A DNA stretch of 55,065 nt from a virus. Lineage: Duplodnaviria > Caudoviricetes. The stretch is from IMG/VR virus record IMGVR_UViG_3300031957_000171, positions 1-55,065 of that record, one strand, 5' to 3'. The position numbers were made by a program, and so were the translations under genes. Position 1 is the first letter of the stretch. Each line of letters opens with the position of its first letter. A model generated the notes under the pieces. The model was not told the origin of the DNA and did no database searches. It worked only from the letters and a program-made list of their open reading frames with translations. Below, piece by piece: positions 1 to 55,065 of the stretch.

Positions 1-90
1 TGCTTTAGGCGACAACACTACTGGTGATAATAATACTGCGGTTGGTCACGATGCTTTAAGATTAAACACCACAGCTGATAATAACACAGC
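1..90. repeat. Terminal direct repeat / assembly overlap, identical to 54976-55065
   Basis: Exact 90-nt match by eye; the same sequence also occurs internally at 205-294 and 54517-54606. Confidence 0.9.
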
Positions 91-814
91 AGTGGGGCAT
101 GATTCTCTTGATGCCAACATCACTGGTGCTAGTAACACAGCAGTTGGTGCTTCTGCTTTAACTGACAACACTACAGGTGACTACAACAACGCAATGGGTG
201 TAAGTGCTTTAGGCGACAACACTACTGGTGATAATAATACTGCGGTTGGTCACGATGCTTTAAGATTAAACACCACAGCTGATAATAACACAGCGGTTGG
301 TAAAAGTGCTCTTGCTGTAACCACAGGTTTGTCAAATACTGCCATAGGATCTGATGCAGGTAATACTATCACAACTGGAACCTATAATGTTGCGATTGGA
401 TTTAATGCCCAACCAACAGCGGTTGATTCCGCCGGACAGTTTACTATGGGCGATACAAACATAACCACCCTACGCTGTAACGTTCAAACAATATCCTCCT
501 TGTCTGACTCTCGTGATAAGACAGATGTTATTGATTCACCTTATGGCTTAGACTTCATCAACACTATTAGACCTGTACAGTTTAAATGGGAAACTAGAGA
601 TGGTAATAAAAAAGATGGCACAAAAAGAGTTGGTTTTCTTGCTCAAGAATTACTTGAATCTTGTGACGGCAACAACGCAGTCTTAGATTTAGTCTTAGAT
701 GAGAACCCTGAGAAACTAGAGGCTAAGTATGGCAACCTATTACCTATTATGGTGCAAGCGATCAAAGAACTATCTGCAAAAGTGACTGAACTAGAGGATA
801 AATTAAATGGTTGA
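1..814 (+). CDS. Tail fibre 2, C-terminal part (14-aa NTxG repeats + peptidase S74 intramolecular chaperone); continues ORF from 53759
   Basis: NTTGxxNTAVGxxAL repeats; SDSRDK...GFLAQE...AIKEL coiled coil; in frame with the 53759 ORF across the overlap (joined ~676 aa). Confidence 0.85.
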   Translation, partial: ALGDNTTGDNNTAVGHDALRLNTTADNNTAVGHDSLDANITGASNTAVGASALTDNTTGDYNNAMGVSALGDNTTGDNNTAVGHDALRLNTTADNNTAVGKSALAVTTGLSNTAIGSDAGNTITTGTYNVAIGFNAQPTAVDSAGQFTMGDTNITTLRCNVQTISSLSDSRDKTDVIDSPYGLDFINTIRPVQFKWETRDGNKKDGTKRVGFLAQELLESCDGNNAVLDLVLDENPEKLEAKYGNLLPIMVQAIKELSAKVTELEDKLNG

Positions 815-917
815 TGAACTAACTGCTGACGATGGCTCTTCAGGTTCTACTGGTAGTGGTATTGCTCATAACAACATACAATCTACAATTATTCTTAATT
901 ATATTATTAAGACTTAA
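807..917 (+). pseudogene. 36-codon chimeric remnant (fibre-chaperone-like start fused to tail-collar-protein C-terminus)
   Basis: Translates MVDELTADDGSSGSTGSGIAHNNIQSTIILNYIIKT*; GxAHNNxQxxxxLNYIIK is the typical end of tail-collar proteins. Confidence 0.6.
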
Positions 918-919
918 AT

Positions 920-2797
920 ATGACTGAGCTATCAAAAATTAAATTAAAGCCGGGGCTTCATAGGGAATCTACTCAATATGAAGAAGAGGGTAACTGGTAT
1001 GATGGTAATCATGTTCGCTTTCGTGCAGGTAAGCCAGAGAACATGCGGGGGTATGAGACTAAAATATCTACTGCTTTTGAAGGTAGCGCAAGAGATTTAA
1101 TTACTTATAGGAGTGGTGCTACTAATACAAAACGAGCAGTCTTTGGAACACCTAATAAATTATATGCACATAATGGTGATAGTCTAACAGATATTACTCC
1201 TATAGTTACAATAGTTACTCTGGCTAATCCTTTTAATACCTCTATTGGCAGTGCTGTAGTAACATGTTCAGATGGTAATCATAATCAAACAGCAGGTAAT
1301 TATGTATTAATTAATACAACAGCTGCTGGTACTATAGGAGGCAATCTGTTTCTTAATGATAGTGTATATGCAATTGAATCTGTAATTAATCCTAATGTTT
1401 TTACTATTAATGCTGGCACAGCAGCAGCAGCTACGTCAGCTACAACAGGAGGTTCTGTTACGTTTAGTTATTTATTACCTACAGGTAACTCTATAGCTGT
1501 AGGTGGTATAGGTTATGGTGCTGCAATCTTTCAGGCTGGTGTATGTGCATCTCAAACAAGAGCATGGAATCAACCAGCATCTGCTGATTCAACTAATATT
1601 GTTTTTGATATAACACAGTGGAGCCTTGACAACTGGGGTGATGATGTGATAGCTAATAGGAATGGTGGTAATATTTTCTACTTCAATAGTGATGCTTCTA
1701 CTGTACCTATAAGGGCTACTTCTATAACAACTTCTCCAATCAGTGTTAATTCAATTATTGTATCACCAAACGACAGACATCTAATAGCCTTGGGTTCTAA
1801 TTCTTATGCTGCTGCTACTTCTGTAAGTGGTGTGTTTGATCCTATGTTAGTACGTTGGTCTGATCAAGATGATCGTACTAATTGGGTTCCTTCTGTTAGC
1901 TCTACGTCTGGTGAGGTAGTCTTGACTGATGGTACTAAAATTGTGGGTTCAGTCCGTTCTAGGAGTGCTATCCATATTTGGACTGATAGTGCAATGTGGT
2001 TAATGTCATTTGCTGGTCCTCCCTTTACTTTTAAATTTACTCCTGCTGGTACTAACTGTGGTTTAATATCTCCTCATGGAGCAGTGGATTATAATGGCAT
2101 CTCCTATTGGATGGGCTATGATAACTTCTATAAGTATGATGGTCAAGTAAGAGTTCTTGATTGCACAGTTCGTACTTTTATTTTTGATAGGTTGGCTACT
2201 AAATTTCAAGATAAAGTTTATACAGGTGTGAACTCAGAGTTTAAAGAGATTATATGGTTGTATGCCTCCACCGATTCAAATGTAACAGAGTGTGATAGTT
2301 ATGTGATATACTCTCCTGAGAATGACTACTGGACATATGGTACAGGAGTCTTCACTACATTTGCAGATAAAGAAGTATTTGGTAATACTATTACTACTGG
2401 AGTATCTATCAATGCTGATGGAGATTCTACAGGAAATAACAAGTTATTTAATAATGAGCCACAGGGTTACTTTACAGAAAATAATAGAACCATTACTTCT
2501 TTTGTTGAGTCTGCTGACTTTGATGTAGATGATGGTAATAAACTATTGTTTATGAATAAGTTAGTTCCTGATTTTGATCTGTCAGGTGGTAAGTTACAAG
2601 TAAAGGTTGTTACTAAAAAGTATCCAGAGAGTACAGAAGAAATAACTAAAGAGTTTGCTATTTTTAATAATACAGAAAAAGTTAATTTTAGAGCAAGGGG
2701 AAGGCAAGCAAAAATTAGGGTATCTTGTGAATCAAATGGAGCAAGCTGGCAATGGGGATCAGTTCGGCTAGGCTTCCAAGGTGATGGGGAACGATAG
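920..2797 (+). CDS. Tail nozzle / stabilisation protein (tail tubular B / P22 gp10-like)
   Basis: 625 aa, beta-propeller-like segments (VRWSDQ, IWTD, GTNCG, YWMG), located between fibres and ejection genes. Confidence 0.7.
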   Translation: MTELSKIKLKPGLHRESTQYEEEGNWYDGNHVRFRAGKPENMRGYETKISTAFEGSARDLITYRSGATNTKRAVFGTPNKLYAHNGDSLTDITPIVTIVTLANPFNTSIGSAVVTCSDGNHNQTAGNYVLINTTAAGTIGGNLFLNDSVYAIESVINPNVFTINAGTAAAATSATTGGSVTFSYLLPTGNSIAVGGIGYGAAIFQAGVCASQTRAWNQPASADSTNIVFDITQWSLDNWGDDVIANRNGGNIFYFNSDASTVPIRATSITTSPISVNSIIVSPNDRHLIALGSNSYAAATSVSGVFDPMLVRWSDQDDRTNWVPSVSSTSGEVVLTDGTKIVGSVRSRSAIHIWTDSAMWLMSFAGPPFTFKFTPAGTNCGLISPHGAVDYNGISYWMGYDNFYKYDGQVRVLDCTVRTFIFDRLATKFQDKVYTGVNSEFKEIIWLYASTDSNVTECDSYVIYSPENDYWTYGTGVFTTFADKEVFGNTITTGVSINADGDSTGNNKLFNNEPQGYFTENNRTITSFVESADFDVDDGNKLLFMNKLVPDFDLSGGKLQVKVVTKKYPESTEEITKEFAIFNNTEKVNFRARGRQAKIRVSCESNGASWQWGSVRLGFQGDGER

Positions 2798-3081
2798 TGG
2801 CAAGATACCCAACATTTCCAACAAGTTTTAAAACTGTAAGTAATGTAGACTTAAGGGAACTATACACTACTTTAGAAACTTGGTCTGGTCTTTTAACTGC
2901 TGAGTTAGAAAATAGAGATATACTGACAGACGCAGCACCCTCTACTAATATTTATACAGTAGTTACTGTAACTGAAATAGGAAGACCACGTAAAGGAGAC
3001 ATTGCGTATTCAGCCAGTAGTGGCAAGTACAAGGGATATGTAAGTACCGCAGTATCAACAGAATGGCAGAATTTAAACTAA
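2797..3081 (+). CDS. Small virion/tail-associated protein
   Basis: ORF coupled to nozzle stop; GTG start probably 2798 region; position only. Confidence 0.5.
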   Translation: MARYPTFPTSFKTVSNVDLRELYTTLETWSGLLTAELENRDILTDAAPSTNIYTVVTVTEIGRPRKGDIAYSASSGKYKGYVSTAVSTEWQNLN

Positions 3082-3287
3082 TGAAAAAAATGACACCCGC
3101 TGAATACCATAACTTAATTAATACCAGTACCTATGTTAGCAATCTTAACCAAGGTAATGTTATTGATCCATCTAGGTATCTATTAACACAGAAGATGGAA
3201 ACATTCAAGAAGATAAAATCTCAAGATGATTCTAACTTCATGGCAGATCAGACAAAGGCCCAGTCTAATTATGGAAGAGTAAAATAA
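3063..3287 (+). CDS. Hypothetical protein
   Basis: ORF tiling the operon; real start may be 3081 or 3090. Confidence 0.45.
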   Translation: MAEFKLMKKMTPAEYHNLINTSTYVSNLNQGNVIDPSRYLLTQKMETFKKIKSQDDSNFMADQTKAQSNYGRVK

Positions 3288-4036
3288 TGGCAACTTCACT
3301 TGAAGGCTTAGCAGACATACGAGAAGCACAGCAAAGAAAAGCCGAGCAACAGGCTGGAATGGTGCCGCCACAACAGCCAGTAGAGCTTTCTATAGGTGTT
3401 GGTGAAGCAGCTTTAGGTGGAATGAGTGAAGCTAATTTAAAACAAGGGTTTGCTGAAGAGGCAGCAGCTATGCAACAGCCTGTTTTACCAACTATATCGC
3501 CTACTGCTGAAATAAAACAAAATCTTAATAAAGTTCTTACAGCTACTCTTCCAGATGGTGATTCAATTGCTGCTAAAGCTTTAGAGGCTCTAACAAAAAG
3601 ATCTAAGATTGATCTATCTCAATCACAAGGATTACAAGAAAAAGCAGTTGGAAATAATGATATTATGTTAGCCATGCAAAGATATTCTCAAGATCAAAAT
3701 GCCGCAATAGAAAGTGGTGGCTTAATAGGTATGGCAGCAGGTGGCAGATTTTCCGGTCAAGTACAGGGACAAGGACATGGCATGGAAGATAATGTCTACA
3801 TGCCAATAGTAGAGAGACAAGAAGGAAGTCAGGTAGGTACATTAGCTGTTAGCCCTGATGAATATGTAGTAGACGCACACACAATGTCAGCACTTGGTAA
3901 TGGTAGTGCAGACGCAGGAGCAAATGTTATGGATCAAGTAATAGAAGGTGTGCGAGAAAAAGCATACGGTACAGATAAACAGCCAAATCAAATTAATGGA
4001 TTAGCTGCACTACGACCAATGATTGAAAGGGTATAA
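3287..4036 (+). CDS. Putative internal virion protein
   Basis: AAGG..GQGHGMED....S..EYVV motif of phage virion proteins; Ala/Gln-rich. Confidence 0.55.
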   Translation: MATSLEGLADIREAQQRKAEQQAGMVPPQQPVELSIGVGEAALGGMSEANLKQGFAEEAAAMQQPVLPTISPTAEIKQNLNKVLTATLPDGDSIAAKALEALTKRSKIDLSQSQGLQEKAVGNNDIMLAMQRYSQDQNAAIESGGLIGMAAGGRFSGQVQGQGHGMEDNVYMPIVERQEGSQVGTLAVSPDEYVVDAHTMSALGNGSADAGANVMDQVIEGVREKAYGTDKQPNQINGLAALRPMIERV

Positions 4037-4038
4037 CA

Positions 4039-6294
4039 ATGGGAATTTTTTCATCACTTTTTGGTTTCGGAGATAAGCCTACCAATACTAGTGCAAATGT
4101 AATTGCAGAGTATCCTGAAGAATTAAAAGAATATATTGAACAGGCTATGGCAGCTAATCAAGCAATATATGAACAAAGATTAGGGGAAGGATATAAACCT
4201 TATACTGGTCAGACTATTGCTGGATTTACTCCTGAAGAAATAGCTTCTCAACAAGGATTAAAATCTCTTGTAGGTTCACAAGGTGTACTACAGCAAGAAG
4301 CACTTGATCTTGCAAGGGGTTCTGATAGAAAGTTTACTTCAGAGACTGCTAAAGAGTATATGTCTCCTTATCTTAGGACTGCTCTTGATTCTCAAAAACA
4401 AGAAGCACAACGACAGTATGAACGTACAGCAGTTCCTGAGTTTGAACGTCAGGCTGTAGCTGCTGGTGGTATGAGTGGTCTTGGAAGTAGGGCTGGTGTA
4501 GAGGCTGCTGAAAGAGCTACAGGACAGAATAGGTTGTTGAGTGGCATAGAAGCTGCTGGACAACAGAAAGCTTTTGAAGCTTCACAAGAGGCTTTTAGAG
4601 ATCAAACTACTAGAGAACGTCAGGCTGCTTCACAAATATCAACTGCTGCTCCAAATATATTTAAGTCTGCTGTTGCTGAACAAGGCTTAATGCAGAATAT
4701 AGGAGAACAGAAAAGGGATTTAGCGCAAGGTACTTTAGATGAAGCTTACTTAAAGTATGTACAACAAAACCAGTTTCCAGAGTCAGAGCTTGCTCGTTAT
4801 CAATCTGCAATCTATGGTAATCCATTATTAAAACAACCTAATTATAGTACAAGTGGTACAGGAGGTGGTGGTGGTCCGGGCCTTGGTAAAACTTTACTTG
4901 GTTTTGGTAGTGCAGCACTGGGATTTGGTAGTGGTGGTGGTAGTTTCTTTGGTAATATGCTTAATAGGGCTGGCGGTGGTGGTATTGGTTCTACCATGAA
5001 AGCACAAGAGTATGTAAACAGAAACATGGGTGGTCCAGTAATGCCTCCTGTAATGTATAGAAAAAAAGGTAGTATAGATGATGAAACAAAAGAAGAATTA
5101 GGATTGTTTGGTTCTAGGAAAAAAGACTTAGACATGCGCCGAAAAGCTCCTTCTTTTCTTGTATCTAGAGATGAACAAGGTCTTCCTAGTATTGGTAATA
5201 TACCTTATGCAGATAAAATTCTAAAATCAAATGATACTCGTAGCTCTTCTCTTGCGGCATTAGAACGTGCCGCTCCTAATTCTGTATTAAGTCAGTCTAG
5301 AAATGAGGCAGCTACTGCTAATGCTCTTGATCCACAAGGAGCAAAAAAAGTTAGAGAAGACTTTACAGAATTTGGTGTCGCAGATGAAAGTGATGATGCT
5401 ATTACAAATCTAGAAAATAAACTTGTAGATCAACAGTCTCTAGCTACTGGTACTGACTCCGGTAAAAAAACCGGACCTTCGGGAATGACATCTCCAAAGG
5501 AAGCGGCACAAATAGCAACAACTGCTGCGGAGAAAGTAGCAAAGAATACGTTTGATAGTGCTTTAGTAATACAAAATATTAATAAAAAAACTTCTACTGA
5601 AGTTAAGGGACTTCTTAATTCTTTTGCTGAGAAATATAAAGCTCGTGCAAAAAGCGATCCATACAAAATGCAAAAGTTTTGGTTTACAGTTAGTGCTAAT
5701 ATTATGAAAAAGGGAAATGCTTTTGCTAATATGGCAGAAGGTTTACGTATAGCTGTAAATGATTTAGATACTACACGTAAAGAAAAAGATAAGTTGCTAA
5801 TGGATTTAGAAGATACAATGACTAAATCTAAGATAAAACTTGCTGGAAAAGAAGGCGAGTCTAATATAGCATATGAAAAATTAAACCTTAAACAAAAGAA
5901 TATGATTGCTAAATTAGGTACAACAGGTTTAGCAGCTTTCAATAAACAGATGAAAGAAAACGGTGATTACATAGCTGCCCTAGCTGCTGCTAAGAAAGCA
6001 GAAAATGCTGCTAAAAGACTAGATGCAAAAGACACAGACAAAGATAAGCTTAAAGTAAAAGACTTACAAGGTGTTCGTACTGCTGTAAATGATATGTTAC
6101 TGACATTAGGTGGAGCATTTGGAAGAATTGGAAAGGCACCACTTGGTACAAAACAATTAAACACACAAAATACTCTTGTAAGAATAGCTACAGCAATAGC
6201 AAATGGTGAAATGAATGGTCCTGATGGTAAGACTGGACCTGCTGCCGTTCCTGCATATTTAGCAAAAGCAGCTAGAGATTTAAGCAAGAAATAG
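4039..6294 (+). CDS. DNA ejection / pilot-like internal virion protein
   Basis: PYTGQTIAGFTP, YMSPY, Ala/Gln-rich helices, Gly-rich hydrophobic segment; position after nozzle. Confidence 0.6.
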   Translation: MGIFSSLFGFGDKPTNTSANVIAEYPEELKEYIEQAMAANQAIYEQRLGEGYKPYTGQTIAGFTPEEIASQQGLKSLVGSQGVLQQEALDLARGSDRKFTSETAKEYMSPYLRTALDSQKQEAQRQYERTAVPEFERQAVAAGGMSGLGSRAGVEAAERATGQNRLLSGIEAAGQQKAFEASQEAFRDQTTRERQAASQISTAAPNIFKSAVAEQGLMQNIGEQKRDLAQGTLDEAYLKYVQQNQFPESELARYQSAIYGNPLLKQPNYSTSGTGGGGGPGLGKTLLGFGSAALGFGSGGGSFFGNMLNRAGGGGIGSTMKAQEYVNRNMGGPVMPPVMYRKKGSIDDETKEELGLFGSRKKDLDMRRKAPSFLVSRDEQGLPSIGNIPYADKILKSNDTRSSSLAALERAAPNSVLSQSRNEAATANALDPQGAKKVREDFTEFGVADESDDAITNLENKLVDQQSLATGTDSGKKTGPSGMTSPKEAAQIATTAAEKVAKNTFDSALVIQNINKKTSTEVKGLLNSFAEKYKARAKSDPYKMQKFWFTVSANIMKKGNAFANMAEGLRIAVNDLDTTRKEKDKLLMDLEDTMTKSKIKLAGKEGESNIAYEKLNLKQKNMIAKLGTTGLAAFNKQMKENGDYIAALAAAKKAENAAKRLDAKDTDKDKLKVKDLQGVRTAVNDMLLTLGGAFGRIGKAPLGTKQLNTQNTLVRIATAIANGEMNGPDGKTGPAAVPAYLAKAARDLSKK

Positions 6295-6308
6295 AGAAAA
6301 TTAATAAT

Positions 6309-9300
6309 ATGGTAACACTACCTCAAGCTCCTTCAATACTTGATAGTATATCTAATTTATCTTCTGATGTTAAAAATATTCCTTTAGAGGGTGAAATTAA
6401 AAGCAGCTCTTCTTTACCTCAAGCTCCTTCAATACTTGATAGTATATCTAAAACTGAACAACCCACTGAAGTTGAGGTAGATGAGAAGGCTACTCCAGCT
6501 ACACTAGGTAGTAATGAAACATGGCTTGCTTCTGCTAAAGCAATTTATGAAGATGAAGTAGGTGAATCATTTGATCCAGAAGAAGCTGGCTATGATAATA
6601 TATCTGATTGGTTTGAGAACAGGCATTCTAAATATAATTGGAATATTGTCAACATGCTTGATACAGGTTTTAGTGTTGATGAAAAAAGTAACGATGTTAA
6701 AAAAGCTTGGCTAGACTCTATGGATTTATATGATGAATCAGACTCAGATGCAGGTGATTTTTTTAGAGCAGCCAAGAACGTACTACTAGACCCTACAACA
6801 ATAGCAAGTTTATTAGCTACTTTTGGTGTAGGAACTGCTGCAAAATTAGGTGGTCAAAAAGTTGCTGCGTTGGCAGCCAAGACAACCTTTAAGCAAAATC
6901 TTAGGGAACAGTTAAAGAACAAAGTCAGTAAAGAAACTATTGAAGAGATTATAAAGACTAAAGGTTCTAAAGATATAACGGCTGAAGCTTTAAAGACTGC
7001 TAGAAATAAAGCAGCTTTACAGACTGTTGGATATAAATCATTAACTATGATTCCTGTTCCTGCTGCATATTCTTCTGCCTATGACGTAGCTGAACAAGAG
7101 ATGGAATTAAATACATTAATTCCAGAGGACGTAGCTTTTCAACAGGGAATTTCTATTGAAGAAGCTACTAAACAAATAGAAGATAAAAAACGTGAAGGTT
7201 ATGATCTAGCAAGCATAGCTAAAGCAGCAGCATTGGGTGGTACTTTTGGTGCGTTGCTTGGTCCTCTTCCTACATACATAGGTAGTAAGATAGGAATGAA
7301 GAAGGCTCTCAGAAAGAGTAAAGAAGGTGCTGATGATTTAATAGATGTAAAATATTCTCCTGTGGGAAATCCTAATTTATCAGTTAGAGAAAAAATGTCT
7401 AGGGAAAAATTTAATAAACTTTCTCAAGACGGGGGCATTGATACTGTTGCGTACAAAAGTATAACCGAAGCTCCTCAACGTGCAACAAATAATCCTAAAG
7501 TTAATATAGATGGCGAACAGATTATTGAAAGAGTTCTACCAGATGGAACTACTGTAAAAACTGTTAGACAAAAAATAACAGAAAAAATTGCTGATATAGG
7601 TGGAGAACGTCTTGCTAATATTAATACTGTAGCAGGTCGTTGGCTTACATCTACAGCAGCATTACCAACTACTATTGCTAGGGCAGCACGGCAGCGTAGT
7701 AATGGAACTAAGGCTGCTCAAATGAAAATAGAATCTTCTTTAGATAATTTAAAATCTCTTCAGAAGAAAGAAAAAATTAGTGAAGCTGCTGTTACTAGGT
7801 TTATAAATAATAATGATGACACTCTTATAAAATCTGAAAAGGGCGAAGCGTCTGAAACTTTAAATAAACTTAATGAGATTAAAAAAGATATCTTTGACAA
7901 CCAAGAAAAGATTAATACTCTTGCTGGTAAAAAAACAGATGAAGAGTTAATGCGTGAAGCTAAGTCTTTATCAACTAAGTCTTCTCAAGATGAAGCTGAA
8001 ATATTTAAAAATCTTAGAGAAAAAGAAAACAAAATAGGTGTGGCTTTTGGAGAAGACGGTGGTTACTACTTCAGAACTTACGAAGCTTCGTATAATCCCA
8101 AGTATTTAAAAGAAATAGAAAATGCTTTAAGTGCGAAAGGTATTGCTAAAAGCGAGTTCATTATAAAAGTACAAGATTTTAAACAAGCTTTAAGAGAACA
8201 TCCTGACTTTAAAAAAGCTAATGAAGGTAAGCTTGATGATACTGTTTTAAATCTTGTTAATAGATTATCTAAAGATGACACTACTTTATTTGACCAACCG
8301 TTCAAAATTATTGAAGATTTTCTAGGATCAACCTCTGCTTCTAAGGGTGGCACAAGAGTTGGTAGGCGGAAAGAAATAGATACAGCCCTACTTAATCTAC
8401 TGGGTGAGGTAAAAGACCCGTACACTAAAATTAGTAACACTCTTGCTAAACAAAACAGAATTATATCTGAGCTACAATATGTTGATGATGTGAATAAGTT
8501 TTTTCAAAACATACTTACAAAAAATTCAGATGTTAATTTAAATCTAGGTGGCCTTGTTAATGCTCTTCCTACTACTCAAGCACGAGCAAGTCGTAAAGAG
8601 TTAAGAGGAACAACTTCTAAATCATTAAATAATTTATATGAAGAAATACTTGGTGATAAGGCTAAAAAATTAAATACTAATTCTAGCAATTTACCTAAAG
8701 AAATTTATGTTGATCCAAACATGGACAAGCTTATTCGTGATGGATTAGACAGTGTTTTTCCATCATCAAATAAAAATAGTGGTGGTGTAGGTAATGCTAT
8801 ATGGGGTGGTCTTCAACAAGCAGCAGCCTTTGGGCAGTCTACTCAAACAATTTTAGATTATCCTGCATACTTTATTAATTCTTATGGCGCAGTGCAAAAC
8901 TTAATAGCCAGTGGACATTTATTTAATAAATCAGCTTGGAAGAGTCTTCGTAGATCAGGCCAAGAAATGAGAAAGGGTATTAGAAATAAAGACCCAGAAG
9001 TACTAGAGTATATTACCAAATTAAAAAGAGATGGCGTAATTGATAGTGATCTCACATCAGAAATGATTATTAGAAATCTTAATCAAAACAGTGGCACTAT
9101 GGCTGGTGGTCCTTTTGTGCAAACCTATAAAAAAGGGATGGAAAAACTTTCTCGTGCCTATGGTTCTCCAGATACCTATGCAAAAATTATAGCACATAAG
9201 TCTGAGACTGCTGCACTAAAGAAGATGTTTCCTAAAAAGAGTGTTGATGAAATATTTGAAATGGCTTCTGATAGAGTTGTTAATACTATGCCTACCTATG

Positions 9301-11399
9301 GCGCAGCCAATCCAGCGGCAAGGTTCTTAGGTAGAATACCTTTTGGTACATACGCTTTGTTTCCTACAGAGATGTTACGTACAACAAAAAATATAATTAA
9401 GTATGCTGTTAAAGATATTAAAGAAGGCGTGGCTACAGGTAACAAAGCACAAGTTATTAATGGTATGCGTAAAGTTGTAGGTCTAGGTGCTACTGGTGCT
9501 GGTATCGGTGCGGCTGTTGATACTAATAATACAATGTATGGTATCACTGAAGATGACAAGAGAGCTTTAGATGCTGCTGCTCCTGACTGGGGTAAAGGTG
9601 GTAATCCTTTATTTTTAGAAGGTATAGTTGAAGATGCTCAAGGTAAGATTATAACTAGAAATGTTAGGTCTGCAAATTTTGATGCTCAAGATTATTTAAA
9701 AGTACCTCTACGGTTGATGACAGGTAAGATACTTGCTGGTGAAAATGTAACTGATCTTGAAATAGAAGATGCTATTAAAGCAATGGGAAGTTCTATCCTT
9801 GGCCCATATACTAATACTAAGTTTATATATGAAGCACTGGCTAATGTAGTTACTGGTGTTGATTTAGAAACTGAAAGACCTATCTATTCAACAATTAGTG
9901 ATGAAGCTGGCTTCTCTTCTGAGAATATTAAGAGAGCTATTCTTGAATTAGGTAGCAGTCTTATTCCCGGTTCTATTGAACCTTTGATTAAATATTCAGA
10001 ATCAAGTGCTGCTGCTGAAGTTACTAAAGATGGTAAGGGTCTTAGTAAGTCTGGCTTTCCTTTGAGAGAGAACGATATTATTACATGGGCAACAAGTGGT
10101 ATACGTCCTTCTACTATTGATGTTAAAAAGTCTATTGGATATAGCTTATCTAAACAAATAAAAGACATGGCCCAAAGTAAAAAAGCTTTTGAAAACTTTA
10201 TTCGTACTATGCCAGTTAAAGATTATAGTAAACCGGACAACATGCAGGAGCTTCTAGATGTCTACAAAAAATATCAAGATTTAAAAGTTTCATCAAGTAG
10301 AAGACTTGCTGATAAAATTAACTTGTTTAAGAATATAAACTATACAGATAGTAGTGGTGAGCGTAGAAAGTTTGGTCTTGAGCAAGTTATAATGGCTGCT
10401 ACTAACGATGGGTTTTATAAAAATAAAGAGGGCGTAGAAGCTATTGCCTTGGCTGATGCTGAATTAGATAATTATAGACGTGGTATTTTCTTACCAGATG
10501 ATATAAATGATAATGATAATTTTGTTAAGATGCTTACTGATAAGGGTGTACCTCTTAGTATCTTTAGCGAGTTAGCTAAGATTAATAGAACTTACTATGA
10601 GAAGATGGATGAAGGTCTGGTAAAAATGGCTAGAGGTGGGTCTATTACAGACATGCTGCCCACAGTAAACGTAGTAGCACCTCCTATAGCAAGGGGTTCT
10701 TTTAATCTGCCTTCCCTTGAAGAGCTTAGAGAAAAAGAACTAGCAATGGGAAGAGGTGTCAAAGAAGCAGAAGTAGAACCTACTGTAACTCCTGTAGAGA
10801 TTGCACCAGTACTGCCTAATGTCATACCAGAAGTTGAAGATCGTAGTCGTACTGCACCACTATCTCCAGAGAAGCCACCTGTACCTAAAGACTTTAAAAA
10901 TATTATGTTTGATAATGTTATAGAAAGATTAGGAGTAAAGCCTGACGATCAAGAGAAAGCTTATACAAATTTAGAAAAGTTTGCAGAACTAACTAGAAAT
11001 ACAGAAAGTAGTAACGATTATACAGTAAAGAATAAGGCTGTTCGTGGAAAGAAAGCTACTACTGCAAAGGGAGCTTATCAGTTTGTAGATGATTCAATAG
11101 TTCCAGCACTCAATAGATTAAAAAGATTAATTGGTGAACAACCTTGGATGACTGAATTGAGAAAAAGCAATGATATTTTTTCATTAACAAATAGACAGCA
11201 AGACTTACTTTTTTTTGGAGATATGTTTGAAAAAACAGTAGATAAAAAAACAGGTGTAGGGGATAAGCTTCTTAAAAAAATTATGAAAGGTGATAAGGAG
11301 GCTATGCTCCAAATGTACAAAAAAGCACATCATACAGGTAAGCTACCACCAGAAGCTTTAAAGAATGCACGAAGAAATTTTTTAAAAGGAACTAAATAA
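6309..11399 (+). CDS. Large internal virion (ejectosome) protein with C-terminal lysozyme-like/transglycosylase domain
   Basis: 1696 aa helical protein with Gly/Ala hydrophobic segments; C-terminal TES...AKGAYQF motif. Confidence 0.65.
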   Translation: MVTLPQAPSILDSISNLSSDVKNIPLEGEIKSSSSLPQAPSILDSISKTEQPTEVEVDEKATPATLGSNETWLASAKAIYEDEVGESFDPEEAGYDNISDWFENRHSKYNWNIVNMLDTGFSVDEKSNDVKKAWLDSMDLYDESDSDAGDFFRAAKNVLLDPTTIASLLATFGVGTAAKLGGQKVAALAAKTTFKQNLREQLKNKVSKETIEEIIKTKGSKDITAEALKTARNKAALQTVGYKSLTMIPVPAAYSSAYDVAEQEMELNTLIPEDVAFQQGISIEEATKQIEDKKREGYDLASIAKAAALGGTFGALLGPLPTYIGSKIGMKKALRKSKEGADDLIDVKYSPVGNPNLSVREKMSREKFNKLSQDGGIDTVAYKSITEAPQRATNNPKVNIDGEQIIERVLPDGTTVKTVRQKITEKIADIGGERLANINTVAGRWLTSTAALPTTIARAARQRSNGTKAAQMKIESSLDNLKSLQKKEKISEAAVTRFINNNDDTLIKSEKGEASETLNKLNEIKKDIFDNQEKINTLAGKKTDEELMREAKSLSTKSSQDEAEIFKNLREKENKIGVAFGEDGGYYFRTYEASYNPKYLKEIENALSAKGIAKSEFIIKVQDFKQALREHPDFKKANEGKLDDTVLNLVNRLSKDDTTLFDQPFKIIEDFLGSTSASKGGTRVGRRKEIDTALLNLLGEVKDPYTKISNTLAKQNRIISELQYVDDVNKFFQNILTKNSDVNLNLGGLVNALPTTQARASRKELRGTTSKSLNNLYEEILGDKAKKLNTNSSNLPKEIYVDPNMDKLIRDGLDSVFPSSNKNSGGVGNAIWGGLQQAAAFGQSTQTILDYPAYFINSYGAVQNLIASGHLFNKSAWKSLRRSGQEMRKGIRNKDPEVLEYITKLKRDGVIDSDLTSEMIIRNLNQNSGTMAGGPFVQTYKKGMEKLSRAYGSPDTYAKIIAHKSETAALKKMFPKKSVDEIFEMASDRVVNTMPTYGAANPAARFLGRIPFGTYALFPTEMLRTTKNIIKYAVKDIKEGVATGNKAQVINGMRKVVGLGATGAGIGAAVDTNNTMYGITEDDKRALDAAAPDWGKGGNPLFLEGIVEDAQGKIITRNVRSANFDAQDYLKVPLRLMTGKILAGENVTDLEIEDAIKAMGSSILGPYTNTKFIYEALANVVTGVDLETERPIYSTISDEAGFSSENIKRAILELGSSLIPGSIEPLIKYSESSAAAEVTKDGKGLSKSGFPLRENDIITWATSGIRPSTIDVKKSIGYSLSKQIKDMAQSKKAFENFIRTMPVKDYSKPDNMQELLDVYKKYQDLKVSSSRRLADKINLFKNINYTDSSGERRKFGLEQVIMAATNDGFYKNKEGVEAIALADAELDNYRRGIFLPDDINDNDNFVKMLTDKGVPLSIFSELAKINRTYYEKMDEGLVKMARGGSITDMLPTVNVVAPPIARGSFNLPSLEELREKELAMGRGVKEAEVEPTVTPVEIAPVLPNVIPEVEDRSRTAPLSPEKPPVPKDFKNIMFDNVIERLGVKPDDQEKAYTNLEKFAELTRNTESSNDYTVKNKAVRGKKATTAKGAYQFVDDSIVPALNRLKRLIGEQPWMTELRKSNDIFSLTNRQQDLLFFGDMFEKTVDKKTGVGDKLLKKIMKGDKEAMLQMYKKAHHTGKLPPEALKNARRNFLKGTK
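6321..6451 (+). repeat. 35-nt direct repeat encoding PQAPSILDSIS twice
   Basis: cctcaagctccttcaatacttgatagtatatctaa at 6321 and 6417. Confidence 0.85.
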
Positions 11400-11647
11400 T
11401 GGAAGCCTCTGTAAGTATGATATGGAATGCTATACTAAGCCTAGCCTGTGGCTCTTTCATATGGTGGATGAGGGGTGTCAGCACTAAGATAGATGATAAC
11501 CGTAAGCTACTCAGTAGGACTAGAGAAGAGATAGCCAAAGAGTATGCTTTGAAAGATGATGTAGAGAAAGACTTAAACAAAATCATGGATCGCTTTGATC
11601 GTGTAGAAAATAAACTAGATAACTTAATGGAGAGAATAGTAAAGTAA
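11399..11647 (+). CDS. Small membrane protein with coiled coil (lysis-associated)
   Basis: N-terminal TM helix, C-terminal coiled coil, immediately upstream of endolysin. Confidence 0.55.
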   Translation: MEASVSMIWNAILSLACGSFIWWMRGVSTKIDDNRKLLSRTREEIAKEYALKDDVEKDLNKIMDRFDRVENKLDNLMERIVK

Positions 11648-12033
11648 TGTCTATCAACTCAGAATATTTCACAGAGAAAGAACTTCGCTGTAGAGGCACT
11701 GGAGAGTGCGACATGGACGATAACTTTATGTTAAAGTTAGAGAAGTTAAGAAAAAAATATAACACACCTATGATTGTCACATCGGCATACAGACACCCAG
11801 CACATAACGTAGCTATAGGTGGAAGCAGATACTCAGCACACATTAAAGGCAGGGCTGTTGATGTATTAGTCTCAGGTAAAGATGCACTGCGGCTAGTGCG
11901 TTTGGCACTGGAGCAAGGCATGACAGGCATTGGTGTGGCGCAGAGAGGCCCACATGATAAAAGATTTATACACCTAGATGACCTAGAAGATACTCACGAA
12001 ACCCCTAGACCTTGGATATGGAGTTATAAGTAA
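11647..12033 (+). CDS. Endolysin, peptidase M15 (Zn D-Ala-D-Ala carboxypeptidase-like)
   Basis: TSAYR..HN..GG...SAH..GRAVD...FIHLD motifs. Confidence 0.85.
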   Translation: MSINSEYFTEKELRCRGTGECDMDDNFMLKLEKLRKKYNTPMIVTSAYRHPAHNVAIGGSRYSAHIKGRAVDVLVSGKDALRLVRLALEQGMTGIGVAQRGPHDKRFIHLDDLEDTHETPRPWIWSYK

Positions 12034-12326
12034 TGGATGCTAAATTTTATATAAGCTTGGGAGTTGGACTGTTTGTACAGGCTGCTGGGATTGTCTGGTG
12101 GTTGGCAGGATTGCAAGCCAGTATGCAACACAATAACTTTCAAATACAAATGATAAACAAAGATGTACAAAAGAATTCAAACTTTGTAGAGCTATGGCCA
12201 GCTGGTAAGTGGGGTAGTGGCTCTCTACCAAGTGACGTTAGGCAAGACCTAAAGATTGGTAATCTTGAAATGCAAATGAACAAGCTCAATGAAAAGATTT
12301 TTAATGGTGGTTATAATAGGAAATGA
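12033..12326 (+). CDS. Membrane protein, hypothetical
   Basis: N-terminal TM helix followed by coiled coil. Confidence 0.5.
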   Translation: MDAKFYISLGVGLFVQAAGIVWWLAGLQASMQHNNFQIQMINKDVQKNSNFVELWPAGKWGSGSLPSDVRQDLKIGNLEMQMNKLNEKIFNGGYNRK

Positions 12327-12586
12327 CAACCTTTGCTAAAATAGAAAATATCTTAGCTGATGTTATTGCTCCTTCTATAGCTCAACACGGTGGGCTTATA
12401 CAATTATTATCTTACGATGAAGAAAAAAAGAATGTTCATGTAAAATTAACTGGCTCATGTGCAGGGTGCGCTGCCAGTTCATTTACCCTCAAGCTGGGTG
12501 TAGAGCAAACTCTTAAAGAATACCTGCCAGATGATGTAGAAAGTGTGTCACATGAGGACGGGGACATAATTAACCCCTATTACTGA
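12323..12586 (+). CDS. NifU C-terminal / NfuA-like Fe-S carrier domain protein
   Basis: IAPSIAQHGG...V.L.GSCAGC..S..TLK.GVE..L. Confidence 0.85.
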   Translation: MTTFAKIENILADVIAPSIAQHGGLIQLLSYDEEKKNVHVKLTGSCAGCAASSFTLKLGVEQTLKEYLPDDVESVSHEDGDIINPYY

Positions 12587-12680
12587 AAAAAATAGGCCCG
12601 TAGAGCCTCACTGAGTAGCCTTCTGGGGTAGTTTGTAACCTGTCCTATCCCAGAGGTATCAATGTTGCTGTACGGGCCTT
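12587..12680. terminator. Long imperfect inverted repeat at the convergence of the two arms; probable terminator for the - arm
   Basis: aggcccgta...tacgggcct outer stem and tctggg..cccaga inner stem; A7 run at 12587 reads as U7 on the - strand. Confidence 0.5.
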
Positions 12681-12700
12681 GTACCCTACCTAGCGTTGAT

Positions 12701-13174
12701 TCAGTCTATCTCAGTGGTGTCTTCCTCTTCTTCTACCACCTCTATAGCTTCTTCTTCTTCATCCTCCATGAAATCACACTTGTTTAGTAGGATATATACT
12801 TTATCTGCACCCAAGATGTTTAAGCACTGCACTATACCTGACTCTAAAGACTTCTCATCAAGCACTCCATCCATGTCAGAGTTATTACCTCTAATCCTAG
12901 ACAATAATTCAAGAGCTTTCAGTGCGCTGTTGGTATGACCATTGGCTCTTGCAAATGTATATTGATTTTCAATCTCTTCAATAACATCTACATTGGTTAC
13001 AAGCTCATTCTCTAACTCCCTTACTCTCTCAGCAACCTCTTCGTTATTGATAAGCCTGTAGCCTTGGTTGGCTGCTGACGCTGCTGAGTATCCTGCTGAC
13101 TTGGCTGCTTCAGTTGCATTCCTATGAAGGATATAAGACTGAGCAAACTTCTCTTGCTTTTCGTTTAAAGCCAT
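12701..13174 (-). CDS. terS: Terminase small subunit
   Basis: LNEKQEKFAQSY....NATEAA.SAGYS...A...G.RL HTH; KALELL motif. Confidence 0.85.
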   Translation of the reverse strand: MALNEKQEKFAQSYILHRNATEAAKSAGYSAASAANQGYRLINNEEVAERVRELENELVTNVDVIEEIENQYTFARANGHTNSALKALELLSRIRGNNSDMDGVLDEKSLESGIVQCLNILGADKVYILLNKCDFMEDEEEEAIEVVEEEEDTTEID

Positions 13175-13177
13175 TGG

Positions 13178-13579
13178 CTATTTCATATTGTTTCTAGCGA
13201 CACCCTTCCACTTCTCAGCAGTACGCATACCACCAAGACCTAGAAGAGAAAGCAAGAGTGTCATTAGAGCCTGTGTGTCCAGCACTGGTAGCACAACAAT
13301 AGGATACCAAATAGCAAAGCCCCAGCTTGCAATGGGTGCTACAATAAACTGCCACAGCAGAGCAAAGCAGCAGACCCACATGATGGCTGGCCTTGCTCCA
13401 CTTACAAAGATAGAGGGGTGCTTTGCCTGTTCGATGTTTGCTTCTGCTTGAGCAAGGTCAAGAGTAATTAACTGTGTTTTTAACTCTGCATTGAGTTTAG
13501 TCTTTAGGTCTTTATCCTCAACAAATTTATCAAGAATTTTACCTGCTACTCCGATAACTGAATCTGCAATTCCTAGCAT
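13178..13579 (-). CDS. Holin, GTA_holin_3TM-like
   Basis: F.SGARP.I.W, TM helices, LLGLGGMRT.EK.KG. Confidence 0.8.
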   Translation of the reverse strand: MLGIADSVIGVAGKILDKFVEDKDLKTKLNAELKTQLITLDLAQAEANIEQAKHPSIFVSGARPAIMWVCCFALLWQFIVAPIASWGFAIWYPIVVLPVLDTQALMTLLLSLLGLGGMRTAEKWKGVARNNMK

Positions 13580-14313
13580 TATTCTTCTCCTACTGTTACA
13601 TTATTTGTGTCTTTATCCATTTGAGTTAGGGGTATAATATTAATACGCTTATGTATTTTATACCCTTCTGTTATTAGTCTATCATCTTCATCTAAAACAT
13701 CAAAGAAAACATAGACACAGAAATCTGGATACTGTTTAGTAAAATCTTCCATGATATTACCAATGAACTGCATCCAATCATAGGGACTATGTAGAGAGAT
13801 GTGTGCGTTACTACCATCAGCTAACTTCTTTAGTGCTGGCATACAGGCGATGTTAAGAAAAGCTATCTTCTGAGAGTAGCTAAAGATTTCTCTGATCACC
13901 CAGTCTAAATCACTGGTAGGTACATGCTCTAGTACATCAGTTGAAATAACTGCATCATACAAACCCATAGGTAGTTTACTATGCTCTTCATGGCCGGGAT
14001 CAAACAAGGCTAACTTCTCCAATCCCCAATACTCATTAAGAGGTACAGTTAGTTTGGGATCGTCTCTAGTTACCTTGCCAAAGTCTTTAGTGTACAGTAG
14101 TCCTTTGCCACAACCATAATCAATTAGACTTTTGCATTCATGCTTGTCTAAATAGTTTTTAATTATATCAATATACTTTACAAGGCTTCTTCCATTGAAC
14201 ATGCCTTCAGCCTGTTTATGCATGTCTTTATATTCAGAAAGAAGATCAGTGTACCTCTTGGATGGCCCTTCTCTACTCAATAACTTATTACAATCAATCA
14301 TAGTATCCCTCAA
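13579..14313 (-). CDS. Class I SAM-dependent methyltransferase
   Basis: LIDYGCGKG motif I; DAVISTDVLEHVP. Confidence 0.85.
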   Translation of the reverse strand: MRDTMIDCNKLLSREGPSKRYTDLLSEYKDMHKQAEGMFNGRSLVKYIDIIKNYLDKHECKSLIDYGCGKGLLYTKDFGKVTRDDPKLTVPLNEYWGLEKLALFDPGHEEHSKLPMGLYDAVISTDVLEHVPTSDLDWVIREIFSYSQKIAFLNIACMPALKKLADGSNAHISLHSPYDWMQFIGNIMEDFTKQYPDFCVYVFFDVLDEDDRLITEGYKIHKRINIIPLTQMDKDTNNVTVGEE

Positions 14314-16669
14314 ATTGCGGACGTTTTTCTAGTGCTTCCTTTATCTTCCATAGATCAGATACCATCGTATCTTTTCCGTGGAATGTCAAGATGCCTTCAA
14401 GACCTTCATCAGAGAAAATCTTCTCACAATCCTGACCCATAGCCAGAAGCTCTCCCGTAGTCCAGTAAGTATTCTTACCAACTGTTACTTGGAAGTACTT
14501 AGGTCTAGGTGATTCACCACCCTCTAAGTCTCCTGTAGTCTCAGTCTTCTGTTTCTTAGAAGGCTCTTTCATGGAGCAATCAAAACCAAATAGATGTATA
14601 TCTCTAAAGCCTAGTGTGTGCAGCATACCTATGCTACGCATGGCAGCACAAGTACCACCTGTAATTAGAGTAGCACCCTTGGGGATACCCAGTTCCTCTT
14701 CGATCTTTACCTGCTGGTTCCTAATCTCCTGTCCCTGATCTGACTCACTCCTCAGTGAATCTGTAAAGGCGTGCCATCCCCATACATCACACTTGTTTTC
14801 AATAAGATATTCTGTAACAGAAGGATCAGTCATGGAAGCCAGCATGAATTTAGTATTAGTATTGAGTTTCTTAAAGAGATTCTTACGGACAATACCATGT
14901 GTAGATACACCAGTAAGAGGACGTGGGTCAAGGATGACACATGCCCAAGGCTCAATACCATTCTTTAATAGAGTAGGATAGGAATGTTTAACACATACTA
15001 CTTTAATATCCTTGTTGTTTTTAATTAGCTTTTTAAGTTCAGTATAGTTAGTAAAGGGACCAGCCGATACTAGTACTGCTTTACCTTTATGTATAGGATG
15101 CTTGGTTACCCACTTCTTTTCATCCAGAAGTTCCATGTTAGAAATAATATTATTCCTAATGTATTCTTTAGGTACGCAATCTCTTGGATGTACAACTACT
15201 GGAACTCTTTTTAGTTCGTCAGGACATCCCGGTAGATTGTCATCGGAGAGTATAAGACAGAGATGAGTGTGACCACCACCAACAACATTATCACCAGAGG
15301 GTAGAACATACTTCCGAATATTAACGGTCTCATCGAATACAGTCCAACCATCCTCAGTAGTTTCTTGAGCGTCAACTTTCTTCGTAGGTATCTTATCAAA
15401 GACATTTTTAACTCCATGATATTCTTCAGGTGGTGTCTTGTCATCATCATCTTTAGTAAAGAAGTGATCCATCACTACCACAGGAACATGTTTCAGCATG
15501 GCGTACTCATGCTCTACAGTTTTAATACTATTACCACTACCTATCATTGCCAGATCAATCTTATCCAGCGTTAGAGATGTAAGAGTATTACGAACATTAC
15601 CTTTATACAGTTCAAAAGTAAACTTCTTATCAGTCTTCTTCATAACTTCAGTAAATTCATGCAGTCTCTTGGTGACTGCGGCATAAGTATTATGAGGCTT
15701 TACATTAAACTCTTCTTCATCAACCTCAATACTTGCATCTTCAAAGAGATCATATCCAATGTAGTGTACCTTGTCTGAGTTTTCAAAGGAAGCCAAAGAC
15801 ATTTCAATAGCACGTCCAGCATTCCATGTCCCTGTTTCTAAGATAGTCTCTGGTTTGTAAAGACGTATGATATCAGCAAGCTGCTTATATCTCTGCGGTA
15901 GAATGTCTGGAGATGTTTCTTCATCAGATAGTTTGAAAACTCTTTCACCATCAGAATCTCTAATAGCAACATTGGTGCTACCCTTAAGGTGGAGAAACAA
16001 ATCACTTACTATAGAGTTATCTCTCTCTAATTCATGTACTCGCATACCATGAGCAGTATAGATAGTCATTAACCTACTAAAGATAAAGCCATCATACCAC
16101 TCACGATAGTTCATAAACTCATTAGAAATGTAACAACCACGTAGATCACCAAGCATATCTACAGATGATTGACGTGAAAGATTAAATCCCTGTAGAAAAT
16201 AATCTGGTTCATCTTCATCATCTATTAGATAAACTACATCACATTTATCTTCGTTAATGGGTAGCATTTTATTGAGAGAATTTACTGTAATCTTTTTCTT
16301 GGAGATGGTATCAGCATCTATCCAGAATAACCAGCAGTCTTCATTATTAAATGCAGCCTCAGTCAACGCCATTACTTTAGGTATAAATGTAGCAGCATCT
16401 ATTGAACGATTGTACTGTACTTTTCCACCTTCAGTGCCGTCGTGGATTTTATTATTCTCCATACACTCAGCATAATCTTCTACCTCTTCTAAGTTATGGT
16501 AGAAGATATTATCAGCTTCAGGAAGAACATGTTTTTTAATATCTATATCATAGTAATAACAGTGTATATCTATAGATGACTGCCATGTCTTAGACATTAG
16601 ACTAAGAAGATGCGAAGACATCTCCTTTAGATATGCTTCATTAAAACATGTTACAAACTTATACTTCAT
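14294..16669 (-). CDS. Three-domain protein: GT-A glycosyltransferase-like + methyltransferase-like + Maf/DUF115 (sialyltransferase-like fold)
   Basis: WIDAD (DxD); ILETGTW..G / YIGYDLF; VLVSAGP, ILDP, GGT...LGFRDIHLFGFD. Confidence 0.7.
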   Translation of the reverse strand: MKYKFVTCFNEAYLKEMSSHLLSLMSKTWQSSIDIHCYYYDIDIKKHVLPEADNIFYHNLEEVEDYAECMENNKIHDGTEGGKVQYNRSIDAATFIPKVMALTEAAFNNEDCWLFWIDADTISKKKITVNSLNKMLPINEDKCDVVYLIDDEDEPDYFLQGFNLSRQSSVDMLGDLRGCYISNEFMNYREWYDGFIFSRLMTIYTAHGMRVHELERDNSIVSDLFLHLKGSTNVAIRDSDGERVFKLSDEETSPDILPQRYKQLADIIRLYKPETILETGTWNAGRAIEMSLASFENSDKVHYIGYDLFEDASIEVDEEEFNVKPHNTYAAVTKRLHEFTEVMKKTDKKFTFELYKGNVRNTLTSLTLDKIDLAMIGSGNSIKTVEHEYAMLKHVPVVVMDHFFTKDDDDKTPPEEYHGVKNVFDKIPTKKVDAQETTEDGWTVFDETVNIRKYVLPSGDNVVGGGHTHLCLILSDDNLPGCPDELKRVPVVVHPRDCVPKEYIRNNIISNMELLDEKKWVTKHPIHKGKAVLVSAGPFTNYTELKKLIKNNKDIKVVCVKHSYPTLLKNGIEPWACVILDPRPLTGVSTHGIVRKNLFKKLNTNTKFMLASMTDPSVTEYLIENKCDVWGWHAFTDSLRSESDQGQEIRNQQVKIEEELGIPKGATLITGGTCAAMRSIGMLHTLGFRDIHLFGFDCSMKEPSKKQKTETTGDLEGGESPRPKYFQVTVGKNTYWTTGELLAMGQDCEKIFSDEGLEGILTFHGKDTMVSDLWKIKEALEKRPQFEGYYD

Positions 16670-17441
16670 TATACATGTCCATTGGCTTTATTTTTCCTCG
16701 TCCGGCTAGGTATGTATAATCCCCATTCCATTCGGCTGCATACTTACCATCACTAGTCCGGCCACACTTCCAATCTTTAAACCAAGGACCACCTGTTGTA
16801 AAGTGTACGTTCTTGGCATCCATGTCTTCTGGAGAATGATTGTCCAACCAGTTCCATTCTTCATGGATGCTACCAATATCAGAATCTTTATCAGGCAACC
16901 ACTCAAAGCCGTGCAAGTATCCACCAGTCTCTGTGTTTACAAGTTCAGGAGTAAGCTTCTTATTGAGCTTGTGACTACAGTTAAAGAGCATTAGACTAGA
17001 CCAATTCTTACGTCGGTAGTCCTGTTGTTTACGTCCATCCATTTTAACACCATCACCCGGTGCATACTTATGTTTAACACAGTACAGTGGGTAGTAGTCT
17101 GAGTTATACTCTTCAAAGATTTCATTGATGTCAGTACGTAGGTACATGTCAGAGTCCATGTACAAGGCCCAGCCTTCATACATGTTCATGGCTGGCACCA
17201 AGAAGCGAGTGAAACTAAACTCACTTGAGAAGGGCTTGCCGTCAATCTTATCAATAGTTTGTCCATCAACTACATCAAACTCTCTGGTGTACATACCCAT
17301 TCGCTCTGCGACATCACGCCGGATAGGTACAACACGTACATTATCTACGGCTATCCGTTCAATGGTAAACTTTAAAACTTCATAGGCTGTATTCTCTTTA
17401 GGATCATATCCTATGTATACAGTGTTAGGTGATTTCTTCAT
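16659..17441 (-). CDS. GT8-like glycosyltransferase (CDI-like)
   Basis: YIGYD..E, FSFTRFLVP, YMDSDM, RKNWSS, WNWL, VHFTTGGPW. Confidence 0.85.
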   Translation of the reverse strand: MKKSPNTVYIGYDPKENTAYEVLKFTIERIAVDNVRVVPIRRDVAERMGMYTREFDVVDGQTIDKIDGKPFSSEFSFTRFLVPAMNMYEGWALYMDSDMYLRTDINEIFEEYNSDYYPLYCVKHKYAPGDGVKMDGRKQQDYRRKNWSSLMLFNCSHKLNKKLTPELVNTETGGYLHGFEWLPDKDSDIGSIHEEWNWLDNHSPEDMDAKNVHFTTGGPWFKDWKCGRTSDGKYAAEWNGDYTYLAGRGKIKPMDMYNEV

Positions 17442-18006
17442 CTATATTCCTTTTTTCATTTCCATGATTAGGGTGAAAATTATAATTAATACTTGCTACT
17501 GCTCTGACTGCTGCTGCTTCTTCAACAGTGTCATAATATCCTAAATGTTTTTTAATATAATTTATAGATATTTCTGCACAATATTTTCTGTACCGTTTAT
17601 AAAACCTCACACCTGAATAACCAGTTGTACTATTGGTTTGTAGTGTTCTATTTTTATTATTTTCAGCCTGAGTTACATCTCTAAGATTTTTTATTCTATT
17701 ATCTGTAGGGTCTTGGTTGATATGGTCTATATGATTTTTAGGCCACTCACCATAATATATTAACCATACTATACGATGTGCAGTATAGTTTTTGTTGAGC
17801 ACACGACCACCTAACCTAGATATCTGTCCAGAATTTCTACGAGTAATGTTTGTAAGTGCTTCTTTACCAGCCCATCTAGTATTCCAAGACTTCATATTTA
17901 TTTTAAAGTTCTTAAAATATTTTGGTGATCTTTCTTTCCAGAAGAGTTTACCAGTATCAGGATTGTAAGTTAATAATTCTCTAGCTATTTCAGCAGTAAG
18001 TTCCAT
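17425..18006 (-). CDS. HNH endonuclease with AP2-like C-terminal domain
   Basis: AHRIVW..YGEWP...IDHIN....DNRI.NLR; TGYSGV...HLGYY...EEAA. Confidence 0.85.
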   Translation of the reverse strand: MELTAEIARELLTYNPDTGKLFWKERSPKYFKNFKINMKSWNTRWAGKEALTNITRRNSGQISRLGGRVLNKNYTAHRIVWLIYYGEWPKNHIDHINQDPTDNRIKNLRDVTQAENNKNRTLQTNSTTGYSGVRFYKRYRKYCAEISINYIKKHLGYYDTVEEAAAVRAVASINYNFHPNHGNEKRNIDEEIT

Positions 18007-18016
18007 AATAATTATC

Positions 18017-18045
18017 CTTATACACTATATTTGTTTACTTGTCAA
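18017..18045 (-). promoter_or_regulatory. Sigma70-like promoter
   Basis: TTGACA-N17-TATAAG on - strand, overlapping the nrdB stop. Confidence 0.65.
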
Positions 18046-19022
18046 GCACTTTCTGCCCATACTTCTGACCAGCTACCACTCAATGCACCCTTTGCATAGT
18101 CAGTAGAGTGGTTCTCAAAGAAGTTAGTATGAGTAGGTGCATTAATCATAGTCTCTACCCAAGGCAGAGGATTACGTTTGACCTTAAAGATACCCTTCAT
18201 ACCCATAGAGATAAGCCTACGGTCTGCAATGTACCTGATGTATTCCTTTACTTCAGTATCCCTAAGACCTTCTACCTTACCCATCTTAAATGATAGGTCT
18301 ACAAACTTATCTTCTAGGTCAACCATAGTCTCTGCAATGCTATAGATGGTTGACTTGGTTTCGTCGTTCCACTCCTCACGGTTCTCTTCGATGTAAGTTC
18401 TAAAGAGTTGGATCATACCCTCTGCATGTTGTGTCTCATCTACAATAGACCACGTTACAATCTGTCCCATGCCCTTCATCTTACCATGACGTGGAAAGTT
18501 AAGCAACATAATAAAGCTAGAGAACAATGCTAGCCCCTCAGTAAAGGCAGAGATAGCAGCAATCTTAATAGGCAAAGATATTTTCTTACTGTTTACATTA
18601 GCCATAAAGTACTCATGCTTCTCACGCATGGCATCGTACTCCAAGAACTCATTGTATGTAGAGTCAGGCATACCCAGTGATTCAATCAAGTGTGAGTAGG
18701 CTGCAATGTGTAGTGCTTCCCTAGCAGCAAAGCCTGACAACATCATACGTACTTCAGGCTGTGGGAAGTTAGGTAGGTAATTATCAATGTACCCACCAGC
18801 TACATCAATGTCAGACTGAGTAAAGAACCTAAAGATATTAGTTAAGAAATACTTCTCTTCAGTAGAGAGGGTATTCTTCCAGTCTTTAATGTCTTCCATC
18901 ATAGGTACTTCAGTGTGCAGCCAGTGAGACTGCTCATGTTTCAACCACAGGTCATACGCCCACGGGTAGTGAAACGGTTTGAAGTAGTCACGTTTATCTT
19001 GAAGCTTTAATTTACTGGTCAT
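18042..19022 (-). CDS. nrdB: Ribonucleotide reductase class I beta subunit
   Basis: FFTQSD, EALH...Y (radical Tyr), TEG..LF, DETQH; start adjusted to MTSKLK with upstream GAGG. Confidence 0.95.
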   Translation of the reverse strand: MTSKLKLQDKRDYFKPFHYPWAYDLWLKHEQSHWLHTEVPMMEDIKDWKNTLSTEEKYFLTNIFRFFTQSDIDVAGGYIDNYLPNFPQPEVRMMLSGFAAREALHIAAYSHLIESLGMPDSTYNEFLEYDAMREKHEYFMANVNSKKISLPIKIAAISAFTEGLALFSSFIMLLNFPRHGKMKGMGQIVTWSIVDETQHAEGMIQLFRTYIEENREEWNDETKSTIYSIAETMVDLEDKFVDLSFKMGKVEGLRDTEVKEYIRYIADRRLISMGMKGIFKVKRNPLPWVETMINAPTHTNFFENHSTDYAKGALSGSWSEVWAESA

Positions 19023-19173
19023 AGTATGGCCTCTTTCCTCTGTTGTCTTTCCACTGCCTTGGTATGCCCTCTTCGTGATCAAAAGTATAGTGGCTGTTCC
19101 ACATAGCACAAGATATACTAGTAAAAATTCCGTATCCCTTTGATCTTAAGTGACAGTACCACTTGTATATCAT
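19012..19173 (-). CDS. Small hypothetical protein between nrdA and nrdB
   Basis: ATG just after nrdA stop with GAGG; 53 aa MIYKWYCHLRSKG... Confidence 0.45.
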   Translation of the reverse strand: MIYKWYCHLRSKGYGIFTSISCAMWNSHYTFDHEEGIPRQWKDNRGKRPYYDQ

Positions 19174-19174
19174 A

Positions 19175-20974
19175 CTAACCCTCACAAGCCAAACACTCCT
19201 CACCAGAAGCAAGTGCTTCCATATCAATCTCTTGTATAATCTCTCGTTCAATCTTACGTGATACCTTGTCAGCCTTGCCAATCTTTTCAGAACGGCAGTA
19301 GTACATAGTCTTGACCCCTTTCTTCCATGCCATGAAGTGTACAGCATGTAGGTAGGTGATGTTTGCATCTGGCCTAAAGAAAACATTGAGTGACTGAGAC
19401 TGATCAATATATTCCTGCCTATCAGCAGCATGTTCAATCACCCACCGCTGATCAATCTCCATAGAAGTCTTGTATATCTCTTTCTCTTGATCGTCCAAGC
19501 AGCGTAGGTGCTGCACTGAACCATCGTTAGCAATGATTGAAGACCAGATACGATCATAGTTTAAGTTAATATTCTCTTCACACTTATCTTTAATAAGCTT
19601 ATCTAAGAACTTGTTTTTATTCAAGAAAGAACCACTCAAGGTATCCTGTCTGTAGGCGTTAGCTCTCCACGGTTCAATAGATGGAGAAGTATTGCCCATG
19701 ATAATAGAGGAAGAAGCATTAGGTGCAATAGCCATGACATGACTACACCTTAGTCCAGTGCCTTGAGCATCAGGAGCCTCGCCTCTCTCACGTCCAAGCT
19801 CAAGGTTGGCTGAGTCAAGCCCTGATCTAATGTGTCTAAACATTTTCATGTTTGAAGACTTAGCCAAGGCAGATTCAAAAGGCATACCCTTCTTCTGTAG
19901 GTAAGCATGAAAACCCAAGGCTCCAACACCTACACTACGTTCACGCATTGCTGAATATTTAGCACGGCTAATACTATCAGGAGCATCTTCAATAAACTTA
20001 CTCAGAGTATTATCCAACATCTCCAGCACATCTTTAAGAAAGCCTTTGTCTTTAGACCACTCATCAAAGTATTCTAGGTTAAGAGAAGACAAGCAGCATA
20101 CAGCAGTCCGATCCTTATTAGTTGGTAGTATAATCTCTGAACATAAGTTAGACTGATTAATCTCCAAGCCAAGCTGCTTCAACCATACCGGCATCTTCTC
20201 ATTGGATGTATCAATAAAGTGTAGGTATGGCTCGCCTGTTTGCATACGCATCTCTAAGATACGCTGCCACATATCCCTTGCTGATACAGTCTCTTTAATT
20301 TCTTTTGTATGTGGATCACGTAGGTTCCAGCTGTCATCTACATTGGGATCAGTCATGCAATCTTCAATAAGCTGCATAAACTTATTGCTGATATTAATAC
20401 CATGGTGGAGGTTCAAACATCTAAAGTTTTGATCACCAGTAGGCTTACGCATTTCCAAGAACAAGATAATATCAGGGTGATCTATGTCTAGATAGGCAGC
20501 ATAGCTTCCCCTACGTGTACGTCCCTGACGGTAGGCTAGGCTGGAGGCATCATACATCTTTAGATGTGGCATCATACCCGTTGACTTGTCATCAGCAGAA
20601 CGAATACCAAAACCAATACCTACACCACCACCATACATGGACAGCCAGTTAGTCTCTGATAGATTGTTTACTAACCCTTCAGCAGTGTCATCAATGTAGT
20701 TAAGGTAACACGAGATGGGTAGCCCACGCTTGGACCTACCGTAAGATAGTATAGGAGTAGAGTAAGACAACCAATGCTTAGAGGCATAGTCATAAAGTCT
20801 TTGGGCGTGATCGTTATCAGTAGAAAATGTTTTAGATACAAAAGCAAATCTCTCTTGCGGAGACAACTCATTATCCATCATGTAAGATTCTTTAAGCCTA
20901 GCAATACCAAGCTCATCAAACAAATGATCTTGTGCGGGGTTGATGTTGATGCCAAGGTGGGTCATTTGAGGCAT
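19175..20974 (-). CDS. nrdA: Ribonucleotide reductase class I alpha subunit (no obvious ATP cone)
   Basis: PISCY, SNLCSEI, AIAPNASSS, TMYY, C-terminal CLAC. Confidence 0.95.
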   Translation of the reverse strand: MPQMTHLGININPAQDHLFDELGIARLKESYMMDNELSPQERFAFVSKTFSTDNDHAQRLYDYASKHWLSYSTPILSYGRSKRGLPISCYLNYIDDTAEGLVNNLSETNWLSMYGGGVGIGFGIRSADDKSTGMMPHLKMYDASSLAYRQGRTRRGSYAAYLDIDHPDIILFLEMRKPTGDQNFRCLNLHHGINISNKFMQLIEDCMTDPNVDDSWNLRDPHTKEIKETVSARDMWQRILEMRMQTGEPYLHFIDTSNEKMPVWLKQLGLEINQSNLCSEIILPTNKDRTAVCCLSSLNLEYFDEWSKDKGFLKDVLEMLDNTLSKFIEDAPDSISRAKYSAMRERSVGVGALGFHAYLQKKGMPFESALAKSSNMKMFRHIRSGLDSANLELGRERGEAPDAQGTGLRCSHVMAIAPNASSSIIMGNTSPSIEPWRANAYRQDTLSGSFLNKNKFLDKLIKDKCEENINLNYDRIWSSIIANDGSVQHLRCLDDQEKEIYKTSMEIDQRWVIEHAADRQEYIDQSQSLNVFFRPDANITYLHAVHFMAWKKGVKTMYYCRSEKIGKADKVSRKIEREIIQEIDMEALASGEECLACEG

Positions 20975-20977
20975 TAG

Positions 20978-21328
20978 TTATTCTCCTTTATTGTATTCCA
21001 TTTGTAGTATCATTTGTGCGTAGTGAATTACTTTACGTATGTCTTGCTCACCATCACCTTTTGTTCTGTGACGTGTAATATACTTAACAACATTGCCCTC
21101 AAGAAAGTCAAGCCCGTTAGAATAAATATACTCTACGGGCTGTATGCCACAATCTTTATAGTGACTGCCTCCTACTTGTTTATCTAATGATCTTCCCACT
21201 TGTTTACCTAATGATCCTCCCTTAGTTCCGTTTTCAAAGTAGTAATCTTCTTCTTTAGGTAATCCTTCTCTATCTTCACGCATCTTTCGTAGAATATATC
21301 TTTCTCTTCCTTCAGCCATCCACTTCAC
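20978..21328 (-). CDS. DUF3310-like protein
   Basis: QVGGSHY...QPVEYI...GNVVKY..R...K....DI.K. Confidence 0.8.
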   Translation of the reverse strand: MKWMAEGRERYILRKMREDREGLPKEEDYYFENGTKGGSLGKQVGRSLDKQVGGSHYKDCGIQPVEYIYSNGLDFLEGNVVKYITRHRTKGDGEQDIRKVIHYAQMILQMEYNKGE

Positions 21329-21330
21329 GC

Positions 21331-21525
21331 CTACTTCCTTTTAGCTTTTCTAAGCTTTCTAGTACAAGACTCAATCCAATTAGAAAAAGTGTTTGTAAAC
21401 AGACATGGGGACACAGCGTGGATTATCAACGCCAGCCCAACTGCTATACCTTCTCCTAACAGGCTTAAAGAAAACAAGAAATGTTCTTTGTATGTCATGT
21501 TAACATCATTCAAATGTTTATTCAA
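21331..21525 (-). CDS. DUF6356-like small membrane protein
   Basis: HL.....TY.EH...IHA..P.LF...S pattern. Confidence 0.6.
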   Translation of the reverse strand: MNKHLNDVNMTYKEHFLFSLSLLGEGIAVGLALIIHAVSPCLFTNTFSNWIESCTRKLRKAKRK

Positions 21526-21898
21526 GTTCTTTTCTCCTTAGTAAAAGATTTAGTTTATGTCTTACTTCTTTATTGTTGTCTGAGTTAATAACATAAGATG
21601 CAAACTCCCTAACCTTATTAGGATTAAGGTCAGCGTAGTCACATATAAACTCAAAGTTTTCACTGGTCACACCTATAGAAGCGAAGAACCAATTGGTAGC
21701 TTCTCTTCTTAGAGATGTAATACTACTTGATTCAGTAATACTTTTAGACTTAGTTGCATCCAATAGAGCTTGGTATATAACAGATAAGAATAAAATATTG
21801 TTTGAATCTTTTTTACTTTCTTCCTGTAACTCTAGTATATTATTTATATTTTGTTGGTTCATCCTCAAACTCTTGTACTGGCCTGTAGAACTTACCAC
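21518..21898 (-). CDS. Hypothetical phage protein
   Basis: LF..VI.QAL.D / A..WF / F..IC..A.L.P pattern; real start probably MNQQN. Confidence 0.55.
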   Translation of the reverse strand: MVSSTGQYKSLRMNQQNINNILELQEESKKDSNNILFLSVIYQALLDATKSKSITESSSITSLRREATNWFFASIGVTSENFEFICDYADLNPNKVREFASYVINSDNNKEVRHKLNLLLRRKELE

Positions 21899-22268
21899 CT
21901 ACATAGTTATTATAATATGCCGCTTCGTCTGTACCTTCTAAGACAGAAGACAGTACATTATATTTCATCTGGTAGTATAGCTCATAGTATTTTAGGCTTC
22001 TTTTATTTTTAAACTCAGCTATAATTTCAAACTTAAAACTTCTCTTGCCTAACTTTTTAATATCTTCTAGCAGTGACTTAGAAGAACCCATATAAATAAG
22101 CCAGTTAGATTCTCTTTTGGTTGGTGCAGTACTACCCTTCTTTCTTTTCACTGGGTGCCAATACTGCTTGCAACCTACATAAGCTTTGCCTGTTTTCTTA
22201 TTTGTAATAAGATAGACAAACCCAAAGTGTTTCTTTGGATTTGGTTTCTTACTATATTTCCAGTGCAT
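21840..22268 (-). CDS. GIY-YIG endonuclease
   Basis: GFVYLITN..TG..YVG.K; Y.GSS; YYN. Confidence 0.8.
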   Translation of the reverse strand: MHWKYSKKPNPKKHFGFVYLITNKKTGKAYVGCKQYWHPVKRKKGSTAPTKRESNWLIYMGSSKSLLEDIKKLGKRSFKFEIIAEFKNKRSLKYYELYYQMKYNVLSSVLEGTDEAAYYNNYVGGKFYRPVQEFEDEPTKYK

Positions 22269-23126
22269 TTAGGTAGTTACTTCCTCAACGTCAGGCGTCT
22301 TAACAACTTCAACCAACTCTCTTGTACCATTTGAGTACTTAAAAGTACGTATCCCTTTACCTTGGTTAGCATCAGACCAACACATACTCTTGTGTCTACA
22401 ATAAACACAACCAACAGCAAGCTTAAGGTTACCAGACTTCCCATCAGGAACAGCAGCATAGCACTTAGAAGGTATGCTGCTTCCCTTAACAACTTCTTTA
22501 AGGTGCTTAATCCTGCTACTAGCATTGACCATCTCCATAGAGTGTACTGGTGTTAAACAAATCTTACCAGTAGATTTATCTATAACAAGAAAGGCTGCTT
22601 CAGCTATACCATTGGCTTGAGCATAGGAAGATATCTGTGCCATGTATCCAAAGGGATCGTCGTCAGCTATTGTATTAGACTCAAACTTTTTAAAGCTGAA
22701 TCCAGAAGCAGACTTACAATCAACCAGAACCCCATCAATAACTGCATCCTGATGACCCAGTACTCCTTCTACTGTAACTTCTTTCTGTTGATCTTCTACT
22801 GTGTGACCTGCTATAGATGCACAGAGTAGTAGAAGTTCTTCAAGAATATATCCATATAGAAATTTAATGCGTGTACTTGGTGGTAGTTTTTCTTCTGTCG
22901 TTTCTGTATTAACATCATACCATAATTGTCTATCAGGCTTTCCTATTGCAGACAGCCTAAGATTTCCATTGCTCCTTGGTTTGCTGTACATAAATTCTTT
23001 GATGTGAACCTTAAGCATCTCACCAAAGTTATCTATGAGATCATCTACTTCTTTCTCATCACGCTCTATAGGTGTGAGATTAAATAACTCATAGATATCT
23101 TCTACTATTGTATTAATATTTTTCAT
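22269..23126 (-). CDS. PD-(D/E)XK Cas4-like exonuclease
   Basis: LRLS.IG..R.LWY, GHQD......DCK, Y..Q...Y, C-terminal Cys cluster. Confidence 0.8.
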   Translation of the reverse strand: MKNINTIVEDIYELFNLTPIERDEKEVDDLIDNFGEMLKVHIKEFMYSKPRSNGNLRLSAIGKPDRQLWYDVNTETTEEKLPPSTRIKFLYGYILEELLLLCASIAGHTVEDQQKEVTVEGVLGHQDAVIDGVLVDCKSASGFSFKKFESNTIADDDPFGYMAQISSYAQANGIAEAAFLVIDKSTGKICLTPVHSMEMVNASSRIKHLKEVVKGSSIPSKCYAAVPDGKSGNLKLAVGCVYCRHKSMCWSDANQGKGIRTFKYSNGTRELVEVVKTPDVEEVTT

Positions 23127-23135
23127 AATAAGAGA

Positions 23136-23172
23136 GGGGTGCTACACTAACCCTATAAAAATGTAGCACCCC
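23136..23172. other. Intergenic hairpin downstream of ssb
   Basis: ggggtgctaca...tgtagcacccc 11-bp stem, no U tract. Confidence 0.6.
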
Positions 23173-23180
23173 ATCCTCAC

Positions 23181-23672
23181 TTAGTTACCAAAGGGAATGT
23201 CGTCTGATTCAAGATCAGCCATTTGAGAGGCAGCGTCATTAACATAGCCACCTTCCACAACATCAAAGTCTTTATCCATAGCATACTCAATAAACTCAAC
23301 TACTTGAACTGCTGCAAGATCAGCAGACACACCCGCCTTACCTGCATAGTTCCACTCAAAGGGGAGTGCTTTTACTGTAACCACACTACCATTCCCAATA
23401 AGTTTATTATCCCAAGGATTATTTTGGGAATCCACTACCGTAGGTGCTGAACGTGGACCGTTCTTACCCTGCACCTTACGTTTCAACGTGACAAATTCAC
23501 CACGTTCATCTTCTTTGTTACGTACATTCAGACCTGCACCTTCTACTAAAGCTTTTGAATCTGCATCAAGACAGAGATCAACTTGCCAAGCAGGTTCAAA
23601 CGTGCTGTTAGGCTCTACGACAGAGGCCCAATAGCATTTACCAGTTAGATATAGAGGTTGAATTGGAGGCAT
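23181..23672 (-). CDS. ssb: Single-stranded DNA-binding protein (T7 gp2.5-like)
   Basis: IGNGS, AVQVVE, acidic tail ending DDIPF; start MPPIQ with AAGGA RBS. Confidence 0.8.
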   Translation of the reverse strand: MPPIQPLYLTGKCYWASVVEPNSTFEPAWQVDLCLDADSKALVEGAGLNVRNKEDERGEFVTLKRKVQGKNGPRSAPTVVDSQNNPWDNKLIGNGSVVTVKALPFEWNYAGKAGVSADLAAVQVVEFIEYAMDKDFDVVEGGYVNDAASQMADLESDDIPFGN

Positions 23673-23747
23673 ATTAATTTTCCTTGTGTTTAGCGCCACA
23701 CCATTGTGGCTGTTGATATTGTGTTTGTCTACTACTACAACTCCATC

Positions 23748-23776
23748 AGTATACACTACCTGATTTAGAGTGTCAA
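23748..23776 (-). promoter_or_regulatory. Sigma70-like promoter upstream of ssb
   Basis: TTGACA-N17-TATACT. Confidence 0.7.
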
Positions 23777-24231
23777 CTGTTGTTTTTGAAATTTTCTAAA
23801 TAATTTAAAGCCCTCCTTACATAATTAATATCATCTTGTAACCAACCAAGTGCTGAGTTACATTTATTACAAAGCCATCCTCTAAACTTACCACTACTAT
23901 GATCATGGTCTAATACCCAAGACCCTCTATTATATGCTTGGTATGCTGTATCTATTTTATTTTTTAAATCTTCTGAAGAGCTATTACAAATAGGACAGCA
24001 ATAATTATCAGGAGGAGGGGGTGTTGTTTCTTTTAACTTGAGAACAGTTCTTTGCGAGGCATAAGTACACTCACTACATACATTCATATATGATTTACTA
24101 CCATCTGTCCTACGCCAGTTACTTCCAAAAGAAGTTAGAGGTTTTACATTATTACATTTTACACATGGCTTAGTTACGGCATCAGGTCGTATAGATTTAT
24201 TACTGTTAAAAAGTTCAAGTTGATCTGTCAT
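23773..24231 (-). CDS. Endonuclease VII-like protein
   Basis: CxxC pairs, VLDHDH..G..RGWLC..CN..LG; start coupled to polA stop. Confidence 0.85.
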   Translation of the reverse strand: MTDQLELFNSNKSIRPDAVTKPCVKCNNVKPLTSFGSNWRRTDGSKSYMNVCSECTYASQRTVLKLKETTPPPPDNYCCPICNSSSEDLKNKIDTAYQAYNRGSWVLDHDHSSGKFRGWLCNKCNSALGWLQDDINYVRRALNYLENFKNNS

Positions 24232-25865
24232 CAGTGTGTCTCTGCCCATGTCTTACCAACTTTATAATCACAGTCTAATTCACACTTCATCTTCAGTGTC
24301 TTTGTTGTCTGTGTCATTGCCTCCTTTGTTAGCCTACAAAATCTTTCTATGTCAGGGATAGCTACTTCAAACTGATACTCATCGTGTATTGAGGCAACTA
24401 ACCTCGCATCTAATTTAGTTTTAATAACTCGTTCCATGATATGAACAAGCCACTGCTTACATACTATAGCACCAGCACCCTGTAGTAAAGTATTAAGTGC
24501 TGCATGTTCTGATCTAATATGTAATAGCCTACCATCCAAAGCAGGGATTGTACCACTGGCAGCTTCTTTACTCACCCACATCCTAAGATTTTTAAGTGCT
24601 GGCATGTTACTCAAGAACTTAGTTATCAACTGTTGTCCCTGCTTGGCATTGCCGCCTACTACCTTACCAATCTTGGCTGCACCAGCCCCATAGAGCCACG
24701 CATAGATAAATGTCTTGGCTTGATCCCGTGTCTTCAGACCTGCTCTTTCTTGATTAGCTGTATGTACATCACCTGTTAATACAATGTTGGTATACTCAGG
24801 GTCATTCATATAGTGTGCCAAGCATCTTAGTTCAAGGCCGCTGGCGTCCACACCTACCAAGCGATACTTAGATACATCATCAACTGTCCATAGTCCTCTG
24901 CATTCTCTACCGTAAGGGCTATAGACAGCGGGAACTTGTGCCATATTAGGAACTGCATGTGCCATCCTTCCTGTTATAGTACGTAGTGTCATAACACTAC
25001 CACGTACTCGGTTATCTTCTTGACACGCCATTATCCAAGACTTTATTAGGCCAGTACGTTTCTGCAATAGAAAATATCTATTAAACATCTTGGCTTCAGG
25101 TAACTTAATCTTAGACAAGACTGCTTCATTAATAATTACATTACCTTTCTCAGTCATCTGAGTAGGCTCCCACCCTTTAGCTTGTAGTCTATCAGCTATC
25201 TGCTTACGACTTGCTATATTGAAGGGTATGTATTTAGTCTTAGTCTTTAATACTACTTCAGTTGGTTCAAAGTCTTCTTCTGCCTTACGTTCTAGTCCAT
25301 GTAACTCATCTTGCAACTGAGCCTGTAAGATCATAGCTTCTTGTATCTTAAATGCAAAGCCATTCTTCTTCTGCTTATCTAAGATAGCTCTGACCTTACA
25401 CTCTAACTCGTAAGCTCTAGGGTTAAAAGCTTTACCTTCTTTCTCTAGCTCCTGTGCTACGTGACGGGTAACCTCTGTGTCACGCTTACAATACTCCAAC
25501 ATCTCAGGAGAGTAGTGTGCAAAGTCATGGAAGTCACCCTTCTCAAAGCCAAGGGTCTTACCCCAAGCTTCAAGAGAGTGACCACCATCACGTATAGGAT
25601 TATAAAGCTGAGACTCAATGAGAGTATCTCTTATTTGACTAAGCTTTATATTACATCCAAGTAAACGATTGAGGACAGGAGCATCGAAGCTGATACCATT
25701 GTGCATAATAAAGGTATCAATTTGCTGCGACCAACTAACAAACTCCGAACACTCCTGTCCCACCCACGCCTTAATCTTATTACCTTCATAACTCCTTGCT
25801 ACGATACAATGTATCTTTGTTGCATTCAAACTATCTGTTTCAATATCAACTATAGCTGTTGTCAT
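24231..25865 (-). CDS. polA: DNA polymerase family A (T7-like, 3'-5' exonuclease + polymerase)
   Basis: DIET, HNGISFD, YC.RD; DASGLELR, KTFIYAWLYG, IHDE. Confidence 0.95.
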   Translation of the reverse strand: MTTAIVDIETDSLNATKIHCIVARSYEGNKIKAWVGQECSEFVSWSQQIDTFIMHNGISFDAPVLNRLLGCNIKLSQIRDTLIESQLYNPIRDGGHSLEAWGKTLGFEKGDFHDFAHYSPEMLEYCKRDTEVTRHVAQELEKEGKAFNPRAYELECKVRAILDKQKKNGFAFKIQEAMILQAQLQDELHGLERKAEEDFEPTEVVLKTKTKYIPFNIASRKQIADRLQAKGWEPTQMTEKGNVIINEAVLSKIKLPEAKMFNRYFLLQKRTGLIKSWIMACQEDNRVRGSVMTLRTITGRMAHAVPNMAQVPAVYSPYGRECRGLWTVDDVSKYRLVGVDASGLELRCLAHYMNDPEYTNIVLTGDVHTANQERAGLKTRDQAKTFIYAWLYGAGAAKIGKVVGGNAKQGQQLITKFLSNMPALKNLRMWVSKEAASGTIPALDGRLLHIRSEHAALNTLLQGAGAIVCKQWLVHIMERVIKTKLDARLVASIHDEYQFEVAIPDIERFCRLTKEAMTQTTKTLKMKCELDCDYKVGKTWAETH

Positions 25866-25869
25866 TTCT

Positions 25870-26082
25870 TTATAAACCTACTCCTGTTACCCAATTTTCA
25901 GCAGCATCTTCTACATAATGTTCACTTTTATCTTTAATGACTATCAGCTTTTCTAATTTATTATCTATAAAACATTCTACTGTATAGGCACCATCGGATT
26001 GATGATGAATAAAGGCTGATCTACAACTGTACTCTTCACACCCATAGTATTTATGTAATGGCTCACCGTCTATTGGTTTCAT
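25870..26082 (-). CDS. Hypothetical protein
   Basis: ORF tiling the operon. Confidence 0.55.
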   Translation of the reverse strand: MKPIDGEPLHKYYGCEEYSCRSAFIHHQSDGAYTVECFIDNKLEKLIVIKDKSEHYVEDAAENWVTGVGL

Positions 26083-26546
26083 TAGTCTACCTTAATGAGA
26101 CAAGCATCCTCCACTGGAATGTGGAAGAACTTTTCTCCCTCTCTAATGTTTCTATTAGACACTTCTTTTACCTCGCAGTCAAGTAAAATATTTGCGTCAA
26201 TATGCCATGCCTGTTTGCAATCGCTACGCCATACTATAAATGTAAAGAGGGCATCAGGATACTGCTCTTTCCACTTAAGTAGCAAGCGGTTCTTGCGGTA
26301 AGGGATACGTACTTCTTTCCAACTAGGGTTCCAATCTCCCTTCCAAGAATACTTAACCTCCACTTCATAGAGGTGGTGTGTTTCTTCTACTGCCTTGCAA
26401 ATAATATCAAAGTCTTTTCGTTCTGTAGTATCAATAGTAGTGTAGTTCATATCTTTAATATACTTTAAGGTAGCTTTCTTAGCATCAGTGTCAGCTACTT
26501 CATACAAAGCTCTGTCAAAAGGTTTACGTTTACCCATCGTAGTCAT
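26082..26546 (-). CDS. Putative PD-(D/E)XK nuclease-fold protein
   Basis: FDII...YEVEVK; start adjusted to MTTMG with GGAG RBS. Confidence 0.55.
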   Translation of the reverse strand: MTTMGKRKPFDRALYEVADTDAKKATLKYIKDMNYTTIDTTERKDFDIICKAVEETHHLYEVEVKYSWKGDWNPSWKEVRIPYRKNRLLLKWKEQYPDALFTFIVWRSDCKQAWHIDANILLDCEVKEVSNRNIREGEKFFHIPVEDACLIKVD

Positions 26547-26665
26547 TATTCTTCTCCATTCTGTTCTGTTTTTGTTTCTCATAATTTTTCATAGCGTTTT
26601 TTATAAGTATTTTGACCATTACTTTTTTTGTTTTTTTTGGTGAGTGCGCCACTGCTCATCCTCCT

Positions 26666-26881
26666 TTATAGCTCATTCATTTGATCGTGTTTATATCTTT
26701 TGGTTTCAGATAAATCATATTCAATAATTTCTAAAGCATCGTTAGGAAGATTATATTCATTTATAAATCTTGTTCTACATCTTTTAGCAGCACTTTTTCT
26801 TTCCCAAATAAGTCCTTGCATGTTTTTATTCTTATAAAATTTATTTAATTTAGGACTATATACTTTCCAAGCTTTACTCAT
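26666..26881 (-). CDS. Hypothetical protein
   Basis: ORF coupled to helicase stop (ATGA); AT-rich. Confidence 0.5.
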   Translation of the reverse strand: MSKAWKVYSPKLNKFYKNKNMQGLIWERKSAAKRCRTRFINEYNLPNDALEIIEYDLSETKRYKHDQMNEL

Positions 26882-28509
26882 TCTTCATTCTCCGCAAAAG
26901 GATTATCAATCTGGGTCATCCTACCAGTATCTTTATCATAATGCAAGTAGCAAGCAACACCAGTATCACCAGTGTACCTGTTCTTTAAGATACGTATGGT
27001 GGTGGTGTTGGCTGCTTGCTCATCGTCTGCCTGTTGGTTACGCTCCAGTGCAATCACTGCGTCAGATAGATGTGCAATGCTGGCCGACCCACGAAGGTGG
27101 GACAAGGATACCTCACGGCCATCCTCATGCCCACGATCACCACTTGGCCGACGTAGGTGGCTCACAAGCAGCAAGCCTATGTTTGTTTCTTCAACTAGAG
27201 AACGTAGCTTAGTCATTAGAATATCAATTGACTTGCGTTCATCACCGTTGTCTTCCTGACCCGATACCAAGATAGATAGGTGATCAAGGATAATCCATTT
27301 AGTTCCTAATGCCTTTGCCATGTAACGAACACGGCCTAAGATTTCATCGTTACTGATAGAACCAAAGTGATCAAAGGCAAAGAACCTCTTGCTACCTATA
27401 GTTTTATCTTGCCACTCACGTAGTTGTTCTTTGGTATATTGATCACGTACTTCTTTGATATAGAGCCTAGCATTGGCCTCCACTGACATGATATTAAAGG
27501 CTGTGTTACGTATGCTTTCTTCCATTGCCAAGATACCAATGTTATCTTTGGTATTCATAAGTAGGTGGTGCATTAGCTCACGCATGATACTGGACTTACC
27601 CATACCTGCACCACTGGTGAACGTCACTAGCTCACCCGTCCTCATGCCATAGGTCTTCTCATTCATCTGTGACCAAGGGTAGAGACAAGTCTCGCAGTAG
27701 CTCTCATCGTACAGACTATCCCCTAGATCATGCAGGTTGACAATCCCAGCAGGGGTGAAGGACTTAGCACCCCACCATGCAGTCATGAAGTCTTCTGACT
27801 TACCCACCTTGAGATATTCGTTGGCATCCTTCAAGTCTAGGTTCATGATCTTACATTTGTTAGGCTCAAAGATTTCAGCTACATCTGCGGCTGCTTGCTT
27901 ACCAGCCTTGTCGTTGTCAAAGCATAAGACTACCTGCTCAAACTGATTTAGGTACTCAAAGGATTGCTTACAATTAGATACCGCTGAAGCTGCACCATTC
28001 TTCAGGGAAACGACAGGCCACTTAGACCCCATCATTTGATAGGCAGACATAGCATCTACCTCACCCTCACAAACGGTAATGAACTTACCCTTCTGTGTGA
28101 ACACATTCTGACCAAAGAGGCCAGCACTGGTCATCTGTCCTTCAGACCAGAACTTTTTGTTGGCTGTGTCACGTACCTTATTACAGATATGATTACCATT
28201 CGTATCAAAGTACTGATAGACATGGTGGGTTGTCATGGACCCCTTCTTTTTTGTGAGGGTGCCGTACTTCTTGGCTGTATCTCTAAGTATTTTACGATCT
28301 GAGATATCATTATACTCAGCCATCTTGCTGGATGTTAGTTCAGTAGCCTGTTGTATTGGTAGTTTAGTAGCCATGGTCGTGACTTCCTTTGAGTGTTGAT
28401 AAGTTTTACAGCTAAAGCAGTAGGTGTGTCCATCGTTGTAGTGATGGTTGGCGTCAGAAGAATCACACTTGGGACACGGCCCCTTTCTTCCTTGTTCTTC
28501 GGGCTGCAT
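26878..28509 (-). CDS. DNA primase-helicase (T7 gp4-like)
   Basis: Zn finger CPKC...CFSC, TOPRIM EGE.D/FDND, Walker A GAGMGKS, ILDH, LRGS, KNR.TG. Confidence 0.95.
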   Translation of the reverse strand: MQPEEQGRKGPCPKCDSSDANHHYNDGHTYCFSCKTYQHSKEVTTMATKLPIQQATELTSSKMAEYNDISDRKILRDTAKKYGTLTKKKGSMTTHHVYQYFDTNGNHICNKVRDTANKKFWSEGQMTSAGLFGQNVFTQKGKFITVCEGEVDAMSAYQMMGSKWPVVSLKNGAASAVSNCKQSFEYLNQFEQVVLCFDNDKAGKQAAADVAEIFEPNKCKIMNLDLKDANEYLKVGKSEDFMTAWWGAKSFTPAGIVNLHDLGDSLYDESYCETCLYPWSQMNEKTYGMRTGELVTFTSGAGMGKSSIMRELMHHLLMNTKDNIGILAMEESIRNTAFNIMSVEANARLYIKEVRDQYTKEQLREWQDKTIGSKRFFAFDHFGSISNDEILGRVRYMAKALGTKWIILDHLSILVSGQEDNGDERKSIDILMTKLRSLVEETNIGLLLVSHLRRPSGDRGHEDGREVSLSHLRGSASIAHLSDAVIALERNQQADDEQAANTTTIRILKNRYTGDTGVACYLHYDKDTGRMTQIDNPFAENEE

Positions 28510-28672
28510 TGGAATATCCTTTTGCAATTGAATACGTCTCATGGTCTGATAGTCTCAGCATATAGCACAACCCCTGCCTGTCGTCAAGCTCTTGTTGTGC
28601 TTCACGTCTAGTCCTGTAGCTTTTCAAGATGTTACTCTTGGCGTCTGCACCGCTGTATACTATGTTATACAT
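28463..28672 (-). CDS. Hypothetical protein
   Basis: Likely start MYNIV, overlapping the upstream stop. Confidence 0.4.
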   Translation of the reverse strand: MYNIVYSGADAKSNILKSYRTRREAQQELDDRQGLCYMLRLSDHETYSIAKGYSNAARRTRKKGAVSQV

Positions 28673-28850
28673 CTTCGAAGGTTTCATCCCATAGGTTGCT
28701 GACAAAATCTTCTTTGTCTTCCATGATCTCATTGATCTCAATGTTAGCTAGTTTCCTAGCTTCTTTAATATCATAACCTTCTTCTTTGTACTGGCGAACA
28801 AGTCCTCTCAATAGAGATGACCGTTCCTTCTGCCAAAAATTCTTACTCAT
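28665..28850 (-). CDS. Hypothetical protein
   Basis: ORF tiling; EGY...EA..LA pattern. Confidence 0.55.
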   Translation of the reverse strand: MSKNFWQKERSSLLRGLVRQYKEEGYDIKEARKLANIEINEIMEDKEDFVSNLWDETFEDV

Positions 28851-29013
28851 TATCCATCATATCTTCTAAAAACTTTTCTACTTCTTCCTCGTTTGTAGGT
28901 TCATACCCATTGTCTAACATAGTATACCATAGATCAGCAGGATATCCAAGAGATTTTCTTAAGGACTCTTGTTTCTTTTTCCAGTGAGAGTAAAAGTTAT
29001 GTATCTCTGCCAT
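28843..29013 (-). CDS. Hypothetical protein (56 aa, not in ORF track)
   Basis: MAEIHNFYSHW...; fills the gap with overlaps at both ends. Confidence 0.5.
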   Translation of the reverse strand: MAEIHNFYSHWKKKQESLRKSLGYPADLWYTMLDNGYEPTNEEEVEKFLEDMMDNE

Positions 29014-29206
29014 CACTTAACTCAGCCCATAGCTTATTTGGAGTGCTACCCTGCTTTGCAATAGACAATTCTTTCCTAAGTTGTTTATTAGCATCAGTCA
29101 GCTCTCTTACTTGTGACTTTAGTGTAGCTATATTTTTATGTAGGACAGCCACATACCCATTGTATTCTTCAGTGAACTCTGTCAATTCTAACACATCCTT
29201 CCTCAA
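28997..29206 (-). CDS. Small coiled-coil protein
   Basis: Heptad pattern; start uncertain. Confidence 0.45.
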   Translation of the reverse strand: MRKDVLELTEFTEEYNGYVAVLHKNIATLKSQVRELTDANKQLRKELSIAKQGSTPNKLWAELSDGRDT

Positions 29207-29372
29207 AGACTACACTATCATCAATCCCTAGAGAGTGTAGAAATTTTATAGCTTCTCCTTCAGTATCAAACTTAAGAGGCATTCCAGTAGGTGTTGTTAA
29301 TAGATCAAAGCAATTAAACTCTTTTATGTCTACACATTTTTCATTTAAAATGTCTTGAACTATTATAAACAT
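29169..29372 (-). CDS. Hypothetical protein
   Basis: ORF tiling. Confidence 0.5.
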   Translation of the reverse strand: MFIIVQDILNEKCVDIKEFNCFDLLTTPTGMPLKFDTEGEAIKFLHSLGIDDSVVFEEGCVRIDRVH

Positions 29373-29378
29373 TTTAGT

Positions 29379-29564
29379 TTAAAACTTACGTTTACTAACA
29401 AACTTTTGTAAATCTTTTTCAACCCAACTGATTTCTTTTTCAATTACTGTGCGTGTCTTAATAAGAAACTTTAGCTTCTCTGAAAAATCAAGACGATCAT
29501 AGTCAGCAGTTGCTACCAAAGTAGGAACGCTTGCAACTCTCTTAATCTCTAGTATATTAGACAT
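29379..29564 (-). CDS. Hypothetical protein
   Basis: ORF with GAGG RBS. Confidence 0.5.
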   Translation of the reverse strand: MSNILEIKRVASVPTLVATADYDRLDFSEKLKFLIKTRTVIEKEISWVEKDLQKFVSKRKF

Positions 29565-29973
29565 CTTTACCCTCTACGTTTACTCCAAAAATATCCCCGA
29601 TGGCTTCAGGAAAGAGATCAAATTCTTTAGACATCCCACCTACAATATCTCTTTCAATATCATTGAGTGATAGCTCAGACCAATAAACTTCTAGTGCTTT
29701 AGTATCACGCCTAGCTCTAAACATATGATACTCTCCCGCAGGAACTATTGCTACGTCTTCAGCGTATAGAACTGTAACATCTACTAAGTCATAGTCTTTC
29801 CACCTGTGTATTTCTAACTCACCGTCCTCAACATAGAAAGCATTTATCTTTGACTGGTGGCGATGCTTAGAGCAATGCCCTCCAGCATAAATAAAGATAG
29901 AATGCAATTCTATTTGAGGGCGTTGGATGAGGGGGATCGTTGTCCCCCACACCTTTCCTTCTATTATACTCAT
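29557..29973 (-). CDS. Cupin domain protein (sugar isomerase-like)
   Basis: KVWG, CSKHRH..K, VPAGEYHMF. Confidence 0.75.
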   Translation of the reverse strand: MSIIEGKVWGTTIPLIQRPQIELHSIFIYAGGHCSKHRHQSKINAFYVEDGELEIHRWKDYDLVDVTVLYAEDVAIVPAGEYHMFRARRDTKALEVYWSELSLNDIERDIVGGMSKEFDLFPEAIGDIFGVNVEGKDV

Positions 29974-30137
29974 TAATCTTTACTCATTTCTTCATTCATA
30001 TTTAAGAACCCATTGATATCTACTATACTTACTTCAGCTATACTACTTACAGTATATCCAGAAAATACTAAAGAAGATATAACATACTCTTGTAGTTCTT
30101 CAGGTATATCTTCATGGTTGTAGTAATTAAAGTACAT
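29973..30137 (-). CDS. Hypothetical protein (54 aa, not in ORF track)
   Basis: AGGAG RBS, downstream of predicted promoter, stop coupled to cupin start. Confidence 0.5.
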   Translation of the reverse strand: MYFNYYNHEDIPEELQEYVISSLVFSGYTVSSIAEVSIVDINGFLNMNEEMSKD

Positions 30138-30159
30138 AACTTACTATCTCCTTTTCTAC

Positions 30160-30188
30160 ATTATATCACATGTATAATCACAATGCAA
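30160..30188 (-). promoter_or_regulatory. Sigma70-like promoter
   Basis: TTGCAT-N17-TATAAT with TGn. Confidence 0.6.
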
Positions 30189-30194
30189 CTATAA

Positions 30195-31133
30195 TTATGC
30201 AGCCTCCAACTCTAACCAAGCAGGTGATACTAACATTTTCTTTACAGCATCTTCACGAAACACCCTTTTGTTGTGATCACCAGCCTTTTTAGCGGCGAGG
30301 TGGATGACGCTGGAGGTATGAGTGGACCACCCAGTAGCAGCTTGATAGGCTGTCCATAGTGATCCCTTCATTTGTGTACCATACTTCTCATACAATCCCT
30401 TGCCATGTACGTGACGGTTCTCATTGTCAAAAGTTTTCATAAGATTAGATAGCACAACTTTATTTGGTACATTCTTACGCTTAATATTATTAATCTTCTT
30501 GGCTAATGTATTACTAAATAATGATATAGCATCATCTCTACTAAGCTCAGTATTGTACCATCCCTTCATCTTTGTCAGCCCCTCACCAGAGACATACTCA
30601 GATGCTGCCCTGATCTTGGCACCAAATGACGTAACATTGAAGCCCTTGGTGTGCCTACCGTACACATAGGCCAGCTTATCACCACTGACTAAGGTGTTGA
30701 AACAGAATGTCCTGAAGAGGCCCATCATACCGTTGTTTGCCCATGTCCTGTTATGGCTGGTGCGGAAGACAAACTGTGGCACCACTGGACCTAATCCATC
30801 TATGTCCTTTGCATGGGCAGGGAACTTGGCAATCAACTCCATCCTTGCACCGCTGTCGTAGGTGTTGGTAGTAAATTCAGCATCAGTCAGGTCCAGCCCC
30901 GCTAGGTTGAGTGCCTCTTCGATCTGATCTACAATAGTAAGATACTGCGTAGGCTCATAGCTATCTGATACAATAGCCAGTGGCTCCATAGTATCTACAC
31001 GACGCAGACCTACACCAATGTCGTTTGGAATATCATAAATGCCCATACCTGCTGGACTGTGGGCTGGTATGTCTTGAGCTAGGGTAAATTTCTCTACTTG
31101 AAAGTTTAGTTTATCATGGTCAAACATATTCAT
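30195..31133 (-). CDS. DUF932-like protein
   Basis: VSD.Y, SH......FR..C.N, SLWTAYQA.T.W.TH. Confidence 0.75.
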   Translation of the reverse strand: MNMFDHDKLNFQVEKFTLAQDIPAHSPAGMGIYDIPNDIGVGLRRVDTMEPLAIVSDSYEPTQYLTIVDQIEEALNLAGLDLTDAEFTTNTYDSGARMELIAKFPAHAKDIDGLGPVVPQFVFRTSHNRTWANNGMMGLFRTFCFNTLVSGDKLAYVYGRHTKGFNVTSFGAKIRAASEYVSGEGLTKMKGWYNTELSRDDAISLFSNTLAKKINNIKRKNVPNKVVLSNLMKTFDNENRHVHGKGLYEKYGTQMKGSLWTAYQAATGWSTHTSSVIHLAAKKAGDHNKRVFREDAVKKMLVSPAWLELEAA

Positions 31134-31294
31134 TCTCCTGTTTCTAGGGTAATAGGTGCATCATTGTCATGGAAGCATGTGAGTTTAAGTTTCTCTCCAT
31201 CAGATGTTGTTACTTCTACATTTATTATTCCAAATGTTTCCATGTCTGTTTTAGATATAACAATAGAACTTACGCTGTACATTGTACTTCTCAT
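31130..31294 (-). CDS. Hypothetical protein (54 aa, not in ORF track)
   Basis: AAGGA RBS, ATGA overlap with DUF932 gene. Confidence 0.45.
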   Translation of the reverse strand: MRSTMYSVSSIVISKTDMETFGIINVEVTTSDGEKLKLTCFHDNDAPITLETGE

Positions 31295-31314
31295 TGTATT
31301 CGTCCTTATATCTT

Positions 31315-31367
31315 CTAATTAAAGTAACTTAGTATCGTAAGATACTCTACTAAGTAACTTAAATTAG
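31315..31367 (-). repeat. Early-region hairpin element 1
   Basis: acttagta-tcgtaagatactc-tactaagt. Confidence 0.8.
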
Positions 31368-31574
31368 TAGTAATTCCTCAGTTGTTTTAAGCTGGCTCAT
31401 GGCTATATCAAAAGCTGTATCTGGGCCTAGCTCATACCTTGTTGCTGTTAAAATAAAAGGTCGTTCTTCATTATCTACATACGTACTTACTGACCTTAAA
31501 GTTTTTTTATTCCACATGATTTTAATTTCATGTCCTCTTATTTCTTTTTCTACAAAAGTTATTCTATCAGTCAT
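31359..31574 (-). CDS. Early hypothetical protein
   Basis: GGAG RBS, ATGA overlap. Confidence 0.5.
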   Translation of the reverse strand: MTDRITFVEKEIRGHEIKIMWNKKTLRSVSTYVDNEERPFILTATRYELGPDTAFDIAMSQLKTTEELLLI

Positions 31575-31783
31575 CGGTCATCTCCATCTTTCAGTGTTAT
31601 ACTAATAGTATTGAAGAAATCATCTTCAACTTCTTCAACTGTATCATAATGATAGTTGGATTCATACCACTGTACTTCACCTACACCCTCACATTCATTG
31701 CACATATCAGGTTTTGTAGTATACCCATATAATTCACCTTGTCCAGCACAATATTCACATTCTTGAACAATAACCCACGTCAT
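31571..31783 (-). CDS. Small DnaJ-type zinc-finger protein
   Basis: Two CxxCxGxG motifs. Confidence 0.65.
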   Translation of the reverse strand: MTWVIVQECEYCAGQGELYGYTTKPDMCNECEGVGEVQWYESNYHYDTVEEVEDDFFNTISITLKDGDDR

Positions 31784-31801
31784 CTTATTACCTCTCTTTC
31801 C

Positions 31802-32113
31802 TTATCTTAGTGCTGCAATTAATCTAGCCTTAACCTTTTGTTTGTATGGTACTCTCTCAATCTTTTCATTGAAAGCCAATGACTTATCATAATAATTATT
31901 TATTCTTTGAGGATAAACATATTCTCTATTGTTTGGTATACACATACCAGCCCTTTTCTTAATACCTATTACAGCATTCTTTGTAAGTAAAGTTTTTAAT
32001 TTACCCCTACATAATCTATTGGCTTCAACTGCTACTTGATTTGCAGTCAAATTCTTTTTAAAAAGATCCAGAACTATTTGTTTTGTCTCTTGTTTGTGCG
32101 GTACTATAAACAT
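31802..32113 (-). CDS. GcrA-like HTH regulator
   Basis: LTANQVA...TKNAVIG...R.G matches the GcrA N-terminal HTH pattern. Confidence 0.55.
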   Translation of the reverse strand: MFIVPHKQETKQIVLDLFKKNLTANQVAVEANRLCRGKLKTLLTKNAVIGIKKRAGMCIPNNREYVYPQRINNYYDKSLAFNEKIERVPYKQKVKARLIAALR

Positions 32114-32128
32114 TATCCAACTCTTTCA

Positions 32129-32734
32129 CTATACAGTCTCATTGTTTAAATCTCCCATTAAGTACGTTACATGGCAACGTGATACATGCTCACCATCATC
32201 ATATCTTTTAGGATATAAGTCAGCAATAAAATTGCACCAGCTATCCCATAGGTATTCACAGCCACCTAAATCTTCTAATGTTTTCAAGCACAACTCAGCT
32301 TTTCTTAAAGCTGTATCATAGCCTAGTTTCTTTGGTAGTTTGAATGTATTAGGTGAAAGTCCAAATCTTTTTAAGTTGTGAACGTCTAAACATCCAGCCT
32401 CACCTATACATAGTTGTAATATAAATCCAGCTTTAGGTAAACCTATACCATCAATAGCGGCTACATTTAATAGTTTAACTGCTAAAGGCATGGTCTTATC
32501 GTGGATAGTTTTATACAGTTCAGCCTTATGCTTAGTAGCATATGTTATGGTATCAGCCTTACTACCCCAAGCGTATTTACTTTCAATACCTTCACTTTTC
32601 ATAGAGTTAAATACAGTAGGCACTGTGTAAAATCTTTGTTGAATAGTAGAAGATACAAACAGTATCACCTCTCGTGTATGGTCAGGACTTTGCAAAGCAA
32701 AGGCTGCTATTCTTTTTTGATGGTTGCCAAACAT
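32129..32734 (-). CDS. HhH-GPD superfamily DNA glycosylase/lyase-like protein
   Basis: IDGIGLPKAGF HhH followed by CLDVH. Confidence 0.55.
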   Translation of the reverse strand: MFGNHQKRIAAFALQSPDHTREVILFVSSTIQQRFYTVPTVFNSMKSEGIESKYAWGSKADTITYATKHKAELYKTIHDKTMPLAVKLLNVAAIDGIGLPKAGFILQLCIGEAGCLDVHNLKRFGLSPNTFKLPKKLGYDTALRKAELCLKTLEDLGGCEYLWDSWCNFIADLYPKRYDDGEHVSRCHVTYLMGDLNNETV

Positions 32735-32746
32735 ATTCTAATTCCT

Positions 32747-32800
32747 TTAATTAACGCCCCGTAGTATCGTAAAAACTCTACTACGGGGCTTATTAATTAA
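32747..32800 (-). repeat. Early-region hairpin element 2
   Basis: gccccgtagta-tcgtaaaaactc-tactacggggc. Confidence 0.85.
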
Positions 32801-32985
32801 CTTTTAATACTAAACACTGGGTTAGCTGTCTCACCAAACCTGTTAGCATTAAAAACTTTCATGTATAGGCTACGCTTTCTGAAGTGAATGCCTAAGAAAC
32901 TTTTCCCAAGGCTAAAGCCATACCTGTTTTGTACTAGACGTGCCTTAGTTGATTTACCTAGTCCGGTTTTGTTAATAAGTTGCAT
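32797..32985 (-). CDS. Early basic hypothetical protein
   Basis: ORF coupled to upstream stop. Confidence 0.5.
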   Translation of the reverse strand: MQLINKTGLGKSTKARLVQNRYGFSLGKSFLGIHFRKRSLYMKVFNANRFGETANPVFSIKS

Positions 32986-33197
32986 TAGTTTGCCCTCTGT
33001 GATGTTGCGGTGCCTTCAGGTAAGGCATCAGCGTTCTTAATGACTTTGAAAAACTCGTTACCGTTCTTTGCCAAGCCACGTATTCTGATAGCGTTGCCAG
33101 CCTCTACAGCAGCCTTGAATAGGCTGTTATCACCCTTTTCCTTTTGTTTTATTTCTACCCATTTCTTATCTTGGTAAACGTCAAATGCTTTAGACAT
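32985..33197 (-). CDS. Early hypothetical protein
   Basis: GAGG RBS. Confidence 0.55.
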   Translation of the reverse strand: MSKAFDVYQDKKWVEIKQKEKGDNSLFKAAVEAGNAIRIRGLAKNGNEFFKVIKNADALPEGTATSQRAN

Positions 33198-33260
33198 GTG
33201 TAACCTCTTTGGTCGTTGTATGCTGCTACACCCTAGCAGCGTGGGCTAGATAATTCATAC

Positions 33261-33311
33261 CTAATAGATACCCTTTAGTATCACTATGTTCTACTAAAGG
33301 GCATCAATTAG
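33261..33311 (-). repeat. Early-region hairpin element 3
   Basis: ccctttagta-tcactatgttc-tactaaaggg. Confidence 0.85.
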
Positions 33312-33326
33312 CCATCAATTTTATTC

Positions 33327-33545
33327 TCATGTTATCCAATCCAATGCGCCATTGAGATACTGATTCATCTCTTTACCTGACATGCGTGGTGTTGCATGGT
33401 GTGAACCTTTATAGTTTACCAAACAATAACCTCCATAGCATTCAGCATAATCTAAATTCACATAAGAAGATTCATGCAACTTCAACTTAGCATTAAGTTG
33501 ATCTAATTTAGCCTGTAAAGTTTTCTTTGTGATACGATTAGTCAT
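33327..33545 (-). CDS. Early hypothetical protein
   Basis: AAGGA RBS; YGGY motif. Confidence 0.55.
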   Translation of the reverse strand: MTNRITKKTLQAKLDQLNAKLKLHESSYVNLDYAECYGGYCLVNYKGSHHATPRMSGKEMNQYLNGALDWIT

Positions 33546-33549
33546 GTTA

Positions 33550-33741
33550 TTATCCTTTGTAAGATGTAATGTAGTCTAGGCAAGCTATGCAAGCTGTTAT
33601 GATAACAGCACCTATAACAATAAGCAATGTTGATATATAAATATCAAAGGGCAATAGAATGCCGCTGACTATTAAGAATAGTGCTACTAACATTCCGAAT
33701 ACCGTAACTGCTAATAGAATAGTATTTCTAACAAGTGTCAT
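33550..33741 (-). CDS. Early two-TM membrane protein
   Basis: Two hydrophobic helices; AAGG RBS. Confidence 0.55.
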   Translation of the reverse strand: MTLVRNTILLAVTVFGMLVALFLIVSGILLPFDIYISTLLIVIGAVIITACIACLDYITSYKG

Positions 33742-33755
33742 GTCAATTACCTTTC

Positions 33756-33807
33756 TTAATTAACGCCCTGTAGTATCACTATGTTCTACTACAGGGCTAA
33801 TAATTAA
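33756..33807 (-). repeat. Early-region hairpin element 4
   Basis: gccctgtagta-tcactatgttc-tactacagggc. Confidence 0.85.
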
Positions 33808-33977
33808 CTTCCAAAAACCTGATATCTTACTTCGTCGCAATCGTCATGAGTTGACACGTAAAAACCTTTTTGGGTGTACAAGTCAACTCCAGTTCCTCCT
33901 GTGGAGGGATAAGCAATCAGCCCATCAGTTGCCATATCAAGCTCTGCTTGGAGGTAGGTTATGTCGTTGATCTTCAT
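33804..33977 (-). CDS. First early gene (57 aa, not in ORF track)
   Basis: GGAG RBS; MKINDITYLQAELDM... Confidence 0.5.
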   Translation of the reverse strand: MKINDITYLQAELDMATDGLIAYPSTGGTGVDLYTQKGFYVSTHDDCDEVRYQVFGS

Positions 33978-34013
33978 GGTAAAACTCCGTTGGTTGAGGT
34001 TGGTAGTTATAAT

Positions 34014-34064
34014 CTAATTAATCTCTTTAGTATCGTAAGATACTCTACTAAAGATATTAATTAG
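34014..34064 (-). repeat. Early-region hairpin element 5
   Basis: tctttagta-tcgtaagatactc-tactaaaga. Confidence 0.85.
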
Positions 34065-34292
34065 TATATCGTCTCTGCTTTGTCAAGCCTCTCGTCAAAA
34101 TGCTTTGCATTTCGTCACGGCACCTTTGGTGCTTGACATGGTGCAATGTGTTGGATTGTGTAACAATCACAACGACTTAGCATGGTTTGCCAAGAGTTTA
34201 CGTAGTAAGCCAATCTGCCATACCATCCCTCTTCGGGATGATTTACGTAGTAACTGTGACAAATTTGCAACAGTTTGGCTGAAGTTTCCTTA

Positions 34293-34343
34293 CTAACTCT
34301 TTGTAAAGTCTTCGTAAGAACTTAGACTTTACTACAGAGTTAG
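34293..34343 (-). repeat. Early-region hairpin element 6 (divergent)
   Basis: gtaaagtct-tcgtaagaactt-agactttac. Confidence 0.7.
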
Positions 34344-34567
34344 ATAGGGACTCCTACGGAGTCCTATGTGACACATCGTCGCACTATGTAGTGGGGGTAG
34401 GGGGAAAAACGCACCCGCATGTATATATATATATAACACCTATGACATATATTTAGAAAATAACTCGGACTTCTAATCAAAATAAAAATGGCTGCGGCTG
34501 TAAAGTACGATCTGCGCCTATTAAGTTACTTTAATATATATTATTTATATTTATTTTAACTTTATAG

Positions 34568-34596
34568 TTGTACTATAGAATTATATAGTGTATAAT
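34568..34596 (+). promoter_or_regulatory. Sigma70-like promoter for terL (probably leaderless)
   Basis: TTGTAC-N17-TATAAT, ATG 7 nt downstream, no SD. Confidence 0.6.
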
Positions 34597-34603
34597 AGTA
34601 ACT

Positions 34604-36148
34604 ATGGAGTTACTAGAGAATACTAATGAGTACCTACAACCCTACATTAACTTAAAGGGACTGTTAGATACTAAGATAGAACAAGACTGTAAAGATGATT
34701 TCCTGACATTCGTCAAAGTCATGGCACCTATGATGGTGTCTGACTGGAAGATGGGTCGTCATATTGAAGTTATATCAAATAAATTAAAAGATTTAGAGAA
34801 TGGTAAGATAAAACGACTGATGGTCTTTCTTCCACCACGGTCTTCTAAGTCTGTTATCTGCTCTAAGCTCTTCCCAGCTTGGTATATTGGTAGAAATCCT
34901 GCACATGAGATACTGACTGTCTCCCATAGTGACCAATTGTCCAGTGATTTTGGTAGGTCTGTCCGTGATGTGGTGGGTACTGAAGAGTTTGAGAAGATAT
35001 TTAAAGGAGTCTCTTTAAGAAGCGACGTCAGAGCTGCTGGTAAGTGGAAGACAAACCACAATGGGTCTTACTATGCAGCTGGTGTGCGTTCACAGATAGC
35101 TGGACGTGGTGCTCACATAGCTATACTGGATGATGTGATGTCTGAAGAGGACGCCATTAGTGCTTCAGGCAGGAGATACATCAAGGAATGGTATCCAGCG
35201 GGGCTTAGAACCCGCATCATGCCCAATGGGGCTATAGTAATTATTAATACACGCTACCACTATGATGATCTCTGTGGTTGGTTGTTAAAACAACAAGAGA
35301 ATATGGGAGAGTTTGAAACAATCCCATGGGAAGTAATTAGAATACCTGCATGGGTTGACGAAGAAGCAGCAGAATTGCTTGACTTACCTGTAGGCTCTAG
35401 TTACTTTCCCGAATGGAAGTCCGATGAAGTCTTACGCATGGATGAGAGTGAGATCAAAGCCTCCAATGGCAGTAGATACTGGAATGCTCTCTACATGCAA
35501 GACCCCACACCTGAAGAGGGTGGTATTATTAAGAAGAAATGGTTGAAATACTGGGATGATGAAGAACCACCTAGCTGTGATTTTATAATTCAAACATATG
35601 ATACTGCTTTCTCTACACGGACTACAGCTGACTACAGTGTTATCCAGACATGGGGTATATTCTCCATGTATAACCAAGATGATAATGGTTTAGAAGACTT
35701 AACCCCTAACTTAATCTTGCTAGGGAACATTAGAGGTAGGTTTGAGTACCCAGAACTAAGAAGGATTACTCAGAAACTGTATGATGAGCATAGACCAGAT
35801 GTGTGTATGGTTGAGAAGAAAGCCAGTGGACAGTCTTTGTTACAGGATATGCGTAGGAGTGGTCTCCCTGTAATGGAGTACACACCAGACAGGGATAAGG
35901 TATCCAGAGTGTACTCAGCTTCTCCAATCATTGAGGCTGGTAGAATGTGGATACCAAGTAAAAAGAAGTGGTCAGATGAATTAGTAGAGGAATTACTTAG
36001 GTTCCCCAATGCTGCTCACGATGACCAAGTAGATGCAATGACAATGGCTATCCACTACATGAAAGAGTCTTGGCATCTAACACATCCAGATGATCCAGAC
36101 CTTGAAGACTCACCACCAACTAAAAAGAAAACTTACTGGTCTTTCTAA
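34604..36148 (+). CDS. terL: Terminase large subunit
   Basis: PPRSSKS Walker A, AILDD Walker B, YDTA, VEKKASG, HDDQVDA. Confidence 0.95.
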   Translation: MELLENTNEYLQPYINLKGLLDTKIEQDCKDDFLTFVKVMAPMMVSDWKMGRHIEVISNKLKDLENGKIKRLMVFLPPRSSKSVICSKLFPAWYIGRNPAHEILTVSHSDQLSSDFGRSVRDVVGTEEFEKIFKGVSLRSDVRAAGKWKTNHNGSYYAAGVRSQIAGRGAHIAILDDVMSEEDAISASGRRYIKEWYPAGLRTRIMPNGAIVIINTRYHYDDLCGWLLKQQENMGEFETIPWEVIRIPAWVDEEAAELLDLPVGSSYFPEWKSDEVLRMDESEIKASNGSRYWNALYMQDPTPEEGGIIKKKWLKYWDDEEPPSCDFIIQTYDTAFSTRTTADYSVIQTWGIFSMYNQDDNGLEDLTPNLILLGNIRGRFEYPELRRITQKLYDEHRPDVCMVEKKASGQSLLQDMRRSGLPVMEYTPDRDKVSRVYSASPIIEAGRMWIPSKKKWSDELVEELLRFPNAAHDDQVDAMTMAIHYMKESWHLTHPDDPDLEDSPPTKKKTYWSF

Positions 36149-36174
36149 AAAACGTAGTTTTACTACATTTAAAT

Positions 36175-36203
36175 TTGGATAACAATAAAAAGTATGGTAT
36201 AAT
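36175..36203 (+). promoter_or_regulatory. Sigma70-like promoter
   Basis: TTGGAT-N17-TATAAT with TGn; shares aagtatggtataatag with the 41333 promoter. Confidence 0.55.
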
Positions 36204-36206
36204 AGA

Positions 36207-36611
36207 ATGGTAAGTGAATTAGAAAAAGTATTGCTTATATTATCATTGTCTAACAGACATGAGAATTGGAATGTGAAAGATATACAGAGATTGGTTATAC
36301 CGCCACTAAAATTAAACCAATACAGAATATATATAGATGAAGAAGTTCCGCTGTGTTATGCAAGCTGGGCAATGTTTCCAAAAGAAGCTGACGAAGGTTA
36401 TAAAAATAAAACCAGAAAGATTCAACCAAAAGACTGGGATAGTGGGAATAACCTTTGGCTGGTAGATGTGATATGTCCTTTTGGAGGTACACGTAGTGCA
36501 ATTAAAAGATTAGACACTTTAAGAAAAGAACTGGGATTACCAGATAAAGTAAATTTTTATAGAGGCAAACGGTTGGGGAGCAATAGAGTAAATAATGTTA
36601 CACGAATTTAA
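36207..36611 (+). CDS. RTX toxin-activating lysine acyltransferase (HlyC/RtxC family)
   Basis: SxxH (SNRH), [29 protein letters not shown]. Confidence 0.85.
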
Positions 36612-38049
36612 AAGACCAATGTGGAATGACGGTTACTCTAAGGAGCAGCCTTGGCTTAACTATTTTAATAGCTACGAACGTACGCACTGTTGCTTTGAGG
36701 GTGATCCTGAGGGTGATGAGAGTGGTGGTGATGATGACATCACGAGTGGTGGCACTGGAACTAGCACTGGAACTGGCACTGGCACTGGAACTGGCACTGG
36801 CACTGGTAGTGGCACTGGTAGTGGCACTGGTGTTGGTACAGGTAGTGGCACTGGTGTTGAGGACGAAATAGTAGATGTCGCACCTGAGGGCTTTTCAATT
36901 GGGCCGGGTACTGGTGGTGGCACTGGAACTGGTGGCACTGGAACTGGTGGCACTGGAACTGGTGGCACTGGAACTGGTGGCACTGGAACTGGTGGCACTG
37001 GTGGTGGTTGGGGTGAACCTGACATTCCCAATCCCGAAGATTTTTCATGGTCTGCATCCAAAGGTTTTACTGCGCCTTCCGTAACATCGGCAACTACAGC
37101 CGATGATTTGGAAACAATCGGAGTAGACAATATTACAGACTTAGCTACAATGCAAGCTATGTATAATAATCCTGATGCTTATGGTGTAGGTTATAATGAT
37201 TTTGTAGACATGGGTTATTTTGAAAAGGCTGCAGCTGCGGATTATGAACGGGAGAAAGCTGCTGCTGCTGCCCTTCAAGCCTCTTATAGAGATAAAGGTA
37301 AGGATGTTACTATAAGTGTAAATAAAGATGGTCTTTATAACTATACGGGTAAAGACGCATTTTCAGTCGGATACAGCGAGATGGGTAAGGGTGCTGAACT
37401 TCTAGGACGAAATTTTGGCATTGGAAGTGTTGTGGATGGTTTTAACAGAGCATTTGGAACAACTGACGAAAAAGCCGGAATAAGTACGGTTGCTGGGGGC
37501 GAGTATTATGGAGGCTTGCGAGAAGAAGATATAACTTCTGAACAAATAGAAGCTTCTAGGGGAGGATCTAATTCTAGTGATGGTCAATCTGATTCTAGTG
37601 ATGATCAATCTACTTCACAACAAAATGAAGATGACACTTTTGGAGAAGATGAACCTGATGAAGGTGTAGACGATACAGATACAGATACAGAGACATCTAC
37701 AACAGAATCTGAAGAAGAAGAAGAAGCACCAGAAACTGCTATGGAAGCATACTTTAGAAAATTAGGAATTGCCAGCCCTGCCCTTACCGTTCCTTCTACT
37801 TCTCCCTCTTATTTTCAAGGGTATCCTTCTTACTTACCACCAACAGGACCAGCCGCTAATGCAGCTTATCGCAGAAAATTAGCATTAAGAACTCCTAGAT
37901 ATCAGGAACCTTCAGGAACAAATCCTAGTATTGCTACATATGCAGCAGCATATGGAATACCATATACAGAAGCTGCCAAGAAGTTTGCACCACCAAGTGT
38001 CCCCGCAATGGGTGGTGGTGGTCTTCGTAGTTTGATGGAGTATAAATAA
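36595..38049 (+). CDS. Gly/Thr-rich, acidic low-complexity protein (putative virion protein)
   Basis: 484 aa; overlaps acyltransferase and portal genes; (GT)n and (GGTGT)n tracts. Confidence 0.65.
36748..37003 (+). repeat. Tandem 6-/15-nt coding repeats (GT, GGTGT)
   Basis: ggcactggaact and ggtggcactggaact arrays. Confidence 0.85.
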
Positions 38050-40529
38050 TGGCTACAGAACGCAATCCCTTTGATAAGATACCTGAAGGTACAGAGACTA
38101 ATATAATTGCTATGATGCCTGAAGAAAATTCTAATGTCTCTATTGAGATTGATCCTACTGATGGCGGTGTAATTGTAGACTTCTCTTCTGAAGAAGATGC
38201 AGTCATGGAACCATCAGAAGAAATCAGTGAATGGTATGCTGACCTAAGTGAAGACCTCGAAGCAGAAGAACTACAGGATATTGCCAGTGATGTAATTGAA
38301 AATTTTAATGCAGATAAAGATAGTCGTGCTGAATGGGAGTCTATGTTTGAACGAGGCTTTGACCTACTTGGTCTCAAGCTGGAAGAAGGTTCAGAACCAT
38401 TCCAAGGTGCATGTACTGCTGTACATCCCCTCCTAATTGAATCGGCTGTCAAGTTCCAATCAAAAGCTTCAGGTGAGTTGTTCCCTGCCAGTGGCCCTGT
38501 CAAGGCACAGATACTTGGTGCTGCAACTCCAGAGAAAGAGATGCAAGCCAACAGAGTTCAGAACTTTATGAACTTCCAGCTTACTGAACAGATGCCTGAG
38601 TACTTTGATGAATTTGAAAGGATGCTTTTTCATCTACCATTAATAGGTTCAGCATTCAAGAAAGTTTATTATAATGCTACACTGAAAAGGCCCGTATCAG
38701 AATTTATCCCCATAGACCAGTTCTATGTGTCTTACTACGCAAACGATCTCAGAAATGCGGACCGATATACTCATGTAATTCAAAAAAGCCCAGTAGACAT
38801 GAAGTTGGACATGATGTCTGGTGTCTATAAAGACATTGAACTTCCTGAACCAGCCCAGCTTTCTGCATCAGGGTTTGCCAGCAAGATAGATAATATTCTT
38901 GGTCTTTCTCCATCATATGATTCTGATCCACAGTATGTTATCTTAGAACAACATTGTTATCTTGATCTTGAAGAAGAGGGTGTACCTTGCCCTTATATCG
39001 TAACTGTTGAAGAACAGTCAAGACAAGTTTTAAGTATTCGTAGAAACTACAAGCAAGACGATCCAAACAAAGAGAAACGAAGTCACTTCGTTCACTATAG
39101 GTTTGTTCCCGGCTTTGGTTTCTACGGGTTGGGCCTTATCCATTTCCTCGGTAACCTCACCATGTCGGCAACTGCTGCAATGCGCTCCCTAATAGATGCA
39201 GGACAGTTTGCCAATTTACCGGGCGGATTTAAGGCCAAGGGAGTGCGGATGGTTGGTGACAACGATCCTATCGCCCCCGGCGAGTTCAAGGAGGTCGAAG
39301 CAACTGGTATTGATTTATCAAGGGCAATAGTTCCCCTGCCTTATAAAGAGCCTTCCCAAACGCTCTTCCAGATGCTTGGGTTCGTGACTGCTGCTGGTCA
39401 GAAGTTTGCGGACAGTACTGAGCAAGTTATCTCTGATGCTGCCTCCTATGGACCCGTGGGTACTACAATGGCATTGCTAGAAGCTTCAAGTAAGTTCTTC
39501 TCTGCAATCCATAAAAGATTACATAAATCACAGAAGGATGAATTTAGAATCCTTGCACAAATAGATTATGATTATCTACCTGATAAGTATCCATACCAAG
39601 TACCATTTGAAGATCGTGATATCTTCAAGGCTGACTTTGATGGACGTGTAGATATTATTCCTGTCTCTGATCCTAACATTCCATCCAATGCCCATCGTAT
39701 GATGTTGTCTAACATGGCTTTGCAAATGGCACAGCAATCCCCACCGGGAATGTTTAACATTGAAGAACTGAATAGGACTATTCTTAGTGCTGCTAATATG
39801 CCTAACCTAGAGCAGATACTTCCACCAAAGATTGAGCCTCAACCTCTTGATCCTGTATCAGATATCATGGCTGTTACAAAGGGTCTGCCTATTGCAGCCT
39901 TCCCGTCTCAGAACCATGATGCCCACATACAAGTTAAGATGATGTATCTTCAAGACCCAGCAAATGGTGCTAATCCTATCATGGCTCGTATCAAACCTGT
40001 ACTTGAATCTAACATACAAGAACATTCTGTACTGAAGTATCAAGAACAAATGAATGGTGTTACATCACAGATGCTACAGCAAGTTCCGGTAGAACAACAA
40101 GGACAGTCTACTGTTATTGAGATGGCTATGGCGGAGGCTGCACAAAAAGTTATGCAAGCCAATCAACAACCACCACCGCCTACACCAGAACAACAACTGG
40201 TTGCTCTTGAACAGGAGAAGGTTAAACTACAGCAACAGAAGCTTCAAGCTGATACAACAATCAATGCTGCTGAACTTGAGCTTAAAACAAAAGAGCTTGA
40301 TCTTAAAGAGAATGCACAAATACTTGATATGCTTGAGTCTGGTGCTACTGATAACTTTAAACGTGAGAAAGCTGAAGCAGACCGAGAAACAAAGAAAGAA
40401 TTATCAGCAATGAATAATCTTGCTAAGATAGAAGTTGAAAGAATGAAAGACGAAAAAGATACAGAGAATACTAAAGTTAATACACTATCTCGTGTAGCAA
40501 TAGAAGAAATGAAAAAGGGAGACAGCTAA
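38049..40529 (+). CDS. Portal protein
   Basis: 826 aa after terL; HPLL.E, GSAFKK, PGFGFYG, VGTT.ALLE; Gln-rich coiled-coil tail. Confidence 0.85.
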   Translation: MATERNPFDKIPEGTETNIIAMMPEENSNVSIEIDPTDGGVIVDFSSEEDAVMEPSEEISEWYADLSEDLEAEELQDIASDVIENFNADKDSRAEWESMFERGFDLLGLKLEEGSEPFQGACTAVHPLLIESAVKFQSKASGELFPASGPVKAQILGAATPEKEMQANRVQNFMNFQLTEQMPEYFDEFERMLFHLPLIGSAFKKVYYNATLKRPVSEFIPIDQFYVSYYANDLRNADRYTHVIQKSPVDMKLDMMSGVYKDIELPEPAQLSASGFASKIDNILGLSPSYDSDPQYVILEQHCYLDLEEEGVPCPYIVTVEEQSRQVLSIRRNYKQDDPNKEKRSHFVHYRFVPGFGFYGLGLIHFLGNLTMSATAAMRSLIDAGQFANLPGGFKAKGVRMVGDNDPIAPGEFKEVEATGIDLSRAIVPLPYKEPSQTLFQMLGFVTAAGQKFADSTEQVISDAASYGPVGTTMALLEASSKFFSAIHKRLHKSQKDEFRILAQIDYDYLPDKYPYQVPFEDRDIFKADFDGRVDIIPVSDPNIPSNAHRMMLSNMALQMAQQSPPGMFNIEELNRTILSAANMPNLEQILPPKIEPQPLDPVSDIMAVTKGLPIAAFPSQNHDAHIQVKMMYLQDPANGANPIMARIKPVLESNIQEHSVLKYQEQMNGVTSQMLQQVPVEQQGQSTVIEMAMAEAAQKVMQANQQPPPPTPEQQLVALEQEKVKLQQQKLQADTTINAAELELKTKELDLKENAQILDMLESGATDNFKREKAEADRETKKELSAMNNLAKIEVERMKDEKDTENTKVNTLSRVAIEEMKKGDS

Positions 40530-40708
40530 TGATGACAAAAGGTAAAGGGTATTCGGAGCATGTAAAGAATACTGCAAAAGGTTTTGGTGATGCACCCAAG
40601 GCTGAAGTATATGGTGGCCGTGGTTCACGAAGTGTTCTCAATGAATGGGACAAATCTTCTTATGAATTTCCAGCCCCAAAGAAAAGTACTAAGAAGGCTT
40701 CACTGTAA
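40529..40708 (+). CDS. Small basic protein (59 aa, not in ORF track)
   Basis: TAATG coupling to portal, GGAG RBS. Confidence 0.55.
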   Translation: MMTKGKGYSEHVKNTAKGFGDAPKAEVYGGRGSRSVLNEWDKSSYEFPAPKKSTKKASL

Positions 40709-40713
40709 CCCAG

Positions 40714-40902
40714 ATGGAAATTTGGGATGAAGTTGTGCAAGAATTTAACGAAGAAATTGAAAGATTAAAAGTATCACTAAGTAATGGTGTTGCTGAAGAT
40801 TTTGCCCACTACAGACAACTTGTAGGTTCTGTACAAGGTCTGGAGTGGGCAAGAACAAACCTAACAGAAATTATTAAAAAAAGGATGTATAAAGAGGATT
40901 AA
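40714..40902 (+). CDS. Small helical hypothetical protein
   Basis: Y..LVG...GL pattern; precedes groES. Confidence 0.6.
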   Translation: MEIWDEVVQEFNEEIERLKVSLSNGVAEDFAHYRQLVGSVQGLEWARTNLTEIIKKRMYKED

Positions 40903-41331
40903 ATGAGACAGGTACAAATGGGTAATGCAATGAAGAATGACGAATGGATTGATATTGAAGATGAAGTAAGTGACCCAGCTGATCTTCCAGAACTACCGGG
41001 CTTTCATGTTTTAGTAAGGCCGTTGACAGTAAAGAGTAAAACAAAGGGTGGTATCTTTATTCCTGATTCCACCAAGGATGACATGAGTTATCTTACAACT
41101 GTGGGTAAGGTAATCGCATTAGGAGACTTGGCTTACAAAGATGTAGATAAGTTTCCCAATGGGGACTGGTGTAAGGTAGGAGACTACGTATGCTACGGTA
41201 AACATGCAGGAACAAAGCTATACTATCAGAATGTTAAACTATTACTATTGTTTGATGATCAGGTAATTATGCGAGTAAGTGATCCAAAGAATCTTGATCC
41301 TACATTTAATTTAGGAAAAGGCTCTCACTGA
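40903..41331 (+). CDS. groES: Co-chaperonin GroES-like protein
   Basis: VLVRP....KTKGGIFIP; G.V.ALG; KVGD.V...K.AG; D..VI. Confidence 0.85.
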   Translation: MRQVQMGNAMKNDEWIDIEDEVSDPADLPELPGFHVLVRPLTVKSKTKGGIFIPDSTKDDMSYLTTVGKVIALGDLAYKDVDKFPNGDWCKVGDYVCYGKHAGTKLYYQNVKLLLLFDDQVIMRVSDPKNLDPTFNLGKGSH

Positions 41332-41332
41332 T

Positions 41333-41361
41333 TTGTGATAAGCCAATAAGTATGGTATAAT
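41333..41361 (+). promoter_or_regulatory. Sigma70-like promoter for scaffold/capsid operon
   Basis: TTGTGA-N17-TATAAT with TGn. Confidence 0.6.
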
Positions 41362-41417
41362 AGTATAACAATAAATTATTACGTAAGGCGTTTGTCTCGT
41401 AAGCAACGGAGAATATA

Positions 41418-42344
41418 ATGATTGAGAACGATGATTGGAGTACTGTTGAAGTATCCCAAGGTGAAGTAGAGTATGAAATTGAAGAGCCTGTAGTTAAACA
41501 GAAGGCTCAAGAAGATATTAAAGAAGATGACACCGAAGTTGAAGAGCCTAAAGAACTTGAAGGAATTGAAACGGCTGGTGCAGAAAAAAGAATTAGGCAA
41601 CTTGTTAAACAAAGAAAAGAACGAGAAGAACAAGTAACATCTTTACAAATACAGAATGAAGAATTAAATAAAAAGTTATTGGGTAAAGAGAATGAAGTAC
41701 AGAGTATGGGTAAACGTACTCTTGCTATGTCAGAGAAACAGCTAACAGATAAAATAGCATTAGCAAGAGAAGTTTACCTAGAAGCATTTGAAGAAGGAGA
41801 AAAAGAAAAACTTCTAAATGCTCAAGAAATGTTAAACGAAGCACAAGGTGATTTAAAAGCAGTCAATAGTGCTAAAGCACGTTATGCACAACAAGAACAG
41901 AAAGCTGTGGAACAGTCAGTGGCACAACAGCAGCAGGTTCCACAGGCAGCGTCTGATCCTAAAGCAGAACAGTGGGCATCAGATAATAATTGGTTTGGTA
42001 AAGATAATGTGATGACTGCGGCTGCACTTGCTATTGATGCAGAACTAAAGAATGAAGGATATGATCCAAGTGATAATGATTTTTATCAAGAAATTGATAA
42101 CCGAATTAAAACGTCTTTTCCACATAAGTTTGAAGAAGACAAAGAACGTGTTCAGGAAACTACGTCAAGTCCTGCTCAAGTGGTGTCGGGGAGTTCTCGC
42201 TCTTCTCCGAGTTCTAGGAAAAAGGTTAAGCTTTCGCAAGAAGATTTAAGGCTTGCCCAAAAATGGAATATACCTCTTGAAACGTATGCCGCTCAGAAGC
42301 TTAAAGTACATCAAGCTGATGGCGACTATACAGATATAAAATAG
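41418..42344 (+). CDS. Capsid scaffolding protein
   Basis: Acidic coiled coil, DPKA..W...N.WFG, position before capsid genes. Confidence 0.7.
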   Translation: MIENDDWSTVEVSQGEVEYEIEEPVVKQKAQEDIKEDDTEVEEPKELEGIETAGAEKRIRQLVKQRKEREEQVTSLQIQNEELNKKLLGKENEVQSMGKRTLAMSEKQLTDKIALAREVYLEAFEEGEKEKLLNAQEMLNEAQGDLKAVNSAKARYAQQEQKAVEQSVAQQQQVPQAASDPKAEQWASDNNWFGKDNVMTAAALAIDAELKNEGYDPSDNDFYQEIDNRIKTSFPHKFEEDKERVQETTSSPAQVVSGSSRSSPSSRKKVKLSQEDLRLAQKWNIPLETYAAQKLKVHQADGDYTDIK

Positions 42345-42348
42345 TAGC

Positions 42349-42855
42349 GTGGAGAATAAAATGGATACAACACGAAATGAAACACGTAGTGACACTCTAC
42401 GAGAACAGAATCTACGAGAAGATCAATGGACCTATGAGGAACCCGATGCCCTCACTATCCCAGAGGTAGTAAAAGCACGTTATGACAATGAGGGTATGTC
42501 CCTTCGTTGGCTGCGTATATCGTTAAAAGGTCAAGACGACATCACTAATGTTGGTAAGAAACAACAGGCAGGGTGGGTCTTCGTAACTCCTGATGAAGTT
42601 CCCGAAATGGCTGTTACATCCTTCGTGAGGGATGAAGGCCGTTACCTTGGTACAGTCTGTCGTGGAGACTTAGCATTGGCTAAAATGCCAGCTGGCAAGG
42701 TAAATGCCCGGAGAAAGCATTATGAAAACAAAGCAAATGATATGATGGATGCAGTAAATGCCCAGCTTATGAAAAACTCTGATTCTCGTATGCCTATCTC
42801 CAACACAAGTAAATCGGTAACAACACGAGGAAGGCGACCTTCTTTTCAGAACTAG
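42349..42855 (+). CDS. Head-module hypothetical protein
   Basis: RWLR, GW.FV, GDL.L.K pattern; start may be 42361. Confidence 0.6.
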   Translation: MENKMDTTRNETRSDTLREQNLREDQWTYEEPDALTIPEVVKARYDNEGMSLRWLRISLKGQDDITNVGKKQQAGWVFVTPDEVPEMAVTSFVRDEGRYLGTVCRGDLALAKMPAGKVNARRKHYENKANDMMDAVNAQLMKNSDSRMPISNTSKSVTTRGRRPSFQN

Positions 42856-42882
42856 CTTTCTTCTTAACAAGGAGATGAAACA

Positions 42883-43497
42883 ATGTCTACTACTAAAGCA
42901 TTTCGTGGTTTCATTCCTGCTCGTAAAAAGAGTGGTGGCTACAATAACGAAGCCGTGACTGACATGATTACGTTGACCTCAACGGGTCAGGCTCAGTCGC
43001 CCACTAATACCATTTTCACAGGCGATCCGGTAGTTCTTCCGGGTGCAAACTTTGCAACGATTTCGCCTTTCATTGCGGCAACTCTTAAACCTTCAGGGGT
43101 TTTCATGGGCTGTCAATATGTAGAAAATGGAGAGCAGAAGTTTTCCCGCTATTGGAACGGGGGCTTGAGTGCCACGGATATTAAATTCTTTGTAATCACT
43201 GATCCAGATCAGACGTATTACATCCAAGCCTCTCTCTCGCTTTCAGCGGGTGAGTTGGCAATTGTCAAAAACTATAATGTAACAGTTAGTTCTACTGCTT
43301 CTTCGGGAAGTACAGTGACTGGTCAGTCCAGTTACTATCTTGACGGAGCTTCAGGTGTAGAATCTTCTGCAGCGGTTCGTGTAATTGGTCGTGCTAAATA
43401 CCCAGACGAGAAAGATTCGGATGCGTATCCAATCGTTGAAGTATGGCTCAACCATCACCGTGATCGTTTTGTAACTGCTACGGCATCAACAGCTTGA
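42883..43497 (+). CDS. Putative capsid decoration / minor capsid protein
   Basis: GF.P, IFTGD.V, GVF.GC; beta-rich; directly before MCP. Confidence 0.6.
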   Translation: MSTTKAFRGFIPARKKSGGYNNEAVTDMITLTSTGQAQSPTNTIFTGDPVVLPGANFATISPFIAATLKPSGVFMGCQYVENGEQKFSRYWNGGLSATDIKFFVITDPDQTYYIQASLSLSAGELAIVKNYNVTVSSTASSGSTVTGQSSYYLDGASGVESSAAVRVIGRAKYPDEKDSDAYPIVEVWLNHHRDRFVTATASTA

Positions 43498-43512
43498 TAG
43501 GAAGGAATTATT

Positions 43513-44430
43513 ATGGCTATTAATAGAGCTAGTATTAGCAAAGAACTCCTTCCCGGTCTAAACGCTGTTTTTGGAATGGAGTATGGAGAGGTAAATAACG
43601 AGCATGAACCTCTTTTCGAAGTAGAAAACTCAGATCGTGCCTTTGAAGAAGAAGTACTCTTCACTGGTTTCGGTACTGCACCCACTAAGGGTGAAGGTGC
43701 TTCTGTTTCTTATGATGACGCACAGGAAAGCTATTCAGCCCGTTATACGGCTGAGACGATAGCTCTTGCCTTTGCTGTCACCGAAGAAGCTATGGAAGAT
43801 AATCTGTATGACACGTTTGCGAAACTTCGTGCGAAAGGTCTTGCACGGGCGATGGCGAACACCAAGCAGGTTAAAGCTGCAAACATCTACAACAATGGTT
43901 TCTCTGATACCATTGGTGACGGTGCTGCATTCTTCTCTGCATCTCATCCAACCATTTCTGATGGTCTCCAGTCAAACCTTCTTGGTGCGGCTGATCTGTC
44001 AGAAGCAACCCTTGAGACTGCACTAACCACTGCTCAGAAAACCAAAGATGATCGTGGTATTCTGATTGGTGCTTCTGTAGTTTCTTTGCACATCCCCGTT
44101 GATTACTGGGCCGTTGCTGATAAGATTCTCAGCAGCCCCGGCAACACCGGAACGAGTGCAGCCAGTGCCAACCCCAATACGAATGCTATCAACGCTATTC
44201 GTAATATGGGTATGGTCCCTGAAGGCTACTACATTAACCGTCGCTTCACTGATACTGATGCGTGGTTTGTTAAGACTGATGTGCCGAATGGAACGAAGAT
44301 GTTCGTCCGTTCTCCGCTTCAGACTAAAATGGAGCCTGATTTTGATACCGGCAATCTGCGATTCAAAGCCCGTGAGCGTTATAGCTTCGGTGTCTCTGAT
44401 TGGCGTGGATGGTACGGTTCTGCTGGCTGA
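43513..44430 (+). CDS. Major capsid protein
   Basis: KELLPGLN..FG, S.RAFEE, EA.EDNLY, FDT.N..FKA.ERYSFG..DWR. Confidence 0.85.
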   Translation: MAINRASISKELLPGLNAVFGMEYGEVNNEHEPLFEVENSDRAFEEEVLFTGFGTAPTKGEGASVSYDDAQESYSARYTAETIALAFAVTEEAMEDNLYDTFAKLRAKGLARAMANTKQVKAANIYNNGFSDTIGDGAAFFSASHPTISDGLQSNLLGAADLSEATLETALTTAQKTKDDRGILIGASVVSLHIPVDYWAVADKILSSPGNTGTSAASANPNTNAINAIRNMGMVPEGYYINRRFTDTDAWFVKTDVPNGTKMFVRSPLQTKMEPDFDTGNLRFKARERYSFGVSDWRGWYGSAG

Positions 44431-44440
44431 TAAGATAGTT

Positions 44441-44470
44441 GAGAGGGGTAGTGTACAAGCTACCTCTCTC
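44441..44470 (+). terminator. Hairpin after MCP (weak terminator or stabiliser)
   Basis: gagaggggtag...ctacctctctc; no clear U tract. Confidence 0.45.
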
Positions 44471-44490
44471 ATACTTATAAGGGAGTTATT

Positions 44491-44856
44491 ATGACAACAA
44501 ATATTAAAGTAGCACAAAATGTAAGTACAGATGGTGCTATTATCACAGGGTTTCGTTACGTAGATAGCGGCCTAACACTTGGAGATGAAGGCACAGGAAG
44601 CAGTCCTACGCCCTCACATACTCGTGTTATGGCTATGCACGTATACTCCACAATTGTTGGAGACATTATTATTAAAGGTACTAAACAGATTACGAATAAG
44701 ACAGCAGCAGGTACAGCCCTTCGATGGCGTGTTGCTGCACTTGATTCACAAGATACTTACGTAGGAGATATGGGTGTAGGCGTATTTGGAATTGTAAGTC
44801 TTGCAACTTCAGGTGCTGCTGCTATGGCCCCAACTATTACATTATATGTAGGCTAA
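44491..44856 (+). CDS. Putative virion structural protein
   Basis: Beta-rich, GGAG RBS, follows MCP. Confidence 0.55.
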   Translation: MTTNIKVAQNVSTDGAIITGFRYVDSGLTLGDEGTGSSPTPSHTRVMAMHVYSTIVGDIIIKGTKQITNKTAAGTALRWRVAALDSQDTYVGDMGVGVFGIVSLATSGAAAMAPTITLYVG

Positions 44857-44858
44857 CA

Positions 44859-45557
44859 ATGGTAGTATCTGATCCACCAAAAATGTCAGATTACTCTTCT
44901 TTAAGAGAAGCTTTAATCTCTACTACTGAGAACGATGGCGAGGAGTTTAGTGCTGAAATAAATAATTTTATTAACAGAGCAGAGTTACGTCTGACTAAAG
45001 ATATTGATGACTCAGGTTTAGATGAGTATACTACTTTCTCACTTACAGCTAGTAATGCAGTTGTATCTCTTGGAGATAGAGTACGCATAGTTCGTAATGT
45101 AAACTTTACAACAAGTGCTGGAAGTAAAGTTAATTTACTTCAGAGGACAATTGAATACTGCAATGACTACTGGCCTGTAAGTGCTTCTACAGGTGAGCCA
45201 CGTTATTATGCACGTAAGAATAACAGTTCTATATTTATAGTACCAACTCCTGTATCTACTTTAACAGGAGTAATTCAAACAGTTTCCAAACCATTGGCCT
45301 TGGCTCCTGCTACAGGCACAAGTGTTACTACAGCAAATTATTTTACTAATTACTGTTATGACGCTTTATTTTTTGCTGCCATGATGGAAGCTACTATGTA
45401 TATGAAGGACTGGCCTACAGTTCCTGCATGGCAAGCTCAATATGAAGCAGCAATTATTACACTTAGAAATCAAGCTAGAAGGACACGTCAGGATGACATG
45501 GCAGTTGCTGCCTCACCTGCTGGTGGTCCTGATACAATTACACCGGGGAGTCCATAA
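44859..45557 (+). CDS. Head-tail adaptor-like protein
   Basis: FI..AE.R, G.PRYYA, PTP, L.FA...EA pattern. Confidence 0.65.
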   Translation: MVVSDPPKMSDYSSLREALISTTENDGEEFSAEINNFINRAELRLTKDIDDSGLDEYTTFSLTASNAVVSLGDRVRIVRNVNFTTSAGSKVNLLQRTIEYCNDYWPVSASTGEPRYYARKNNSSIFIVPTPVSTLTGVIQTVSKPLALAPATGTSVTTANYFTNYCYDALFFAAMMEATMYMKDWPTVPAWQAQYEAAIITLRNQARRTRQDDMAVAASPAGGPDTITPGSP

Positions 45558-45559
45558 TC

Positions 45560-46708
45560 ATGGTAGCAGGAAAAATTGTAAGAAAACTTTTTAAACCTTT
45601 TCGTAAATCTAAAAAACCAGTTCAAAAAATTTTTAGTAATACAACAGGAGCAGGAAGGCGTAAGTTTGAAAAAGGAGGCTTACCTAAACCTAAAGGAGAA
45701 GCTGAAGGTGCAAGACTTGATCCTGATGCTAGTGATTATACAGGTGGTGTAGGAGCTAGAACAGCTAGAGATGTAGGTACAAGAGGTGAGAAAGTTACTG
45801 TAGGTGGTTTAACAATCAATAATTTTGTAAGAGATCAAGCTTCAAAAGGAATGAAAGATAGAGGAAAAGCAAAAGCAAAGCTTGCAGAACTAGCAAGAGA
45901 AGGGAAAACTCCAGAGATAAGAAAAGAAGCTCAAGCTGCTTATAATAAAATGGAAAGACAAGATATTAAAGCTACAAATAAAGCTCGTCAAACTGCTAAA
46001 CAAACTTCAGAAAAACCCAAAGTTAAAGAAAGATTAAAGGCTGCTTATAAAGGCACACCAGTTAAAAAACAAGATAAAAGAGACCCTGTTCAAGCATTTT
46101 TAAATGATGGTGAAATTATAGGAAATTTTAATCCTACTGTAAATCAACAAAAACAAGCAGTATCAAGTTTAAAAGCAAGAGGGAAAACTAAAAAAGCTAG
46201 AGAGATTGAAGCTATGTTAGAATTAGGACCAAAGAAAGCTGCTAAACAAAAAACTAAAGAAATGAGAATATCTAACCGTCGTAAGATTGGTGGTAAAGTA
46301 AAACGTAAGGCTGGTGGTAATTTAGACCTTAAAGCAGTTGAACGTGGTAAAATGCGTAAGACTATCCAGAATATAAAAGGCACACCTTCGGAAATTGCTA
46401 AAGATCGTAGGCGGAAAAAAATAAAAAAACCAACAAGCTTGCCTAATTATGGAGATTTTACAAACGAGTTAGATGAAACACCTAATAAAAATTCAGAAAC
46501 AGAAGCACAGATTGCAAGAATGATTAAAGGTGCTTTTGATAAACCTAAACTTAGTAGACCTTCTAGGGGTGATAAAGAATTTACACCCTACTTGAAAAGA
46601 AAAATGCCAAGGAAAAAAGCTGGTGGTAAAGTAAAGGGTTACAAAAAAGGTGGCCCCATTACTTATCGCATGTCAGGTGGGCAGGTAGTCGGTAACAGTT
46701 ATGATTAG
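45560..46708 (+). CDS. Lys/Arg-rich protein with repeated xxGG motifs
   Basis: 382 aa, highly basic. Confidence 0.65.
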   Translation: MVAGKIVRKLFKPFRKSKKPVQKIFSNTTGAGRRKFEKGGLPKPKGEAEGARLDPDASDYTGGVGARTARDVGTRGEKVTVGGLTINNFVRDQASKGMKDRGKAKAKLAELAREGKTPEIRKEAQAAYNKMERQDIKATNKARQTAKQTSEKPKVKERLKAAYKGTPVKKQDKRDPVQAFLNDGEIIGNFNPTVNQQKQAVSSLKARGKTKKAREIEAMLELGPKKAAKQKTKEMRISNRRKIGGKVKRKAGGNLDLKAVERGKMRKTIQNIKGTPSEIAKDRRRKKIKKPTSLPNYGDFTNELDETPNKNSETEAQIARMIKGAFDKPKLSRPSRGDKEFTPYLKRKMPRKKAGGKVKGYKKGGPITYRMSGGQVVGNSYD

Positions 46709-46913
46709 TAGGTCTAGTGCTAGACAACAGATTATGAAACCACCTAAGAAACCAAAGCTAGGTAGTGGGGATAGATTTAAAAATCTTACTGCTAAACTAA
46801 AGAAAAGTGGAGCAAAAAATCCTAAAGCTCTTGCTGCGTTTATAGGTCGTAAGAAATATGGTAAAAAGAAAATGTCAGCAATGGCAACTAAAGGTAAAAA
46901 AAGGAGAATTTAA
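46701..46913 (+). CDS. Small basic protein
   Basis: G.G.RF..L...L....A.NP.ALAA.IGRKKYG. Confidence 0.6.
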   Translation: MISRSSARQQIMKPPKKPKLGSGDRFKNLTAKLKKSGAKNPKALAAFIGRKKYGKKKMSAMATKGKKRRI

Positions 46914-47120
46914 ATGGAAAAGAAAACAGAAGTAAAGCCAGTTGCTGTTGTTGAACAGCCTGTAAAGAAAACAGAAGTAAAGACAATGACTGTTGTTGAA
47001 CAGCCTGTAAAGAAGCCAGAACCTAATCCTGATAATAATATTGGAATAGCTTGTTTTGTTGCTGTAGGTATTGTTCTTCTTTCAATTGTAATCTATAAAA
47101 AAGTAAGGGGAAAGAAATAA
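46914..47120 (+). CDS. C-terminally anchored membrane protein with 45-nt tandem duplication
   Basis: KKTEVKxxxVVEQPV twice; C-terminal TM helix and basic tail; AGGAG RBS. Confidence 0.6.
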   Translation: MEKKTEVKPVAVVEQPVKKTEVKTMTVVEQPVKKPEPNPDNNIGIACFVAVGIVLLSIVIYKKVRGKK

Positions 47121-47296
47121 TGCCGGGACCACATACACTAATTGATCGTAGTATTCCATTGAAGGATATCGTAGGTAAACCTACAGGTCAGGGATTTGGC
47201 GCTGCACGTAAAGGGCCATCAGTTACAGGTAAAGCAAAAGATGCTGTTGTTGATGAAGACTATCAACAGGGAAAGTCTTTTAAAGTAGAAGATTAA
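47120..47296 (+). CDS. Small protein (58 aa, not in ORF track)
   Basis: TAATG coupling; MPGPHTL...GQGFGAARKG. Confidence 0.55.
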   Translation: MPGPHTLIDRSIPLKDIVGKPTGQGFGAARKGPSVTGKAKDAVVDEDYQQGKSFKVED

Positions 47297-47322
47297 GTTA
47301 AAGAATTAAGGGGATCATAATT

Positions 47323-48381
47323 ATGTTAGGAAAATTAGTCGCAAAGGCAGTTCTAAAAGCAGGACGACCTAAACGTCGTAGAGGACCAAAGCCAAAACCA
47401 AAAGAGGTTAAAGCTAAGAAAGCTCCTGTTCGTAAAAAACCTGCGAAAGTAGTACGCTCTCCAAGAGAAAATGCAGAGCTTAAACGACTAATAAGTTCTC
47501 AGAAACGAGATGATGCTCCTGATTCAAACCCTCTTCCTAAACGCAGGGCTACAGGACCAGAAGGTTCTAAGCCTGTAGAGCAAGGCCCACTTCTATCTAA
47601 AGTACAGCTTCCTGAGAAGATGAGTAAGGCTCAAGCTCGCAGACTTATTATGGAAGGAAAAGCTAAAGTAAGAACTGATAAGAATGGCAAAAAGAAATTA
47701 GTTTCTACAGGTGAGTATGCTCCAGCTAGAGGAGTTGTAGCAGAAGAGATGGGTCTTAGTAAACGAGGGAAACTTCCTAGTGAAGCAGAGCTTAAAGAAA
47801 TGGGTGGTTTTGAAATGAGAAAAACAGGTGGTAAAGCAAAGTCAAAGGTACGTAAACCTGCTTCAACTATGACAGCAAAAGACGTGGCAGATGCAGCAAT
47901 AGCTGATGTAAATAAGAATCTTTCTAAAGACGAGAGGGCAAAATTTTTAATAGCAAACGCTTTAAAAAAGAAAGCTACTCCTAAAGCGGAAGAACGGATT
48001 ATGGCATTGTTGAAGACTAAGAAACCTAAAATTGTTACTAAAGCTAAGAATAATAAAGTTAAGCCTAATAAGCCTAAAGCTAATCTTAAGTATGCAGCAG
48101 AATCAGGTTCGGGTTCTACTCCTATTGGAACAGCATCTAAACAATCTACTATAAAAAGTAAACCAGATAAACGTAAAAGTCTTTCGGATGCTCTGTTTGG
48201 AGGTTTTAAAACTGGTGACTTTACAGCTAAAAATCAAACAGTAAAGAATCCATTTACAGGTAATGATATGACTATTGAGTATGATTTTCCAGACTCTGAC
48301 GATATGAAAAAAGGCGGTAAAGTAAGACGTCGTATGGGTGGTAAAGTAAGGGGTTACGGTAAAGCACAACGAGGTTATTAG
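47323..48381 (+). CDS. Lys/Arg-rich protein with xxGG motifs
   Basis: 352 aa, highly basic; ends KKGGKVRRRMGGKVRGYGKAQRGY. Confidence 0.65.
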   Translation: MLGKLVAKAVLKAGRPKRRRGPKPKPKEVKAKKAPVRKKPAKVVRSPRENAELKRLISSQKRDDAPDSNPLPKRRATGPEGSKPVEQGPLLSKVQLPEKMSKAQARRLIMEGKAKVRTDKNGKKKLVSTGEYAPARGVVAEEMGLSKRGKLPSEAELKEMGGFEMRKTGGKAKSKVRKPASTMTAKDVADAAIADVNKNLSKDERAKFLIANALKKKATPKAEERIMALLKTKKPKIVTKAKNNKVKPNKPKANLKYAAESGSGSTPIGTASKQSTIKSKPDKRKSLSDALFGGFKTGDFTAKNQTVKNPFTGNDMTIEYDFPDSDDMKKGGKVRRRMGGKVRGYGKAQRGY

Positions 48382-48569
48382 TGGATAGTAAAAAAATAAT
48401 AAAGCTATACCAAGAATCTGTTGATCAGGGTATAGATAATTATGATTTGCTAGACAATGATATTAAGAAACCTATTAAAGAAGACTATGAAAGTTGGGAT
48501 GACTACTGGGTTTCTCTTATCAGTTACATGAAAGAAAAGTATAGATACACATATGGCAGTAAAGCGTAA
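48381..48569 (+). CDS. Small acidic hypothetical protein
   Basis: ORF tiling. Confidence 0.45.
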   Translation: MDSKKIIKLYQESVDQGIDNYDLLDNDIKKPIKEDYESWDDYWVSLISYMKEKYRYTYGSKA

Positions 48570-48846
48570 GAAGAGTAATATGAAGGGTATGACCATTGGT
48601 AAGGGAATGAAACGCCCTACCAAGGCTGGTGCTGGCATGACCAAGAAGGGTGTTGCTAAGTATCGTAGGCAGAACCCCGGCTCTAAACTACAGACTGCTG
48701 TGACTGAAAAGAAACCTACTGGTAAACGTGCGACAAGGCGTAAGTCTTACTGTGCTAGATCAGCAGGGCAAATGAAGAAGTTCCCCAAGGCTGCAAGTAA
48801 TCCTAACAGTCGTCTAAGACAAGCCCGTAAAAGATGGAGATGTTAA
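48553..48846 (+). CDS. DUF6321-like basic protein
   Basis: G.T.KG...Y...NPGSKL....RRKSYCARS.G...SRL...RW.C. Confidence 0.65.
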   Translation: MAVKRKKSNMKGMTIGKGMKRPTKAGAGMTKKGVAKYRRQNPGSKLQTAVTEKKPTGKRATRRKSYCARSAGQMKKFPKAASNPNSRLRQARKRWRC

Positions 48847-48998
48847 TGAAAAAAACTGTAGATGCTCCTAAAGGTTTTCATTGGATGAAGGCTGGTAAAG
48901 GATTTAAACTAATGAAGAACCCCAGCACTGGTTACAAATCTCATAAAGGTGCTTCTACGAAAGCAAGCTTTGAAGTTCAAAGTGTTCATAAAAAATGA
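48846..48998 (+). CDS. Small basic protein (50 aa, not in ORF track)
   Basis: TAATG and ATGA coupling; APKGFHWM. Confidence 0.55.
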   Translation: MKKTVDAPKGFHWMKAGKGFKLMKNPSTGYKSHKGASTKASFEVQSVHKK

Positions 48999-49375
48999 GT
49001 GTTGCTACTAAGCGTGATCCTAAGAAGTGGGCTGCGGCTAAGTCAAGAGCAAAGGCTAAGATGGGTGGTAAGCACTCAGCAAGAGCAATGCAGTTAGCCA
49101 CTAAGTATTATAAAGATGCAGGTGGTACGTACTCAGGTAAGAAGAAGCCTACTAACAAATTAGCTAAGTGGACAAAAGAAAAATGGACAACGAAATCAGG
49201 CAAGCCAAGCAGCAAAACGGGAGAACGGTATCTTCCCAAGAAAGCAATCAAAGCACTGTCATCAAAGGAATATGCAGCGACCACCAAGGCAAAGAGAAAA
49301 GGGACTGCTGCCGGGAAACAGTTCGTGAAGCAGCCAAAAAGAATAGCTAAGAAAACAAGAAAGTATAGAACATAA
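48995..49375 (+). CDS. DUF5872-like basic protein
   Basis: SAR..Q....Y...GG.Y, L.KWT.E.W, RYLP. Confidence 0.65.
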   Translation: MSVATKRDPKKWAAAKSRAKAKMGGKHSARAMQLATKYYKDAGGTYSGKKKPTNKLAKWTKEKWTTKSGKPSSKTGERYLPKKAIKALSSKEYAATTKAKRKGTAAGKQFVKQPKRIAKKTRKYRT

Positions 49376-50049
49376 TGGCAGTATCAGGTACATATAATTT
49401 TAATCTTGATATAGATCAAGTAATACAAGAAGCAATGGAGATGATCGGGGGAGAGCAAACTCTTGGTCATGAACCTGCTTCTGCTAGACGTTCTATAAAC
49501 CTTATGCTTAAAGACTGGCAGAACAGGGGAGTTCTTCTGTGGACTACAGAGACTACTGCTGTTACTGTAACTTCCAGTGTAGGTTCTTATAGCCTCAGTA
49601 GCTCTACTGTAGATGCTCTTGAGGTTGTTCTTAATAGGGATAGTACTGACATTCAATTGAGCCGTATCTCTCCTGAAGAATATCTAATAATCCCCAACAA
49701 GACCCAGACAGGCAGACCTTCTCAGTATTCTATACGCAGGGGACGGGATAACCCTGTTCTTTCTGTATGGCCTATTCCTGAGAACTCTACTGATATAATG
49801 AAGATTGAACGTATTAGTTCTCTGATGGATGTAGATAAATCTGCTGGACAGAATGCAGACATGCCTACACGTTTTCTACCACCTCTTACTTGTGGTCTTG
49901 CTTACTACATGTCAATGAAGCGTCCCGGTGTAGAGGCTGCTAGAATACAGATGTTAAAGGCTAACTACGAAGAACTTCTTGCCAGAGCTTTCCAAGAAGA
50001 TCGTGAACGAGCAACTATGAGGGTTGTACCTAGATTGAGGTATGTTTAA
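49375..50049 (+). CDS. Head-tail connector / tail tubular A-like protein
   Basis: ARRS.NL....W.NRG, GRP.Q, WP.P, P.RF....GLAY. Confidence 0.7.
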   Translation: MAVSGTYNFNLDIDQVIQEAMEMIGGEQTLGHEPASARRSINLMLKDWQNRGVLLWTTETTAVTVTSSVGSYSLSSSTVDALEVVLNRDSTDIQLSRISPEEYLIIPNKTQTGRPSQYSIRRGRDNPVLSVWPIPENSTDIMKIERISSLMDVDKSAGQNADMPTRFLPPLTCGLAYYMSMKRPGVEAARIQMLKANYEELLARAFQEDRERATMRVVPRLRYV

Positions 50050-50324
50050 TGGCAAGTAATAAGAACGCAATAGCCATGTGTGATACATGTGGCTTTGTCT
50101 ACCCTCATCGGATAATGCGTTTTAATAGTTATGGTATGTTAGTATGTCCTACAGACTTTGAAGGACAGTTTGATCTAAAGAACCACCCACAAAATAAAAT
50201 TCCCGATGTCAGAGACAACCCTGCTATACGTGACCCACGCCCTGACAATGGCGGTAGGAATATAACATGGGCACAAGCTACGACTAACTGGGAAGACACA
50301 GACAAGTATTGGAACCTCATATGA
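50049..50324 (+). CDS. Small Zn-finger virion-module protein
   Basis: CD.CGF....VCP...E..HPQ....PRPD. Confidence 0.6.
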   Translation: MASNKNAIAMCDTCGFVYPHRIMRFNSYGMLVCPTDFEGQFDLKNHPQNKIPDVRDNPAIRDPRPDNGGRNITWAQATTNWEDTDKYWNLI

Positions 50325-53032
50325 CTGAACTAACCGGAAAAACAATTGCTAATACATATAAGCAACTACTAAGAGTAGGTGTAAGTACAAATACTGGTGT
50401 TAGTGCTGGTCTATCTACTATTGAAACTGGAGATGGAACTGATAGTTCTTTCCAACTTGCTACTGGTTCTGCTAAGTTTACAGGTTCATTAGTTATAGAT
50501 GGTGCTACTTCTATTGCTTCTGGTTTACATGTAGATCAAAAAGTATGTGCTTCTGCGTTTTATGGTGATGGTTCTAATCTAAGTGGTGTTACTGCAAGTC
50601 TTGCTACAAGTATCTGTGTTAGTAATGCCCTAATTAATAATATTCTTTTGGTTAATGGTGAAGCTACCTTTAATTCCAATGTTTCTGTATCAGGTGGTTT
50701 AAATGTAGGTGGTACAGTAACCATTGCTGGTGCTGTAAGTATGGCCTCTACTCTTAGTGTAGGCGGTGCTGCACATTTTGCATCTACTGTAACTGTAGTA
50801 GGCGCTGCGACATTTGATAATAATGTTTCAGTAAGTGGTATTTTAAATGTTCTTGGTGCAGCTACATTTACTTCTCAGGCTAACTTTAAAGCTGGAGTAT
50901 CAGTTTCTGGTGCTTTAAATGTCTCTGGCAATACTTCTGTTGGTGGAACATTCATGGCAACAGGCGTAGCTACATTTGATAATAATGTATCTATAAGCGG
51001 CGGTCTTGTTGTAGGAGGTACAGTAACAATAGTAGGAGCCAATGTACAGGCAGCTAATGCAAGGGTCTGTGCATCTGCTTATCATGGTGATGGTTCAAAT
51101 ATAACTAATATCAGTGGTGCTCAAATATCAGGTGATATCTCTGTAAGTAACATAAAGGCTGCTGGCAATGTATCAGTAGGTGGTGCTTTTTATGTTGGAG
51201 GTACTGTTACTATAGCAGGAACAAATATAAAAGCTGTTAATGCTGCGGTCTGTGCATCTTCTTTTTATGGTGATGGTTCTAACTTAACTAATATTGCTGC
51301 ATCTATTGTTAATAATAGAGTTGCAGGTAACTTTGCTGTATCTGCTAATCTAAGTGTAGGTGGTACAAGTAATTTTGCAGGTGCGGTGAGTTTAGCATCT
51401 ACTCTAAGTGTAGTAGGTGCTGCTAACTTTGCATCTACTGTAACAGTAGTAGGAGCTACACATTTACAGAGTACTGTATCAACAGCAGGTGCAGCTAACT
51501 TTGCATCTACAGTAACAGTTGTAGGAGCTACACATTTACAGAATACAGTTTCAGTGGGAGGTGCAGCTAACTTTGCATCTACAGTAACAGTAGTAGGAGC
51601 TACACATTTACAGAGTACTGTATCAACAGCAGGTGCTGCAACATTTGCATCTACTGTAACAGTAGTAGGAGCTACACATTTACAGAATACAGTTTCAGTG
51701 GGAGGTGCAGCTAACTTTGCATCTACAGTAACAGTTGTAGGTGCAGGAACATTTAAGAGTAATGTGTCAGTAAGCGGTACTACTAAGCTACTGGGTACAG
51801 TTACTGCAACAGGTAATTCAGGATTTTTAGGAACTGTTAGAGTAAGTGGCGCAACAAGCCTTGAAGCTGCTCTTAATGTTACAGGTGCAGCTTTATTCTC
51901 ATCTACAGTAACAGTAGCTGGAGCAACACATTTACAAAGCACTGCTTCAGTGGGTGGAGCAGCTTCTTTTGCTTCAACATTGACTGTAGTAGGAGCAACA
52001 CTCTTACAAAGCACTGTCTCAGTGGGTGGCGCAGCTATCTTTGCATCTACTGTTACAGTTGTTGGAAACGCAGTATTTACTGGTGACATCCAAAAGAAAA
52101 CAGCAGGTACATCTAACTTTTCTGCGGGTGTTAACGCCGGTAATTCAATAGAATCAGGCGGCAACTACAACGTAGTAGTAGGCGATGAAGCTGGTACGGC
52201 GATTACTACCGGAGATAATAACACAGCAGTGGGTTTTGCTTCCCTAGATGCTAACACTACAGGTTCTAGTAACACAGCATTTGGTAGAAATTCCCTTGGT
52301 GGCAACACGTCTGCGTCTAACGGCACAGCCCTTGGACATAATGCTTTAATATCTAACACCACTGGTGCTTTTAACACAGCGGTCGGCGGTTCTGCTCTCG
52401 ATGCCACTACCACAGGCTCTAGTAACACAGCCGTTGGTTATGATGCTCTTGGTGTCAATACCGAAGGGTCTAATAATACAGCCATCGGTATAGCTTCGGG
52501 TCACACAGTGACTACGGGGGGCAACAATCTTCTTCTCGGACACGACGCTGGGATAACGGGAAGTCCCGGTGGTGCTGTAACAACCGGAAACAATCAGATA
52601 TGTTTGGGTGATGAGAATATAACCAATGCACACATCCAAGTTGACTGGACAGTAGCCTCAGACAAGAGAGATAAGACTGAGGTCACTCCTCTGGTTATGG
52701 GGCTAGACTTTATAAACAAACTAGAGCCTGTTACCTATCGCTGGGATAAACGATCAAAGTATTCCAAAGATCAAGACGTAACGCCAGACGGCACCCATAA
52801 AGAAGAACAGCTAGATGTAGGTTTCTTGGCTCAAGACGTTGAGGAACTTGAAAAAGAATACGGGTTTAACTTTGAAGATAAGACAAATCTGACAACAAAC
52901 ATCTCTGAAGATGAAAAGATGTATGGGCTGAAATACTCTAAGTTTGTTCCGGCCCTTGTTAAAGCAGTACAAGAACTATCTAAAGAACTAGACGAACTTA
53001 AACAATGGAAAAATAATTATACTAGTGACTGA
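50321..53032 (+). CDS. Tail fibre 1 (beta-helical repeats + peptidase S74 chaperone)
   Basis: FYGDGSNL necks, 12-aa VTVVGA repeats, 14-aa NTxG repeats, SDKRDK..GFLAQ..AVQEL; start adjusted to ATGA overlap. Confidence 0.85.
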   Translation: MTELTGKTIANTYKQLLRVGVSTNTGVSAGLSTIETGDGTDSSFQLATGSAKFTGSLVIDGATSIASGLHVDQKVCASAFYGDGSNLSGVTASLATSICVSNALINNILLVNGEATFNSNVSVSGGLNVGGTVTIAGAVSMASTLSVGGAAHFASTVTVVGAATFDNNVSVSGILNVLGAATFTSQANFKAGVSVSGALNVSGNTSVGGTFMATGVATFDNNVSISGGLVVGGTVTIVGANVQAANARVCASAYHGDGSNITNISGAQISGDISVSNIKAAGNVSVGGAFYVGGTVTIAGTNIKAVNAAVCASSFYGDGSNLTNIAASIVNNRVAGNFAVSANLSVGGTSNFAGAVSLASTLSVVGAANFASTVTVVGATHLQSTVSTAGAANFASTVTVVGATHLQNTVSVGGAANFASTVTVVGATHLQSTVSTAGAATFASTVTVVGATHLQNTVSVGGAANFASTVTVVGAGTFKSNVSVSGTTKLLGTVTATGNSGFLGTVRVSGATSLEAALNVTGAALFSSTVTVAGATHLQSTASVGGAASFASTLTVVGATLLQSTVSVGGAAIFASTVTVVGNAVFTGDIQKKTAGTSNFSAGVNAGNSIESGGNYNVVVGDEAGTAITTGDNNTAVGFASLDANTTGSSNTAFGRNSLGGNTSASNGTALGHNALISNTTGAFNTAVGGSALDATTTGSSNTAVGYDALGVNTEGSNNTAIGIASGHTVTTGGNNLLLGHDAGITGSPGGAVTTGNNQICLGDENITNAHIQVDWTVASDKRDKTEVTPLVMGLDFINKLEPVTYRWDKRSKYSKDQDVTPDGTHKEEQLDVGFLAQDVEELEKEYGFNFEDKTNLTTNISEDEKMYGLKYSKFVPALVKAVQELSKELDELKQWKNNYTSD
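51410..51745 (+). repeat. Near-perfect 72/144-nt tandem coding repeats in tail fibre 1
   Basis: GAANFASTVTVVGATHLQ[S/N]TVS repeated about 4.5 times. Confidence 0.85.
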
Positions 53033-53258
53033 GAACGAAACTAATGTTATTAACATACAAGGCAAAGATTATAATCAGCTGGAATTAACAGACCAGCAAA
53101 GGTATTGGATTGCACAGGTTCAAGACCTACAACAAAAACGACAAGCAGCACAATTCCAACTAGATCAAGTCGCTATTGCAGCAGACTCTTTTATGGGACA
53201 GTTACTGACCAGTCTTTCAGATGAAACCAAAGAACTCAAGGAGAAAACTAATGGATGA
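53025..53258 (+). CDS. Small coiled-coil protein (putative fibre-assembly chaperone)
   Basis: I.G..Y....L...Q pattern; follows fibre. Confidence 0.55.
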   Translation: MTENETNVINIQGKDYNQLELTDQQRYWIAQVQDLQQKRQAAQFQLDQVAIAADSFMGQLLTSLSDETKELKEKTNG

Positions 53259-53511
53259 AGTACTAACCGAAGAACAGATTGCAGCACACTTTTCTGCAAT
53301 GGATGATAGCGTAGCACTAATTAATGCAACTGTTGCAGATGATAGCGAAGAGCTTGCCATGCACGGCAGTGCTGCTGAAGTTAAATTGATGATCACCCGT
53401 AATACGGACCATCTTGAACTTCAGGCAACACATGATTGGTATTCAGATTCCAGTGTTAGCAAGACGGCTTACACAGATGCAGTAACGGCTGGGAAAGCCT
53501 ACGTCGGCTAA
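53251..53511 (+). CDS. Small acidic protein downstream of fibre (putative chaperone)
   Basis: Start MDEVLT with GGAG RBS; RN.DHLE. Confidence 0.55.
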   Translation: MDEVLTEEQIAAHFSAMDDSVALINATVADDSEELAMHGSAAEVKLMITRNTDHLELQATHDWYSDSSVSKTAYTDAVTAGKAYVG

Positions 53512-53521
53512 TGATTGGGTT

Positions 53522-53719
53522 ATGTTTTATTATTTAAGTATCATTACTTATATAGCACTGGCCCCTCTTAATGTACCAGTGACAGAGAAGTCAGTGACAG
53601 GTTTATTTCCTGACCAATATCTCTGTGAAACTTACAAGTTTCAAGTAGAAGAACTAATTCGTAACGTAAGAACTGCTAAACTGATAACTTCTAAATGTGT
53701 TAAAGAACTAGAAGTATAA
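53522..53719 (+). CDS. Small secreted/membrane protein
   Basis: Hydrophobic N-terminus, F.....C....C pattern. Confidence 0.45.
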   Translation: MFYYLSIITYIALAPLNVPVTEKSVTGLFPDQYLCETYKFQVEELIRNVRTAKLITSKCVKELEV

Positions 53720-53758
53720 CAAATAATAATAGGTTAATTCCTAATTAGGAGAGATTAA

Positions 53759-55065
53759 ATGGCAAGCACGTACACAACAAATCTAAGACTCACAAAGCAA
53801 GGAGATGGTGAAAACCCTAATAGCTGGGGCCAAATCCTTAATGATGGAGTTATTAGTCTTGCTGATGAAGCTATTGCTGGTTATACTACTATATCAATTG
53901 GTAGTGCAGCTACTGTTAACTTGACAGCTAACGACGGTGCTGATGATCAGTCACGGTCTGCTTTCTTAGAAATTCAGGGATCAATAGGAACTGTTGCCAC
54001 TTCTATCTTCTTGGTAATTCCTAATAAAACTAAATCATACTCTGTATTAAATAAAGTATCTGCCAATGCTACTAGTAATGTAGTTATGATGCGAGTTGCT
54101 GGTAATACAGGTGTAACACTAAGTAGGTCATCTACTTTATTTCAACATGTAGTTTGTGATGGGACTTCTGTACGTAGTGTAACTCAAGTAGATGCTGAAC
54201 TTAATACTCTAACTGTATTAGGTACTGTAACTGTTGTTGGAAATGCAGTATTTGCTGGTGACATCCAAAAGAAAACAGCAGGTACATCTAACTTTGCTGC
54301 GGGTGTTAATGCTGGTAATTCAATAGAGTCAGGGGGCAACTACAATGTAGTCATTGGCGATGAAGCTGGTACGGCGCTCACAACGGGTGATAACAATGTT
54401 GCGGTGGGTTATGCTGCTCTTGATGCTAACACCACAGGAACACAGAACAATGCTTTAGGTGCTTCTGCTTTAACTGACAACACTACAGGTGACTACAACA
54501 ACGCAATGGGTGTAAGTGCTTTAGGCGACAACACTACTGGTGATAATAATACTGCGGTTGGTCACGATGCTTTAAGATTAAACACCACAGCTGATAATAA
54601 CACAGCAATAGGCTATACCGCACTAGATGCAAATACCACTGGTGCTAGTAACGTAGCCCTTGGCAGAAATGCACTTGGTGCTAACACGACTGCTAGTAAC
54701 AACACAGCACTCGGACATAATTCCCTTCTTCTCAACACCACTGGGGCTAGTAACGTAGCAGTCGGCGCTTCTGCTCTTGATGCAAGTACAACTGGAGATA
54801 GTAACGTAGCTGTTGGTAATAATGCACTTGGTGCTAACACTACTGCTAATAACAACACAGCAGTCGGAAATAGTGCCCTTCTTCTCAACACCACAGGAAC
54901 ACAGAACAATGCTTTAGGTGCTTCTGCTTTAACTGACAACACTACAGGTGACTACAACAACGCAATGGGTGTAAGTGCTTTAGGCGACAACACTACTGGT
55001 GATAATAATACTGCGGTTGGTCACGATGCTTTAAGATTAAACACCACAGCTGATAATAACACAGC
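53759..55065 (+). CDS. Tail fibre 2, N-terminal part (runs off the window end; continues at 91-814)
   Basis: AGGAG RBS; MASTYTTNLRL..QG.GEN..SWG anchor domain, then NTxG repeats; no stop before 55065. Confidence 0.85.
   Translation, partial: MASTYTTNLRLTKQGDGENPNSWGQILNDGVISLADEAIAGYTTISIGSAATVNLTANDGADDQSRSAFLEIQGSIGTVATSIFLVIPNKTKSYSVLNKVSANATSNVVMMRVAGNTGVTLSRSSTLFQHVVCDGTSVRSVTQVDAELNTLTVLGTVTVVGNAVFAGDIQKKTAGTSNFAAGVNAGNSIESGGNYNVVIGDEAGTALTTGDNNVAVGYAALDANTTGTQNNALGASALTDNTTGDYNNAMGVSALGDNTTGDNNTAVGHDALRLNTTADNNTAIGYTALDANTTGASNVALGRNALGANTTASNNTALGHNSLLLNTTGASNVAVGASALDASTTGDSNVAVGNNALGANTTANNNTAVGNSALLLNTTGTQNNALGASALTDNTTGDYNNAMGVSALGDNTTGDNNTAVGHDALRLNTTADNNT
54428..55065 (+). repeat. 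Exact 179-nt direct repeats (54428-54606, 54887-55065); 149 nt also at 146-294
   Basis: Identity read by eye. Confidence 0.85.

Follow-up and report, generated by a model that had tools for sequence, protein, structure and literature searches.

The window, the whole 55,065-nucleotide stretch of viral DNA that we analysed, carries two overlapping plus-strand genes between the gene for the terminase large subunit (TerL; 34604..36148, +) and the portal gene (38049..40529, +), which form the upstream and downstream flanks of the slot. The first gene (36207..36611, +) encodes a 134-aa HlyC/TAAT-family acyltransferase-like protein, recognised from its ORF, its Pfam match, its alignment to ApxC and its AF2 model. 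The second, the partner gene (36595..38049, +), encodes a 484-aa acidic, Gly/Thr-rich protein that is mostly disordered, as judged from its ORF, composition and model. As the original prediction described, the HlyC-like ORF overlaps the partner ORF between terminase and portal: the 3' end of the former and the 5' end of the latter share 17 nt (36595..36611, +), and the partner stop codon and the portal ATG have one base in common (a 1-nt overlap). A sigma-70-like promoter match (TGGATA-16-TATAAT with TG; 36176..36203, +; 10/12 matches) ends 4 nt before the HlyC ATG, and is weak evidence, since the 7 such sites in the region are not in excess of the 11.9 found in shuffled sequences. Contigs from two RNA-labelled runs, from different studies, cover the HlyC-like gene and the junction, which is also weak evidence given that DNA can occur in such libraries; the run data are assembled contigs, which give neither transcript ends nor levels, and the parts that they leave uncovered carry no meaning.

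The portal protein is 41-43% identical to those of HTVC023P/027P, 023Pt_psg01, DSL-LC04 and CRP-901/902, and the GroES-like and major head genes are ordered as in HTVC023P-type phages. Since portal and late-gene order are shared and a blastn search of deposited phages returned no nucleotide-level match to the locus, we regard the phage as a distant member of the HTVC023P-type (vSAG 37-F6-like) group. According to a preprint, this group, which is related to vSAG 37-F6, ranks with the most abundant of the surface ocean (10.1101/2019.12.14.876532). The two-gene cassette occupies a TerL-portal slot that is variable among HTVC023P-type marine podophages, and it is absent from the cultured relatives of this type. 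The main text of a study of 80 HTVC023P-type genomes (PMC9599517) mentions no acyltransferase, HlyC, hemolysin or toxin, nor the words portal and hypervariable; its supplementary tables may list such genes.

The HlyC-like protein belongs to the TAAT (GNAT-like) family and has its fold. The Pfam HlyC profile PF02794 matched the 134-aa ORF with 94.7 bits (cut-off 25; E 5e-27) over profile positions 4-100 of 127, and scored 94.2 bits in a six-frame search of the genome. In a HMMER alignment to ApxC (4whn; E 3e-10), His18 and Asp87 (codons 36258-36260 and 36465-36467, +, within the HlyC-like gene) stand opposite the His (His24) and Asp of ApxC without a gap, within the motifs S15-x-x-H18 and W84-x-x-D87-x-x-x-P-F-G, and the His-Asp spacing is 69, compared with 70 in CdiC (His37/Asp107). 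The predicted HlyC/RtxC-type ORF with its SxxH motif and WxxDxxxPFG aspartate is thus borne out by both profile and dyad. Fold comparison gave the same answer: a Foldseek search of the PDB with the AF2 model (pLDDT 81.9) placed three ApxC chains at the top (E 2.9e-7 to 2e-6, TM 0.64-0.66), the best of them with E 2.9e-7 and TM 0.66, followed by generic GNATs at E >= 0.025. The window enzyme is short, at 134 aa versus 169 residues in the ApxC chain, and its residues 120-134 are modelled at pLDDT <50; distant phage HlyC homologs extend to PF02794 positions 115-118. With a Pfam match that ends at position 100 of 127, a protein of this length may be impaired in ACP binding.

The partner is Gly/Thr-rich, as had been noted (G 17%, T 12%), with a net charge of -46, and among relatives it is hypervariable, with lengths of 300-945 aa. 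Searches gave it no Pfam family (to E 1), including no CdiA/FHA-type domain at E up to 1, and no PHROG family; no secretion signal is evident. There was no match by tblastn against deposited phages, and BLASTP against the slot proteins of HTVC023P/027P and the pelagiphage HlyC-neighbour proteins returned low-complexity noise only (E >= 0.07). With the partner model, a BFVD fold search gave 0 matches at E <= 0.001, and the best VIA-align hit among 48,161 chains (Z 4.4) covered residues ~217-276 only; the ESM Atlas, where the entry starts at M9, offered no lead (feature scores <= 0.78, structure TM <= 0.24). Repeat detection found two DNA tandem-repeat tracts encoding Gly-Thr runs (36750..37001, +), the first at 36750-36855 (12 nt x 8.8) and the second at 36915-37001 (15 nt x 5.8, 100% identity). 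They are followed by the only confidently folded domain, residues 178-266 (37126..37392, +), which is modelled as helices and a beta-hairpin at pLDDT ~90. An acidic low-complexity tract of Ser, Asp, Thr and Glu, containing short tandem repeats, lies at 37566..37726 (+), and a C-terminal Gly-run/hydrophobic tail at 38005..38046 (+), just before the portal gene; in HTVC023P, HTVC027P and 023Pt_psg01 the first ORF after TerL closes with a similar tail. Run contigs show an in-frame 3-nt insertion at 36983, in the Gly-Thr repeat region, and, in the acidic tract, in-frame length changes of 3 and 6 nt. Two blocks of the folded domain, GYND..GYF and D-V-x-V..G-x-Y-x-Y, are conserved.

Sister cassettes carry two kinds of HlyC allele. 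In 22 of 45 distinct cassettes the dyad is lost, Asn standing in for Asp and F, Y or L for His; other combinations also occur, namely F with D and H with either I or T. Purifying selection acts on the dyad-less alleles (median dN/dS 0.25, versus 0.16 for dyad-bearing alleles), and the two kinds have been exchanged on near-identical backbones, with at least four switches on the TerL tree. Because about half of the cassettes are dyad-less yet selected, acyl transfer is not the sole conserved function of the pair, and because such alleles are interchangeable as well as selected, it is dispensable for the role of the pair in the phages that carry them. Dyad-less proteins probably still bind the N-terminal part of the partner without acylating it.

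That N-terminal part, residues 1-37 (36595..36705, +), is a conserved domain and a candidate recognition and acylation handle. It is at the extreme N-terminus in all 48 representative partner proteins and is invariant at 23 of ~37 positions; its residues include K6, K16, W10, W20, H31, C32 and C33. K6 was rejected as a proven functional invariant: the HlyC stop codon TAA has two bases in common with the K6 codon, so the invariance of K6 is partly forced. All 25 distinct junction sequences share one register of the gene overlap. Gene callers picked M9 as the partner start in 18 of the 48 representatives; M1 is favoured, though not settled, by an invariant ATG, by the lack of M1-M9 indels in all 25 junctions and by an AGAG/AGGG element at -10 to -7. 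Residue 36 separates the enzyme classes perfectly, being G or S in 23/23 pairs of the Asp class and D or E in 22/22 of the Asn class; enzyme and handle are therefore passed on together as one unit. At position 16, Lys is present in 23/23 Asp-class pairs versus 16/22 Asn-class pairs, and since the losses are confined to one divergent lineage they represent approximately one evolutionary event. The pattern resembles that in CdiA, whose acylated Lys is substituted only where a functional cdiC is missing, the enzyme being absent or broken (PMC8510554). Among the most divergent partners there is no universal lysine. A complex prediction for the HlyC-like protein with partner residues 1-45 (score 0.01, mark 0.32) gave no usable answer either way.

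The pairing itself recurs in every related locus in which it can be assessed, and is therefore more than chance. The partner ORF is directly downstream in 19 of 19 close viral loci; the survey of viral genomes suggested by the original prediction showed the HlyC homolog overlapping the partner start in all 35 viral contigs with upstream sequence; the portal gene follows 0-17 nt after the partner in 31/31 complete partners; and, metagenome loci included, none of the 47 distinct HlyC/partner combinations that could be tested departs from the pairing. Such tight coupling of enzyme and partner is like that of hlyC-hlyA and cdiC-cdiA. The RTX TAATs (HlyC, CyaC, ApxC; PF02794; 4whn) match the window enzyme in family, fold, a dyad with the same spacing, and the position of the gene upstream of the presumed substrate gene. 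They differ in that the candidate site here is near the substrate N-terminus rather than at an internal Gly-Lys, and in that many sister alleles are dyad-less. A precedent for a substrate of another kind is the CdiC-CdiA pair of class IV CDI, in which a TAAT whose gene adjoins the substrate gene lipidates a non-RTX protein at a lysine outside a Gly-Lys context, namely Lys1467 in the CdiA receptor-binding domain (PMC8510554). The window partner is, in contrast, a phage protein without CdiA/FHA or other Pfam domains, and we take the resemblance, as an analogy, to be mechanistic only.

We tentatively favour, at a little under an even chance, a reading in which the window enzyme acylates an amine near the partner N-terminus using host acyl-ACP, and in which dyad-less alleles only bind the partner. 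The locus is a two-gene accessory cassette in the variable TerL-portal slot of a marine podophage of the HTVC023P type. Its first gene encodes a shortened TAAT/HlyC member and its second a modular protein, in which the 37-residue handle is joined by long disordered linkers of acidic and Gly/Thr repeats to one small domain that folds and to a short tail at the C-terminus. The enzyme would most likely move a fatty acyl group from host acyl-ACP to a handle amine, that of K6/K7 or K16. Since the two genes overlap, this could happen while the partner is being translated. The outcome would be a lipid-anchored protein, produced alongside the portal. Host acyl-ACP had been proposed as donor from the start; because the 55-kb phage genome encodes no ACP gene, any acyl donor would indeed have to be host-derived.

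It is also conceivable, if rather unlikely, that the chief role of the HlyC-like protein is to bind the handle without catalysis, as a chaperone, adaptor or assembly factor would, and that the dyad is a relic or serves an optional modification. The frequency of dyad-less alleles, the selection on them and their interchangeability on the same backbone are what such a binder would lead one to expect, and the handle, K6 included, is equally conserved beside both enzyme classes. A mere relic, however, would not be expected to persist as it does in the Asp class, that of the window enzyme, where His is kept in 18/18 and Asp in 23/23 distinct combinations at the lower of the two dN/dS values. More distant HlyC-like genes bear on both sides of the question. 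In 48 distant phage loci they overlap the next gene downstream, which encodes a gpJ tail-tip or a tape-measure-like protein (46/46 with downstream sequence), and in comparison with the lambda gene order they lie between the tail-assembly genes and gpJ; they have no His in the His segment, Tyr being present in 47/47 full-length sequences, but at the Asp column 48/48 keep an acidic side chain, D or E. In TAATs, H-to-A mutants retain partial activity and D-to-A mutants do not (PMC8510554).

We consider it improbable that the target of the enzyme is not the neighbouring gene product but another phage protein (the portal or one that is ejected, for instance), a protein of the host or a small amine, with the linkage reflecting co-regulation only. 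Contact between enzyme and partner is deduced from the genes, acceptors of GNAT-fold enzymes are very diverse, and generic GNATs come next after ApxC in the Foldseek search, all of which would accommodate another target. Co-regulation alone would not, however, account for an overlap register that is the same in every distinct junction or for the perfect co-segregation of enzyme class with partner residue 36, and TAAT genes of RTX systems, CDI systems and the remaining phage clades stand directly upstream of the gene for their known or presumed substrate.

The original prediction placed the modification at Gly-Lys dipeptides. Three of these do cluster in the partner (K236, K253 and K265; nt 37300-37389), inside its only confidently folded domain, and TAATs are reported to recognise folded segments rather than short motifs, which would suit acylation of one or more of these lysines. 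Conservation argues otherwise. Among 12 aligned partners the KGKD and TGKD lysines are replaced (by P, A, Y, L or R) in most, and the MGKG lysine is retained in about half only; the equivalent hairpin block of the shortest relatives is devoid of Lys, and across 16 partners G246 is the sole invariant residue of the folded domain. Thus, although Gly-Lys is the context of the HlyA acylation sites (PMC8510554), we regard the proposal as very unlikely for this protein, the conserved part of which proved to be residues 1-37 instead.

That the gene is a phage-borne virulence or auxiliary gene activating a host RTX toxin, as might be supposed from a study that calls hlyC a toxin gene and ranks it with the most abundant 'virulence genes' carried by phages (Silveira et al. 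2020; PMC7003362), is scarcely credible for a gene that is always joined to a phage-specific partner in a late structural operon, half of whose alleles are dyad-less, and whose genome has neither RTX repeats nor type I secretion genes. The absence of both, unlike the arrangement in RTX operons, agrees with what was first noticed: PF00353 had 0 matches in the genome, the GG.G.D motif is absent from the partner, and ABC_tran (PF00005) and HlyD_3 (PF13437) had 0 matches in the complete 55-kb genome, while as positive controls they matched in 14 and 12 of 14 genomes, respectively. A six-frame RTX regular expression gave a single match, on the minus strand at 33899; it falls inside the span of an unrelated 57-aa ORF, and we put it down to chance.

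Should the enzyme act on its neighbour, as we favour, this would be the first phage-encoded protein lipidation system, as far as literature searches show, and the second non-toxin use of a TAAT, after CdiC. The presence of both kinds of allele on near-identical backbones is a natural experiment on what a lipid would and would not be needed for. N-myristoylated entry proteins of eukaryotic viruses, such as picornavirus VP4 and reovirus mu1, combine a lipid at or close to the N-terminus, a GNAT-fold enzyme and membrane contact at entry, with host NMT as the enzyme and acyl-CoA as the donor. The analogy with the proposed lipidated partner is functional only, with a different enzyme family and donor. 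The reading of 'hlyC' in marine viromes, counted as a 'virulence gene' in the survey PMC7003362, would also change: in this phage the gene looks like a phage-internal modification module rather than a toxin activator.

The coupling of distant HlyC-like genes to tail-tip and tape-measure-like proteins fits lipidation of envelope-contacting proteins. The general idea of the original prediction, fatty acylation of a phage protein for membrane anchoring, is thus compatible with the wider survey, whereas its Gly-Lys sites are unconserved. A broader generalisation, which we put forward as a rather unlikely conjecture, is that tailed phages have repeatedly recruited TAATs to lipidate the N-terminal region of the next-encoded protein (gpJ, tape-measure-like or portal-linked), and that in the HTVC023P-type group recombination shuffles active and inactive alleles, which persist side by side, so that a population carries lipidated and unlipidated forms. 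Bacterial viruses would then possess an equivalent of the N-myristoylated entry proteins. All 46 downstream proteins in the distant clades start with Met-Gly, but they form only two homology clusters, and among HlyC-less gpJ homologs lambda gpJ starts with Met-Gly while those of JenP1, Vid5 and D149 do not; a link between this start and HlyC is a lead only. In JenP1 and Vid5 the ORFs of ~135 aa that precede gpJ were rejected as HlyC, being DUF6950/NlpC-like.

It had been anticipated that genes of this kind might already be annotated in marine phages while none had been characterised, and literature searches agree on both counts. Cultured pelagiphages carry annotated HlyC-like genes (HTVC103P gp34, HTVC104P, HTVC112P gp46 and HTVC115P gp46; 25-32% identity), HlyC being named in a figure legend only of the pelagiphage preprint. 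They are likewise of the PF02794 type, each overlapping or abutting the next gene, and those of HTVC112P and HTVC115P sit inside structural modules. Unlike the window enzyme, the pelagiphage proteins have no His at the catalytic column, and the proteins encoded downstream are different ones: HTVC112P has a tail protein resembling gpJ, HTVC115P a hydrophobic protein of 417 aa, and HTVC103P a coiled-coil-like protein of 107 aa.

The 134-aa HlyC-like ORF (36207-36611, + strand) scores 94.7 bits with the Pfam HlyC profile (PF02794; cut-off 25). Its gap-free alignment to ApxC, the only toxin-activating acyltransferase (TAAT) with a solved structure, pairs H18 and D87 with the His and Asp of that enzyme. 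ApxC is also the best PDB match of the ORF's AlphaFold2 model (pLDDT 81.9; E 2.9e-7, TM 0.66), with nothing but generic GNAT folds ranking below it. Hence, the original prediction of an HlyC-type protein with an intact His/Asp dyad holds, as does its description of the gene order: the ORF overlaps the 484-aa partner ORF (36595-38049, +) by 17 nt, and the partner stop codon and portal ATG have one base in common. We searched the whole genome for RTX repeats, ABC transporters, HlyD and acyl carrier protein and found no match, in agreement with the original observation of no RTX toxin or type I secretion genes. At 36176-36203, ending 4 nt upstream of the HlyC ATG, lies a near-consensus match to a sigma-70-like promoter that includes an extended -10 TG; if real, it would yield a transcript with little or no leader. 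Such matches show no excess overall in the region around the gene.

Linkage of the HlyC-like gene to its partner is absolute. Nineteen IMG/VR loci encode HlyC homologs 81-99% identical to that of the window; the partner ORF is directly downstream in all 19, and the portal comes next in 15 of the 15 loci whose contig extends there. Using a profile of the first 45 residues of the partner, we identified 37 viral loci. An HlyC homolog (51-99% identity) overlaps the partner start in 35 of 35 loci with upstream sequence, the contigs of the remaining two starting within the partner, and the portal lies within 0-17 nt downstream of all 31 complete partners. With 57 metagenome loci added, many of them the same contigs, the HlyC motif was found upstream of the partner in 47 of 47 distinct testable combinations, and all 25 distinct junction sequences have the same overlap register.

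Partners are 300 to 945 aa long among relatives and average 27% identity per alignment column; TerL and portal on either side are, bar one short match, 73-100% identical to those of the window. The window partner has a net charge of -46 and is 17% Gly and 12% Thr, and near-perfect tandem repeats in the DNA underlie its Gly-Thr runs, one of them a 15-nt unit repeated 5.8 times at 100% identity. In-frame indels of 3 and 6 nt occur in the partner's repeat tracts (at 36983, 37671 and 37711) in contigs from public seawater runs; thus, repeat length varies in natural populations. AlphaFold2 places 316 of the 484 residues below pLDDT 50, with a confident fold for residues ~178-266 only, and this domain has no informative structural match. 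Residues 1-37 (the "handle") are strongly conserved, with 23 invariant positions that include K6, K16, two Trp and His-Cys-Cys-Phe. When 1.84 billion representative proteins were searched with a profile, 48 had the handle, at the extreme N-terminus every time; gene callers chose M9 as the start in 18 of these. Because its codon overlaps the HlyC stop codon by two bases, K6 is limited to Lys or Asn. The most divergent partners lack K16, or have Arg-Arg replacing the Lys-containing basic pair before PMW.

Two enzyme classes were apparent among 45 distinct HlyC/partner combinations. The Asp is kept in 23, with the His present in 18 of the 18 that have that segment on the contig, and Asn replaces Asp in 22, with F, Y or L at the His position; wider protein matches include additional F/D and H/I or H/T combinations. 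This dyad is of consequence. For CdiC, the TAAT of class IV contact-dependent inhibition, D107A is reported to abolish modification and H37A to leave partial activity, and Asp is proposed to deprotonate the target lysine (PMC8510554). The dyad-less alleles are not decaying, since their median dN/dS is 0.25 (183 pairs, versus 0.16 for 229 dyad-bearing pairs) and they score 79-86 bits, above the Pfam threshold. Mapped onto a TerL tree (21 loci), enzyme class requires at least four switches, with a single origin in 0% of bootstrap trees, and the sister of the window's TerL (98% identity) belongs to a phage carrying a dyad-less allele; thus, two old alleles are shuffled among near-identical backbones. 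Partner residue 36 splits the classes perfectly; therefore, enzyme and handle move as one unit. Lys occupies position 16 in 23 of 23 Asp-class and 16 of 22 Asn-class pairs; because all six losses sit in one lineage, this hints at an association but does not test it.

Our leading, albeit tentative, interpretation is that the window enzyme acylates the handle. Host acyl-ACP would be the donor, an amine within the handle would receive the acyl group, and the product would be a lipid-anchored, hypervariable protein made along with the portal; dyad-less alleles would retain the binding role and have lost the chemistry. The main rival, in which binding is the real function in both classes and the dyad is optional, is a good deal less probable, and three further readings are less likely than either. 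We think it doubtful that the enzyme, invariably encoded beside this partner, acts on a different target. Acylation had originally been predicted at three Gly-Lys dipeptides of the partner (K236, K253 and K265), which are indeed present and fall inside the folded domain; however, the proposed conservation check showed that most of 12 aligned partners lack the KGKD and TGKD lysines and about half retain that of MGKG, and the shortest relatives have no lysines in this block, making these sites very improbable. Finally, a published survey lists hlyC among the abundant "virulence genes" of viromes (PMC7003362), a reading to which we give almost no credence here. As had been allowed for, pelagiphage records already annotate HlyC-like genes, and one figure legend of a pelagiphage preprint names them. 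In the main texts searched, we found no paper characterising a phage TAAT, although supplementary annotations are possible, and none that describes the partner, its conserved handle or the coexistence of active and inactive alleles.

A broader profile identified 203 IMG/VR stretches; among the best 80 of these, 48 encode distant HlyC-like proteins (25-34% identity). Pfam HlyC is passed by five of five representatives tested, the His column is Tyr in 47 of 47 full-length sequences, and the Asp column is acidic (D 27, E 21). These genes (loci L141-L188, L002:5992-9686 and L003:5932-7622) overlap a large gene that follows them in all 46 loci whose contig continues downstream, a pattern that cultured pelagiphages HTVC112P and HTVC115P fit. 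The 46 downstream genes form two homology clusters: representatives of the larger (38 loci) match the central tail fibre J family (gpJ-type), and the smaller (8 loci) has a hydrophobic N-terminus, with a weak tape-measure-like C-terminus in two of three representatives tested. Given these tail-protein partners, and the position and portal coupling of the window's partner, a virion or envelope role for the latter is plausible. All 46 downstream proteins start with Met-Gly. N-terminal glycine acylation in these loci is an attractive lead and not a finding, since only two clusters are represented and lambda gpJ starts with Met-Gly though no HlyC gene is nearby; three other HlyC-less gpJ homologs have no Met-Gly start.

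The window is a complete viral genome (55,065 bp, with direct terminal repeats) that has no nucleotide match among deposited phages. Its late operon, on the + strand, runs from TerL (34604-36148) through the HlyC-like and partner ORFs to the portal (38049-40529), followed by a GroES-like gene, the major head protein, tail-spike-like and tail-fibre-like proteins and an endolysin. Based on a portal sharing 41-43% identity with the portals of HTVC023P/027P (Pelagibacter phages), phage 023Pt_psg01, DSL-LC04 and CRP-901/902 (Roseobacter phages), and on a common late-gene order, we assign the phage as a distant member of the HTVC023P-type group, which has been linked to vSAG 37-F6 and very abundant ocean viral clusters (10.1101/2019.12.14.876532). 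The TerL-portal junction is variable among these relatives: it is empty in CRP-901 and Pag-Yong1, and holds a tRNA in Caulobacter phage RW, one basic 201-aa ORF in HTVC023P, one PcfJ-like ORF in DSL-LC04 and two large ORFs in HTVC027P and 023Pt_psg01, with no HlyC gene in any of these. Thus, the HlyC-partner pair does not belong to the core genes; it is an accessory cassette occupying a cargo slot.

The first post-TerL ORF of HTVC023P, HTVC027P and 023Pt_psg01 (L024:5336-5941, L025:1618-3069, L116:646-2493) ends in a Gly-Gly-[Leu/Met]..hydrophobic tail resembling the partner C-terminus (38005-38046). These ORFs, one of them strongly basic (+39), are otherwise unrelated to the partner, and the tail may be a common docking peptide of slot-encoded proteins. 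Some dyad-bearing relatives have, between TerL and HlyC, an ORF of 97 aa that includes a hydrophobic stretch (residues ~37-59) and overlaps the HlyC start (L009:3670-3963, L014:5712-6005 and the same position in ~12 related loci). It is absent from the window, where the gap is 36149-36206, and could belong to the cassette as a third member or encode a small, holin-like membrane protein.

Between the leftward early/replication genes and TerL is an 860-nt stretch (33742-34603) with no ORF of at least 90 aa; the window has no small-terminase candidate directly upstream of TerL, in contrast to CRP-901 and Caulobacter phage RW. Three large ORFs in a row (249, 751 and 1696 aa; 3287-11399), with no PHROG match, follow the tail-fibre/virion-protein genes; their position and size, the latter presumed to resemble that of T7 proteins, would suit internal core or ejection proteins of this podophage. 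Open-ended ORFs at 53759-55063 and 2-814 match the same tail-spike/virion-protein PHROGs (phrog_23837, phrog_4636), consistent with one tail-fibre region split by the terminal repeat or an arbitrary record start.
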